A stretch of DNA of 62,681 bases, filler included, from Reclinomonas americana ATCC 50394 (lineage: Eukaryota), in NCBI GenBank assembly GCA_048213135.1. It is 5 parts of 4 records of this genome, joined end to end, with 100 filler letters (N's around TTAATTAATTAA, not from the genome) between each part and the next. Parts side by side here need not be neighbours in the genome. Positions count along the whole stretch, not along the records: positions 19,345 to 41,041 come from PS015389.1; 4 more parts are not named here. The stretch is one strand, 5' to 3'. The position numbers and the translations under genes are program-made. Positions 1 through 62,681 of the stretch are shown here, one piece after another (the stretch's first letter is position 1; the number at the start of each line of letters is the position of its first letter). The notes under the pieces are model-generated. The model was not told where the DNA came from. It did not search any database and saw only the letters and a list, made by a program, of their open reading frames with translations.

Positions 1-2290
1 TGATGATGATGATGATGGCGACAAAGAAGACGATGACTACCGTCCACGCCGGAAGCGGCCTCGACGCGTCGAGGCTGCAAAGAAGGCGGCTGATGTGCAG
101 CTGATGCCACCTCCCAGGCCGCGTGCGGCCAAGCGAGCGCGAGGTGCGGCTGCTGTGGCGGCGGCGGCGGCGGCGGGAGGCACTGTGCGGCGATCTCCGA
201 AGACGGGCTTGCCGATTGGTGAGTCGGAGGTGCTGCGAGGCATGCATCGTCTGCCGCGGGAGTCGACGGGTATCCTGTACGCGTTTGTGCGCAAGCTGCG
301 TGCGGAGCAGCTGGAGAAGCAGCAGTGGGCCGAGGACGTGCCGGTGCCGTCTACGGAGGACAAGCGGAAGCTGGCCACCGATGTGGGAATGACTCTGGCG
401 CAAGTGTCGAACTGGTATGCGCCAGGATTTGCAGTGATATGCGCGCGCGTGTGTGTTTGAGGCACAGGACTGACTGACTGGCGCGAGCGCAGGTTTATCA
501 ATCTTCGCTACCGCGTGCGTCGCAATCGAAACGTGCTGGTGAAACTGATTTATGACGGGAGCAAGCCGCCGGATGCCAAGGAGGGCGAGATGTTGCCGCC
601 GCCACCGCCAGTGGACACATTTCCGGTGAGTGGACCGGGCGCGGCGGTGCCGGTGCGCCCCGAGCACGCGGTGCGAGAGTTCGATCCGGCCATTCTGGGC
701 TCGGTGGAGAACGGCGACAACCCGAAGACGGTGCTGGACCGGTGGTTCGACTGGCACTTTGACCACCCGTACGCCAGTGCCGACGAGAAGGCGGATTTGG
801 TGCGGCGCACAGGTTGGCCGCTCTACCGTGTCAGCGACTACCTCAATCGCAAGCGCAAGCGGCACTGGCGACGCGAGTTCAAGTTTATCGAAGGCGGCGG
901 CGTGCCGGACGACGTCATGTCACCGAGCATGCAACTGCGGCTCCGTCGCGTGCAACCGTCGCCCGCCGACGGCGGCTGGGACTCTGACGAAGAAGACGAC
1001 GACGGCGACTTTGACGACACCAACTCCATGTTCTCGAACCCAGACGACGCTCTGTATTTGCCGCCCGAGGCGATCGCTCGAGTGGAAGCAGTGGCAGCCG
1101 CTGCGGCTGTTGCCGCCGCCGCGGCCATCGGTGGGTCGCTGGCAAGGGAGCCTGGTAACGTTGGCGTGAGGGCGCATAACGGTGGTGGTGGTGGTGCGAA
1201 CGACGACGAAGAAGACGATGACGCCATGCTGCTACCCCCGCCCGTGCCATCTCCAGCACCCCCACGACCGCAAGTACAGGCCGCTCGTGCACCAGTACGT
1301 GCGCCAGCGCCAGCGCCAGCACCGCCGAGAGCAGCAGCTCCAGCTCCGGCACCTGCTCCGGCACGACCAAGAGCGCCTGCACCTGCACCCGCCCCTGTGC
1401 CACCGCCTGTGGTGACACACCAGCCCTTGCCAGCTCCGCGCCAGCCCGTGTCGGCTCAATTGCTTCCGCCTCCGCCAATGCTTCCACCCGCAGCGCCCGT
1501 GTCACAGGGCTTGCCAGTGGCTGTTGCGGCAGCAGCGTCGGGCGATCCCCAAGGTGCAGCAGTTCGTGCGCCCCTGATGCCGCCGAGGCCGTCGCCAGCA
1601 CCGCCGCCGCCGCCACCACCACCGCAACCTCGTCCGCCGATGCTAGGCGCGCCAGTACCACCACCAAGGCCAGCAGTTGCCATGGCCCCGCTTCCGGAGC
1701 ACTTGCGCGGTCGACCACTGGCTCCCGATCTCGCCACTCAAATGTACGGCAACTCGTCGCCAGCCGATGAGTACAGCTTCCTGCCGCCTCGCCCCTCCCA
1801 GCCGCAGCCTCCGCCGCCACCACCACCACCGCCTGCACCTGCTCTCTTCTCAGCCGGCTTGCAGCCGTCAGCTCAGGTTCTGGCGTTCCAACGCGATCGC
1901 TATGCACCTCCGTCGTTCGCTCCGCAGCATGCTGTCAATAACTCGTTGGGAGCGACGATGATGTTGTCCTCGGCGCATCAGCAGACGCGCCTGCTGCCGA
2001 TGGATCCCAACACCATGGCACGTTTTCCGGGCTCGATGTCGCAATTTGGACTGCTGCAGCAGGCACCACCCGCGCGTTTGCAGCAAGCACCGCCACCACC
2101 GCACTTGCAGCACATGGTGACGAACGCACACAACGAGGCGCAGTTCCTGCCGTCCCCCGCGGCTCCGACGCCACCAGAACATCTGCACAGATTCCTGCCT
2201 CCACCGGCACGAACCCCGGGCACACCGGCCACTCCAGGCGGCGACGACGCGCGGTTCTTGCCACCAGCGTACACGCCAACTGGGCAATGA
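1..2290 (+). CDS. TALE-class homeobox transcription factor with two homeodomains and a long Pro-rich C-terminus (5' end outside window; exons <1-414, 493-2290)
   Basis: Splicing GTATGC(415)..CAG(492) gives ...PSTEDKRKLATDVGMTLAQVSNWFINLRYRVRR, a TALE helix 3 (WFIN). Second homeodomain: VLDRWFDWHFDHPYASADEKADLVRRTGWPLYRVSDYLNRKRKR. Branch-like CTGAC lies near 471-480. Confidence 0.88.
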
Positions 2291-2405
2291 AAAAAATATC
2301 TGTAGACCGCATTTCACAGAAAACGCATCTGGCGTTTGTTTTCTACACTGACGAGTCACTATCTCTCTCTCTCTCTCTCTCATACACACACACACACACA
2401 GAGGT

Positions 2406-6548
<4,143 letters not shown>

Positions 6549-6836
6549 TGACGTAGACAGGAGAGCAAACACAACAAGGACACACAGCGGCCGGGGGGGA
6601 GGCAGTGTGCGCGTTCTGTGACACAAAAAAGACAGACGTCGACAGTTTCCTTACGGTCGCGACGTTCGTTGTGCGCTGTTTTCGTTTGTTGCAGACGCAG
6701 CACAACAGCAACTGGTGTACGGCCATTTGTGTTGGGAAGCCAGCGGATGCAACTGGAGAAGTCTTGCACCAGAGAACGTAGTTAAGGGTGCAGGACTTTG
6801 TGATTGGCATCATCGATATCGCGATCGTGTTGTGCG

Positions 6837-8224
6837 ATGGTTCTCTCTGTTTCCACGCTCTTCCCTCGCCACACACAGTCTCCACTCACGTGCTTCTCTC
6901 TCTCCTGCTCTCTTTCATTGCATCACAGGCCTCCTTCCTGGCGCTTCTTCCAGTGACGTTTGTCGCCGTTCTGCTGCTGACAGCGGTGCTGACCGTCGCG
7001 TTGCACGTGTCATCGCAACCGGCGCTGCTCGACGACGCCCACGACCCGTTCAGTCGGCGCAAGAAGCGACGGAATAACACACCTCTCTTTTGCAACGCTG
7101 GATCGTTGCGTCTTCTCTCTGGCACTCCTCTGCATATCACATGCTCATTGCGCTCATAGATCCGGCCCGGCCTACAACGTCTTCTCGTTGCGTACACTCA
7201 CCGATTCGTCGTCATCGCCACCATCATCATCATCTCATGTCATGTGTCGACTCGAGCAGGTATGGATTGGTGACGTCGGGATGTCTTCTCGCGCTGCTGG
7301 TTGTGTTTCAGCGACAGCGCACCGGCTCGCTTATCTTTGATCATCCACTGGCAGTGCACGTGCTCAATGAGGTGGCGTCTCTGTCGATCGCTGCTGCTGC
7401 TGCTGCTCCTGCTCCTTTGTTGACATCTCCGCTCCCTGTCAGTTCTGTTTGGTGTTCGGCTTGGTGGCGGCCTTTGGTGCGTCGCGCAGCATGGCATCGC
7501 TGTGCAGAGGCTCTCTCACACCCGGTGCTTCGCAGGCCTCGCTGCCATGGGCAACATTTCGTTTGTGGCACTCGAGGGACTGCACAACCTGTCGGCGGCG
7601 GTGTTTCTGATCTCGCTCTGCGGCTACGAGCTCTTCTTCTCGGTGCTCACCAGCATTGTGGGACACTCGACGGCGGGTGTCATGGGCCTGCGTTTCGCGT
7701 CCATGGGAGTGCTCCTGGTGCTGGCGCTCGTAATGATCATTCTCGGTATTGTCGACGCCAAGTACCACGCGCAGCGACGACAGGAGGCCGCCGATGTGCG
7801 TCGCCTGATGTCTTGTTGTAGGGCACCATAGTCTCGTCGTCGCTCACATGCGTGTGTGTCGCAGGGGGAGGCGGGCAGCAGAAAGCGACGACCGCAAAAG
7901 TTCTCTCGTTTTCCATTCGCAAAGTGCTTCGCGCACTCACTCACTCATTCCCTCCCTCGCAGCGCACCCGACGCGTCGGTTACCGGTGGCGCCACCGGGT
8001 CCGCCAGCACCGAGCAGATCAGCGTGTCGGTCGGTGGTACGACCGCGCCAGGGCCACTGAGGTTAGACACGAAGCCGTCGACGACCGAAATCATTCCCGT
8101 GCGACCGCTCCTCCGAGTCTGGGCCCTGGTGCAGTACTTTGGCTTTGCCATGGTGGCCGTCTTCTTCGGCTCCTTCTGGGACGACTTTGCCTCGGCCAAC
8201 GTGGTGTGGGGCACGGTGGAGTGA
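6837..8224 (+). CDS. Frag1/DRAM/Sfk1 (TMEM150-like) multi-pass membrane protein
   Basis: Spliced M|ASFLALLPVTFVAVLLL...TPLFCNAG...GPAYNVFSYGLVTSGCLLALL...LHNLSAAVFLISL...WALVQYFGFAMVAVFFGSFWDDF gives about six hydrophobic segments with the family's His-helix and C-terminal F..DF pattern. Confidence 0.65.
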
Positions 8225-8288
8225 AAAACACATACGTCGCTAGCGATGTCCCGCGTCGGATCCCTCACACACGATACGACACACACAC

Positions 8289-9733
8289 ATGTCGACGAGC
8301 AGCTCCTCCTCCTCATCCCCATCACAGTCGCCGCCTCGTGCCGTCAGTGTCGCACACAGTGGCATTCCTCCACAGCCACCACGTCGCACGCGTGGCAACA
8401 GCGGTCAAGGCCCACTCCTCACACTCTCCCTCGCCAATGCAGCCGCCGCCACCACCACCACAACCACCACCACCACCACCGCATCTAACAGCATCGCAGT
8501 GCCACTAGGTGCGGCGAGCAGTGGAGGCGGCAGTGCCAATGCCTCTCCACAGCGCACCTTTGACAGTGCAGTCGGCCATCCGCATCAGTCGCAGCTCTCG
8601 GCGGGCAGTGGCGAGTGGGGTGGGAGCAGTGGGTCAGCGGCGGTGTCTGCAGCGGCCGCGGTGGCGACTGCTGCAGCCACTGGAGGCTCTCCGTCGGGAC
8701 AGTCGTTGTCACCGCTCGCGGCGGCGGCGGTGGCCGCGGGTGCGCTGGGCCCGGTGCCGGTGCGACGGTTTACGGTGGTGCCAGGGTGAGTGAGTGGGCA
8801 CGAATGGACTTCCAAAGTCGATGAGTGAGTGAGTGTGATTGAGCAAGAGTGTGTCACTTGGCAGGGGTGATCGTGAGGCGCGCAAGTACCGGAGTCCACG
8901 CAAGTTGACGTGTCGTCTGAGCGAGTTTACGGCGTTGCGCGAGTTTCACGTGTCGAGTCGGTGCTTGGCGGTCACATTGAGCATGAAGGTTGGCATCTCC
9001 CCTTCTTCGCTCTCAATCTTTTACCATCCTGTTTGCCCATTGTGCGGTGCAGGGTCCTCGCAAGACGCGGTGTAGCATCCGTGCGAATGTGGTTCTGGTG
9101 CCCGATCGCGTCAAGCCCTCTATGCAAGGTCTCCCTCTCTCGTCTCGGTTCCTTTGCCGCTGCCGCCGCGTCTGACTTGGTGCGATCGTAGTTCCCCTGG
9201 ACATGGTGTTTGTGATGCAGTACATGCACAGATTCAAGCGCTCGGACGACTCCCTCCACATCAGCATCGAGAAGCGACGATCCAAGACGCGCACGTGGAA
9301 GACCATTGCGCATGCGAGTTTGTCGCTGAACCAGCTGGTGCAACGCGGCCTGAACGACTCTCGCATTTTTCTCGACTCGCCCAAGAAGGGGCAGCCGCCG
9401 GTCGGCAAGCTGTCGATCAGCGTATCGTCAATGCCCACCGACTTTGTCATGCCTGCCAGCGACGGAACCGCGGCCGCCACCTCGTCGCTATTCACGGGCA
9501 CCAGTCTGCAGGGCATAGCGGGGGTCGATGGCGGGGCCGGCAGCGGTGCTGTGGCCGCACAGGCTGTGGAGGAGACGCATCCGGAAGAGGGCGGCGGCGG
9601 CGAGTCGACGTCGGATGAGTTGCGCAGCGCGACATGTTTTTCCACATCTGCCCACATGAGATAACAGTGTTTGTGTTGTGCGCACAGGTCGTTGTTCAGT
9701 GGCGAGGAGTCGAGTGACGAGGGACCGTGGTGA
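8289..9733 (+). CDS. PACS-like (phosphofurin acidic cluster sorting) furin-binding-domain protein, short form (exons ~8289-8785, 8865-8988, 9053-9128, 9192-9618, 9688-9733)
   Basis: PRKLTCRLSEFTALREF..CLAVTLSMKGPRKTRCSIRANVVL..PLDMVFVMQYMHRFKRSDDSLHISIEKRR..WKTIAHASLSLNQLVQR..VGKLSISVSSMPTD parallels the PACS1/2 N-terminal domain (PRL..L.L..L..L.E; AVK.QG.KR.LRSN; L.F.LQYPHFLKR..N.LQI.LQRR; KTLA.G.IN.A.V.Q; I.SLSSQPID). Confidence 0.7.
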
Positions 9734-9955
9734 CAGCGGGGAAAGAAAGAAGAACAATTCTGTCGAGCGATAAAAGAAAAGACTTGTACCTTTACGAGAA
9801 CGGGCTCTGCTTGGTCGGTTGTTGTTGTTGATTGCCAAGATCAACCTCTATAAGTGGCAGGCCAGGCGAGAAGCTTGAAAGAGTTTCTCCGCCTCGTGTC
9901 CTCTTGTCCGCAAGCTCAATTCAAACCAACAACGAAGGGCCTTCATCGGAGCAGC

Positions 9956-12900
9956 ATGTCGTCGCTCGACAGCAAGCGGCAGGTAACTCACTCACACACT
10001 CTCACATTCGTCTCCGAGTATGTGTTCAGTTTGCCATCCATTTTCATCCTCTTATCATCATCTCACGTTGTTTGTTTGCTTGCTCGTGTGTGCTGTTTTC
10101 TTTGTGTAGGCTTATGAGAGCCTTGTGACGGAGAAAGGCGAGTCTCATCCGACCACGCTCAAGGCCATGCATGACTATGCCATGGCGCTGCTGGACACTG
10201 GTAAGTGTCAGTTGCGAGAGGATATGTGTGCGTGTGTGTGTCTCTCTCTCTTCTCTGTGTGTCTCTTTCCCCTACGCACACGCGCACTTGAAAGAGTCTA
10301 TGTGTGGGTGTGTATGTGTGTACACGCGCGTCTTGCACTCTTTCGCATGTGTGTCAGTTGGCCTCCTGACTCGGCAACTGGCAGCGTCGTCGTCGGCCTC
10401 GCGGCAAGGCATCACCTTGTTGACACAATGCGCGGATCTGNNNNNNNNNNNNNNNNNNNNCTGCTCTTTTGACATGCACATGCGCGGCAGGCGAGCATCT
10501 GGAAGGTGTTCCGCTTCTGCAGGAGGTCATTGAGTTGGAGAGGGAACGTATCGGACCGACACACATTGGTGCGCGCGCGCGCGTTTTTAGTCAACCCCAT
10601 TTCCGTTCCATGCACCTGACCGTCATCCTCAGATACGCTGATTTCGGAAAATGTGCTCGGGCGTGCGTACATTGCGTATGATCCGCGACACGCAGTTGAA
10701 ATACTGCGCTCGTGTTTCTCGTCGATTTCGGCACTGGGCAACAACAAGTCGTCGGCACTGGTGGTCATGGGCGACCTCGGATGGGCGCTCTACCGGTCGG
10801 GCGACGCCATCGAAGCGGTGGAGCTGCTGCAGTCGTGAGTCCACGCCGCCGCCGCCACCACCGCCACCGTCGTGTTCATTGCGTTGCATTGCAGGTGCCT
10901 GGAACAGGCCACTGCCTTGCTCGGGGCACGTAACTGGAGAAAGGTAATCGTGCAACACCACTACGGCGTCGCGTTGCTGGAGGCCGGTCGCCCGACAGAG
11001 GCTGTTAGCGTGTTGGAGTCTGTGGTGGCACTGCGCAAGGAGATTCGTCTGCGACCAGATTTTGAGCGAAAGCTAAACTCGGTGGCCGAACTCAAGCGCG
11101 CTCAACGAGCTTTGCTTGTGAACGCGCCGTCTTGTTGCGTTTCGGCCACACACTTGTCAGTGTGTAAACGACCTCCCGTGCCTCACTCGCCTTTGTTCGC
11201 GACATGCAGTGTCCGAAATCCTCACCAAACTGCACGCTGCGGAGTTGGCGCCTCCCGAAGCCGTCTTCTGGCTGCTTACCCTCAGCAACGTGTTCCACGG
11301 TACATTTGCCCCCCTTCATCTTTGCATAATCGTCTGCGTGCTCACGTGCCGCCTCTGTAGATGTGCCAACCGCTCGGCAAGAGTTTGACAACGAGGCGAG
11401 TCTGTCGCTTCTCGTTCGTTTCCTGGCTCCATCGTCGCCATTTGGAGCCGATGTGGCGGTCAAGTCGGCCGCTGCTGCTGTGGTGTGGACTTTTGTGCAT
11501 AGCGGTAAGCCGTCGTCGTTGTCGTCATCGCGCTGCGCATGTCACGAAACCTCATTGTTTGATGTTCAGTGAGTCCAGAGTCCTTTGATCGGAAGCACCG
11601 ACTGGCGGCGCAAGGTGCTCTCAAGCGTCTTCGACCTCTGTTGCGCATTCCAGAGGCGCAAGCACACGCCGCCTCTGCACTCGCCTCTCTGTGCGACAGT
11701 TGCGCAGTTTGTACGGGTGCCCACAGCCTGTGTGCGGGCCTTGCTGATCCATTCTCCACAGGAATGCTCATGAACACCCAAATTTTCTGCGAGATGGGTG
11801 GTGTTTTCGATCTGATTGACGCACTGTCAGATCGGGCAACCAATGACATTCGTGAGTGCCTCCCGAGGCTTTCCTTCCACTCTCTCTCTCTCTCTCTATT
11901 TCGCTGATTCATGTGCGGCAGCAGCAGCGGTGGTGGATGACGAAAGTGTGGATCCGATCGAGGCGCTCTTCCGGCTGGCGTTCACCGTTCTGACGGGCTC
12001 CTTGAGCAGCCGGTTGGCGGTGTGCGATTTTGTGGAGCACGAGCGCATGATGGAAACGATGAATGTGCTACTGTGCACCCGGGCACTGAGCAGTGGCGCC
12101 TACGCGCATGGCATCTCCGTGCTCAATGTGCTACAGACCTACGGTCCACTGCACGTGAACAAGTGGTCCGCGCAAGTGGGAGCAACTCTGAAGGCTCTTT
12201 TGGTGGCGTCGCCATTACCGGAGGTGCAAAAGCTGGCGACAGCGATCCGCGACGTTGAACTCAGTTGCGCTTGTGCATGCATACGGGAATGGAGCCTGTT
12301 GAGTCCATTCTCCTTGCTCACGTCTGGTTGCACACGTTGCAGATCGTCGCGCCACATTCTGGCGCGAGCATGCTTCACGGCATGGCGTGACATTTGATAG
12401 CCCCGAAGGGTTGGTCGCCACGCTGCCGGTGAACGGACCGCGGTTGCTGGTCAGCGAGCAAGTGCTGGAGCTGGGCAGGTAAATTGCAAATTGCGCGCGT
12501 GCTGTGCATGACGCATGGTCTGACACGCGTGTCGCAGTGGCCAAGTGCTTCAGTGGACACTTCGTATCGGTCGCGGCAGCAATACAGCGCTCCTCTTTGG
12601 CATCCTGCCGGTGGAGCGATGTGAGGACGACAAGTTTCGTCATGCCACCCGCGGTGTTTCCCTTATGTGTTCCTCACGGACTCGTGCGCATTCACAACAC
12701 AGTTCGATGGATTCACGCGAGGCCATTGCATGCTACAACCAGGGCACTGGCACCAAGTAAGTCGCACGCCGTTCGTTTATTCTGCCCCTTTGATGCAACC
12801 TCCTGAGAAACTGTCTTGTCGCACAGTGTGCAACACTCTGTGCAAGTGCGTGAGAACGACACACTGAATGTGTGTGCCGACACCTCGCAAAGCGCAGTCA

Positions 12901-13025
12901 CCTTCACCGTCAACGGAAGCGTTGCGCGCACCGTACCCATTCCCATTGCGTCGGGCGACTTTAGGCTGGCGGTCACGCTCTGGCGCACGTCCCAGGTTAT
13001 TCTTGTGAATCCAGGCAGTGAGTAA
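9956..13025 (+). CDS. Multi-exon protein with N-terminal TPR repeats, central ARM-like repeats and a C-terminal SPRY/B30.2-like domain
   Basis: TPR: GESHPTTLKAMHDYAMALLDTG, VMGDLGWALYRSGDAIEAVELLQ, HHYGVALLEAGRPTEAVSVLE. ARM-like: GALKRLRPLL, GGVFDLIDAL. SPRY-like: WTLRI..LLFGI..DTLNVCADTSQSAVTFTVNG..FRLAVTL. In-frame join through an intron from 11134 to ~11209. Confidence 0.65.
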
Positions 13026-13457
13026 AGCAAATGCTACGGACGATGTGCAGCACGATTGTCGTTCTACATTTCTTGGGGGGCAGCCGGTGCACGAACGGCC
13101 CGGCAGTAAACAGCGCACATGGACTCAACAACGGCGGGGGCGACGACGGGGCAAGCGTGGCATCGGGGGAGGGGCGCGGGAGGTGGAGCTTGAAGGAGGA
13201 GTGGAGAGTAGACAGGAGGGTGGAGGTGGGGGCAAGGAGGAGGAACAGGGTGGAGGGAAAGAACGGGGCGTTACAGGAATGAGTGGACAGGGTCGAGGGG
13301 GGTGAGCGGGATGAAAGAATGAGGGGCATAGGAGGAGTGGACAGCAAAGGACGGGAAAGAGGGAGGGAGGGAGGGAGGATTGAAAGAAGGGGGGGAGGGG
13401 GGGGGGGGGAGGGAGAGAAGAACCGATACACAGGCAGGCGACGCGAGATGACACTCG

Positions 13458-16400
13458 TCAGTTGCCTTCGTCCTCGCGAGCATCGTCGTCACGCGACTGC
13501 TCACGCTTGCGCCTGAGCGCTTCCCACTTGTCGCGCATGGCGTTGATCATGCTGCGGAGCGTGTAGTTCGGGATCAACAGTTGATGCTCCAACTGCACTC
13601 GCAGAAGAGACGTGAGTTTCACACAGACACGCACCGACGGAGAGAGGTGCACACACCTTGGCATTGGTGATGGGCGATGTATCGTGCTCCTTCAGCCACA
13701 GCTCAATGGACACGCGCTCGTACGTTCTGATTGATGCACACCACCACCATTGTAAGCGTTCCATACACCAACACGCTCAAAGAAGGGAGAGCGCTCACCG
13801 CCCGTCGGCCGCCACCACGGGGTCATGCATGAGCTCGAAGGACACCGGATCCAGATAATCTTCCATGATGTTGAAGTCTACGGCGCTCATAAGTAAACAG
13901 TAGGAGGCATCACAAACAGCGACGACGTTACCGGGATCGTTCGAAATCTCGTCGTTTTCGCGCTGAATGCGGTTCATCTCGTCGCGCAACTCGTCCATGT
14001 TGAGGAAACGGTGACCGCTGTTGTCGACCTCGGGAACGGCTGATGCGACGAAAGCAGCGTAAGAACACCAGCACGGTATCAAATGAAGCGAGTAGGCGAG
14101 CGAACCGAGGCGCGACGGGTTCGGCACAACCTCGTACACGATGGAGAGCAGCAGCTCCCACAGCGTGTCCGGCAAGTTCATGTACGAGTGTGCCTTGTGC
14201 ACGAATCGCGAGAGCGCACGGATGTTGGTGACGAAGCGATCCTTGAGCGCCTTTTCTACCACAGTAATGGAGGGAAACGCGGACGAAAGTGAACAACAGG
14301 CAGGAAAAGGAATAGCAGGTGGCGCGTACGACAGGCCACATATCTGCGAATCTCGGTGGACCAGCCAAACTCGGAGGCCGCATACCGCACCAGATCCTTG
14401 ATGCTTGAATCCGCATTCAGGCCACTCGGGTGCGTCGAGACTGGCGCCGCACTGGAGCTTCCGTTTCCTTCGCGACCATTCTTGGACGACGATCCCGGAG
14501 CCGCAGCCGACGACGACGACGACGACTTGCCCCTGCAGCCCAACCACGAACATGAGTGCGCACAATGTAGCTGGCGACCAAGGGAAATAGACTCACCGAC
14601 GCGCAGCATTGGCAGCGGCGGCAGCGGCTGCAGCTGCAGGATCTTCGCCAGCGCCGGCGGCCGCAGGTCCACTGCCATACGGTGCGACACCCGGCGGCGC
14701 GACAACTTGCGGGAACGCCAAGTGTGCTGCATATCACTGACCGTGTGAGGGGGCCGCAGCACAGCCTCGAACACGCAGAGCGAGCAAAAAAACAAACCCA
14801 CAGCTCCCGGCGAGTATGCGCTCTCCGGGAACACGTAGCGCATCTCGTTCTCCGGCTGCGCGTATGCAATTCATAATGGTAAGAACCATGCCGCAACAGC
14901 ATGAAACGTCACACCAACATCACAGTACCGGTGCCTTGGTGAAGCCACGTCGCTCAAAGTCCGAACGCGACCGAAGTGACGACCAGTACGAGGCGCCCGC
15001 GTCTCCATCGACAAGCAGCCACAGATTGTCCTGCGATGCGCGCACCAGTGAACACATGCAGCATGAAATGGCAGCGCGTGTGGCAGACAGAGCGACGCAC
15101 CTGGCTGACACCAACAACCAGTGCTGTGTGGTTACACATGGGCGGTGTGAGGGAGTGGAACAGAGAGGAGAACAAGCGAAACCTCGATTGGTTTGTTACC
15201 TCGCTTGCCACGGTCCGTCTGCTGCAGCGTTTCGCCATGCAAGTAGCCGAACCGCTGGCACGTCTCTCGGCTGATATCTGCGGCAAGACACAGGTTGGGA
15301 ACCGCTCATGCGTGGACGACTCTCGAGATAGGCAGCATGCGAACCGAATTCGATCTCATTGCCACTCCTCGTGTGGAACCGCAGCGTCATTTCGGCCTCC
15401 GCCACGGCCCTAAAGCCGCGCGCACGGAATTCGCCCGCATTGCGACACGAGCCGAAATACGAGGCACCCGCATCGCCGTCAATGTGAAGCCACAGGTGCG
15501 ACGAGTGGACGCCAATGACAGTGGCCTGCGGTTGGTGCACAGATTGTAAGAGGTGATAAGCGAGCGCAATTACCATCCGAACGCAAGTGGACAGACCTCA
15601 CGGCCGTCAGGTGTGCGAATTCGCTGGCCATGCGTGAATCCGTAGGGGCGGCACGAATCGTCACTCTTGTCAAAAAGGTGCGTGTTCCCACTGATGGTAC
15701 GGTACTCAATCATGTTCGGATTGGCTCTGGCCACTGCAGCCTGAGCGGCGGCCACCGAGGGCGACGGCGGCGGTGCAAGACTACCGGCCACGGCTGCGTT
15801 GCTGCCCGAGCCACTTGCCGCGCCGCCCTTGTTGACGCCGGGCTGATTGCGGTCGGCTGGCGACGGCGCCGGTGCCACACCAGCTCCCTCCTGAAAACAC
15901 ACGCAGACAAGTCAGTCAGTCAGTCAGACTGGTGATGCACCGCACATTGTGAGAGGTAGTGTGCAGACGAAACGTTCAAAATCGTGAACCCTCGTCGCTC
16001 CAGATCCGCCTTGGTCTTGATGGTGCTCCAGTACGACGCGCCACAATCACCGTCGACGTGGAACCACAGATTGCCGTCGTGGACACTACACGGTATCCGC
16101 GACAAAAGTTAGACGCCGTGGTGCAAGTGAGCAGAGGGGAGGGAGTACGCACCCAATGGTGGTGGCACGTTTGCCGTCGGCAGTCATCACACGCTGTCCG
16201 TGCGACAAACCCCACGGACGGATAATGTCGGGTGTGATGTCAAACTCGTACGTCTTGCCACTCTTTGTGCTGTACGGCACTCTGGTGCTCTCACCGTCCT
16301 GGCACACACACACACACATCAGCGAGACAACACCGGTGGAGAAGCAGAGAGAAAGATTGCAGCGCGCACCACGACTTTGACAAAGCCCTTGCGGTCAAAG

Positions 16401-17655
16401 TCCTCCTTCGTTTTGCATGAGCTCCAGAACGATGCACCGCTGTCACCTACAATTCACGCACACCACCGCTGGTTGAGAACTGGTCGTCTTCCCCCTTCGC
16501 GCGCGCGCAACAAACAAAGTGTACCTTCGACGTGGAACCACAAGTTGCCCTGCGAAGCGAAAACCAACAACTGAGTGCGCGAAGCTGCTGAGGAAAACAG
16601 GTCGAGTATAACGCACCTCGTACACGCCCACTACAGTGGCAATCTTACCGTCACTCGTTTGCTGCAATGAATCGGTGAGATCATCGCGGCGGGAGCACGC
16701 AGACAGGGGGAGAAGAGCAGCAGCACACCCGGATCTTTTCGCCGTACAGGTAGCCAAACGGACGGCACTCCTCGGGGCTAATGTTGAACGTGTACTGCTT
16801 GCCGCTCTTGGTCACGTAGATCAGATTCTCCTCGTGGCCTTGTTGCTGTGTGCGTATGAACGCGCGATGGAGAGGGGAGGAAGAAGAGAATGTGGATTGA
16901 TGCTGTTAGAAAAATACAAAACAAACCAGACAACTCCTTTCTGACGAGAGAGGCACCTGGCACAAGTACGGACACACACGCATACACACGAGTATGCGCA
17001 CATAAAGAAGGGCGAGGGTGCGCGTGCACGTGCAGGCATGGCCACAATCACGCACGCTTCTCGCAGACACTCAGGGGTGATTGACACCGCACACACAGCA
17101 TGGTGTGCCTACTCACACACGTGCGACACACACACACACACACTCACTCACCGCCAGTCGGAAACCCTTCTTCGCAAAGTCGTCAGCACTCTGACATGAG
17201 CCCCAGAAGCTGGCACCAAAGTCGCCCTCCACGTGCAGCCACAGGTTGCCCGAGGACACACCGACTACACCACACACACACACGCGCGCGTGCGCGCATT
17301 CGAGGAGTCAGTGAGAAGGCACACAAACGAGAAAGAGATAGAGAGAGCGTGCGGTCTCTTCTTCTTATTTTAGTATCCTTCTCTCTTCCGTTGTCTCACC
17401 GACAGTCGCGCGACGGTTATCGCACGTCAACACAGTCTGCCCGTGTCGAAAGCCAAACGGCGAACACGCAGCATCTGGTGACAAGCACAATTGTCAGGCA
17501 CATACACACACAACGACTGGACCTGCAAATGAGCTCTCGCACTCACGTACGCACCTGAGGTGTCGAACTCGTAGGTTTTGCCTGCGTGTGTGTGGACAGG
17601 TGGAGGCGGGTGAGAAAAGGAGAGCGGAGGAATGGGGTCTTTGAGGAGTGCACAT

Positions 17656-17707
<52 letters not shown>

Positions 17708-19244
17708 GTGAGATCACGCACTCACCGCTCTTTGTGGGGTATAACATGGCGCGGCCACACACGCCGCCGTGTCAAGTGAAAGCACTGCACGCGCGACGAG
17801 AGGCGAGCGAAACGAAGGTGTGCGTGTGACGAACACGTGCGCGGACAAGGGGACCTCGCAAAACGGATTTGCACACTGCGGCGACTTCACTAAACTTCGT
17901 CGACAAGCTCAGCCGCTTCCTCGGCAATTGGCGGTGGTGGTCTTCTGGACCCGTACGCATTAGGTCGCTGCGGCATTGGTTGTTGCTGACCTGGTCTCAG
18001 TCCCGGCTGTTGCTGCGCCTGCGATCGGTGCTGTTGTTTCTGTCGCCTTGGTGATGGCACTGGTGGCATGTACGGCTTCATGGCCAAGAAGAGTTCGCGG
18101 AGCACACGGTCCATGGCCCGGTAGACACGATCAGAGTATCGAATGATACGTCTGCGCCGTCGCTGAGCCTCCTCGGGTGTCTCTGCAATACGTGCAAGAA
18201 ATGAGAGATGAATGTGCAAGCAGGAAAGCGGGCGAATCAGCTGGCTCACCTTCACCAGTCGAAGGCGCATCGTCGGTCGGCAGCGCCGAGTCCAAAGTAG
18301 CTGGCGGAACCTGTGCCTCGGTCGGAGCTGGAGCTGTCGATGCTCCAGCTGGAGCTGACGATGTTTCAGCAGGGGCTGGTGGCGTTCCGGCTGCAGCAGG
18401 TGGAGTCTCGGCTGGTGGCGTTGCAGCCGGGGCCTCGCTACCAGCTGGCTTGTCACCACCAGCGCCTGGAGCCTCGCCACCAGCTGGTTTGTCACCACCA
18501 GCAGCCGGGGCTTCACCACCAGCAGGTTTGTCACCACCAGCGGCTGGAGCCTCGCCACCAGCCGGCTTATCGCCGCCAGCGGCTGGAGCCTCACCACCGG
18601 CAGGTTTGTCACCACCAGCGGCCGGAGCCTCACCACCGGCAGGTTTGTCACCACCAGCAGCCGGGGCTTCACCACCAGCTGGCTTGTCACCACCAGCAGC
18701 CGGGGCTTCACCACCAGCTGGCTTGTCACCACCAGCAGCCGGAGCCTCACCACCGGCAGGTTTGTCACCACCAGCGGCCGGAACCTCACCACCAGCTGGC
18801 TTGTCACCACCAGCAGCCGGGGCTTCACCACCGGCAGGTTTGTCGCCACCAGCAGCTGGAGCGGCAGCGGCACCATCACCAGCTGGCTTGTCACCACCAG
18901 CAGCCGGGGCTTCACCACCGGCAGGTTTGTCGCCACCAGCAGCTGGGGCCGCAGCAGCACCGTCACCACCGGCAGCGGGAGCGGCAGCAGCGGGAGCGGC
19001 AGCGGGAGCGGCAGCGGCACCGTCACCACCGGCAGCTGGGGCGGCAGCTGGAGCGGCCGCAGCACCATCACCGCCTGCAGCTGGGGCAGCAGCAGCAGGA
19101 GCAGCAGCAGCACCATCACCACCGGCAGCAGGAGCGGGGGCAGCAGCGGCACCATCACCACCGGCAGCGGGAGCAGGGGCGGCAGCAGCAGGAGCGGCCG
19201 CAGCAGCACCGTCACCGCCTGCAGCAGGAGCGGGGGCAGCAGCA
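13458..19244 (-). CDS. U-box E3 ubiquitin ligase with five tandem ~80-aa repeats and an N-terminal AGGDKPAGGEAPA low-complexity region (5' end lost at linker)
   Basis: U-box: YLDPVSFELMHDPVVAADG|TYERVSIELWLKEHDTSPITNAK|LEHQLLIPNYTLRSMI. Five copies of an LWxHxDGDxGASxW-type unit lie at ~14930-17750. Linkage of the 18.2-19.2 kb repeat exon to this gene is inferred from strand and splice sites. Confidence 0.85.
18430..19244 (-). repeat. Coding 39-bp minisatellite (AGGDKPAGGEAPA)n grading into (AGGDGAAAAPA)n
   Basis: Recurring ccagcwggyttgtcaccaccagc units keep the minus-strand frame open and vary mainly at synonymous positions. Confidence 0.85.
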
Positions 19245-19344
19245 NNNNNNNNNNNNNNNNNNNNNNNNNNNNNNNNNNNNNNNNNNNNTTAATTAATTAA
19301 NNNNNNNNNNNNNNNNNNNNNNNNNNNNNNNNNNNNNNNNNNNN
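19245..19344. other. Artificial contig linker N44-TTAATTAATTAA-N44 (also at 41042-41141, 45946-46045, 60023-60122)
   Basis: Identical 100-nt structure four times; the 12-mer contains stops in all six frames; adjacent genes are truncated at these points. Confidence 0.97.
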
Positions 19345-19497
19345 TGCTTCCCCTCACCTTCCCCTCCCTTCCCCCTACTCCTCCCCTCCTTTCCCCTCAT
19401 TCCCCCTCGCTTCCCCTCCTTCCCCTCCTTCCCCTCTTTCCCCTCCTTCCCCTCACCTTCCCCTCCCTTCCTCCTACTCCTCCCCTCCTCTGCCACA

Positions 19498-20964
19498 GCG
19501 CCACGAATCAATTCCCGGCCTCGAAACCCTCCGCCATCTCGTGTTGAAGAGCGCCCTGCTGACGCACACCGACGTGCTGGGCATCACGCCGGCCTACGCC
19601 GTCGCGTACTTGCTCTTCCGTCTGTTCAAGGACGCCGAGGTGTGGTGGCGTGTGCCGCAGGCAAAGAGAGTGGATATGCCGACTAACCTGCGCTTCATCG
19701 CCCTCACAGTACCCGTTCTACAAGGCCAGGTACGATCACGCGCTGCTGCAGGAGCTCGCCGACGAGCTGGACTCGTTTGAGAGGGACTTTTTCCAGTACG
19801 AGGCACCCGCTGCAGTGCAGTTTCGTACGCTCTCGTCCCTTTTTTTGGTGTCACATCACGTCGCTCACTTCTCCCACCTCGCGCAGCAATGAGAACAACC
19901 GCAAGGACAACTACGGCCGGTACTCCAGCATGTTGCGCAAAGTGGCCGATGAAGTCAAGCGAGCGCGAAACTCGTCACAGCGCGCCTCGCACCAAGTATT
20001 CGAGCAGGCCGCCGAGGTCATCAAGGAGGCGGCTGGTCGCCTCACCGACAGTCGCATCGACAGGTGTGCATTTCCTCCAACTCCCTTTCCCTTTCCCTAT
20101 CCTTGTCGTCGTCGCTCACACTGTCGCGTGCAGTCCTTCGCACGGCTTTGCGCCCGCCAGCGTCACCACGGCCATCTGCGCCTTCCTGATCATGCGCAGC
20201 TCCGAGTGGCCGATCATGAAGGTGCTGTGGAACTTGTTTGCGGTCGGTGGTGACACGGACACTGTCGGAGCTATTGCCGGCAGTCTATGTGCCGCCTCCA
20301 TGGCGTCGCGCGGACTTATGGGTGACGTCTTGTATCTGGTCGACTCGTATCTGATCGATTGCCCAGTTGCTCAGTCAAGACAAAGTATGGCGTCGCGCAA
20401 GGTGTTCTTCACTCGCCGTTTCTGTCTGTGCCTCACTCTGGCGTTCGTGTAGCGCTTGCCGAGCATTTTTACAACTTCGCCCATCAACGTGACTATGTCA
20501 TGGATGTGTTGGATGTGGAGCGGCGGGTGTCGCTGGCGCTCTGCTTGCAACCTGTGAACAAGAGAACAGCCGTGTACACACAACGCGAGCGTCGAGATGC
20601 TGCGGACAACCGACGTCGGCTGGAGGCTGGTGCGCTTGGCTGCTGTTTTCTGCCAAGGATTGCACCTGCTCAACTCTTGTGTGGCATGGCATGCAGAGTT
20701 CGGCTACGCTTTCCGGGACGCCATGCAACTGTATCACGACGTGCACCAGGTGGCCGCAGATCTGGCGAACGCGTACACGCAGGTCATGTTGCGACTGGCG
20801 GATCGAGCGCGCGTCGAACCTGCCGCCGTGTTTACGCTGCTGACAAGTACGTTTCCTTGCGAGTGCCCTCACATGTGCGCTAGTCGCAGCTCATCGTGGT
20901 GTGTGGCGCAGTGCAATCGCGCCAGGAAATGTTCAAGCGTGAGTGGAATCGCATGTTCAAGTGA
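19498..20964 (+). CDS. ADP-ribosylglycohydrolase (ARH/DraG family), 3' portion with a helical C-terminal extension
   Basis: SALLTHTD (family TH motif) and NLFAVGGDTDTVGAIAGSLCAA (GGDTDT metal-binding motif). Ends ...MFKREWNRMFK* after intron GTACGT..CAG. Confidence 0.88.
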
Positions 20965-21056
20965 CGACTGTTGGCAGGAACAAAAAGGAGACAGGTCACG
21001 CTTTTCAGATTGGTTTCATGACGTTGGCCGAACTACACAATGTACCGCGCACTCGC

Positions 21057-24000
21057 TTAGTATCCACCCTGATCACCAAACAGCTGCGCAAGAAGAAATG
21101 AGAAAATTGCGGGGAAAAGGCGAGACAATGGTGGTGATGACCCGCACCAGCTTGATGGTGTTGTTGTTCGGGTTGACGGGGCCGATCATGTCGGGGTGCT
21201 CCGTCAGCAAGTGCCTGAACAGGACGCGGGCCGTCAGCCACAGACCAGTCTGGCTCGGGTGGAATCTGCAAAGCAGAGAAAAGTGAGTGATTCGATCAAG
21301 AGAGCACATCACACAGCACAGATAAAACAACTCACCCATCAATCGGCTCGATGAGGTCCGACACCTTGCCGCCGGTCGCCGTCCACTCCTGAATCGCCTC
21401 CTCGATGAGGTCACCGAACGAGTACACGGCCATGTTGAAGTTCTTGTACGTGTGCTGGCTGATGATCTTGCTGTAGACGGCGTTGAGCGAGTTGGCCACG
21501 TCGGTGGTCATGTCGCGAATGGTGGAATTGGTGTTCAGCCAGCCGCGGCACGGCGAGATCTCCAGGCAGTTGAGGTAGTCGTACACCTGATAAAATGGGA
21601 AAGGATGAGGGGAAGAGAGGGGGATGAGGAAGGGGAAAGAGGGAAGAAAGGAAAAGGGAAGGAGAGTGAGCGGAACAGGAGCAGAGCGAGTGGGAAGGGA
21701 GTAGCGCGAGAGGCAAAGAGCTGCGAGAGGCAAAGAGCAGAACGAGAGACAAGGAGAAGAGCGAGAGACAAGGAGCAGCGAGAGACAAGGAGCAGCGAGA
21801 GCCAAGGAGCAGCGAGAGACAAGGAGCAGAACGAGAGACAAGGAGCAGAACGAGAGACAAGGAGCAGAACGAGAGACAAGGAGCAGAACGAGAGACAAGG
21901 AGCAGAGCGAGAGACAAGGAGCAGAGCGAGAGACAAGGAGCAGAGCGAGAGACAAGGAGCAGCGAGAGACAAGGAGCAGTGAGAGACAAGGAGCAGCGAG
22001 AGTCAAGGAGCAGCGAGAGACAAGGAGCAGCGAGAGTCAAGGAGCAGAGCGAGAGACGAGGAGCGGAGCGAGAGACAAGAAGCGGAGCGAGAGACATGGA
22101 GCAGAGCGAGAGACATGGAGCAGAGCGAGAGACATGGAGCAGAGCGAGAGACGTGGAGCCAAGTAACCATCTCTCCTTCTGTCTCACACAAACCTCAGCG
22201 TAGGTGGCGCCAATCGGGTGAGTCAGGTTGTGCATCGTGTTGAAGAGGATGCGGCCGTCGACCAGACCAATGAACACGACCGACGAGCCGGCCGGCAGCT
22301 TGGTGTCGAGGAAAGCGAGGGTCTTGAGCACCGAGGCCTCGAACTCGGCCGGAGTGGTCATGTGGTTGAAGGTGTCGGGGTGGCCATTGCACACGTCGTT
22401 GCCGATGAGGGCGTGGAAGAGGAGCGCGGGGCGGTCGTTGGCCTGGTCGCGGGCCAGCGAATTCGCAATGCCGCCTGCCATGTCGCCGGCACGAGCGCCA
22501 TTCACTCCCAGGTTCTGTTTGGTAACGGAGTGAGAAACCTGCGCCGCTTCGTGCTCACTGGCACTGGTCGGACGCACCTGGAAATCGCGGTGAATGCACA
22601 GGTTGCGGTCGAGCATCTGCGTGTAGATCGACTCCATCGGTCCGGGGGTGAGGCCGTACGAGAAGTTGGTGAAGCCAGTGTAGGCCGACAGCTCCGGCCA
22701 GTCTGTACATCCGCAGCGTAAGCAAGAAAAACAGCCAAGAGATACCGTGGAGTGACTGACTCACCAAGCTCGTCCGACAGCGCAAACATGGCGTGCTCAA
22801 AGATCTGGGCGCTCCATTCCGTGGGAGTCATCCACTGCGGAGGGATGTGGAAGTGCGCGGCGGCCGAGTCGCCGAGCACAATGACGCCGCGGCTTTGGGT
22901 AGCTGCGGGAGAAAAAGGGAAGGGACGGATGAGGGAGGCGAAGGGAACGAAGGTGGAAGGGGAAGGAAGTATGAAGGGGAAGGGAGCATGAAGGGGACGG
23001 GAAGTGAAAGGAGAGAAGTGAGAGATGAGTGCAAGGGAAGAGAGAAACATTGGAGAGTGAGCAGAACGCAGTAAACTGACGCAAGGAATGGACTAAGAGG
23101 AGAATGACTGAGAGGACGAGTTAGGGAGAACGGGAGCAGGAGGGGAGAGGTGAAAAGATGATTGGTAGAGAGAGCCTGAGACGAAAAGGACTGATACCCG
23201 GTGAGATGGAGGTAACATGAGAGAACAAGGATCAAAGAAGAGTGAGGTGACTTCACAAGGACAAAGTGAGACACAAACAGAGAGACAGAAAGAGGAAAGG
23301 GGAGCGAGAGGGATGTGTCAAGAGTGGCGAAGGGAATACCTGGAGTGCACAGGCGGAGAGAGAGACTGAGATGCAAAGGAGTGATACTGGTGAGATTGAG
23401 ACATGAGAGTAGATGGAAGAAGAGTGAAGGTGACTTCAGACGGACAAAGTGAGACGCAAACAGAGAGACAGAAAGAGGAAAGGGGAGCGAGAGGGATGTG
23501 TCAAGAGTGGCGAAGGGAATACCTGGAGTGCACAGGCAGAGAGAGAGACTGAGATGCAATGACTGACACGCGGGAGAGATTGAGATAAGAAGAGTGAAGG
23601 AGAGGCGAGGCGCAAACAGTAAACAAGAGAGGGGGGAGGTAGGAAACGAGGACGCCGGGGGTGTACAGAGAAGAAGCAGAGAACTGACGATAGAAAAACT
23701 GCGAGTGACAATAAAACGAGTCAGCACGGCGGTGAGAAAGCGAATGTGGACAAACTGAGAGCAAAACAGAGAGCGCAATCGAGAGAGACAGGACGTCAGG
23801 CGCTGAGAATAGGTGACGATAAGGGAAGAACTGGAGCGCAGAGGAGGTGAGAGAGAGCGAGAGAGAGAGAGAGAACAACACATCAACGATCTTCCCAGAA
23901 CAAGAACTTACATGGCCCGCACAGGGTGTCCTCGTACGCGCGGCCCTGTGGGTCGACACCCGAGATGCCGTTGCAGTTGTGATCGACACGCGGGTTCGAC

Positions 24001-24550
24001 GACGGCGTCTTGCGGCCGGGGTAAATGTCCTTGTCGAAGTCCTGGCAATCGCGGCCACTGCGCGAGAGACAAGTCAGCCATGGCAACTCCGCCAACGAAC
24101 AGGGAACCTCAACTCACCGCCACATGTAACCACGGAAGGTGTCGTCGTTGCCGGAGAAGAAATCATTGTCGAAATCGACGAGCGGCAAGTGCGTGTTGAA
24201 GACCTTGTTGATCTGCTCCTTGAACCACTGCCACGGAGTCAGGTCGGCCTTGGCCGCCTCCTCGTCCATTTGCTGCATCAGGCGAGTGGCGTGGGGCATT
24301 GCCGGAGGAGCAATGGAAGCAGTCGTCGTCTGGCGACGAGAGACCGCCGCAGCCGCAGCCGCCTGGGCCTTCTCCTTGGCACCGTCGTGCAGCACGCAGA
24401 CGGCGTCCTTGCAGAGGGTGGTCAGCACGCAGGCCTTTTCCGGGGTCTCGGCGCGCTCCAGAGCGGCGACGAGGGTCGGACTGTGGGGGAAGGGAGATGA
24501 GGAGAAGGTGAGGGGAGGAGAGGGAGGGAAAGGGAGAAAGGAGGGACAGG

Positions 24551-24598
<48 letters not shown>

Positions 24599-26224
24599 GA
24601 CAAGCGACAAGAGAGGAGAAGAGAGACAGGAGAGAGGAGACGAGCGACAAGAGAGAGGAGACGAGCGACAAGAGAGAGGAGACGAGCGACAAGAGAGAAG
24701 ATGAGCGATAGAGAGGAGACGAGCGACAAGAGATGAGACGAGCGACAAGAGAGGAGACGAGCGACAAGAGAGGAGACGAGCGACAAGAGAGGAGACGAGC
24801 GACAAGAGAGGAGACGAGCGACAAGAGAGGAGACGAGCGACAAGAGAGGAGACGAGCGACAAGAGAGGAAGGCAGCGACAAGAGAGGAGATGAGCGATAG
24901 AGAGGAGACGAGCGACAAGAGACGAGCGACAAGAGAGGAGACGAGCGACAGGAGAGGAGACCTGCGACAGGAGAGGAGACTGACGAGAGAGAGTAGACGC
25001 AGAGCAAACGGAAGAGCATCGGAATAACCATCCTCTCTATTTCCTCTTATCCTTGTGGACTCACCCGTACGTGTCGACTGCATACTTGCACGGCTCCTGC
25101 AGCGTCGGCGGGAACAGCGAGCAGATCTCATTGACCACCTGCTCAATGCTCTGTTGCTTCACAGCCGCGTATTGCTCAAGAAGGTTGACCACTGCACAAT
25201 GAGAGAAAAGAGAGAGTCTGTGAGGAAGGGAGGGAGGGAGAGAAGGAAGGAGAGCCAGGGAGAGAGAGGATGCGTATGCAAAGTGTGTGCAAGTGTGTGC
25301 AAAGTGTGTGCGAGTGTGTGAAAGTGTGTGGAAGTGTGTGAAAATGTGTGCAGAATGCGTGTAAGTGTGTGGAAGTGTGTGCAAAGTGTGTGCAAGTGTG
25401 TGCAAGTGTGCGCAAGTGTGTGGAAGTGTGTGGAAGTGTGTGAAAGTGTGTGAAAGTGTGTGAAAGTGTGTGCATAGTGTGTGGAAGTGTGTGGAAGTGT
25501 GTGCAAGTGTGTACAAGTGTGTATAAGTGTGTGCAAGTGTGTGCAAGTGTGTGTAAGTGTGTGAATGTGTGCAAGTGTGTGAATGTGTGTGAAAGTGTGT
25601 GCCAAGTGTGTGAAAGTGTGCGTAAGTGTGCAAGTGTGTGCAAGTGTGCGCAAGTGTGTGCAAGTGTGCGCAAGTGTGTGCAAGTGCGTGAAAGTGTGTG
25701 CAAGTGTGTGCAAAAGAGCGTGTGAGAGCAAGTGACGATTGCGCGCTTAGAGTCGTCAATAGGCGACGGATAAATCGCGCATTCTCTCTCTCTCTCACAT
25801 AGACACACACACACACTCTCTCTCTCTTTCTATCATGACTCGCACATGCATACATGAAACGACCCCCATCATGACACGCACATTCAGACAATATGCAAAG
25901 ATCCCCTCACTCCTCACTCTCTCTCTCTTCTCTCTCTCTCTCTCATGTCACGCAACAAATGACACACGTGGCGCAGTTGGTGCCTCCATGCGCATCACGC
26001 AGCGGCTGCTTGTCGTCCACGGCCGATCGCCACGCATGTCCAGGCACAACCACGCGCGACAGAAGCGACGCGGCCATGTCGACCAGCGCAGGGTCGACTG
26101 TGGATGAGGAGGAAGTAGAGGTGGAGGCGACTCCGCGGAGGCCGGGGCGCGCGGCGTGTGCCGAGATGGCCATCACCGATGCCACCGCGAGGAGCAGCGC
26201 GAGGAGGAGAGTGGTGTGGCGCAT
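21057..26224 (-). CDS. AOAH: Acyloxyacyl hydrolase (signal peptide, saposin domain, SGNH/GDSL lipase)
   Basis: Signal MRHTTLLLALLLAVAS; saposin GGTNCATCVI..ICSLFP..CKYAVDTYG; FRGYMWRGRDC, NCNGISG, VLGDSAAAHFHIPP, DWPELS, CIHRDFQNLGVNGAR, LIGNDVC, YDYLNCLEISPCRGW, EPIDGFHPSQ; C-terminus LFGDQGGY*. Confidence 0.96.
21730..22160. repeat. Intronic minisatellite, unit ~GAGACAAGGAGCAG(A)(GC/AC)GA
   Basis: About 20 degenerate 17-19-bp units in an AOAH intron. Confidence 0.9.
24600..24985. repeat. Intronic minisatellite (GAGGAGACGAGCGACAAGA)n
   Basis: About 18 tandem ~19-bp units in an AOAH intron. Confidence 0.9.
25278..25712. repeat. Intronic ~10-bp minisatellite (AAGTGTGTGC/G)n
   Basis: About 40 degenerate units in an AOAH intron. 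Confidence 0.9.
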
Positions 26225-26631
26225 GGTGGAGTGGTGAGAGGGTGAAGAAGGAGGTGCACACACAGACACGCACGAAGGAGTGAGTGAGAACGTGGTCTAC
26301 AGTTTGCGCGGTTTTTTCCGATTTACAGAAACGGTACATAAAACACTTCATTCACCACATTCCAATAATGCGATAAACGTCCACAAATCCCTTGCCGACG
26401 ATGACCATTGACACACCAACAATATACAAACACATACTTCTCCAACAGTCATCGTCCCTTTCAGAAGGCAAAGCCAATCAAACGCGTGTTGGCCTCGAAA
26501 GGATTTCGAGGCGCAAATTGTGTCAGCGGCCTACGTAGACGCTGAACTTGATCACTTGCACAAGGAAGGCATGCACCGACAAATGAAATGCAAGAATTTG
26601 TTCATTCCAAAGAGTGGCGTTGTCCTTCGGG

Positions 26632-26764
26632 ATGGCCATCACCGATGCCACCGAGGAGAGTGGTGTGGCGCATGAGAGGTGGGGAAGTTGAAGAGGGGCA
26701 CGCACAGACACGCACGAAGGAGAGAGAGGTCTACAGTTTGCGCGGTTTTTCCGATTTACAGAAA
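26632..26764 (-). pseudogene. Degenerate duplicate of the AOAH 5' end (upstream region plus start of signal peptide)
   Basis: Matches 26166-26331: atggccatcaccgatgccacc..gaggagagtggtgtggcgcatg..cacagacacgcacgaaggag..ggtctacagtttgcgcggtttttt ccgatttacagaaa, with internal deletions. Confidence 0.8.
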
Positions 26765-28530
26765 AGGGCGCTACGAGTGCGGTGGTCGTGGTGGTTTTTT
26801 GCAGTCGACGATGAACGCGTTATTTTTATGTAGTGGTTGATGTTGTTGCGGTGGTGACGATGTCGCTGATCCACACAACCCAAAAGCGATGAATGACGAG
26901 ATGGCAAACTCCCCATGGCCAGAGTGGAAAACGGTGATTGCTCAATTGCAACAACGGAGGAAGTTGGCCAGCGATGCTTTTAGGGGGAAAATAAGCGGCT
27001 TCTCATCAACAGTTTGCGAAGATATCTTCCTGCGGCTGTGTAACGCCTTTGGGAGGTCCCTACGGCTCAGAAGCTACAACAACAACAANNNNNNNNNNNN
27101 NNNNNNNNNNNNNNNNNNNNNNNNNNNNNNNNNNNNNNNNNNNNNNNNNNNNNNNNNNNNNNNNNNNNNNNNNNNNNNNNNNNNNNNNNNNNNNNNNNNN
27201 NNNNNNNNNNNNNNNNNNNNNNNNNNNNNNNNNNNNNNNNNNNNNNNNNNNNNNNNNNNNNNNNNNNNNNNNNNNNNNNNNNNNNNNNNNNNNNNNNNNN
27301 NNNNNNNNNNNNNNNNNNNNNNNNNNNNNNNNNNNNNNNNNNNNNNNNNNNNNNNNNNNNNNNNNNNNNNNNNNNNNNNNNNNNNNNNNNNNNNNNNNNN
27401 NNNNNNNNNNNNNNNNNNNNNNNNNNNNNNNNNNNNNNNNNNNNNNNNNNNNNNNNNNNNNNNNNNNNNNNNNNNNNNNNNNNNNNNNNNNNNNNNNNNN
27501 NNNNNNNNNNNNNNNNNNNNNNNNNNNNNNNNNNNNNNNNNNNNNNNNNNNNNNNNNNNNNNNNNNNNNNNNNNNNNNNNNNNNNNNNNNNNNNNNNNNN
27601 NNNNNNNNNNNNNNNNNNNNNNNNNNNNNNNNNNNNNNNNNNNNNNNNNNNNNNNNNNNNNNNNNNNNNNNNNNNNNNNNNNNNNNNNNNNNNNNNNNNN
27701 NNNNNNNNNNNNNNNNNNNNNNNNNNNNNNNNNNNNNNNNNNNNNNNNNNNNNNNNNNNNNNNNNNNNNNNNNNNNNNNNNNNNNNNNNNNNNNNNNNNN
27801 NNNNNNNNNNNNNNNNNNNNNNNNNNNNNNNNNNNNNNNNNNNNNNNNNNNNNNNNNNNNNNNNNNNNNNNNNNNNNNNNNNNNNNNNNNNNNNNNNNNN
27901 NNNNNNNNNNNNNNNNNNNNNNNNNNNNNNNNNNNNNNNNNNNNNNNNNNNNNNNNNNNNNNNNNNNNNNNNNNNNNNNNNNNNNNNNNNNNNNNNNNNN
28001 NNNACCGGGACTACTCGACGTCGGGGTCGGCAGGCTCGGCCAAGATGCTCTCAATTTTGTTCATCAGCCTCTCAGTGATCCATCGGAAAACGGATTCGAC
28101 CATAAGACGCATCACTTTATTGGCAATATCTTTCCACAGAGTCATGTGTGGAACGTCGAGCTGAGTTCGCTTTGTCGTCAGTACACGGTCAGCCCCCCTA
28201 ATTATCAACACAGCAACAGGCGCAACTTTTTGGTTGTGGGTCAACACGCGTACAAGTTCACACTGTCAAAAGGCGAAGTACGACAAGCTCAAGAACCTGA
28301 TCACAACGGCCCGTGACAAAATCACAGTGATCGACGTCGATCTCGTATGAAGCAACGATGTACAGCAAAAGAAGGGTACAAGGGAAAGAGAGGCAAGAGA
28401 GGAGCAAAGATCGAAAGTCGGATCAGCAGCTGAAGACGGTGCGCAGCGTGGAAGGACATTTGTAGCCGTGACGGAGAAGGACACGCTTGACAGTAGATCG
28501 TACACGTAGCGCAGTCGTGAGTGAGCAATC

Positions 28531-31500
28531 ATGGGTAGAAGGCGGAGACAAGTGTCAGGTGTTGGGGCGGCAGCGGCAGAGGCAGCGGTGGTGAGTGAGG
28601 CTGCGGAGGAAGCGCTGCAAACAACGCGACGAACGAGGAGAACGCCTATGAAGGAGAAGGAGAAGAAGAATGAAAAGGAAGAACAGGCCGAGGAAGACAT
28701 GGATGAGGCGGAGGAGGACACACGACCGAAGAAGCGCCGGAAAGTAGACGCGGGCCACCACGCAGATGGTTTGCGTCGATCTCTCCCACCCTGTTCTCCT
28801 ATTATTCTTTGCCTGATGTTTGTTATGCATGTAAGTGCGTGTGTGCGTGTGCGTGTGTGCGTGTGTGTGTGTGTGTGTAGTTTGTGTGCTTGAGAGTGCG
28901 TGAGCGAGTGAATGAGTGTGTGTGTGCGTGTGAGAGAGAGAGAGAGAGAGTATGTGAAAGTGAGTGTTTGAGTGGGTGTGCATTTGATGTTGACTCGGTC
29001 TTTTTCAACCGTCGCAGCCACAACCACAACAGCCACCGCAGCCGCTGCAGCTGCTGCCAGTGCAGCTGCGGAAGTGACGGCAGCAGCACCTGCGGAAGCG
29101 CCAGCAGCAGAAGCATCTGGGCGATCAGGTGTGTCGCACCGCTCGACTCCACTGTGACGTCTCATTTCCCTCACTCTGTCTGTGGCGTGCAGGGAGAGGC
29201 GGTGCCAGTTTTACCCCGCGGCCAGCAGATACAATCCGCAGCTGGTTGGGCGACCACATGATCAGGGACGCCGACTATGTCGCCTGTTTCGTCTGCTTGT
29301 CAGTGTGCTGGGTGATTATATGCTCCCTTGCACTTATTGATGATGTGCAGTGCGCATGAGAAACCAAGCGACGCCAAGTGTGATTCTTGACAGCCTATCA
29401 GACGATGGCAATGCAACCCTGCGTGCGGTTGGGATCGTGCACGATAACGATCCCTTTCCTACGGAGGGTCAGTGGTGCATAGACGAGTGCGAAGTACTCA
29501 AGCCATACGCGCAGCTGTTTGGGGAAAAGTACGTAGCACTAACATGTGCTCTTCTGTCAGATGAAACACGCACACACAATACTCACGCTGTGTGTTATCC
29601 ATTGTTTCTCCTCTATTAACTTCATTCTTGCTCTCCTTCCCTCTTCTCCTTCGTCTTCTTCTTTTCTCCTTTCTATGTCTCGCAGGTTGTCTGGTTGTCC
29701 TCGGTCTCTGTGCAGATTGTGCATCGTTCGTGGATCCGTACCTTCTCACAATGTCTTCGCCTCTGCGTGTTCTGCTTTCTCTCTGGATTCATGGTCGTTT
29801 TCAACTTTCTCCGTCGTCGTCGTCATCGTCGTCGTCTCTCTCTCTCTCTCCGCCTCTTTACTCGCAGCATGTCTGCTCATTGTCAGTCTCTTAGCAGATT
29901 GTGCGTAGTCCATAGACTCGGTCACGGTCAGTTCCTCTGCGTATTCTGCGTTGTCTCTTTGCAGTTCATGGTTGTTTTCAACCTTTTGTGTTCGTTCGTT
30001 TCTGTGCCTCGTCACGCAGCGCACACGCATTCTCATGTTCAAAGTTGTTGAATATTCTGAGTGCGGCTTTCTCTTACTGCCAGCGCAGCGCTTACTCACT
30101 TGTTTCCTTCACCTGCTGCACGCTCGCTCTGCAAGTTGCTCATTCCCAATTCGTTTCCTCCCTCTCTCCGCTGCTCTCATCCTTGCGTTCTATCCCTTGC
30201 AGTGATGAAGAACGAGCCTCTGAGGAGCAGCGTCGGTATGTCAGTGTGTGAGTCTGTGCAGTATCCAAGAGCTTCTGACTCGCCTTACGCGTCTGCGCGC
30301 CCGATTCAGAATAGAGGCTTACAATTTTGGGAAGAAACGACTGCCGAAGGAACGCAGTACGGATAATTGGCCACTTGCTGGCATCCTTTCGCTGGCCAGC
30401 TTTCACCAGTGGTGCCCAGTGGGCCTGCTTCAAGTGGTCAAGCTAACCGAGAAACCGGTTTCCGCATCCCTGTTGCAGGTCAAGTCGTTTGGAGCGGTCG
30501 AGCCCCTGCTGAACAGTGCGGTGCGCTTCGTATTTCTACGTTCTCGGTGTGGTCAGTGACGATGTTGATATTGATTGCTTTATGCGCAGTGCGGCAGGCG
30601 AGTTGCAATGACGATCAATATGGATGCCGCTGCTTTCCCGTCCACGCGTACGTGCCCGCGTCCGGACCTCCAAATCGTTTTCAACAGGGGTTTTCCGGTG
30701 TTGATTGGCGAACTGAAGCCGAGTAAGCCGAATCGTGGCGAAAGTCAGCTTGACATGTTTGTTGTGCTGTTGCAAATGGCGTACAGCTTGTGGCGGCGGG
30801 TCTGTGAACTTGACGATGAGGAGTCGGAACAACATCGAGTTTACGGATGGCATCAGACTGGAACCGATGTCATCTTGATACAGATGAGAGCCACGGTGGA
30901 GACCGTCCGCGGCAAGGTATGCACGCATCGATCATTTATTTCGGAGATTGGGAGAAGTGACTTGATTGCTCCTCCGCAGCGGGTGTTTCTATTCCGATAC
31001 CAGAACATGTCTGACCTCGACGCTTATGGCACCCTGGCTCCATATCTGGAGTGGCCGATTGTGCGCACCGTGCTGCTGGCGTTGTTCGAGGGTACCAGAA
31101 TAAAGAGGGGCAAGTCGAAGTTGCGGCCGTGTCCCGGTCTGTCGACGCTGGTTTTCAACTTGTCGAGCCCCAAGGTATGCAGTGATACCGTTGCCTTGAT
31201 CTCGTTGCATCTTCAAGTTTTCTTTTCTCGCTCCCTTACTTCCATCTACGTTCGTGAATGATTACTGTGATGCGCTCGTTGGCCAGCCACGTACAAACTC
31301 GACGCAAACCGGCGGAGCCTCGGATTCTGCTCCACCTGTGCAGGTGGACGACGACGCTGGTGGTGGCGGTGGTGGTGGCGGTGGTGGTGGTTCGAGGATG
31401 CGCAAGACGGTCAACTGCGACTTTGCCACGGCGCGCCTTGTGAACGGCCTTCCGGTGGAGCTGGCTGTACTCCTGGTTTGTGCAAGATGCTGCTGCATCT

Positions 31501-32364
31501 CTCGTCTCACTTTGAGAGAGTGGAGTGGTATTGACTGACGCCTCCTCTCTTCTCGTTCCAGCTGCGACTGCCACACACGGTTCCGCTGTTGCGATACTGG
31601 ATCGATGCAGACCGCGGGTCATACGAGTTCACCATGCCTCGACTGCAACCGTGTGCGCCGCAGTCTATTGAGGAGGCACTCGAAGCCACACGTGAGGTGT
31701 GTGTGGCGCTGGCCGCCCTGCACGGAGCCGGATTCGTGCACTGCGATGTGAAGCCGTCGAATGTGATGAAGGACGAGCGTGGGCACGCAGTGCTGATTGA
31801 CTTTGATCACGCGCGTGTGGTGGAAGGCGGTGGCGGAGCGCGGCAGCAGCAGCAGCAGCAGCAGCAGCAGCTCATGAGTGCGCGTAGCACGGGGACAGTG
31901 GGGTATCAGGTGTGCGTGGCATGGCACGGAAAAGAGAGAAGCACAAATCTGCACACTTGTCTGCTGACGAGTGCTACCTGCGACAGGCGCCGGAGATTGT
32001 GGACAGCGGGCGCGGTGGCGAGCGAGTGGATACGTGGAGCCTCGGTGTTACTCTCGGGGCGTGGCTTGCGCGGATAGCTCCCAGTGGGTGCTCTGCGATG
32101 TTGAAGTGGCAGCATGGTATTGATGAGCATTTTTGCCGCGTTGGTACCGGCAGCAGCAGCGGCGAGAGTAGGTGGGAGGCGGCTGTGAGTGGTCTTGTGG
32201 GTGACATTCGAAGTTGCTTCGGCAAGAGGTGTGCGGGTGCGGTTGGATTGTTGGAGACGATGCTGGTGGTGGCGGCTCCGCAGCGGAAGACGTGTGCTCA
32301 GTTGCTTGAGGGCGGTGTGCTGTCGGCGTCTGCTCTCATTCGTGTGTCGCCGGAGAAGCGTTGA
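28531..32364 (+). CDS. NLS + PD-(D/E)xK nuclease-like domain + non-RD Ser/Thr kinase (Crinkler/RHS-type effector-like architecture), multi-exon
   Basis: RPKKRRKV at ~28723-28746; RPDLQIVFNRGFPVLIGELKP..GESQL at ~30658-30751; kinase ALAALHGAGFVHCDVKPSNV..VLIDFDHA..GTVGYQ|APE..DTWSLGVTL. N-terminal exon joins are less certain than the kinase. Confidence 0.75.
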
Positions 32365-33690
32365 CGCGGTGATGCGCTGGTGGTTGTTGTGCCAAGTGGC
32401 GTTGTGCGAATGAAGACGATGATGCAGTTGTCGTATGCTGTAGTTGTGGCGAGATGTGCATTAATTGGAGAGGCGAAAGCTGCTGTAGTCCTTCATTGAG
32501 TTGTCAATGAAGGAGCAAACCACGAATTCGCCAGATGATGTACCACGAAGCAAGCAACAGCTGTTTTGATGTACAGGCAGTGACAGGTGGAAGTTTGACC
32601 AAAATGTGGAAAACGCAGCGCTCTTTGTGAATACAAACAAGAGAAGAACGGACAGATACAATCGGATTACGGTTGTGACTGCTCCGTTCTTCTCTTCCAG
32701 AAACCTCAGTATACTAACAGTAACTATCACCAATCCAGCATTCGATTTAGCAAAATCCTTTCACCATCACAGGCAGGTGCCGCGGGTCCGGCACGTACTG
32801 AGATTAGCCTCCAGACTCCGAAGACATTCACCGGAAGNNNNNNNNNNNNNNNNNNNNNNNNNNNNNNNNNNNNNNNNNNNNNNNNNNNNNNNNNNNNNNN
32901 NNNNNNNNNNNNNNNNNNNNNNNNNNNNNNNNNNNNNNNNNNNNNNNNNNNNNNNNNNNNNNNNNNNNNNNNNNNNNNNNNNNNNNNNNNNNNNNNNNNN
33001 NNNNNNNNNNNNNNNNNNNNNNNNNNNNNNNNNNNNNNNNNNNNNNNNNNNNNNNNNNNNNNNNNNNNNNNNNNNNNNNNNNNNNNNNNNNNNNNNNNNN
33101 NNNNNNNNNNNNNNNNNNNNNNNNNNNNNNNNNNNNNNNNNNNNNNNNNNNNNNNNNNNNNNNNNNNNNNNNNNNNNNNNNNNNNNNNNNNNNNNNNNNN
33201 NNNNNNNNNNNNNNNNNNNNNNNNNNNNNNNNNNNNNNNNNNNNNNNNNNNNNNNNNNNNNNNNNNNNNNNNNNNNNNNNNNNNNNNNNNNNNNNNNNNN
33301 NNNNNNNNNNNNNNNNNNNNNNNNNNNNNNNGTTGTTGTTTGCATCGCAAGACCCCGTTTCCGTCGAAACGCTCAGAATTCGGACGTCGACAATTGCCAA
33401 TTCCTCGCTTGATGCATCCTCGCTGCTCCCGTCTTCCTACCCTTCGCTACTACATTAGTGTGAATAGGACCAGCTCCCCGCCCCCCTTGCCCGCCCACCT
33501 GCAGACACTCGCCCCGCACCAAGAATTCGAAACGAATTTCGAACGCACCAATTCGAAATACCGGCTCTCCCCCACCGGTACCCTCGCCCCCACCCTCCTG
33601 TCCACTTCCCAGTTCCCTCTATCTCTCTTTTTAACTACTTCCCCACCACCACCCTTCCGCCTGCCATGCCACATTTCCTCTGTCCCGGCC

Positions 33691-36599
33691 ATGTCACGTC
33701 TTCGTTCGTCTCAAGTCGGATTGATCGCCGCTCGTTTTCGTTATTTGGTCCTTTTCATTCACATTACACACGCGTGCGCGAGAGTTGAGAAGGCCCTCAA
33801 GTCCAACACACACAGTCAGCACTCTTGGTTTTTTGCTTGGTCACCCCCACTCTTTCTGTATAACAACAACAATCATGGTAAGTCACCACTCTTCCCTCCC
33901 TCTCAACACGCACTTGCACTCTCTATGTTGCATGTCTGTGTGCACTTTAGAGAGAGAGAGAGAGAGTGTGTGTGTGCGTGTGTGTGCGTGTGTGTGAGAG
34001 AAGAGAGAAGAAAGAGAAGAGCGCGCCATCACAACCACCATTTCGCCTCTCTCTCTTGACCTCCCCCCCGACAAAGTGCATGTGCACTCGTTTTCCTCGC
34101 GTGCCTGCATTTCACCTGTCACACACGCACACACACTCTTTACACAAGTAACAGAGAGCAATGGTGCAACACCCCGACTTGCGCGCCATGTCTCATCTCG
34201 TCCACTCACTCTCTCCCGCCCTCCCTCTCACACACACAGGACTCTCCTCGTGGAATCGCCAGCCTCGGCACGTCGGGCACCCCCGCGCGCACTCTCTCCT
34301 CTCACTCGTTGCGTCTCACACTCTCTCAAGTCACACACACATAAGATTCACTCACACGCGACACACACAGGAACTCGGGCGACATTCTCGGGCACACCAC
34401 ACCAGTCAAGTCTGACGTTGCGTACACACAAACACACACACATAGAGAGAAAGAAAGAAAGAGAGTGAGAAAAAAGCGCGCGACTTTCACCGTTATCTCC
34501 TCTTTCACACACACACACTCTCTCTCTCACACACACTCTCTCTCTTTACACACACCCCCCACACTTGTCATTACTCGGGCGCATCTTTATTGCTCATTAG
34601 GAGAAAAAGATGCATTTCAGCACGCACCGACTCTCTCTCTCTCCCTTTCACACACTCTTACACTCTCTCTTCTCTCCTTTACACTCCTTCCTTCATGTGT
34701 ATTGTGACATTCATTCGAAACGACTCCCACATTACTCATGCAACTGATTTCGTTTTCGACAAACTTGAACTGATTTTCCCATTCCCTTTCCCTTCATTAG
34801 TCGTGGAACAAGTGGCAATCAAAGGGCCGCGACACCAAGGCGTACGAGACCTCGGGCGACATTATCGGCCATCGCAGCGCGGTGAGCTCTGACGACTTCA
34901 ATCACTGGCCGAACCACAAGAAGCACCTGCGCCAGTCGGACTCTGGCGACGTGATTGCCTGCACGGGCTCGGTGCGCTCGCGCGAGTTCCAGGAGATGAA
35001 CTCGCGACACAAGCCCGCCGGCTTGTCGTACCGCGACTCGGGCGACATTGTGTTCAACCGCTCCGAGACCGTGTCGGACGACTTTATCACGATGGACTCG
35101 CGGCTAAAGAAGTCGCCGTACAAGAACGTGTCGAATGTGCCGATGGCGCAGGACAACCCACAGCCGGTGGTCGAGGTGCCGGGCTTCCGTGCGCCCAAGA
35201 CTGTCGGCAAGAAGGTCGGCGACTTTGCGTCGAACTTGCCCACGGCTGAGGATCTGGTGCGCACCTACCGCCCCCAGAAGCGCATGCTGGTGGTGCCGGG
35301 CACGCAGAGCACGACCGAGGAGACGTTCCGCTCGACCAAGCGCGTGTATGAGGTTTGTGAAAAAGGGAAAGGGAGAAGGGGAAGATAAGGACAGAAGGAG
35401 AAGGGGGCGGAAAGGAGAAGGGGACACAAAGGAGAAGGGGGCAGAAAAGAGTGTTCTTGGTTTTGTTGTCTCTTGCGCTTCTTGTCTCTTGTCGCTCTCT
35501 CACTTTTTGTCTCTTGTCGCTCTCTCACTTTTTGTCTCTTGTCGCTCTCTCACTTTTTGTCTCCTGTCGCTCTTGCACTTGTTGTCTCCTGTCGCTCTTG
35601 CACCTATTGTCTCTTGTCGCTCTCTTACTTGTTGTCTCTTGTCGCTCTCTCACTTGTTGTCTCTTGCCGCTCTCTCACTTCTTGTCCCTTGCCGCTCTTG
35701 CACTTGAGACAACGAGTGCAAGTGTCTCTTGACGCACTTGCACTCGTTGTCTCTTGACGCACTTGCACTTATTGTCTCTTGACGCACTTGCACTTATTGT
35801 CTCTTGACGCACTTGCACTTGTTGTCTCTTGACGCACTTGCACTTGTTGTCTCTTGTCTCTCTCTCACTTTGTCTCTTGTCACTTGCTCTTTCGAGTCGT
35901 GTGGCTCGCACTTACTGGCTCCTGTGACTCTTGCACTTGTTGTCTGTCCCTCCCTCCCCCATTCCCCCCTTCCCTCTCCCCCATTCCCCCCTTCCCTCTC
36001 CCCCTTCTCCCCTTCCCTCTCCCCTCGCCTCCCCCCTCCCTTTCCCTTCATCTCCCTTTCCCTTCGTCACCCTTCTCCGCCACTCACCCCTCCCTTCTCC
36101 TCTCGCGCAGAACAAGACCAAGCACTCGCCGCTCTCACCGAGCGTGCGCGACGAGTCCGCCGAGGTGGCCCCCGTGGCCTACCTGGGCGCTCGCAAGGGC
36201 CGCGTGCAATCCAACCACGTGCCGGCGTACTCGGACGAGCGCCGCCCCAGCCGCCGCCTGTTTGGCCAGAACCCGTACGACCACGGCAACATTGTGCAGC
36301 ACGACGACGAGCGACCGTCGACGGCACCAGTGCGCTTCTCCAAGCGCATCTTTGACGTGTCACGCGACTCGGAGAGCAAGCACTCCTCCGACGAGGTCGT
36401 CCACTTCAACAAGCGCGTCTTCAAGGACGCCACGCACTCGCAGGGCGTGGGACACGACTCGTCGCCGCAACCGGCACCAGTGTTTGCCCACACTGGCTAC
36501 AACCAGGCTCGTCAGCTGCGCTCTGTGGTGAACCCAGCGCGCGCGGAGCGCTACAAGAGCCACGGCGACATTGTCGGCTGGACCACCGTCAAGCTCTGA
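33691..36599 (+). CDS. Uncharacterised low-complexity protein with six (S/H)G(D/N)(I/V)(I/L/V) motifs (supported exons 34240-34307, 34371-34409, 34801-35352, 36110-36599; start uncertain)
   Basis: Strong coding-style codon bias, GT-AG joins that keep frame, and motifs NSGDILGH, TSGDIIGH, DSGDVIAC, DSGDIVFN, DHGNIVQH, SHGDIVGW. Confidence 0.7.
35463..35885. repeat. Intronic two-part minisatellite (TTGTCTCTTGTCGCTCTCTCACTT)n then (TTGTCTCTTGACGCACTTGCACTT)n
   Basis: Tandem ~25-bp units whose core changes partway along the array. Confidence 0.9.
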
Positions 36600-36984
36600 G
36601 CGGCTGCGCCTCCTCCTCCCCCTCCCCCCCCCTTGCCCTCCGCTGATGCGTATGTGGTGTGTTTTTGCGTGCGTGTGTGTGTGTGTGTTCTTCCCCTTTT
36701 TACAGTATGAATCATCATCCGCCTATACTTTCTTTTTTCAAGACCTTGCAAACAAAAGACTGTGTGAAGTATAAACAAAAAAACAAAAAAGCGTTTTGGT
36801 ACGACGAGGGGGGGAAAGGGGGAAAGGGGAAGGGGGGAAGGGAAGGGGAAGAGGAAAGAAGGCAATCTTCAAAGCTGCAGCTGTCGTGATGACGAAGTNN
36901 NNNNNNNNNNNNNNNNNNTGCTTGTGGCTGAAGAACGAGCTCATCCCCCCTGGTGTTTTTTCTCATTCATCGTACCCCCCACAG

Positions 36985-37819
36985 CAACTACGCGCCCTGC
37001 ATCTACCCGCAGAAGCTGGCGCAGATGGACGGCCTCGACCAGGTGCTGTGGTTGTACGACTACGACCACAAGATCACCGAAGTCGGCACGATGAACCTGT
37101 TCTTCTTCATCATCAACGAGGCCGGTGCGTTTTCTTGAAGGGTTGCTTCTCTTGCCCTTCTCTATTGCTGTGGTTTGGAGTTTGTGTAACCGTGTCTCAC
37201 GCGTTTCCCTCCTCCTGCGCGCAGGTGAGCGTGAGTTGGTGACCGCCCCGCTGGATGACATCATCCTGCCCGGAGTCACTCGCGACACGGTACTAAGGCT
37301 GTGCCGCCAGTGGAACGAGTTCAAGGTGACAGAGCGCTACCTGAACATGGGCGAGCTGATTGACCTGCACTCGAAGGGCCGAGTTGTGTGATGAAATGCA
37401 GGCCGCTGCCTCTCTTTCTTGTTTCCTCTGACATGTCTGTTTTGTCGCCGCCTCAGGTTCTCGAGTCCTTTGGCGCTGGCACGGCGGCCATTATCGCTCC
37501 AGTCGAGGGTGTCAAGTTCGAGGACAAGGTGCGTGAGAGAGAGAGAGAGGAGGGACAGAGTGTTGAAAAGGGCCGGATGCTCTCCTGTGTCCCTTTCCTC
37601 CATTCTTTTTCGTTGCTTCCCTATTCCTTGCCCTCTCCCTATCCTCCTTGTCACCACTCAGCTCCTCTTTTTTTCGCTCCGCCTTTTTGCCTTTTTCTCC
37701 TCTCGTGCCCCCTCCTCAATTCCCTCTTCCGCCGCTTCCAACACTCTCACACGTTCTTATTTTACCTTTCCTCCATACTTTACTTTCTTCACGCTCACAC
37801 TCTCTTCTCTCTCCTTCTC

Positions 37820-37854
<35 letters not shown>

Positions 37855-38483
37855 GTCTCTGCTACCGCTTCAGATCTGCCGTTCGTCTCCCTTCCCTTTG
37901 CCTTTGTGTTTCATTCTCCCCTTCTCATTCCGCTTCTTGCCGCTTCCTCCCTTTTCCCTGTCCGCCCTCGTTCCCCTTTCCTATCCTCCTTTCCCTTCCC
38001 CGTCTTCCCCTCGCTCACCCCCTTCGCCCTCCATTCCCTTTCCCATCCTCCTTTCCCTTCCCCGCCCTCCTTTCCCTTTCGCGCCCTCCTCTCCCTCTCC
38101 CGTCCTCCTCTCCCTCTCTTGCCCTCCTTCCCCTTGCTTCCCCTTCCTTCCCCTTCCCTTTCTCCTTCCTCTTCCCCTCCTCTCCTTCCCCTTCCCGTCC
38201 TTCCCCTTCCCGGCCTTCCCCTTCCCCGTCCTCCTCTCCCCTCGCTCACCCTTCCCCTTTCGGCCCCCCTTCGTCTCGCAGTACATGCAATTCCCGCTGG
38301 ACCCCGAGAACCCGAAGGCCGGAGCTGGCCCGCTGGCTAAGCGTCTGACCAAGACCATTCTCGACATTCAGGTGCGACACCCTTTTCCTCTCGTGTGAGT
38401 TTCCCATCGTGCATCTCCCTCACGCCGTCACTATTGTGCAGTACGGCCGCACGCCGAGCGAGTGGTCCGTTCTGATCAACTAA
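36985..38483 (+). CDS. BCAT: Branched-chain amino acid aminotransferase, 3' half
   Basis: [72 protein letters not shown] (PLP class IV motifs). The 5' half is absent and presumably lies in the 36899-36918 gap. Confidence 0.95.
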
Positions 38484-39177
38484 GCCGCACGCCCGGCTTC
38501 CTTTGTGTGCAAACTCGTCATGCGTGTGATTCCTGTTGCACAAGTTATTTCTGCTGTGTATCGCGTACCAACGCGGACGGGGCTTTGGTTTTCCCACGGC
38601 TTCAAGGCGCACAGCTTGACCCATTCATTTTTCCTGCACTTCGTGTGTGTGTTCCTTTAGTGGTGGTTGTCTGCTCCCTTCCACCCTTGTTTTCCAGGTC
38701 CCGCACAGTGTTGGCTTGTTTTTTCTTTCATTTCAGTTTTTTTGATGTGATGGTGGCACCAAGAATTTGTTCACTTTTTGTGCCTTTCATCACCTCTCGC
38801 TGTTGTTTCCTCTGTTATCATTTTGCTTCGACTTGTCTTTTGAGCTTTTTTTGCGGTGGTTCTCGGTAGTGGTGGTGGTGGTGGTGGTTCTCGGTAGTGG
38901 TGGTGGTGGTGGTGTTGAGGATGATGACGATGTGTGTGTGCGACTCGTGTGTGGAAGTCGAGTCGCATAGGTTTATTCATCTGTCATTCAGCTTGCGTGT
39001 GTATGGTTCTATTTGTGTATGCTACGAGGTGGTGGATGTGAGACGCAATGAGTGAAGATGGTTGGTTTGGTAATTGAGAATGATTGACTTGATAGTCCTT
39101 AGCAATGTCAGGAATGGTGGGCGACAGGAGACCAGGGAATCTGCTGCGGTGGTGACTGGTTCGCCACCATACTTGTG

Positions 39178-39700
39178 CGCCGTACCCTGCGCAGCGAGGT
39201 GCACGGGAGACCAGGATGTGCAAAAGAACAGACCACGCTTGAACGTCTACATCTTGCGCAGCGAGGTCTTCCTTGCCGTCGATCCATCACCACGACTTAC
39301 AGGGCGGATCAGGAGGCAGCAAAAGCCGTGCTGAACAAGTAGAAGTCTCGGCTTCGTTCTGCCACCAAACGCCCATCGGGATGCTTCTGCGGTATCCTGC
39401 AGCGAGGTCATTCATATCGTCGATCCATCACCACGACTTGCACGGGACACCAGGAGGCAGCAAAAGCCGTGCTGAACAAGTAGAAGTCTCGGCTTCGTTC
39501 TGCCACCAAACGTCCACCGGGATACTTGTGCGGAGTCCTGCAGCGAGGTCTTCCATGTCGTCGATCCATCACCACGACTTGGCAGGGAGAGCAAGAAGTA
39601 GAAGAGGACGTCCGGTTTGCAACCCTTGGCTTCGTTCTGCCACCGCAACGCCCAGCGCCGTACCCTGTGCCGCGAGGTCACGGAGAGCAGGAAGCCGTGA
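39178..39700. repeat. Modular tandem repeat with 141-bp period
   Basis: GATCCATCACCACGACTT at 39281, 39422, 39563; GGCTTCGTTCTGCCACC at ~39350, 39491, 39628; CGCCGTACCCTG at ~39178 and ~39656. Confidence 0.85.
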
Positions 39701-39817
39701 AAACCGTCCAATATGGTGAACAATGACAAATCTTGCCATCTGAGCTGCTTGCGCGGGCAGGAAAGTTGCCGAGCACTCTGTCGATAGTGATCAACGCACG
39801 ACAGAAAGCAATACCGT

Positions 39818-40337
39818 TCACTCCTCTCCGTCTTCCTCGTCCTCCTCCTGCACCAACTCCTCCAGCATGTCGTCATACGACGGCTCCATCAGCACACCAT
39901 CCTCCACCGCCAGCTCCTCCTGCTGCTGCATCGCATCCTCACCCACCTCGACATCCTCCAGCACCATGCCGCGTCGCCCACCGCGCGCCTGCTGTTGCTG
40001 CCGACCCTGCGCTCCCCCAGCACCATCCTGCACAGGCGGCGGTGCTCCCGGAATCGGAGGCAACACCGCCGTCAGCTCCTTGTAGACGGCCGGCAAGAAG
40101 CGACCCAACACCCACGCCACCTCCGCGTCCGTCAGCGAACGCGGCATGCCCGGTGGTGTCGGTGGTGCGCGTCCTCCCCCACGAGGCGGCACAGCCCCGC
40201 GTCCGCCCCTGGGTGGAGTGCGTTGGCCCATGGGTCCACCCGGTGGTGGAGGTGGAGGTGGTGGAGGTGGAGGCGGTGGAGGAGGAGGAGGTCCCTGGAG
40301 AAGGGTGAGTGCATGCGCACAAGAAAAAGAGAGAAGT

Positions 40338-40372
<35 letters not shown>

Positions 40373-40734
40373 GAGAGAAAGAGAAGGGAGGGAGAGAAAG
40401 AGAAGGGAGGGAGAGAGAGAGAGTGAGACAGACAGACAGACAGACAGAGAGAGAGAGACAGACAGACAGAGAGACAGAGAGAGAGCACGCATACCGCAGC
40501 CACGTCCGACAGCACCACTGTTGCTTCCTCATCGAGTTCCAGTCCACGGAGCAGCGCTGTGCACATTAGCAAGTGAGAGAGTGCGCGTGCGAGAGAGAGA
40601 CACACACACAAAGACAGTGCACCTTTTGATCGCTGATCCTGATCTGCAACACTCACAGCCGCCTGTGCATGTGCTACTGACACCAGCACAAGCAGTGTGA
40701 GAGAGAAAAGCCCGAGAAGGGCTCGACCTCTCAT
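39818..40734 (-). CDS. Putative secreted protein with polyproline/RGG-rich middle and acidic C-terminus (3 exons)
   Basis: Signal-like MRGRALLGLFSLTLLVLVSVAHAQA, then ALLRGLELDEEATVVLSDVAA|GP16GGPMGQRTPPRGGRG..LTDAEVAWVLGRFLPAVYKEL..EEDEEDGEE. Confidence 0.65.
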
Positions 40735-40974
40735 GCGGAAAGCAACACAAGTCGCGCGCGAGCAATATCCACGCATTTGCATGATTGTGCGAGAAAAGGT
40801 TGTTTCTTTTCTGCTTTACTTTTTTTTGGTTGCCTCACAACTCCATTGTGAATCCTCCCAGTGTGTCGCGCAGCTGGCGCACCTTTGCCAGTGCTTGCAC
40901 AGCGGTGGGACGAACCGAGCCCATGGTCATTGTCATGCATCTGCTCGTTGATTTCAGCAAAGAGAGCAAGAGGG

Positions 40975-41021
<47 letters not shown>

Positions 41022-41388
41022 AGTACTCTGACATACACACANNNNNNNNNNNNNNNNNNNNNNNNNNNNNNNNNNNNNNNNNNNNTTAATTAATTAANNN
41101 NNNNNNNNNNNNNNNNNNNNNNNNNNNNNNNNNNNNNNNNNCTCTCTCTTGCACATACTCATGCACCCAACAAACGAGTCTCGTTTCCATGTCAGTCATT
41201 CACCAGCAGCTTCTATTCCTATCTGCATTCTCCTTCCCTCCCGTTGTCTCCCTCTTTTCTTTCTTTCTTTCTTTCTCTCTCTCTCCTGCACACACACACA
41301 CACACACACAGCAGTCTCTATTCCGATCTGCATTCTCCTTCCCTCCCTCTTGTTCTCATTCTCCCTCCCTCTCTCCCTCGCACGCAAC

Positions 41389-44300
41389 GAGCTGCCAAGT
41401 GTGAGGAGCTCACGCACAACGTGCGGCGCCCAGTAGCCAGCCGAGAGATCGGTGACTGTGGCAATGTCGACCAGATCCGGTCGCTGTTCCCAGGTGACGG
41501 CCAGCTGCATGATGCGCGGTGCCTCCCATCCCGACATGAGCTGCAACAGAATGACGCCCACCGCGTACATGTCGTTCACCACCGTCACCGTCTTGGTTTG
41601 ATCGACGAGTGGATCGAGGTAGCCGCGCGTGCCCACAATGGAGGTGGCCGCGACCTGCGTTGGAGACATGAGACGAGATGCAGTCGTAGAGAGACGGAAG
41701 ACGAAAAAGGGAGAAGGAGAAGTAGTTGGCACCTGACCGCCTTTCTTCTCTCTGTCTTTGTGCCTTACATGTGCTCTGTCACTCTTCTGTCGTTCATAGA
41801 TTGCGTAGTCACATTGCTCGCCTTCTCTTTCCCTCCTTGCGTCGTGCCAGTGCTCTCTCTCGTTCTCATTTCCTGTTGATCATCCTTCACTCTCCTTCTC
41901 TCTTTCGTCGTGCCTCTCCCACATGCACAACAACACGCATTAACAGGTTGGTCACTTCAACCGCCTTCTCTTTCCCTCTCGCTCTCGTTTGTGTCGTGCC
42001 AAGCGCTCTCTCTCTCTCTCGTTTTCATATCCTGTTGATAATCCTCTCTATCTCTCTCCGTTCTCATTTACTCTTCTCTCGCAACTCTCGCACGCATTGC
42101 AACACACATCAACAAGTCGCAGCGACCTTGACACTTCTCCCGCCTTCTCTTTCCCTCCCGCCCTCGTTTGTGTCGTTCCTGTACTCTCTCCGTCTTATTT
42201 CCTGTCGATCCTTCTCTCCCCCTTCCTGATCCCTTTCTCTCTCCGGCTCTTTGTCTCTCTCCCCTCGTGTCGCTGCTTCACCTATCTCTCAGCCCGCTTC
42301 CTCACACTCGGCTCGCAAAGTATCTCTCGCACCTCTCGTCTCAAATACTCCCATTCCGTCTTTTTCCCATTGGTGACCTCCTCCGACTCTCCTTCCCTTC
42401 TCCTCTCCCCCTCCCTCCGACTCTCCTTCCCTTCTCCTCCTCCCCTCCATGTGCCCCTTCCCTTCTCCTCTTCCCCTTCTCCTCTTCCCCTTCCCCTCCA
42501 AACCTCCATCTGCTGCATCTGCTTGGCGATGCCAAAATCGGCCAGTCGCGGCTCCGGCTTCGCCTTGGTCTTGTCGAGCAGAATGTTCGACGGCTTCAGA
42601 TCGCGGTGAACCATGTTGCGCTAGCAAATAAAAGGTCACGTTTGTCAGAATATGTGTGACGCGCGAGGCAAGTGCCTGCATCGACGCACCTGGTGGAGGA
42701 ACTCGACACCCTCCAGAACTCCGACAGCGATATCCAACCGATCCACCACCTTGAGCACGGGGACACCGGGTGGTGGGTGGAACAGGCGCACCTCCAGGTC
42801 GTGACCACTGCGTGCAGAAGCACAAGATGAGTGAATGTGTTGAAGGCAATCAAAGGAAAAGAAAAAGAAGAGATGTATTTCCACCAGGTGGCCGGACGCA
42901 ACTTGACTGCCTCGTACACCAACACCTTCTCGTCGCCGAGCATGGAGAAGCCGTACAGGCGAATGATGCGCGGATGCACCAGCGAGCTGAGCGTCGACAA
43001 CTGCACAGATGGAGCAATAAAGAGAGTGAGCAAAGGCACAGCACAATCTCAACGCGACTTAAGCTACTCTTATCTCGGTCTCTATCTTCCCAACCAGTAA
43101 AGTGACGAATCTATCGTTCCCTACATTACCTTCCTCTTTCTCCCCCGGTTCCGCTATCCCTCGCTTCCACACAAAGTTGTCTCCTACTATCTCAACGGGA
43201 CAGAGTTTCTCTAATCCCTCAACCCTCTCTCGGTCTCTATCTTCTCAACCAGTGAAGTGACGACTCTATCGCTCCCGACATCGCCTTCCCCTTTCTCCCC
43301 CTCGCTTCCTCCACTAAGTTGTCACCTACTATCGCAACGAGACTGAAGCTACTCTTGTCCCTCACCCCTCTGTCACTCCCTACATCGCCCTCCCCTTTCT
43401 CCCCCGTGCCCGCAACTTCCGCATGGAACGTGGCCGACGCCCATGGCGTCGACGCATCAATCAGCTTGATGGCGACATGCAGCTCATGCAACATGGTGAT
43501 GTAGACCTTGCCGGAGCCGCCCTCGCCCACCAACAAGCGCGGATTGAAGCTGTCCGTGGCGGCCACAATGTCTGTCCACTCGTAGTAGCGCACCACATCA
43601 ACTGCGCGCGCCGAAGCACAATGTCAAAAGATCGCATCAATAACAAAGCATGCGTGCGATTCTGGTGACCGCAACTGTTGTTGGTCGACAGCACAGCGTT
43701 CAGACGACCGACTTCCAAGCGCAGCTGCGCGGCCGAGGTCTTGATCAGCAGCAATTCGGCCTTGGCTTTCTCCTCGGCCTTCTTCGCCTCTTGTGCTCGC
43801 GACTCTGCATCCTCGGCCCGCTGCAGCGCAGCGGCCAGGTCCTCCTGCGAGCGGCCTTGCTGCTCGTGGAGTGCCACTCGCAAGCGATCCAGCTCAGCCG
43901 TCATGGCTTCGACGCGCTCGCGCTCGTTCATGTAGGCACTGCTCGGATCGCCCAGCACCCACGGTTGCTGTCCGACCGTGTGAGGGACTGGCACCGTGGT
44001 GCCTCCGGGAGCCGGCATGCGAGTCGGCGTCGCGAATGCCGACCTGGCACCCGCGGCGGCCACCACCACCGACTCGCTGGCGGTCTGGTACGGATTGCCT
44101 GGGTTGCCGGGTGTCAATGGCCGTGGCGACGGCGATCGTCCCCCGGCCGCTGCCGACGCCGGCACCATCAGCGAGCCGCCCGCCAAGCTCGAAATCGATC
44201 CCGAAGACGACCGCGAACCCAAGCTCGCCATACTGCTCGACACCGACATGGACACACCAAGAGAGCCTGCACGGGGTAGCAAGAAAATAGCTCATTGAGG

Positions 44301-44499
44301 CGATGGAGGAGGCGGGGTATGGGGTGGCGAGTGAAAATAATGCACGCACTGGCATCCCACAAGCGCACAGTGGAATCGGCCGAGGCGGTGACCACCCGGC
44401 TGTCGTACAAAAAGGCGACCGAGTGCACCGCGTCAGAGTGGCCGGACAGCGAGCCGACAACTTCGCCCGTGGCGACGCGATAGATGCGGACGGCCTTGT
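41389..44499 (-). CDS. WD40 + coiled-coil + IRAK/Pelle/RLK-like (TKL) protein kinase, both ends truncated
   Basis: WD40: LSGHSDAVHSVAFLYDSRVVTASADSTVRLWD. Coiled coil at ~43700-43930. Kinase: YEWTDIVAATDSFN..VGEGGSGKVY..VAIK..FHAE|LSTLSSLVHPRIIRLYGF..LVYE, RLDIAVGVLEGVEFLH, VHRDLKPSNILLD..LADFGIAK, IVGTRGYLDP, DMYAVGVILLQLMSG. Confidence 0.9.
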
Positions 44500-44604
44500 C
44501 TGGAATGAGACAAAGAGGCCGATAATGGTGAGAGTGTGGATGGTTTCTCTCCCACAGACACATCTTCCTGATTGTACACACACACACACACACACACACA
44601 ACAC

Positions 44605-44677
<73 letters not shown>

Positions 44678-46178
44678 NNNNNNNNNNNNNNNNNNNNNNN
44701 NNNNNNNNNNNNNNNNNNNNNNNNNNNNNNNNNNNNNNNNNNNNNNNNNNNNNNNNNNNNNNNNNNNNNNNNNNNNNNNNNNNNNNNNNNNNNNNNNNNN
44801 NNNNNNNNNNNNNNNNNNNNNNNNNNNNNNNNNNNNNNNNNNNNNNNNNNNNNNNNNNNNNNNNNNNNNNNNNNNNNNNNNNNNNNNNNNNNNNNNNNNN
44901 NNNNNNNNNNNNNNNNNNNNNNNNNNNNNNNNNNNNNNNNNNNNNNNNNNNNNNNNNNNNNNNNNNNNNNNNNNNNNNNNNNNNNNNNNNNNNNNNNNNN
45001 NNNNNNNNNNNNNNNNNNNNNNNNNNNNNNNNNNNNNNNNNNNNNNNNNNNNNNNNNNNNNNNNNNNNNNNNNNNNNNNNNNNNNNNNNNNNNNNNNNNN
45101 NNNNNNNNNNNNNNNNNNNNNNNNNNNNNNNNNNNNNNNNNNNNNNNNNNNNNNNNNNNNNNNNNNNNNNNNNNNNNNNNNNNNNNNNNNNNNNNNNNNN
45201 NNNNNNNNNNNNNNNNNNNNNNNNNNNNNNNNNNNNNNNNNNNNNNNNNNNNNNNNNNNNNNNNNNNNNNNNNNNNNNNNNNNNNNNNNNNNNNNNNNNN
45301 NNNNNNNNNNNNNNNNNNNNNNNNNNNNNNNNNNNNNNNNNNNNNNNNNNNNNNNGCAAGGGAAAGGGGAGGGGGAGGTAGAAGGGAAAGGGAAGTGAAG
45401 GAGAAAGGGAAAGGGAAAGTGAGAGAGGACATAGGGGGAGGAGAAGTAGAAGGGAAAGGAGAGGAAGAAGAGGAAAGGGAAAGTGAGAGAGGAAATAGGG
45501 GGGAAAGAGGAGGGAGGGAGGTTAAGGGAAAGGAGAGAAGACAGGGAGAGAGAGAGAGAGAGTTTTGAGCGGGACAGCGTGTGTGTGTGTGTGTGTGCTG
45601 TACAGTTGGAGCAGTATGTTGCACGAGTTAAGAACTCTGAGTGACGGGACGACATTCTGGAGTGGTTTATTCTGTGCAGGAGTGATTGCGAGTTTCAGAG
45701 ACAGAAAGAGAAAGAGAGAGAGAGAGAGCTACTTGGCTTCCACCGAATTAAGGAAGGCGAAAGAGTGTTTGTGTGTTGTTGGGATAGAGTTAGATTTTAA
45801 GAAGGACAGAGGTGTGTGTGTGTGTGTGTGCGCTGCACAGTAGGAACAGTACATACTTGTTCGTGTCAAGAACCCTGATAGTTATGACGGTACAGCATAC
45901 TAGAGTGGTTTATTCTGTGCAGGAGTGACAGTGAATTTCAGAGGCNNNNNNNNNNNNNNNNNNNNNNNNNNNNNNNNNNNNNNNNNNNNTTAATTAATTA
46001 ANNNNNNNNNNNNNNNNNNNNNNNNNNNNNNNNNNNNNNNNNNNNTGTGTGTGTGTGTGTGTGTTATCAGTCGTTTGCATTGTTCCTTTTTGTCGTCCAC
46101 TGTGTCGCGCTCTCTCTCTCTCTCTCTCGCTTGTTCTCTTACTCCCGTTCTCTTGTTCTCTTTTTGTCGTTGTTGCAG

Positions 46179-48330
46179 GGTGAGACTGGATGCGCGTTGT
46201 GCTGCAAGCCGTTCTTGTGGCTCTGCAGCTTCTTCTGCTTGCTGTGCTTCTGGCCGTGCCAGGTGAGGTCCCATTCTCATACACGCACGCACACACTCAT
46301 ACCCGTAAGCACACACACGCACATGCGAACACGTGAGGGAGGGGTGTGATGCAGATGCGATCACGCATGTATTTTTCCTTGTCATTGTTGTCATTCTCCT
46401 CAGTTCTCTCGTCTCCTCACCGTTCATCACTCCTTGACATCACTCTCCCTCTCACTCTCGATTCTCTATGCTTTCCCGTCTGTGTGTCTCTCCAGTGTCT
46501 TGTGGATCACACTCGCCAATCCGGCCCAGCCCTTTCACTCTTCTCCCATGCTCATCCACTCTCATCTCTCACTCTTGCGTGTCTGTAGCACTCTAGTCTC
46601 TCGTCAATCGCACTCGCCATCCCGCCCCAACCCTTCCACGCCTTCCTCTTTCATGTTATCCACTCTTTTATCTCCTTCATCGCATCGCTTTTCATCACTC
46701 CCTCCTTCTCATGCTCGATTCCACCCTCGTGCTTCTCCTCTTCCTCACGTCACCTCCCATTCTCTCTGCTTTCCCTCTTGTGGATCACACTCGCCATCCC
46801 GTCCCAACCCTCCCATGCCGTCGTCCTTCGTGATTGCTCACTTCTCTTACTCTTGCGTGTCTGTGTCCCTGTCTCTCGTCCATTACACTCACCAATCCAC
46901 CCCCACCCTGCCACCTTCCATCATTTTCTGAATCACACTATTCTCTCACTCTTGAGTGCAGTAATCCAGTCTCTCGTCTTATACACTCGCCAGTCCTCCT
47001 CATTCTCTGTCACTCTTCCCCCATGCCTCTGTGTCACTCTCTCTTGAGTGTCTGTGGCACTCCTGTCTCTCGTCGATTACACTTGTCAATCCACCATATC
47101 CCTCTTATTCTCCGTCTTCTGCGCCTTCACGCTTCTCCGACTCTCCCTCTTTCATTCTCTCCCTCGTCCATCTTCCTTCCCATCCGCCTCCCTCTTCCTT
47201 CCCGCCCACTCCCTTGCCTCCTACCTTGCATCGCCAGATCCACCTGATTCGCGAGTACGAGCGCGCCGTCATTTTCCGCATCGGCCGCCTCATCGGGTGA
47301 GCGTCTTGTTCTTCGCCCTTTTCAAACGCGTCTCCTCCTCTGACATCTCCATCAGCGCCAAGGGCCCCGGACTCATTCTCGTCATGCCGTGCATTGATCG
47401 CATCGGTGCGTGCGCTCCCCTTTGTTTCTCACTTATTCACTCACTCACAACCCCTTCTCTGACATCACGCAGTGTTGACGGATCTGCGAACGGTAAGCGA
47501 CACTTCCTTCCCTACTCTCCGCAAGTTTCACGGCTCACCTTCCGTCATCGCAGGTGAGCTTGACGGTGCCGCAGCAGGAGGGCATCACCAAGGACAATGT
47601 GACGGTGCGCGTCGACGCGGTCATTTTCTACTACGTTGCCGATCCGGTCAAGGCGGTGGTGGCGGTGGAGAATGCCGCGCTGGCCACCAATCTGCTGGCA
47701 CAAACGACCCTACGCAGTGTGCTCGGTCAGTCGGAACTCGACGAGATTCTCGCTCACCGCGACACCATCAATGCCAAGGTGTGAACGCGGGTGTGCGCAT
47801 GCCTAGAAGGTGAATGTCTGTGCTGAGCTGACGCGCAATGACGCTCGCAGCTTCGTGCGGTTCTGGACGAGGAGAGTGAGCGGTGGGGTGTGCGTGTCAC
47901 CGCCGTGGAGGTCAAGGAACTGCTGATCCCGCAGAGCATGGTGCGCGCCATGGCGTCACAGGCCGAGGCAGAGCGAAACCGTCGTGCGCGTGTCATTAGC
48001 GCCGACGCCGAGTTACAGGTGAGACAAATTCGTGGTGTGTAGTGCGCATTGCTTTCATGACAGTCCTCACACTCCTCGCCGCAGGCCTCCACTCGTCTGC
48101 GTGAGGCTGCCGACATTCTCGAATCAGCACCAGGCGCCACGCAGCTGCGTTTCCTGCAGACGCTGGCGCAAGTGGGCCAGGAGCAGAACACGACACACAT
48201 TATTCCCATGGTTCGTCTCCCGTCCCACTCTGTTCCTGCGTCGCATGTGGATGAGTTGCTGACTGTCGCCGTGTCACAGCCATTGGAGTTGGTGTCGCTG
48301 CTCGGCAAGTTGGGCAGCATGCCGCGTTGA
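46179..48330 (+). CDS. Stomatin / band-7 (SPFH) protein, 5' end lost at linker
   Basis: Cys-rich hairpin LCCKPFLWLCSFFCLLCFWPC; REYERAVIFRIGRL, KGPGL..PCID, ITKDNVTVRVDAV, AQTTLRSVLG, WGVRVTAVEVK, AMASQAEAER, QLRFLQTL. Confidence 0.95.
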
Positions 48331-48499
48331 ATCTCTTGAGACATTTCTGTTGTGTTTCGTTGTTTTTCGATTCCAGTGTCACCCAGAACACAGTTGTTGG
48401 TAAAATCAATCTGGGGCACTGGGCATCTGTTGTTTTGTGTGCGCATATTTCTACATGAAAAGTGTGTTTGATTACTATCACCACAACCTCTCTCTCCGC

Positions 48500-49307
48500 C
48501 TATCCCGACACGTAGTGACCAAAGCCGCCAGCTTGTGAGATGACGCCAATCAGGCCACCTGTGGTGGACAGGACGGTGTGAGGAGGGGAGGAGGGCAGTC
48601 AGTAAACACGTCAGGCACAGCAGGCTCACCAATGACGTTGCCCCAGACAATGAGCCAACCTGGAGAAACAATCGGTGGTGAGCGACTGCATTTGAGAACA
48701 AAACACATCATCGCCAACTCACCCAAGTGATCTCGCATGACGCCCTCCAGCAGCTGCGAGGAGGCGAAGAGGATTGTGAGCACAGTTCTTGCCCGTGAAT
48801 TCCTTCGCTATTCATCTGTCTCTCTCTCTCTCATCCCCCGTCCCTTTCCCCTTCTCACCCTCTTCACACGCTCCGCATCCAGCTCCTCCAGCTTCTCCGA
48901 CATGAGGTTGTCGATTTCGGTGCGGAGGTAATCCACGTCCAGCATTTGCGTGGGATCGAGAATTCGTGACAGCTGTGACCCACAAATGAAATGCAGTTTC
49001 CGCTTCCCAGCTTCAAAGACAAACGCAAACCATGGGAGCCAAATCATTAGACAGTCCCAATATGAAGGGCTTGATCATTGGCTTCACTTGCTCCACCGAC
49101 AGACCCAGCATGGCGATCATGAGACCTGCGGAGATCGTGATGCGTGAGACGCTCGCTCCGCACACAATCGTGGCTCATCGTCGGCACACTGCACCTTCCG
49201 GTCGCTGCGCCAACGAATCCAACTTGGTGTCGATCAAATCCGAAAACGCAGGCGTCGACAGGAAGGTGCCGATCTTTTCGTCTGCAAAGGAGAAGAATGA
49301 GCAGGTG

Positions 49308-49348
<41 letters not shown>

Positions 49349-51052
49349 TCTTTTCCCCTTCGTGTACACGTACCAATGTGCAACGTGGAGATGAACTGAC
49401 TGAGCTTGGTCTTCAGATACCGCTGCATGCTATCCCGATCGAAAAAGGCCGCCATTAGCGTGTCCTTGACCGCGCGTCTGATTTGCTTAAACTTGCGCAG
49501 AACGACGCCGCTCCCGTACAGCAGTGGTATTCGGTCAAACAGCATCACAATGGCCAGCCAGTTGGTGACGCCGCCGGCGAGACCAAACAAGCCGAACGAG
49601 AGGAGGTATGGCCCGGCGCCGACTGCGGAGGGTTGAGGGGGTGAGGAGACGAACGGATATTACTGCATAGACGTCATGCTGCACGGATTCAGTAACGCCC
49701 CACATACGTCTCGTCTGACACACGTTCTGAACAACAAGATTTCCTGCCATGACTAATGCCTCAAACCGTGCCCTGTTCTCTATCGCAGAGCCACACACAG
49801 AATAACAGCAGCTTCCCACCTCACAGACTCGCTTCAGCGTGACTCCACACGCCGTCCTTCTCCCTCAACCCGCTCCCTCTCTTATCGAATTCCTCTCCTC
49901 ATGCTGTCACCTTCAACGCTGCATGTATAGGCCAGCCCTCTAAGTTCTTCCTTTCTCTCAGTCAGATCTCTCATCTCAACTCAACTCATTCCACACACTC
50001 GCCTCAGCGTGACTCCACACGCCGTCCTTCTCCCTCAACCTGCTCCCACTCTTATCACTTCTCGTGCTGTCATCTCACATACTCGCCGCGCCGTTGCATG
50101 CCCAGATCAACCCTCTACGCTCGTCGTACACTGACATTTCATCTCGTCACCCTTCCGCGAGCTGTTCACTCACATGCTCGTTTCAACGCCGAGTGCACTC
50201 GCCGTCCATCTCTCTCAGCCCCCTCTCCTCATGCTGTCACCTCACATACTGGCCGCACCGCTGCATGCCCAGGCTTACCCTCTACGTTCTTCCTCTCTCT
50301 CTCTCTCTCTCAATCTCTCTTGCACACAGACATCTCATCTCGTCACATTCCCTGTTCCGCAAGGTGAAAGCTCACAAACGCACTTGAGCGATGACTGCAC
50401 CCGGCGTCCTTATCTCCCTAAGCTCTCTCTTTCTTCCTTTCTCATCTCATCTCAGGCCGGCTCATCACGCTGCCACCTTACACACTCGTTTCATCGCTGA
50501 GTGAACTCGCCATTCGTCTCCCTCAGCTCGCTCCCTCTTCCTCTCTCACACACTCCCTCTCCTTCCCTCCTCTCTCTCTCTGCCCTCTCTCTCTCCCTTC
50601 ACCCCTCTTCCTCCTTCCTCTTCATCCTCCTCCCTTCCCCCCCTTCCCTTCCCCTATCCGGGGGGGGACGCAACATCCATCCCTCCGATCATGCAGCTTG
50701 CTGTACTCGACCAACCCAATGCCGACAATCATGACAATCAAGGAAAAGTAGTTGACCACCGCCGGCACACTCAGCCACACCCGCCGAATGTACTGCCCAC
50801 ACGACTCGCGCCCTGTACGAATGTAGCTCGACGACACCGACCCCGTCTCATGCGCCGCACCCGCCGCAGACGACGCCTCCACGTCCACAAACTCTGTGTA
50901 GCCCACATCGCGCATGCTGCTGGCATCCTGTGAGTGAGTGTGCGTGAGTGAGTAGGGCGAGAGGCAGAGAGACTGGAGGCAGCAGGTGGGAACAGTACCG
51001 GCGAAGGCAGCAACAGTTGCTGTGTGATGGGAGAGAGCGAGGTAGAGTGAGT

Positions 51053-51100
<48 letters not shown>

Positions 51101-51413
51101 CGAGAGTGAGTGAGTGAGTGAGTGAGTGAGTGAGTGAGTGAGTGAGTGAGTGAGTGAGTGAGTGAGTGAGTGAGTGAGTGAGTGAGTGAGTGCGTGAGTG
51201 AGTGAGTGAGTGCGAATGTTGTGTGTGAGTGAGTGAGTGAGTGAGAGAGAGAGAGAGAGTGTGTTTGACAGAGAGATTGTGTGGATGTTTGGAGTGCGAC
51301 GCAACACCAAGAGCGCTGGACTGTGAGTGGCGCTTGTTTGGAGTGGAGCCTAATGAGGCGGAGCGCCCGGCACCGCCAATGCCTTGCCCGCTGTCATCCT
51401 CTAACCTCGACAT
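48500..51413 (-). CDS. DUF445-family membrane protein
   Basis: FGLAGGVTNWLAIVMLFDRIPLLYGSGVV near the N-terminus and VMRDHLG|WLIVWGNVIGGLIGVI at the C-terminus. Upstream exons (50670-50927 with a TM helix; 51413 start) are assigned by strand and splice sites. Confidence 0.85.
51055..51260. repeat. Compound microsatellite (TG)n-(GA)n-(TGAG)n in a DUF445 intron
   Basis: Directly visible. Confidence 0.95.
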
Positions 51414-51677
51414 GGACCGCCTATGTGTGCACTCAAGTGTGAGCGCACAGAGCGTGTGTGTGTGTGTGTGTGCGTCAGTGCGGATCGTTTCGCAACATCT
51501 CCACGGCCAGCGCGTGCTTCGACATGATGACGAAGGGAGATCGACGATATCAGTCGGTCGATTCCTGCTGTGCTGTCACGATTCGCCTGCCGTGTCAAGG
51601 TTTACTATTGCACCGCATCGGCGGGAAGGTGCACCCCAGTCACCTCCGCTAGATAGCTCTACGCCCTCCTCCAAATA

Positions 51678-54639
51678 TTACGAGTGTCGCTCGAGTATGG
51701 CGGCGACTGCATCGAGTGCCGACTTGCTGCCGTCGGACTTGCCACCGACTACCCGTCGATTCCCGTATTCCACTAATGCGCGGAAGCACTCGCCTGTGGC
51801 ACACGTGTGAGGCAGGTGGGCGGAAAACAGGCAGGGCGGACGCGGATTTTGCCCGCACCAACTGAAACTGTTCGACTGGCACACAGATCGCTGAACTTTG
51901 CCAGCTTCTCCGACACTGCCGCATCGCCAAAAGCGTGGTACTTGAGCTGTATGGCGTGTGTCAAGCGACCGATACACAGTAGCAACCATGGGGAAACCCG
52001 AGGCACACGAAACTCGACGACCCCACAGCGATGCGGCAAGAAGCTGGATAATGGCCTTGGTCTCCTTGTCGCCGCCAAACATGCCGCAACCCCAGTGACC
52101 TGGCACTGGTGTGTCAGCACACACGTGTTCCCACCAATTTCTCTTTCGAGTCATCAACAGACCTGTGGCGATCGGCGTCATCCGGTCTTCCTCATCCAGC
52201 ACAGCATCGGGAGCAAAGGCACATGCCGCCTGCCGCACGCAAGTGAGCGCTGGAAACACGGAGACACATTCATGCAGCGCAAGGCACCTTGTTCATCTCA
52301 CGAATCATCCCGGCTTCGCTAAACTGAACACGCTCGCCAGAATAGTAAATGGACGCGTCGAACGCGGCAATCCACGACTTCAGTCGGTTTGCTGAATCTC
52401 TGCGGAGAGTGTCAGAAAGAGCACGATGACTTGTTCCACGACAACAGAGACCTTGGTAACGCCTGCACATAATTCCCACCGTACTGCAACGACCCGCCGT
52501 AGCCACGATGCTGCGAGTAACGCTCCGTTCCGTACTGTATGTAACATACGTGCGCATAATCAGAGCGGGGTATGCGAGTTAGTGAGTGACGCAGAGTCGA
52601 CGCTACCATCAACAGCGTCTCGTTGTCCATCAGTGGTGCGGTGATGAGCGACGCCACACACAGTTCCGGGTTGAGCATGAACCGAATCTCTTCTTGCACA
52701 TTACCCTGCGGCGGAAAATACTCGTGGTGAGAGAGAGAGACTCTCATCGCACTCTACATCCCGCCGGTTAGGGAATGAAAGATCGCCCAAGCAGCACATG
52801 CAAGAAGCTGAATGCTCTCTTGTGCATCCCGTGACACCACGATACCATTTCATCAATCCACTCTCGCCCTCACGCGTCTCGTGGCTTCTCAATCTCTTCA
52901 TCATCGATCTCTCCAACGCCCACACCCAAGGCAAGCGAATGCAAGCCGCTGAATGCTCTCTACGTCCCGATGCCCCACAATCTCAGCATCATCAGTACTC
53001 TCTCGACACACCCGAGGCGACAAGCAGAGATCACCCAACCACCCGTGCAAGACACTGAATGCTGCCTCCCTCTCCCTTTTCCCCTCCCCTTCCCCTCTTT
53101 CCCCCTCCCCTTCCCTTCTATCCCCAACGCAACAGCCTCAATCGCTCCACCCCCGACATAGCGATTCGCAAAATCGGCCTGTGCACAGACCACCACCACA
53201 TTGAGCTTCGCAGCAGCAGCGGTCTTCCCTTCCCCCCATGCCACGCAACATGTAACGCGTCATCATTCTCATCCTCGATACCCCTGTGCGTGCTCTCGAC
53301 GGCGAGCAGCGGCAGCACAGGCTTGTCGACGGTCGACCATTCAACTGGCTGCTGCAAAACATGTCTGTGGAAGGTAATACACGCCGTGCCGACTGCACAA
53401 CCAACAACGATTCAGTGGTCCGTCTCCCACACCATCTCCCACGCCACGTGCCTTGCTGTGACACACGCCGCCAGTAGTTGATCATGAGGCGAAACTTGGC
53501 CAGCTGACTTCGCTCCAAATCAACTGCTTGCACCAATGAGTAGCAGGCAGAGGGAGGGAGAGGCGGGAAGGAGAGATGCCAGTCGCAACATTGGAAAAAT
53601 GTACAAAAATTGCTCGGTGGCATGCGTTTCCGTATGGGAGTGAGACAGAGAAACTGCTGCGCGAGTATACATGCCGCCTGCTCTTGCGACAGCGTGACGC
53701 CGGCATCTGTGGCACCACAAACGAGGGTCGGAACGAGATGGTAAAAGAAAGCATCGCAGTAGGCGAACCGTGTTGCTGCTGCAACAGGGGCAGTGGATGC
53801 GGAAGCAGAGTGGCCGCGCGAAGCGCCATTCGCTGCACGGTGGGCAGGATGACCTCGAAGAACTCGCGACTCTCCTGTTCGCATGGATGAGAAGGCACTG
53901 CAAGACCGGTGATGATGATCGATCTACACAAGCCACACCTCAGCACTAAAGTTGGTCTCGATGCACTCTAGTATGTGCTGCCACACGTAGTCGAGTCCAA
54001 TCGCCGAGAAGAATGTCTGCAGTGCGTGTGTGTGTGAGATGATCTGCTGGCCGCCACACGAGTGACAACAGAAAAATAGAATCATGTACAAGTCCGCGGA
54101 ACTTGCGCGCGCGACAACGACACGAGCATGCACACAAGCATCTACACACGCACACACATGTACGTGAGCACACCTGCAGTCCCTCAAAGTCCTCAATCTG
54201 CTTGGTGAGCAGCGGTTGCACCTTGGCCCAGCCTGAGCATGCACAAAGAGAGTGAGTGAGATGAGTGTGCACGTGCAGGAGACACACTCAATGAGCGACA
54301 GTGCGCGTGTGTGTGTATGCAAGGAGACAGTGAGACAGAGATCATGAGATGGTGTCCGCATATAATCCCGCAAGCGCAACGACCCGGCACATGGTGCGCC
54401 AACAGCACCAGCGCAGCACCTCGTTCCTGTGCACGCGCACTGGCCGCACTTTCATCGCGCAAATCCACATGCCAACTGGACACAACTGCCCAGCTCGGCA
54501 CACTCCGCATGGGCGCGTCGTCGCCACCGTCATCGTCCATGTCGCCTTCGTCTGCATCGATGCCTGTGCCATCGTCGTCGGCGGAGGGCATGTCGAAGAG
54601 AATGGGAGGAGCAGGGTGGTGCGCGTCGCCCTCGCTCAT
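51678..54639 (-). CDS. PARG: Poly(ADP-ribose) glycohydrolase (canonical macrodomain PARG)
   Basis: FFEVILP, LSQEQAACILAQQF, ADFANRYVGGG, GNVQEEIRFMLNPELCVA, GTERYSQHRGYG, IREMNK|A, IATG|HWGCGMFGGD..KAIIQLLAAS. Confidence 0.95.
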
Positions 54640-55317
54640 TGTGAATGGCAAAAGTGTGATTCAGGAATGTCCTGCATGCTTTGTTGGCGAGGGTGGCGAG
54701 TGCATTGCCTCTGTCAGCGCGCAGTCGGGAGCAAGTTAATGTGCAGCACCCGCAACGATGCAACACAGGAGGCCGTTCTTGCTTTGAACACGATATCGCG
54801 ATCGACGTCGACGTTCGCGAAAATGGCTCTTCCTCGTTGCGCGCGCTCTCTGCGCAAAGCCGTGAACATCAGTATCAACCATCGCGCATGTGCTGTGCCT
54901 TCTCCGGCCTGCCTCGTTTGCACGACGTCGGTCAGCATGTTTTGGCGCCAAATGAAAACGACGGCCATTTTGTTTTTCTCGCATCGTTTCGTTGTTTCTC
55001 GGTGTGTGTGTGTGCTGTGATCGCGCTCTTCCATGTACCGTTCGCCAGTGAAGCGAGTTGCGTGGCGATCAGTGTCTGTGTGTGCGTGTGTGTGCGTCTG
55101 TGTGTGTGTGTTTATGTGTGTGAAAAAACGAAAGTGAGGCCGGACCACACCGTTGTCTGTGCGCCTCCTTTCGATCTCTCTCCGCTCGCACTGCCTTGTT
55201 GTTCACATTTGCCTTCGTGCCTATCGTGCGCCTCATCGACATCAACATCTCGCTTTCGCTCATCCATCGTCTTTTCAAGAAAACTCTCTCTCTCTCTCAC
55301 TCGCGCGCGCTCGTCAG

Positions 55318-58300
55318 GTGCCATCTGCCAATGGCGATGGTGAGCCGATTGTGAGTCCCAGTGGACGCACGACATCGGTCGTGTTTGAGTTGCGCGATGC
55401 AGCAGCGCGTTTTCGTCGTTGCGTCCTTTGCCTGAAAACACTCCACGTAGGCATCGCGCTGGATCGCCTTCACGAGGAGCAATGTCGCCTGTTACGTGTG
55501 TCGTCGTTCTCTCATGCGTGTCAGTGGTTGCTGACGACGTTTCCATTGCAGCCACCGATTGAAATGGAGCAGGATGAGGTGCGCCCTCCTGTCGTCGCCG
55601 ACTGCGAATCTTTGCACTGACGTCATGCGCAGACCCCGGAGAACACAGTGGTACTGCTTCCGTACTCGCACGCCGATCAGCGCCGCGTGCAGCGCATTCG
55701 CGACACGATTCGTACCTTTATCGATTCGCGTTACCGATCGCCCGATCGCGCTTTCGAGACGCTGGCCGGCATTCGACCGCGCACGGCAGCCAGCACTGCG
55801 GCCGCCAAGCGTGGTGGACCTCCGGCGCAGCACTTCACCGATCACCTTTCGGTTGATGCTTTCAATGTTGAGTGTGTTGTTGAACGGGAAAAGTTGTTGA
55901 CACACGACTCACTTGTTGGTGGTGTGCGATGCAAGGACCTGCTGGTGAAGGCCTTTGCCCACAAGCGCAATCTGGAGGATGACACCTTCGAATTCATCTG
56001 GAAGACAGTGGATCCGCTCGGTCACGGCTGCGTCACGCGCGATGTGTTCCTCAAGTTCCTCAATCCGGAACAACATCCGTTGCGTTGACCACCTCATTAT
56101 TGTCCCTTCATTTCTCTTTGCTCTCTCTCACACACACTCAATCTCTGTGTTTTTATTCTTTCCACGTCCCTCTTCCAAATTGTTCATCTCCTCTTGTCCA
56201 TTTCTTTCCTGTCCCCTCTCTCTTTCTTTCTTTCTCTCTTTCTTTCTTTCTCTTCTCTTCTCTTCTCTCGCGTTCTCCTCTCTTCTCTCCGCATTCTTTC
56301 CTCTTCTTCTCTCCGCATTCTCTTCTCTCCTCTTCTTCTCTTCTCCCTTCTCCTTTTTTCTCCTTCTCCCTCAAACCCCTTCGTGAAACTCACTTCCTTG
56401 CAGGCTGTTCGAGGCCGTTGACGCTCTGCCGGAGGATGCCGTCATTCACTCACACGACGCCGACGGCCGGCGAGTGGTTGTGGGTGTTGTCGTCGAGTTT
56501 CGTCATCACTTTTGCGTCACAGCCGTGCCTGCTCCTCTCACCCGTCGACGCAGTGACCGCCTGGTGCTCTCCGAATGCCTCGATCGCCTGCGTCGCGAGA
56601 CCTCCAGCATCAAGGAGCTCTTCCGCCGCTTCGACAGGGACCACTCGGGACTCGTGTTCCGTGAGAACATGGTGGAGGCGCTGCAGCAGTTGAACTTCAC
56701 CGAACCGGAGATCATCCTCATTTGGGAGGCGTTGGATCCGCAAGAGACCGGTGTCGTTGACTTTTCGCAGTTTGCCGCCGCCTTTAATCAATCCGTGTAT
56801 CAGCCGACACCACTCGTTAGGCGCGTCACGCATCGGCACTGCGCGCGGTGGTTGCTCACTATGCGATGTGCTGCTTACCTGTGTTTCGTGTTCGCGCAGC
56901 ATGGGAAGTCGATACAAGGCCAACAGTCAGATGCGGTCGCACCTCACGGGCGGTGGTGTGGTCGTGCGTGGCTACCGACAGACGCCACTTTCGGACCCGC
57001 AGTTGCGTCGAGGATTGCCCGTTTGATGTGATTGTGCGACGCTGCTCACGTGACGATTGCAGTGTTCTGGAGGATCGCAAGTGGAGCAGCGAGCATCGCT
57101 GCGACAAGGCGCTCGACGAGCAGCTCATCATGTTTCTGCGAACGAATGCGTTGCGTGACTTGCGAGATCCATCTATCACGTGCCCGCGTCCTCTGTTGAC
57201 ATGCGCCTCTTGCTACAGGCCTGCTCGTCAGCAACTGATCCGCGGTATTCGCGTGTTGGCCTCCCGCTCCCACGATCAGTTGCGCACACCCACGCATGAG
57301 CGTCGATTGCTTCGCCACTCATCCTTTTCCCCCGCCCCTCTTCTCCACAGCTGCGTCATCTTTGCCGACATTATGAGGCTGCTCCAGCAGGCCGGCGGCC
57401 CTCAACTGCTTCCGCCCGTGGCCGAGCGACTCAATCACATCCTGGACCCGCACAACTACGTCAGAATCCCACCCGAGCACTTTTTCATGTTTATCAACGC
57501 ACCAGAGGAGTTGCGTGTTTGTGGCGTTACCGGTGTCGGGACATCCATCTAACTTGGCGTGTGTGTTTGCGCAGTGAGGTGCACGCGCCGCTGGAACCCA
57601 CGCACCACGTGGAGGGTGTGGTGCGTCTCCATGCATGATTTCGCTCATTGCTCTTGCGTTCTGACTCACCAGTGCCCTCTCTCTCTCCATTGTATGCAGC
57701 CTGCTCACCTGGAGAAGGCGCTGACGGAGATCTCGCAGGAGCCGTTGCGTTGCCCGCTATTTCTTCACTCTATGCTCTTGCTGTTCGCGTCTCTCAATTC
57801 GCGCATACAGGCTGCCCGCGGCCGGTCGGTGGACGAGCACTGCGCGCCAGGTCTATTTGTTCATCGTTTGCTTGTGTCACCTCTCTCGCTCACGCACCAC
57901 ACTTTGCAGGCCGAACTGCAGCGCGTGCAGCAAAAAGATCCAACCAGCGAGGATGCCATCAGACACCGCGTGACGGCTCGCAAGACCGTGCAACTCATCG
58001 ACCAGCACCAAGATGCGATCGTGCGCACGTGTCGCCAGTACTGCGACAAGTTTCGTGCCCGAAGAAAGCAAAAAAAGTTGTTTCTGAAAACCTACGCTCA
58101 TCACCCACCCCACACGCAGATCGGGCGCTGGAGAAGTGTCGTACCGCGAGTATCAACACATTATTCGCCACTGCGGTGTCATTCTCAGCGAATCCGACTT
58201 TGTGCGTGTGGTGGCTCTGGTGGACCCGTCGACCACGGGTCGGATCCAGTACGCCACCGTGCCAAAGGACGCTCATGCGGCCATCAAGTTGCGTGGGAGA

Positions 58301-58385
58301 ACAGGGAAGGCGACAAGAAAAAATGGGTTGAGATTGTTGAGAAGTGTGCTGACATAGAGCAGAAAGTGGGAGAGGAGTCGAGAAG

Positions 58386-58423
<38 letters not shown>

Positions 58424-58753
58424 GGACTGAGCAGTCGTTCTCTTTTCTGCATCTCCTGCATTCTCACTCCATTTCCATTTTTCCTCTTCTTCTCCCTTTC
58501 GTAAATCCCTCTTCTTGTCCCTCATTCCTTTCCCTCATCTGCTCCCCTCAGCGTCTAACTTCTTCCCCTCACTACTTCCCTTTCTCCCTCCTTACCTTCC
58601 CTCTTCTGCCCTCCCCCCCCCCCTTCCCCTCATCTGCACAGATCCAACGCCCCCGCGGCCCTCAACGAAATCGACGCGGCCTACGAGGTGCTGCGCGCGC
58701 AGGAAAAGATCGACACACAAAACTTCCTGCGCAAGGGCACTCTTGGCAAGTGA
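55318..58753 (+). CDS. Multi-EF-hand protein (EFCAB6-like architecture; start uncertain)
   Basis: IWKTVDPLGHGCVTRDVF, LFRRFDRDHSGLVFRENM, IWEALDPQETGVVDFSQF, LVDPSTTGRIQY. Last exon SNAPAALNEID..GTLGK*. Confidence 0.75.
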
Positions 58754-59042
58754 GCCAGCGCTTTGCCGCTCTCAGCGTGTTTTTTTTTACTATTTTCCGA
58801 GTTCGTCTGTGCCTCCCACCTCGAAGAAGCAGCAAGTATACGTGCCAAGTCACTGAAAACAAGCAAGAGAGTATTGCGAAGTTGCAACAAAAGCTGCGAA
58901 ACGCATTGGAATCGTCCTCACGCGTGTCTATTCCGTTTTTCTGCATCTCTGTGAGCCAAGTGCTCTTGATCGTCTCCGTCGCTGTGTGCGGTCGCGACCA
59001 CCTTTTGTTGTGTTCGTGTGAGTGAGTGAGTGTGCGACCTCG

Positions 59043-59970
59043 ATGAGTGGTGGCAGTGCGCTGGAGACACTTCCGGGCTCGGTGTGGCTCGTCTCCTGGT
59101 TCCTCATCAATGTGCTACTGGCGGTGTTGAACAAGCTCATCTTTCAATGGACGACCTTCAAGTACCCCTTCTTGCTCAGCGCTATTCACATGGTATCTAT
59201 CACACTCCTTCTCGTTGTACTCCTTCTCTGTCTCCCTCTGTCTCCTTCTTCTCCTTCTCCTCTCCTCCCTCTCCCTCTTTCTCTCCTCTCCTCTCCCTCT
59301 CCCTCTCTCTCTCCCTCTCCCTCTCCCTCTCCCTCTCCCTCTCCCTCTCCCTCTCCTCTCCCTCTCCTTCGCCTCTCCTCCTTCTCCTCTCCTTCCTCTC
59401 CTCCGTCTCTCCTCCCTCTCCTCCTCCTTCTCCTCCCTTCCCTCCCTCTCCTCCTTCTCCTCTCCTCTTCTCCCACTTCTCCTTTGCCTCCCCTCCTTCT
59501 CCTTTGCCCATCCCACGCACCACAGGCCGTCTCCACGTGGCTCTCGCAAGTCTGGTGCGACTGGCTCAACATTCCCGATCCCATCGAGCAAGAGGCACAA
59601 CAGCAACAACAGCAACAGCGCGAACAGGGCGAGGAGCTGGTACCATTAAAGGCGGGTGACGGCATGTCACCGCTGTCGTCGTCGTCGGCAACCACCGGCA
59701 GCATGTCGCGAAAGCGGCTCATCTTTTGGTTCTCGTTTGTGTTTTCAATCAACATCGCCCTCGGCAACGTCAGTCTCTACTTTGCCACCCTCAGTCTGTC
59801 GCAGGTGCCTTGCCTTTTGTGCAACCCCTCTCGTTCTCCCACTCACTCCACGGTTGCAGGTCGTGCGTGCCACCATTCCCGGATTCACCATGGCCACGTC
59901 GTACCTCATTCTGCGCAAACGATTCTCGTTCAAGCTGTTGCTATCGGTGGCGCCGGTGATCTTGGGCACG
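59043..59970 (+). CDS. Triose-phosphate/nucleotide-sugar transporter family (TPT, SLC35E-like), N-terminal half
   Basis: LVSWFLINVLLAVLNKLIF..FKYPFLLSAIHM, FSINIALGNVSL..LSQ|VVRATIPGFT. Truncated at linker. Confidence 0.9.
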
Positions 59971-60327
59971 GTTCGGGCACTTCTTCCTTCCCCCCTCCAC
60001 GTCTCTTGCTAAACATGCATGTNNNNNNNNNNNNNNNNNNNNNNNNNNNNNNNNNNNNNNNNNNNNTTAATTAATTAANNNNNNNNNNNNNNNNNNNNNN
60101 NNNNNNNNNNNNNNNNNNNNNNGAGACAAGGAGGCGGCTCCATGCCGCATGCATCAGTCACGCAACTCGTCGAAAGGCCGACAGCAGCCGGGCGGCGCGC
60201 GAAAACAGCATTGTGTCAAGGTGCGTTGGCGTTGAATTGGCGTCTCCGCGCAATGGCGCCAATTGCGTGGACGGCGAAAAACACACCAAATCACTCACGC
60301 GTTGTGTGGCGTGCACGTGGACAAGCC

Positions 60328-62681
60328 ATGGCAGACAAGACGTTGCGTGTGTGTGCCAGAGAGAGAGAAGGAGGAAATGCAAACACGCGTGCGTCGTAAA
60401 AGTGCTCTATTTGGCTGGTGATGGCGCACCATGCCCGCCCTTTTTCCCCTCCTTTCCCCCTCTCTCTCTTAGAGTGCTCACTGTGTCGCGTTGTTGTTCG
60501 CACAGTGCCACTGCTGTTGCAGGCGGTGGTGGTGGCGCTGGTGTGGCCTCATTACCGCCTTCTGAATCATTACCGCCTGTGCGAGGAGCTTCCTCGTCAG
60601 TGTTGTCATCATCATCGTCGTCGTCGTCGTCGTCTTCATCGACAGCAGCAGCCGCAGGTGAGTCACCATACAAACGAGGCCTCTCTTTCTCTCTCTTGCA
60701 TTGTCCTCCTTCCGCTTCTCATGCAGTTGCGCATGTGGCGGCAGCTCGGCCGGATCACTTTGGCGAGTTGGATCCGGAACGGATACCTCTGCTGCTGCGG
60801 CAGTTGGTGGAAGAGGCGCTGTCGGGGTGCTTCTCGGCGTCAACGACAGAGTGCGGCTTCTTTGCATCGGTGCCGACGCACCCGGCTGTGTATCCGCACG
60901 TGGTGCGCGATCCGTGGTTTGCCAAGGACCTGATGAAGATCATTCGCGAGAGACACGACAATGTGCCAGTTGTGTGCTGAGAGGGGAGAGGGAAGGGGGG
61001 CGGGGAAGGGGAAGGAGAGAGTGGGAAAGTTGTCTCATCACTGTTGTCTGTGATTGTCGCTCCATGAGCAATGTGCAGCTTCGTGTTTTTTCTCCTCCTG
61101 CCACCAATCACTCTCTTGTCTCTTCCCCCTCCTTGTATTCTTCTTCTTCTTCTCACCTCTCGTTCTCCTTCTTGCCTCTACTTCAGCATCAGTCTTCATC
61201 CCTCCCCAACCTTTGTCCAGCCACCCGCTTGTCTCCTCCTCGTCCTCTCCTCCCTTCCTCATGCCTCTGTCTGTGCCGCAATCGTCTTGCATCCTCCACC
61301 TCCAGTCCTTCTTCTTCCTCTCCTCTTCTGCTCGCACTCTTTTCTTGCCTTCAGTCTCCACTCCTCGCCTGCCGTTGTCTTTCTCCTCTCCTCCCTTCCT
61401 TCTGCCTCTTTGTCTCGTCAGCAGCCCTCTTATCTCCTCCTTCCTCCCTTCTCCTTCTCCTCATCCTTCTCCTTGCGCAGCTCGTCCGTGCAAGCATCCA
61501 CGGCCTGTGCACCCTGGCGATGAGTCCGGAGGGACGCAGCGTAGTCATGGAGGCCGGAGCTCTGGATTTCGTGCTGGAGCTTGGCGCGAAGCCAGTCTAC
61601 GCCGATCTGCGCTGTGACTTGTATCTGGTGGCCACCGCGCTCACCTCGTCGGGGCTGGTGGTGAACGGCGTCAACCTGGCGCAGCGGATATTCCCGGCCT
61701 ATCGAGAATTGGTGTCGGAGCTGAGCTTCTGGACGCGCTTCCCGCTGAGTGCGGTGGCGAACACGTGCGGCAACTTTATCGACACGGCGCGCGGCGAGAG
61801 GACAGACTTTGTCAGTTTGTCCAACAAGGTGAGCGAGAGGAGGAGAATTACGACAGGGGGATAGGGTGTGGGCGCGCGACTGACGCATCGTGTGCATTGT
61901 TAGCGTGCCATTCTGGAGGATGTCGTGTTTCTGGAACGCCTGCAATGGTTGCTGGAGCAAATGGCGGTGGCGAGCAGTGGCAGCGCGGCGACGGCAACGA
62001 GTCCTCCGCCGTCGCTCACCAATGGTCACCATGCGAGTGTCATGCCGACGGCCAACGGCAGCGGTGGCGCTAGCGTGATTTCCATGGGAGCCACTCCGCC
62101 GGCGGGCGGTCCGGTGGCCTCTGGCGGCAGCAAGTTGGCGTATGCGTTTTCGTTGCTGCTGCAGGACGGTTCGCAGAATCCGGTTGCCAACGAGCATGCG
62201 GTTTCCATTGTGGACACTGGCCTGTTTCGGGTGCGTTGTTGGTTGACTGCTTGTGTGAGAGAGTGTGTGTGCGAGGGTGACGCTAAAAGAGTTGTGGCAT
62301 CGGTAGACGCTGTTCGTGACCGTGATTGAGCCAATGTGCATGGCGTACACACTCGACAACAAACTGGCCATCACGTGGATGGAGTTTGTGTGCAATCTGG
62401 CATTGACACGCGACTGTGGTCCACGGTCTGTGTACGGGCATCCTCTTCCATTCTTGTCTGATTCTGACGTGCGCGCACGGATCGCAGACTACTGAGCATT
62501 GAGAATTTTGTGGACACGCTGTGTGCGGTGGTGATGCGAGATCCCGCCGACGAGAACTTTTACCTGAAGAGTCTGGCCCTGAAGGCGTTGAACACGTGCA
62601 TGCTCAACTCCGGTGCGTATATGTGTATGTGTTTTCATGCATGGATGGATGCGCTAACATCGCGTCGTGCGCTGCAGACAT
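60328..62681 (+). CDS. ARM/HEAT-like helical repeat protein, runs off the window
   Basis: Exons LVRASIHGLCTLAMSPEGRSVVMEAGALDFVLEL, AVSIVDTGLF, WMEFVCNLAL, LALKALNTC, plus a Ser-rich N-terminus. Start is uncertain. Confidence 0.55.

What the first reader, a model, noticed from the sequence alone, without database searches (positions are those of the whole stretch)
13458..17790. U-box ligase built on five copies of an unnamed ~80-aa repeat domain
Seen: splicing yields five units. R1 is LYPTKSGKTYEFDTSDAACSPFGFRHGQTVLTCDNRRATVVGVSSGNLWLHVEGDFGASFWGSCQSADDFAKKGF. R2 begins IYVTKSGKQYTFNISPEECRPFGYLYGEKI. R3 is PYSTKSGKTYEFDITPDIIRPWGLSHGQRVMTADGKRATTI..GNLWFHVDGDCGASYWSTIKTKADLERRGF. R4 begins EYRTISGNTHLFDKSDDSCRPYGFTHGQRIRTPDG. 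R5 ends DNLWLLVDGDAGASYWSSLRSRSDFERRGF. All are followed by a C-terminal U-box. Intron positions differ between units, so the repeats are old. Known: U-boxes are E3 ligase domains. Inference: the G-x-R-V..G..ATVhGV..LW pattern suggests an SH3-like beta-barrel acting as a multivalent substrate receptor. I do not recognise it as a named family.
Basis: partly seen in the sequence, partly recalled or inferred. Interest (0 to 1): 0.8.

Follow-up and report, generated by a model that had tools for sequence, protein, structure and literature searches.

The report
Unnamed barrel repeats on U-box ligase
A heavily spliced gene of a microbial eukaryote most likely encodes a ubiquitin ligase carrying five copies of a small barrel-shaped domain that lacks a family name, that other protists attach to many ubiquitin-pathway enzymes, and whose closest solved relative lies inside a trypanosome mitochondrial ribosome protein.

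Summary
Confirmed. A 23-exon minus-strand model (17747-13458) gives one open 789-aa frame: five ~77-aa repeats (43-57% identical), a low-complexity linker, an unassigned ~110-aa segment and a C-terminal U-box. No Pfam, NCBIfam or PHROG family reaches its cut-off on the repeat. It belongs to a real family: 54 of 57 retrieved proteins carry it, from Amoebozoa, Discoba and at least one bacterial contig. Of the 19 with a Pfam partner domain, 13 are ubiquitin-system proteins (MINDY, RING, HECT, DUSP, BTB); the rest are kinase, PARP-SAM, WD40, CLU, AAA and pilin-like. An AlphaFold model (pLDDT 95) is a Tudor/SH3-like barrel with extensions. Its only full-length match is a domain inside trypanosomatid mitoribosomal protein mS48 (Z 7.0-8.3), which a sequence profile also finds weakly. 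The MBT methyl-lysine cage is absent. Best reading: a multivalent target-recognition array on a U-box E3; the ligand is unknown. One transcript joining repeats and U-box is inferred from splice signals, not shown, and no retrieved homologue has both. The scan already noted this domain on other pieces of the same genome, including another five-repeat U-box gene (unchecked notes).

The parts
13458..17747 (-). Whole gene model, 23 exons, 789 aa. Exons: 17747-17726, 17581-17555, 17474-17400, 17264-17152, 16845-16729, 16661-16617, 16549-16525, 16446-16370, 16298-16153, 16085-15974, 15890-15597, 15525-15345, 15277-15200, 15123-15101, 15030-14929, 14855-14798, 14726-14597, 14532-14330, 14255-14106, 14039-13932, 13877-13799, 13726-13657, 13592-13458
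   Evidence: open frame, 22 of 22 introns GT-AG; GC3 highest in the predicted frame for 20 of 23 exons, tied in exon 3, lower in exons 14 and 17
17155..17741 (-). Repeat 1 (aa 3-78), exons 1-4
   Evidence: 100 bits with the non-window profile
16373..16818 (-). Repeat 2 (aa 89-166), exons 5-8
   Evidence: 103 bits
15977..16274 (-). Repeat 3 (aa 176-252), exons 9-10
   Evidence: 100 bits
15705..15890 (-). Ala/Pro/Gly/Ser-rich linker (aa 254-315) between the R1-R3 and R4-R5 blocks
   Evidence: sequence of exon 11; no hit among stored proteins
15403..15704 (-). Repeat 4 (aa 316-392), exons 11-12
   Evidence: 99 bits
14932..15378 (-). Repeat 5 (aa 401-478), exons 12-15
   Evidence: 85 bits
14856..14928 (-). 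Intron 15 (73 nt, phase 0), the junction that decides between one gene and two
   Evidence: modal length and intron-like composition, but the weakest donor score of 22; same position as the introns after R2 and R3
14420..14855 (-). Low-complexity Ala/Pro/Ser/Gly linker (about aa 480-580), exons 16-18
   Evidence: exon-like trimer scores 0.31-0.41, flanking introns negative
13932..14419 (-). Unassigned segment (about aa 580-695), exons 18-20; probably helical (inference from sequence)
   Evidence: no Pfam or PDB hit; SAM idea not supported
13524..13869 (-). U-box domain (about aa 699-768), exons 21-23
   Evidence: Pfam PF04564; best PDB sequence hits of exons 21 and 22 are U-box chains, weak (7c96_B, 7xed_C, 1t1h_A, 1wgm_A; E 0.12-1.3)

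Best explanation
One cytosolic protein: five copies of an unnamed Tudor/SH3-like barrel, arranged 3+2 on flexible linkers, then a U-box. The barrels bind a feature of target proteins (most likely a short motif or small surface patch), several copies giving avidity. The U-box recruits an E2~ubiquitin and transfers ubiquitin to what the barrels hold. Shown: the repeats, their family, their predicted fold, the U-box sequence, the open spliced frame. Inferred: a single transcript, ligase activity, the binding role and the kind of ligand.
For: Open 789-aa frame with canonical introns. No transmembrane stretch (best 19-residue hydropathy 1.0). In other organisms the domain sits where recognition modules usually sit: ahead of BTB-BACK, where SPOP has its MATH domain (P0055, L004-L006, L008; the SPOP comparison is my knowledge); ahead of RING (P0005, P0041); ahead of the MINDY catalytic domain (7 proteins above cut-off, plus L007); inside a HECT/SPRY/UBA/ZZ protein (P0032); and as arrays ahead of a kinase (P0002, about 10 copies) or PARP+SAM (P0045, 4 copies). 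Of 19 proteins with a Pfam partner above cut-off, 13 are ubiquitin-system proteins; counted by distinct architecture, 6 of 12 (7 of 13 with this gene). The fold class (Tudor, CarD-like, KOW, chromo-barrel matches) consists mostly of binding modules (established knowledge). Repeats are near charge-neutral (8-11 K+R, 8-11 D+E), which fits protein binding better than RNA binding.
Against: No ligand was identified. None of the 57 retrieved proteins carries both the repeat and a Pfam U-box, so this architecture rests on the splice model. Intron 15 has the lowest leave-one-out donor score of 22 (-5.2). The MINDY proteins are homologues and inflate the 13 of 19 count. 34 of the 54 carriers have no Pfam partner at all, and a further one (P0042) has only a sub-threshold MINDY hit. 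The only full-length structural match is in a ribosomal protein, and the domain also occurs in bacterial proteins with no ubiquitin context (L003, P0024, P0053).
Confidence: 0.55

Rival explanations
1. The barrels bind ubiquitin or ubiquitin chains, so the protein is an E4-like chain elongator or chain reader rather than a substrate receptor.
For: The domain occurs on both writers (U-box, RING, HECT) and erasers (MINDY, DUSP) of ubiquitin. MINDY enzymes are K48-chain selective and named for a ubiquitin-interacting motif (PMC4942677, abstract start and passages). Tandem copies suit chain binding.
Against: It also sits on a kinase, a PARP, a CLU protein, mS48 and bacterial proteins, and occupies the substrate-receptor slot of BTB-BACK proteins.
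Confidence: 0.12
2. The barrels bind RNA or ribosomal/RNP surfaces, making this a ligase for ribosome or RNP quality control.
For: The full-length match is to mS48 (Z 7.0-8.3). KOW domains of Spt5 appear among weaker matches (Z 3.7-4.4). One carrier has a CLU domain (P0033).
Against: The repeats are not basic. The passage read on mS48 describes contacts with other proteins (mS51, mS22, mS47, mS60, uS5m, mS59, mS49; PMC8998825). No RNA-binding partner domain in most carriers.
Confidence: 0.11
3. The barrel reads a small ligand or a modification other than methyl-lysine (for example ADP-ribose or a nucleotide) and couples it to ubiquitination, as WWE domains do for poly-ADP-ribose.
For: A shared presence on E3s, DUBs, a PARP and a kinase resembles the WWE pattern (recalled). 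A conserved polar cluster (His49 85%, Asp51 71%, Asp53 74%) lies next to Trp47 (86%) across 86 copies.
Against: Only one PARP among 54 carriers.
Confidence: 0.1
4. Two genes: a repeat-only protein ending just after exon 15 (read-through meets a stop three codons into intron 15) and a separate small U-box protein starting in exon 16.
For: Weak donor at intron 15. Repeat-only proteins are common among homologues. Genes lie close in this genome (about 142 nt from the upstream gene's stop to this ATG). No homologue with both parts.
Against: Intron 15 has modal length and intron-like composition and keeps the frame. It lies at the same codon and phase as the introns after R2 and R3, which must be spliced. 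Introns 7 and 13, inside repeats, score almost as low (-3.3, -4.7). The gap would be under 80 nt.
Confidence: 0.08
5. The repeats are divergent MBT/Tudor methyl-lysine readers.
For: Weak MBT hits in 3 of 29 copies (best E 0.0087) and 21.7 bits against a cut-off of 22 for 7-copy P0001. Royal-family folds appear at Z about 4.
Against: The MBT cage uses three aromatics spaced i, i+3, i+7 around the strand 3-4 loop (Phe526, Trp529, Tyr533 in MBTD1; PMC2747274 passage). Here that loop (positions 51-55) is D-G-D-x-G, with at most 8% aromatic residues at any position in 86 copies.
Confidence: 0.04

Closest known systems
Internal domain of trypanosomatid mitoribosomal protein mS48 (PDB 6hiv/6hiw/6hiy/7pub chain DA 618-731; 7aor_aa 670-778; 7ane_aa)
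   Same: Only full-length structural match: 73-74 of 76 residues aligned, rmsd 2.2-2.4, Z 7.0-8.3, 18-24% identity; Foldseek TM 0.70, E 0.01. The sequence profile independently ranks Leishmania mS48 first in the PDB (E 0.0017, summed over three partial stretches).
   Different: mS48 is a 1788-aa ribosomal scaffold (PMC8998825), its copy has long insertions, and it has no ligase domain. Z under 8 can be a common arrangement according to the tool, and Foldseek E did not reach 0.001, so homology is likely rather than proven.
U-box E3 ligases with repeat-type recognition domains (plant PUB/ARM proteins such as 1t1h, 7c96, 7xed; CHIP with TPR, recalled)
   Same: U-box plus a repeated interaction module.
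   Different: The module is a beta-barrel array of no named family, not ARM or TPR.
Mind bomb and KEEP ON GOING ligases with MIB/HERC2 and SH3_15 repeats (recalled)
   Same: E3 ligases using arrays of small SH3-like barrels for recognition; the closest functional analogy.
   Different: RING rather than U-box; no Pfam hit to those families in 29 copies at E<=0.1; they were not among the listed fold matches.
Tudor-like domains of CarD, UvrD/PcrA, RapA; myosin N-terminal SH3; MBT and chromo-barrel domains
   Same: Barrel core, model residues about 22-76, Z 4-5.8.
   Different: Most lack the N-terminal hairpin and helix (residues 1-21); identity 10-26%; the MBT cage residues are absent.
N-terminal domain of amoebozoan MINDY (DUF544) deubiquitinases, e.g. 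Heterostelium album EFA80835.1 and Pelomyxa schiedti
   Same: Same domain, 85-112 bits with the family profile.
   Different: Single copy on a deubiquitinase; unannotated there as well.

Membership tests
U-box E3 ligase (PF04564) | U-box profile score above the curated cut-off | tested here: met
   Exon 21 alone gives 23.3 bits against 21.4; exon 22 continues at profile positions 25-47
U-box E3 ligase (PF04564) | Last third of the domain (profile 48-73) present | tested here: inconclusive
   Exon 23 alone gave no Pfam hit at E<=1 and no U-box chain in the PDB; its Pro-Asn-x-x-Leu-Arg motif fits the consensus as I recall it
U-box E3 ligase (PF04564) | No zinc-chelating Cys/His set; central-helix Trp kept | tested here: met
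   No Cys in aa 697-768; Trp732 aligns with the Trp of U-box chain 7c96_B
U-box E3 ligase (PF04564) | E2-dependent ubiquitin transfer | not testable with these tools
   needs an in vitro assay
U-box E3 ligase (PF04564) | Repeats and U-box in one polypeptide | tested here: inconclusive
   Continuous frame and intron features; no transcript evidence in hand
MBT repeat (PF02820) | Profile score above cut-off | tested here: not met
   3 of 29 copies hit weakly, best E 0.0087; 21.7 against 22 bits for a 7-copy protein
MBT repeat (PF02820) | Semi-aromatic cage Phe/Trp/Tyr at the strand 3-4 loop | tested here: not met
   Positions 50, 53, 57 are V/I/L, D/E, S/T with 6%, 0%, 1% aromatic in 86 copies; cage definition from PMC2747274; the register relies on a recalled MBT motif, but the loop has no conserved aromatic in any register
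SH3/Tudor/KOW-like barrel (fold class) | Small antiparallel barrel matching solved members | tested here: met
   Model strands 28-31, 34-42, 45-50, 56-58; CarD Z 5.7, rmsd 1.7 over 51 residues. The model is of the copy in P0032, not of a window repeat
MIB/HERC2, SH3_15, canonical SH3 (Pfam) | Profile match | tested here: not met
   0 of 29 copies at E<=0.1; no repeat exon at E<=1
MIB/HERC2, SH3_15, canonical SH3 (Pfam) | Structural equivalence | tested here: inconclusive
   Not among the 50 rows listed, which does not exclude it
mS48 internal domain | Full-length structural match including the N-terminal hairpin and helix | tested here: met
   Model range 1-76, 74 aligned, rmsd 2.2, Z 7.6-8.3 for trypanosome chains
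mS48 internal domain | Significant sequence homology | tested here: inconclusive
   E 0.0017 for the whole Leishmania chain, no single stretch significant; divergent multi-repeat protein P0048 gave no PDB hit at E<=1
mS48 (orthologue) | Similarity over the ~1800-aa chain | tested here: not met
   789 aa with a U-box; only the domain matches

The most novel reading that the evidence does not exclude
The barrel is an ancient, unrecognised reader of one specific signal (a degron, a modification or a small ligand) shared by a whole protist signalling layer of writers, erasers and adaptors (U-box, RING, HECT, Cullin3-BTB, MINDY, USP, PARP, kinase). It spans Amoebozoa and Discoba, was not retrieved from animals, fungi or plants, was taken into the trypanosome mitoribosome, and is borrowed by bacteria on surface proteins. 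This gene would be its pentavalent E3.
Probability: 0.15. Interest if true: 0.75.

Novelty: new variant of a known kind. Interest (0 to 1): 0.45.

Why it matters
It defines a nameable domain family that annotation misses in amoebozoan MINDY deubiquitinases, several ligase types and many euglenozoan proteins, and it suggests an origin for part of mS48, a protein described as kinetoplastid-specific. A small, soluble domain with a confident model makes the ligand question directly testable. If all carriers read one signal, that would be a branch of ubiquitin signalling not seen in the usual model organisms. As it stands it is an unnamed adaptor of a known fold class on a known ligase type.

Tried and rejected
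Own genome: none is held, so paralogues elsewhere in the genome could not be counted; a six-frame scan found no further copy inside this window (best outside hit E 0.6). RNA runs: no RNA holder listed, so no reads were laid. Complex prediction of one domain copy with ubiquitin: no verdict (score 0.02, alignments not used); not counted either way. ESM Atlas: no usable feature hit for exon 12 or for P0012 8-95, and structure hits at TM 0.42 or lower. NCBIfam: three unrelated weak hits; PHROGs: none. Viral contigs: 91 pattern matches, none confirmed; BFVD: nothing at E<=0.001. Prokaryote genome collection: 118 matches with none confirmed, then 2 of 12 listed, both rejected as chance (L001 out of frame inside another ORF, L002 inside an unrelated ORF, 11-13 bits); these pattern scans are insensitive. 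Dropped as false hits: P0017, P0030, P0044 (no domain by the profile). SAM reading of aa 580-665: alignment score reached by 75% of shuffles, tested against one SAM sequence only; rejected for now. Single-sequence fold of two-repeat P0014: pLDDT 39, not usable, so repeat packing is unknown. Domain tree of 86 copies: window repeats scatter with weak support, uninformative beyond a diplonemid cluster. One search was run at a threshold too strict to inform. Paper searches showed no description of this domain in their listings; the library lacks most subscription papers, including the original trypanosome mitoribosome structure paper (recalled), whose text or supplement may describe the mS48 domains. 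No supplements were read.
Full report
Gene model. The region is a minus-strand, intron-dense eukaryotic gene. Twenty-three exons from ATG 17747 to stop 13458 give 2370 nt and 789 aa without an internal stop, and all 22 introns are GT-AG; 17 of 22 are 64-83 nt. GC at third positions is highest in the predicted frame for 20 of 23 exons; exon 3 ties, and exons 14 and 17 are lower, exon 17 being Ala/Gly-rich. The upstream gene stops about 142 nt before the ATG, and a convergent gene ends at 13025. The model is from DNA alone.

The repeats. Five units lie at aa 3-78, 89-166, 176-252, 316-392 and 401-478, with 43-57% pairwise identity, arranged 3+2 around a 62-aa flexible linker. A profile of 29 copies from other organisms scores them at 85-103 bits. 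Four-fold sites are near saturation (79 of 201 identical, 0.29 expected), so the duplications are old. Most internal introns differ, but R2 and R5 share one, and R1, R2, R3 and R5 each end in a phase-0 intron 3-4 codons past the closing Gly-Phe. This suggests duplication of intron-bounded modules (inference).

The U-box. Exon 21 passes the Pfam cut-off (23.3 against 21.4 bits) and exon 22 continues the profile (E 0.04); exon 23 alone does not hit. The best PDB sequence matches of exons 21 and 22 are U-box chains, though weak. There is no Cys in aa 697-768 and the helix Trp is kept. Between R5 and the U-box lie about 100 low-complexity residues and about 110 unassigned residues.

One gene or two. 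Intron 15 decides it. It has the weakest donor of 22, and read-through would stop three codons later. Against a split: it has modal length and intron composition, keeps the frame, and sits at the same codon and phase as the introns after R2 and R3; introns 7 and 13 inside repeats score nearly as low; exons 16-20 score as exons. I put two genes at about 8%. None of the retrieved homologues has both repeat and U-box.

No named family. No repeat exon gave a credible Pfam hit. Of 29 copies, 3 hit MBT weakly (best E 0.0087) and 1 each hit three other families. NCBIfam gave three unrelated weak hits and PHROGs none. The database's own precomputed Pfam column, which carries later version numbers, is blank for repeat-only proteins such as 7-copy P0001. 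A newer or other catalogue could still hold it.

The family. Four searches returned 57 proteins, of which 54 carry the domain (29 of them helped build the profile, and P0017, P0030 and P0044 were dropped). Named carriers are amoebozoans (Heterostelium, Pelomyxa, Ceratiomyxa), the jakobid Stygiella, several diplonemids and the kinetoplastid Apiculatamorpha. At least one carrier is bacterial in context: L003 has it in an intronless ORF among DoxX, an ISL3 transposase and arginyl-tRNA synthetase. Others have a prokaryotic pilin-type N-terminus (P0053) or a MoxR-like AAA domain (P0024). P0001 is labelled as a Campylobacterota MAG on a 2.2-kb contig, a label I could not verify. No animal, fungal or plant name appeared, but most hits are unnamed and the word-based searches are insensitive.

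Partners. Nineteen carriers have a Pfam partner above cut-off: MINDY 7, RING 2, HECT 1, DUSP 1, BTB 2, and one each of kinase, PARP+SAM, WD40, CLU, AAA and N-methyl. That is 13 of 19 in the ubiquitin system, or 6 of 12 distinct architectures. P0042 has a sub-threshold MINDY hit, and 34 have no partner. Five of the six metagenome loci add four BTB proteins and one MINDY. The domain usually precedes the catalytic or scaffold domain, singly or in arrays of up to about ten.

Fold. AlphaFold2 on the 29-copy alignment (first row: the copy in HECT protein P0032) gave pLDDT 95.3 and pTM 0.83: short N-terminal strands, a helix at 15-21, four barrel strands, a helix at 65-70. Among 48,161 representative chains the top match is T. 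brucei mS48 (6hiv_DA 618-731; Z 7.7, rmsd 2.2, 74 of 76 residues), then CarD (Z 5.7, 51 residues) and other Tudor-like barrels. A second look put five trypanosomatid mS48 chains first (Z 7.0-8.3), and Foldseek ranked mS48 first (TM 0.70, E 0.01). The sequence profile had already ranked Leishmania mS48 first in the PDB (E 0.0017 from three partial stretches). Each signal is modest and the tool warns that Z under 8 can be common, but two independent methods agree and only mS48 covers the whole domain. mS48 is described as a kinetoplastid-specific 1788-aa protein contacting seven other ribosomal proteins (PMC8998825, one passage); the passages in PMC7947838 and PMC8784144 say nothing on its domains.

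Conserved residues. Across 86 copies, Gly40 is invariant, and Gly6, Phe11, Gly22, Gly34, Ala36, Val38, Val41, Leu46, Trp47, His49 and Ala56 are 81-94% conserved; Asp51 and Asp53 are at 71-74%. The loop that carries the methyl-lysine cage in MBT repeats (PMC2747274, passages) has no conserved aromatic here, so a methyl-lysine reader is unlikely. I could not check surface exposure.

Mechanism. The most likely reading (0.55) is a multivalent recognition array feeding targets to a U-box. Its support is positional: the domain occupies the receptor slot in BTB-BACK, RING, kinase and PARP-SAM proteins, and the repeats are charge-neutral. Rivals are ubiquitin-chain binding (0.12), RNA or ribosome binding (0.11), a small-ligand or modification reader (0.10), two genes (0.08) and a methyl-lysine reader (0.04). 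No binding was demonstrated for any of them.

Earlier notes of this scan. After reaching this reading I found unchecked notes on other pieces of the same genome: another five-copy U-box gene (e1-7384683, 2758 letters), and BIR and kinase genes with the same kind of repeat (e1-7447631, e1-7447909). Sequence look-ups with this gene found no look-alike there, so the first is probably a diverged paralogue; I could not verify it. They are not independent evidence.

Verdict. Real gene, real unnamed family, known fold class, known ligase type. Eight paper searches listed no description of the domain; the library is incomplete and no supplements were read. New variant of a known kind; interest 0.45.

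Noticed in passing
P0019 / P0062 (Diplonema papillatum, NCBI): Named 'U-box domain-containing protein 37', yet Pfam finds no U-box in P0019, which holds three copies of this repeat. The name may have been transferred from a repeat-plus-U-box protein through the repeat.
   Followed up: partly
P0022, P0033, P0048: Very long proteins (1600-2300 aa; P0033 from the diplonemid Artemidia, with a CLU domain) carry six or more diverged copies; possible bridge to the mS48 type. P0048 gave no PDB sequence hit.
   Followed up: partly
P0016, P0053, L003:1112-1654: Bacterial-type carriers: one with a pilin-type N-terminal methylation motif, one with a hydrophobic N-terminus ending in a lipoprotein-like Cys (by eye); both list a 2423-nt contig and may be neighbours. 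Suggests an exported use of the domain in bacteria.
   Followed up: partly
P0003, P0015, P0028, P0039: Short fragments from unnamed contigs that resemble R2-R5 of this gene (up to 70% identity over 46 aa); P0003 appears to read into an intron at the same place after its last repeat. Possible orthologues.
   Followed up: partly
window 17784-17820 (-): A pyrimidine-rich stretch and CAG lie 37 nt upstream of the ATG, with an in-frame stop between them: possibly a 5' UTR intron or trans-splice acceptor.
   Followed up: no
window 17890-19245 (-): Upstream gene with a long Ala/Gly/Pro/Asp/Lys tandem peptide repeat of about 11 residues, running into an assembly gap; no Pfam hit.
   Followed up: no
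window 10839-13025 (+): Convergent downstream gene region with a weak TPR hit (E 9e-4) and a last exon that looks SPRY-like by eye, without a Pfam hit.
   Followed up: no
window 2-2287 (+), 2409-4232 (-), 9176-9661 (+): Two TALE-type homeobox (Homeobox_KN) hits about 400 nt apart, a SCAI gene and a PACS N-terminal C2 domain.
   Followed up: no
window 19781-20449 (+) and 51681-53967 (-): An ADP-ribosylglycohydrolase fragment and a PARG gene lie in the same window; probably coincidence, noted because of the ADP-ribose rival.
   Followed up: no
window 19246-19344: An 11-nt A/T-only string sits between two runs of N, most likely an assembly or library artefact.
   Followed up: no

What the first reader, a model, noticed from the sequence alone, without database searches (positions are those of the whole stretch)
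28531..32364. Nuclear-targeted PD-(D/E)xK nuclease + kinase fusion resembling Crinkler/RHS effectors
Seen: an SV40-like NLS (PKKRRKV), then PD-x~12-ELK-x~8-Q (RPDLQIVFNRGFPVLIGELKPSKPNRGESQL), then a kinase with HCD (non-RD), DFD instead of DFG and no clear Gly-loop. Known: restriction-endonuclease-fold + kinase is one of the recurring Crinkler-RHS-type architectures, which are linked to transposon origins and biological conflict. Inference: a toxin, defence or selfish-element gene with an apparently intact nuclease triad. I see no LFLAK-type ubiquitin-like header, so the N-terminus may be a new header type.
Basis: partly seen in the sequence, partly recalled or inferred. Interest (0 to 1): 0.75.

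Follow-up and report, generated by a model that had tools for sequence, protein, structure and literature searches.

The report
Orphan kinase with nuclease-like domain
An apparently intact, intron-rich gene of an unidentified single-celled eukaryote encodes a protein kinase preceded by a domain that probably cuts DNA, a pairing already known from fungal spore killers and Crinkler effectors, though the DNA-cutting part could not be proven here.

Summary
The gene is real. Eleven GT-AG exons (28531-32364) give a stop-free 737-residue protein: a low-complexity N-terminus with PKKRRKV, a middle alpha/beta domain with PD-x14-ELK-x9-Q, and a Ser/Thr-type kinase (HCDVKPSN, DFD, APE; Pfam Pkinase 6e-11). 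Nuclease-like exon and kinase almost certainly share one reading frame, because exon 8 carries the end of one and the start of the other; exons 3-6 are uncertain and no RNA was available. The nuclease call is probable (about 0.7) but unproven: motif spacing, predicted strand-strand-helix-strand-strand order and language-model neighbours (PDDEXK_12, HSDR_N; 0.83-0.86, lead level) agree, but no profile, homologue or fold search confirmed it. The protein has no detectable relatives outside the kinase. It fails the defining tests for classical Crinkler (no LxLFLAK/HVLV header), Spok (no Cys cluster) and FunK1. Best reading: a divergent, cell-autonomous nuclear nuclease-kinase of the widespread REase+kinase design, with the kinase restraining the nuclease. 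The scan noted this architecture before on other DNA (e1-7449114, same genome; e1-2593166). New member of a known kind; modest interest.

The parts
28531..32364 (+). Whole gene, 11 predicted exons, 737 aa, no internal stop
   Evidence: introns GT-AG, T-richer than exons in 9 of 10, branch-like motif in 7 of 10 (no chance control)
28531..28768 (+). Exon 1: charged low-complexity N-terminus
28726..28746 (+). PKKRRKV, SV40-like NLS (residues 66-72); likeness to the SV40 signal is recalled
   Evidence: sequence
29018..29128 (+). Exon 2: Ala/Thr-rich linker
29193..29528 (+). Exons 3-4 (29193-29298, 29394-29528): small ordered-looking region with CxxC and CxxxC, possible metal site; boundaries uncertain
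   Evidence: no Pfam or NCBIfam hit on the exon 4 frame
30203..30520 (+). Exons 5-6 (30203-30235, 30310-30520): uncertain; end of exon 6 may supply the first helix of the nuclease-like core
   Evidence: 12,095 alternative stop-free paths link exon 4 to exon 7 under loose rules
30590..30916 (+). Exon 7: putative PD-(D/E)xK core (D304 at 30665, E319 at 30710, K321 at 30716, Q331 at 30746)
   Evidence: motif in sequence; strand-strand-helix-strand-strand order; Atlas neighbours; codon-position GC 0.58/0.43/0.63
30980..31174 (+). Exon 8: last strand and helices of the middle domain, then degenerate Gly loop of the kinase (about 31121-31156)
   Evidence: joined to exon 7 by a 63-nt in-frame, stop-free intron
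31344..31475 (+). Exon 9: poly-Gly insert, candidate beta3 Lys (K473, assigned by eye) and alphaC Glu (E491)
   Evidence: Glu aligns in 5 of 6 kinases, Lys sits 4 columns off
31562..31909 (+). Exon 10: kinase hinge, HCDVKPSN (D558 at 31745), DFD (31799-31807), poly-Gln insert in the activation segment
   Evidence: Pfam PF00069 E 6e-11
31987..32364 (+). Exon 11: APE, DTWSLG, rest of the C-lobe, stop
   Evidence: Pfam PF00069 E 5.7e-05

Best explanation
One resident nuclear gene encodes a non-secreted protein of the REase+kinase design. Shown: the reading frame, the NLS-like motif and the kinase. Inferred: exon 7 folds as a PD-(D/E)xK core in which D304 and E319 bind Mg2+ and K321 positions the attacking water, with Q331 on the following helix. 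Inferred by analogy with Spok and CRN8: the protein enters its own nucleus, the nuclease can damage DNA, and the attached kinase sets its activity, most simply by autophosphorylation that keeps it off until a trigger such as an invading virus, mobile DNA or loss of the gene. It is a cell-autonomous conflict or defence protein of transposon/toxin ancestry that has been in this genome long enough to gain ten host-style introns and homopolymer inserts.
For: Stop-free model, exons 7-11 all phase 0, exon 8 spans both domains. Motif order D...ExK...Q with D opening one strand, E closing the next and Q starting the helix (alignment-guided), and the same helix and following strands without any alignment. 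Atlas: top three named clusters are PDDEXK_12, rank 9 is HSDR_N, 10 of the 10 best family-bearing hits share one clan. QxxxF at 331-335 resembles the QxxxY motif described for Spok and HsdR (PMC6660238 passages). REase+kinase is about one sixth of CR C-termini (PMC5289972) and widely distributed (PMC12693581). In Spok the nuclease kills and the kinase protects. No hydrophobic N-terminal stretch (max 19-residue hydropathy 0.96 in the first 60 aa).
Against: No relative of exons 7-8 among 1.84 billion representatives at E <= 0.001, nor by word search or locus scans. No Pfam, PADLOC or PHROG family. Atlas scores are all under 0.9 with 115-139 shared features, below the 170 typical of true family members, and a third of shuffled proteins also get a single-clan list. 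FunK1 head profile gives no significant match. The kinase N-lobe is divergent and its beta3 Lys uncertain. The regulatory link and the biological role are analogy only.
Confidence: 0.45

Rival explanations
1. An orphan signalling kinase whose middle domain is an unrelated alpha/beta module; the PD...ELK...Q match is coincidence.
For: No sequence, profile or fold confirmation; Atlas scores below 0.9; this genome has many orphan-domain kinases according to unchecked notes.
Against: Four motif residues fall on the expected strands and helix; the Atlas clan is the one predicted beforehand; the domain sits directly before a kinase, as in the published class.
Confidence: 0.27
2. A domesticated REase+kinase descendant: the fold is right but it now works as a DNA- or chromatin-binding kinase or pseudokinase, with little or no cutting.
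For: Ten introns, poly-Ala/Gly/Gln inserts, no second copy in the window and no look-alike among the scan's noted windows; degenerate Gly loop and DFD.
Against: The full D/E/K triad is retained in an otherwise unrecognisably diverged sequence.
Confidence: 0.18
3. A Crinkler-like effector delivered into prey, host or competitor nuclei.
For: CRN8 has the same two-domain C-terminus and needs an NLS (PMC3426532; PMC5289972); CR headers are diverse and often lack signal peptides.
Against: No LxLFLAK, HVLV or signal-like stretch; the N-terminus is low-complexity; CRN8 is an RD kinase, this one is HCD; no sign of a local expansion.
Confidence: 0.1

Closest known systems
CR (Crinkler-RHS-type) REase+kinase C-terminal module, e.g. 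Phytophthora infestans CRN8 (PMC5289972, PMC3426532; Zhang et al. 2016 seen only through citing papers)
   Same: Order nuclease-like domain then Ser/Thr kinase; an NLS; similar length.
   Different: No Ubl/LxLFLAK or HVLV header; HCD rather than RD kinase; NLS at the N-terminus; no sequence similarity could be tested or shown.
Spok spore killers of Podospora (PMC6660238, PMC9972908)
   Same: Intracellular nuclear protein of about 700+ aa: N-terminal region, PD-(D/E)xK domain with a Q-motif, C-terminal kinase; HsdR-like nuclease is also among the Atlas neighbours here.
   Different: No C-x3-C-x13-C-x5-H-x7-H cluster before the kinase; the kinase here has ePK-type APE and DxWSxG motifs whereas Spok's is described as ELK-like; no evidence of drive.
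FunK1 fungal kinases (Pfam PF17667)
   Same: A D...GELK head followed by a kinase with DxD in place of DFG (DLD in the fetched loci); with hand-chosen ends the heads align in register.
   Different: 18.4 bits against a cut-off of 24.1, kinase part only; head similarity not above shuffles; subdomains VIII-IX differ. That the FunK1 head is a REase is recalled, not shown here (one search found no solved relative).
PDDEXK_12 (PF20516) and HSDR_N (PF04313)
   Same: Nearest named clusters by language-model features (0.83-0.86).
   Different: No hmmscan match.

Membership tests
PD-(D/E)xK nuclease superfamily | Catalytic D ... (D/E)xK triad | tested here: met
   D304, E319, K321 in the sequence; conservation untestable without homologues
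PD-(D/E)xK nuclease superfamily | Triad on a two-strand hairpin followed by helix and further strands | tested here: inconclusive
   Order as expected in low-confidence models: pLDDT 54.6 with a hand-trimmed FunK1 alignment, 38.1 alone, where the ExK strand was not assigned
PD-(D/E)xK nuclease superfamily | 3D match to a solved member | tested here: inconclusive
   Both models have pTM 0.35; no informative match
PD-(D/E)xK nuclease superfamily | Profile similarity to a member family | tested here: inconclusive
   No Pfam hit; Atlas lead 0.83-0.86
PD-(D/E)xK nuclease superfamily | Metal-dependent nuclease activity | not testable with these tools
   needs bench assay
Eukaryotic-type Ser/Thr protein kinase | HxDxKxxN, DFx, APE, DxWSxG | tested here: met
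Eukaryotic-type Ser/Thr protein kinase | Gly loop, beta3 Lys, alphaC Glu | tested here: inconclusive
   One of three Gly kept, Glu aligned, Lys by eye only; profile matched residues 525-643 only
Classical CRN effector | LxLFLAK Ubl header ending in HVLVxxP | tested here: not met
   No match in the 737-aa model; exons 3-6 uncertain
CR REase+kinase class (Zhang et al. 2016) | REase followed by kinase in one chain | tested here: inconclusive
   One chain supported; REase probable only
CR REase+kinase class (Zhang et al. 2016) | Match to the published CR-REase, CR-kinase or header profiles | not testable with these tools
   Paper and supplements not held
CR REase+kinase class (Zhang et al. 2016) | Lineage-specific expansion or link to mobile DNA | not testable with these tools
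   No genome held; gene fills a 4.8-kb contig between gaps; no copy in the window
Spok | C-x3-C-x13-C-x5-H-x7-H cluster before the kinase | tested here: not met
   Cys positions in the model give no such cluster between the two domains; motif from PMC6660238
Spok | Killing by nuclease, resistance by kinase | not testable with these tools
   needs genetics
FunK1 (PF17667) | Pfam score above 24.1 bits over head and kinase | tested here: not met
   18.4 bits on the catalytic segment only, exons scanned separately; own profile from 20 full-length loci matched only residues 534-580 of the model

The most novel reading that the evidence does not exclude
A lineage of REase+kinase proteins with no detectable relatives in 15 billion proteins that works as a single-gene poison-antidote element in a protist nucleus, a Spok counterpart outside fungi, with a small Cys-based header and an ePK-type non-RD, DFD kinase as the antidote switch.
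Probability: 0.12. Interest if true: 0.65.

Novelty: new member of a known kind. Interest (0 to 1): 0.3.

Why it matters
How one chain can be both poison and antidote is an open question for Spok (PMC6660238, PMC9972908). A very divergent, non-secreted version with an ordinary ePK-type kinase would show whether kinase control of the nuclease is general and what free-living protists use these proteins for. As it stands it adds one more probable case of a catalogued architecture.

Full report
Setting. The window is eukaryotic, GC-rich and intron-rich, with microsatellites and many assembly gaps. Neighbouring frames match SCAI, a PACS-type C2 domain, PARG, an ADP-ribosylhydrolase, a homeobox and EF-hands (93 ORFs scanned). 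The organism was not identified. The gene fills a 4.8-kb contig (28004-32837) between two N gaps, so its true flanks cannot be examined. No genome is held and no RNA holder was listed.

Gene model. Eleven exons with GT-AG introns give a 737-residue protein without stops, from the ATG at 28531 to the stop at 32364. Nine of ten introns are T-richer than any exon and seven of ten carry a branch-like motif (no chance control). Exons 7 and 8 show the same codon-position GC pattern as kinase exon 10. The back half is well constrained: exons 7-11 all join in phase 0, intron 7 is in frame and stop-free, exon 8 holds both the tail of the middle domain and the first kinase strands, and intron 10 splits GYQ|APE. 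The front half is not constrained: 12,095 stop-free splice paths link exon 4 to exon 7 under loose rules, so residues about 150-278 are a guess.

Kinase. Pfam Pkinase matches exon 10 at 6e-11 and exon 11 at 5.7e-05. The catalytic loop HCDVKPSN, DFD, APE and DTWSLG are present. Aligned with six generic kinases, a degenerate Gly loop appears at the end of exon 8 and the alphaC Glu aligns in 5 of 6; the beta3 Lys can only be placed by eye, behind a poly-Gly insert, and the profile itself matched only residues 525-643. Closest sequences are weak and generic. It is probably an active non-RD Ser/Thr kinase, but a weakened or dead one is possible.

Middle domain, evidence for a nuclease. The sequence shows P303-D304, E319-L-K321 and Q331-x3-F335. 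AlphaFold2 without an alignment (pLDDT 38) gave a strand after PD, a long helix from the Q motif, three more strands and two helices. With 23 FunK1 heads aligned in a register that I obtained by choosing the ends, it gave a hairpin with D at the start of one strand and E at the end of the next, then the helix and two strands (pLDDT 54.6, pTM 0.35). That second model is partly circular. In the ESM Atlas, recognition values were 2790 and 3325; unfiltered top hits were unnamed (0.88) with PDDEXK_12 at rank 8 of 30; among named clusters the top three were PDDEXK_12 (0.85-0.86), HSDR_N came ninth, and 10 of 10 best family-bearing hits shared one clan. The tool calls such scores leads only.

Middle domain, evidence against or missing. 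No Pfam, PADLOC or PHROG family, and one unrelated NCBIfam row at E 0.19. No homologue among 1.84 billion representatives or in the other searches. FunK1, which I chose from memory as a similar design, shows no similarity above shuffles outside the kinase. Fold searches with the two poor models are uninformative. The chance rate of the motif was not measured. I put the PD-(D/E)xK fold at about 0.7.

N-terminus. Residues 1-125 are Ala/Glu/Arg/Thr-rich with PKKRRKV at 66-72; no signal-like hydrophobic stretch, no LxLFLAK-like or HVLV motif. Exons 3-4 carry CxxC and CxxxC, possibly a metal site, without any family match. This is too little to name a new header.

How it most likely works. REase followed by kinase makes up about one sixth of CR C-termini, with the REase thought to be toxic and the kinase regulatory (PMC5289972; passages and section 11 read), and the pairing is described as widespread and transposon-derived (PMC12693581; passages). 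In Spok the nuclease Lys is needed for killing and the kinase Asp for resistance (PMC6660238; passages), and killing works through DNA damage (PMC9972908; abstract and Discussion). CRN8 needs its NLS, and its catalytic Asp is dispensable for cell death (PMC3426532; passages). CRN homologues occur in free-living eukaryotes (PMC12957317; passages). With an NLS and no export features, the most likely reading is a nuclear, cell-autonomous nuclease switched by its own kinase (0.45). Rivals: orphan kinase with an unrelated domain (0.27), domesticated non-cutting form (0.18), delivered effector (0.10). Only the frame, motifs and kinase are shown; the fold, activity, regulation and role are inferred.

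Membership and novelty. It works like the REase+kinase class if the fold holds, but is not a classical CRN, Spok or FunK1 by the tests above. Membership in the CR class could not be tested, since Zhang et al. 2016 and its supplements are not held; those supplements may already list this family. I make no claim that the architecture is unpublished; it is published. Unchecked notes of this scan report a motif-only nuclease+kinase pair on another piece of this genome (e1-7449114) and the same architecture in a rotifer (e1-2593166); sequence look-ups found no look-alike of exons 7-8 or exon 10, so any kinship is distant. Verdict: new member of a known kind, interest 0.3.

Noticed in passing
window 28014-28265, minus strand: A protein-like 84-aa frame about 270 bp upstream of the ATG, running into the gap; possibly a head-to-head gene. 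No Pfam match.
   Followed up: partly
window 29679-29808 and 29861-29985: A 70%-identical direct duplication of about 130 nt inside the 674-nt intron 4, each copy starting near a strong acceptor-like site; hidden or duplicated exons are possible.
   Followed up: no
window about 44540-39820, minus strand: By eye a WD40-like repeat, coiled coil, IRAK/Pelle-like RD kinase and proline-rich tail; only a weak Pkinase hit was tested.
   Followed up: partly
window 41086-41097 and 45990-46001: A 12-nt spacer with stops in all frames between paired 44-N gaps; gap coordinates suggest the same at 19289 and 60067. Probably an assembly linker, so adjacency across gaps is not reliable.
   Followed up: partly
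window 31358-31391 and 31843-31871: In-frame poly-Gly and poly-Gln inserts inside the kinase N-lobe and activation segment.
   Followed up: partly
window 39258-39581: 141-nt tandem repeat, 2.3 copies, 89% matches.
   Followed up: no
L004-L076: Fungal FunK1 kinases (PF17667 in 4 of 4 tested) begin with a D...GELK head that looks like a degenerate PD-(D/E)xK core; no solved relative found by sequence.
   Followed up: partly
window 19781-20449 and 51681-53967: An ADP-ribosylhydrolase-like frame and a PARG gene lie in the same window.
   Followed up: no
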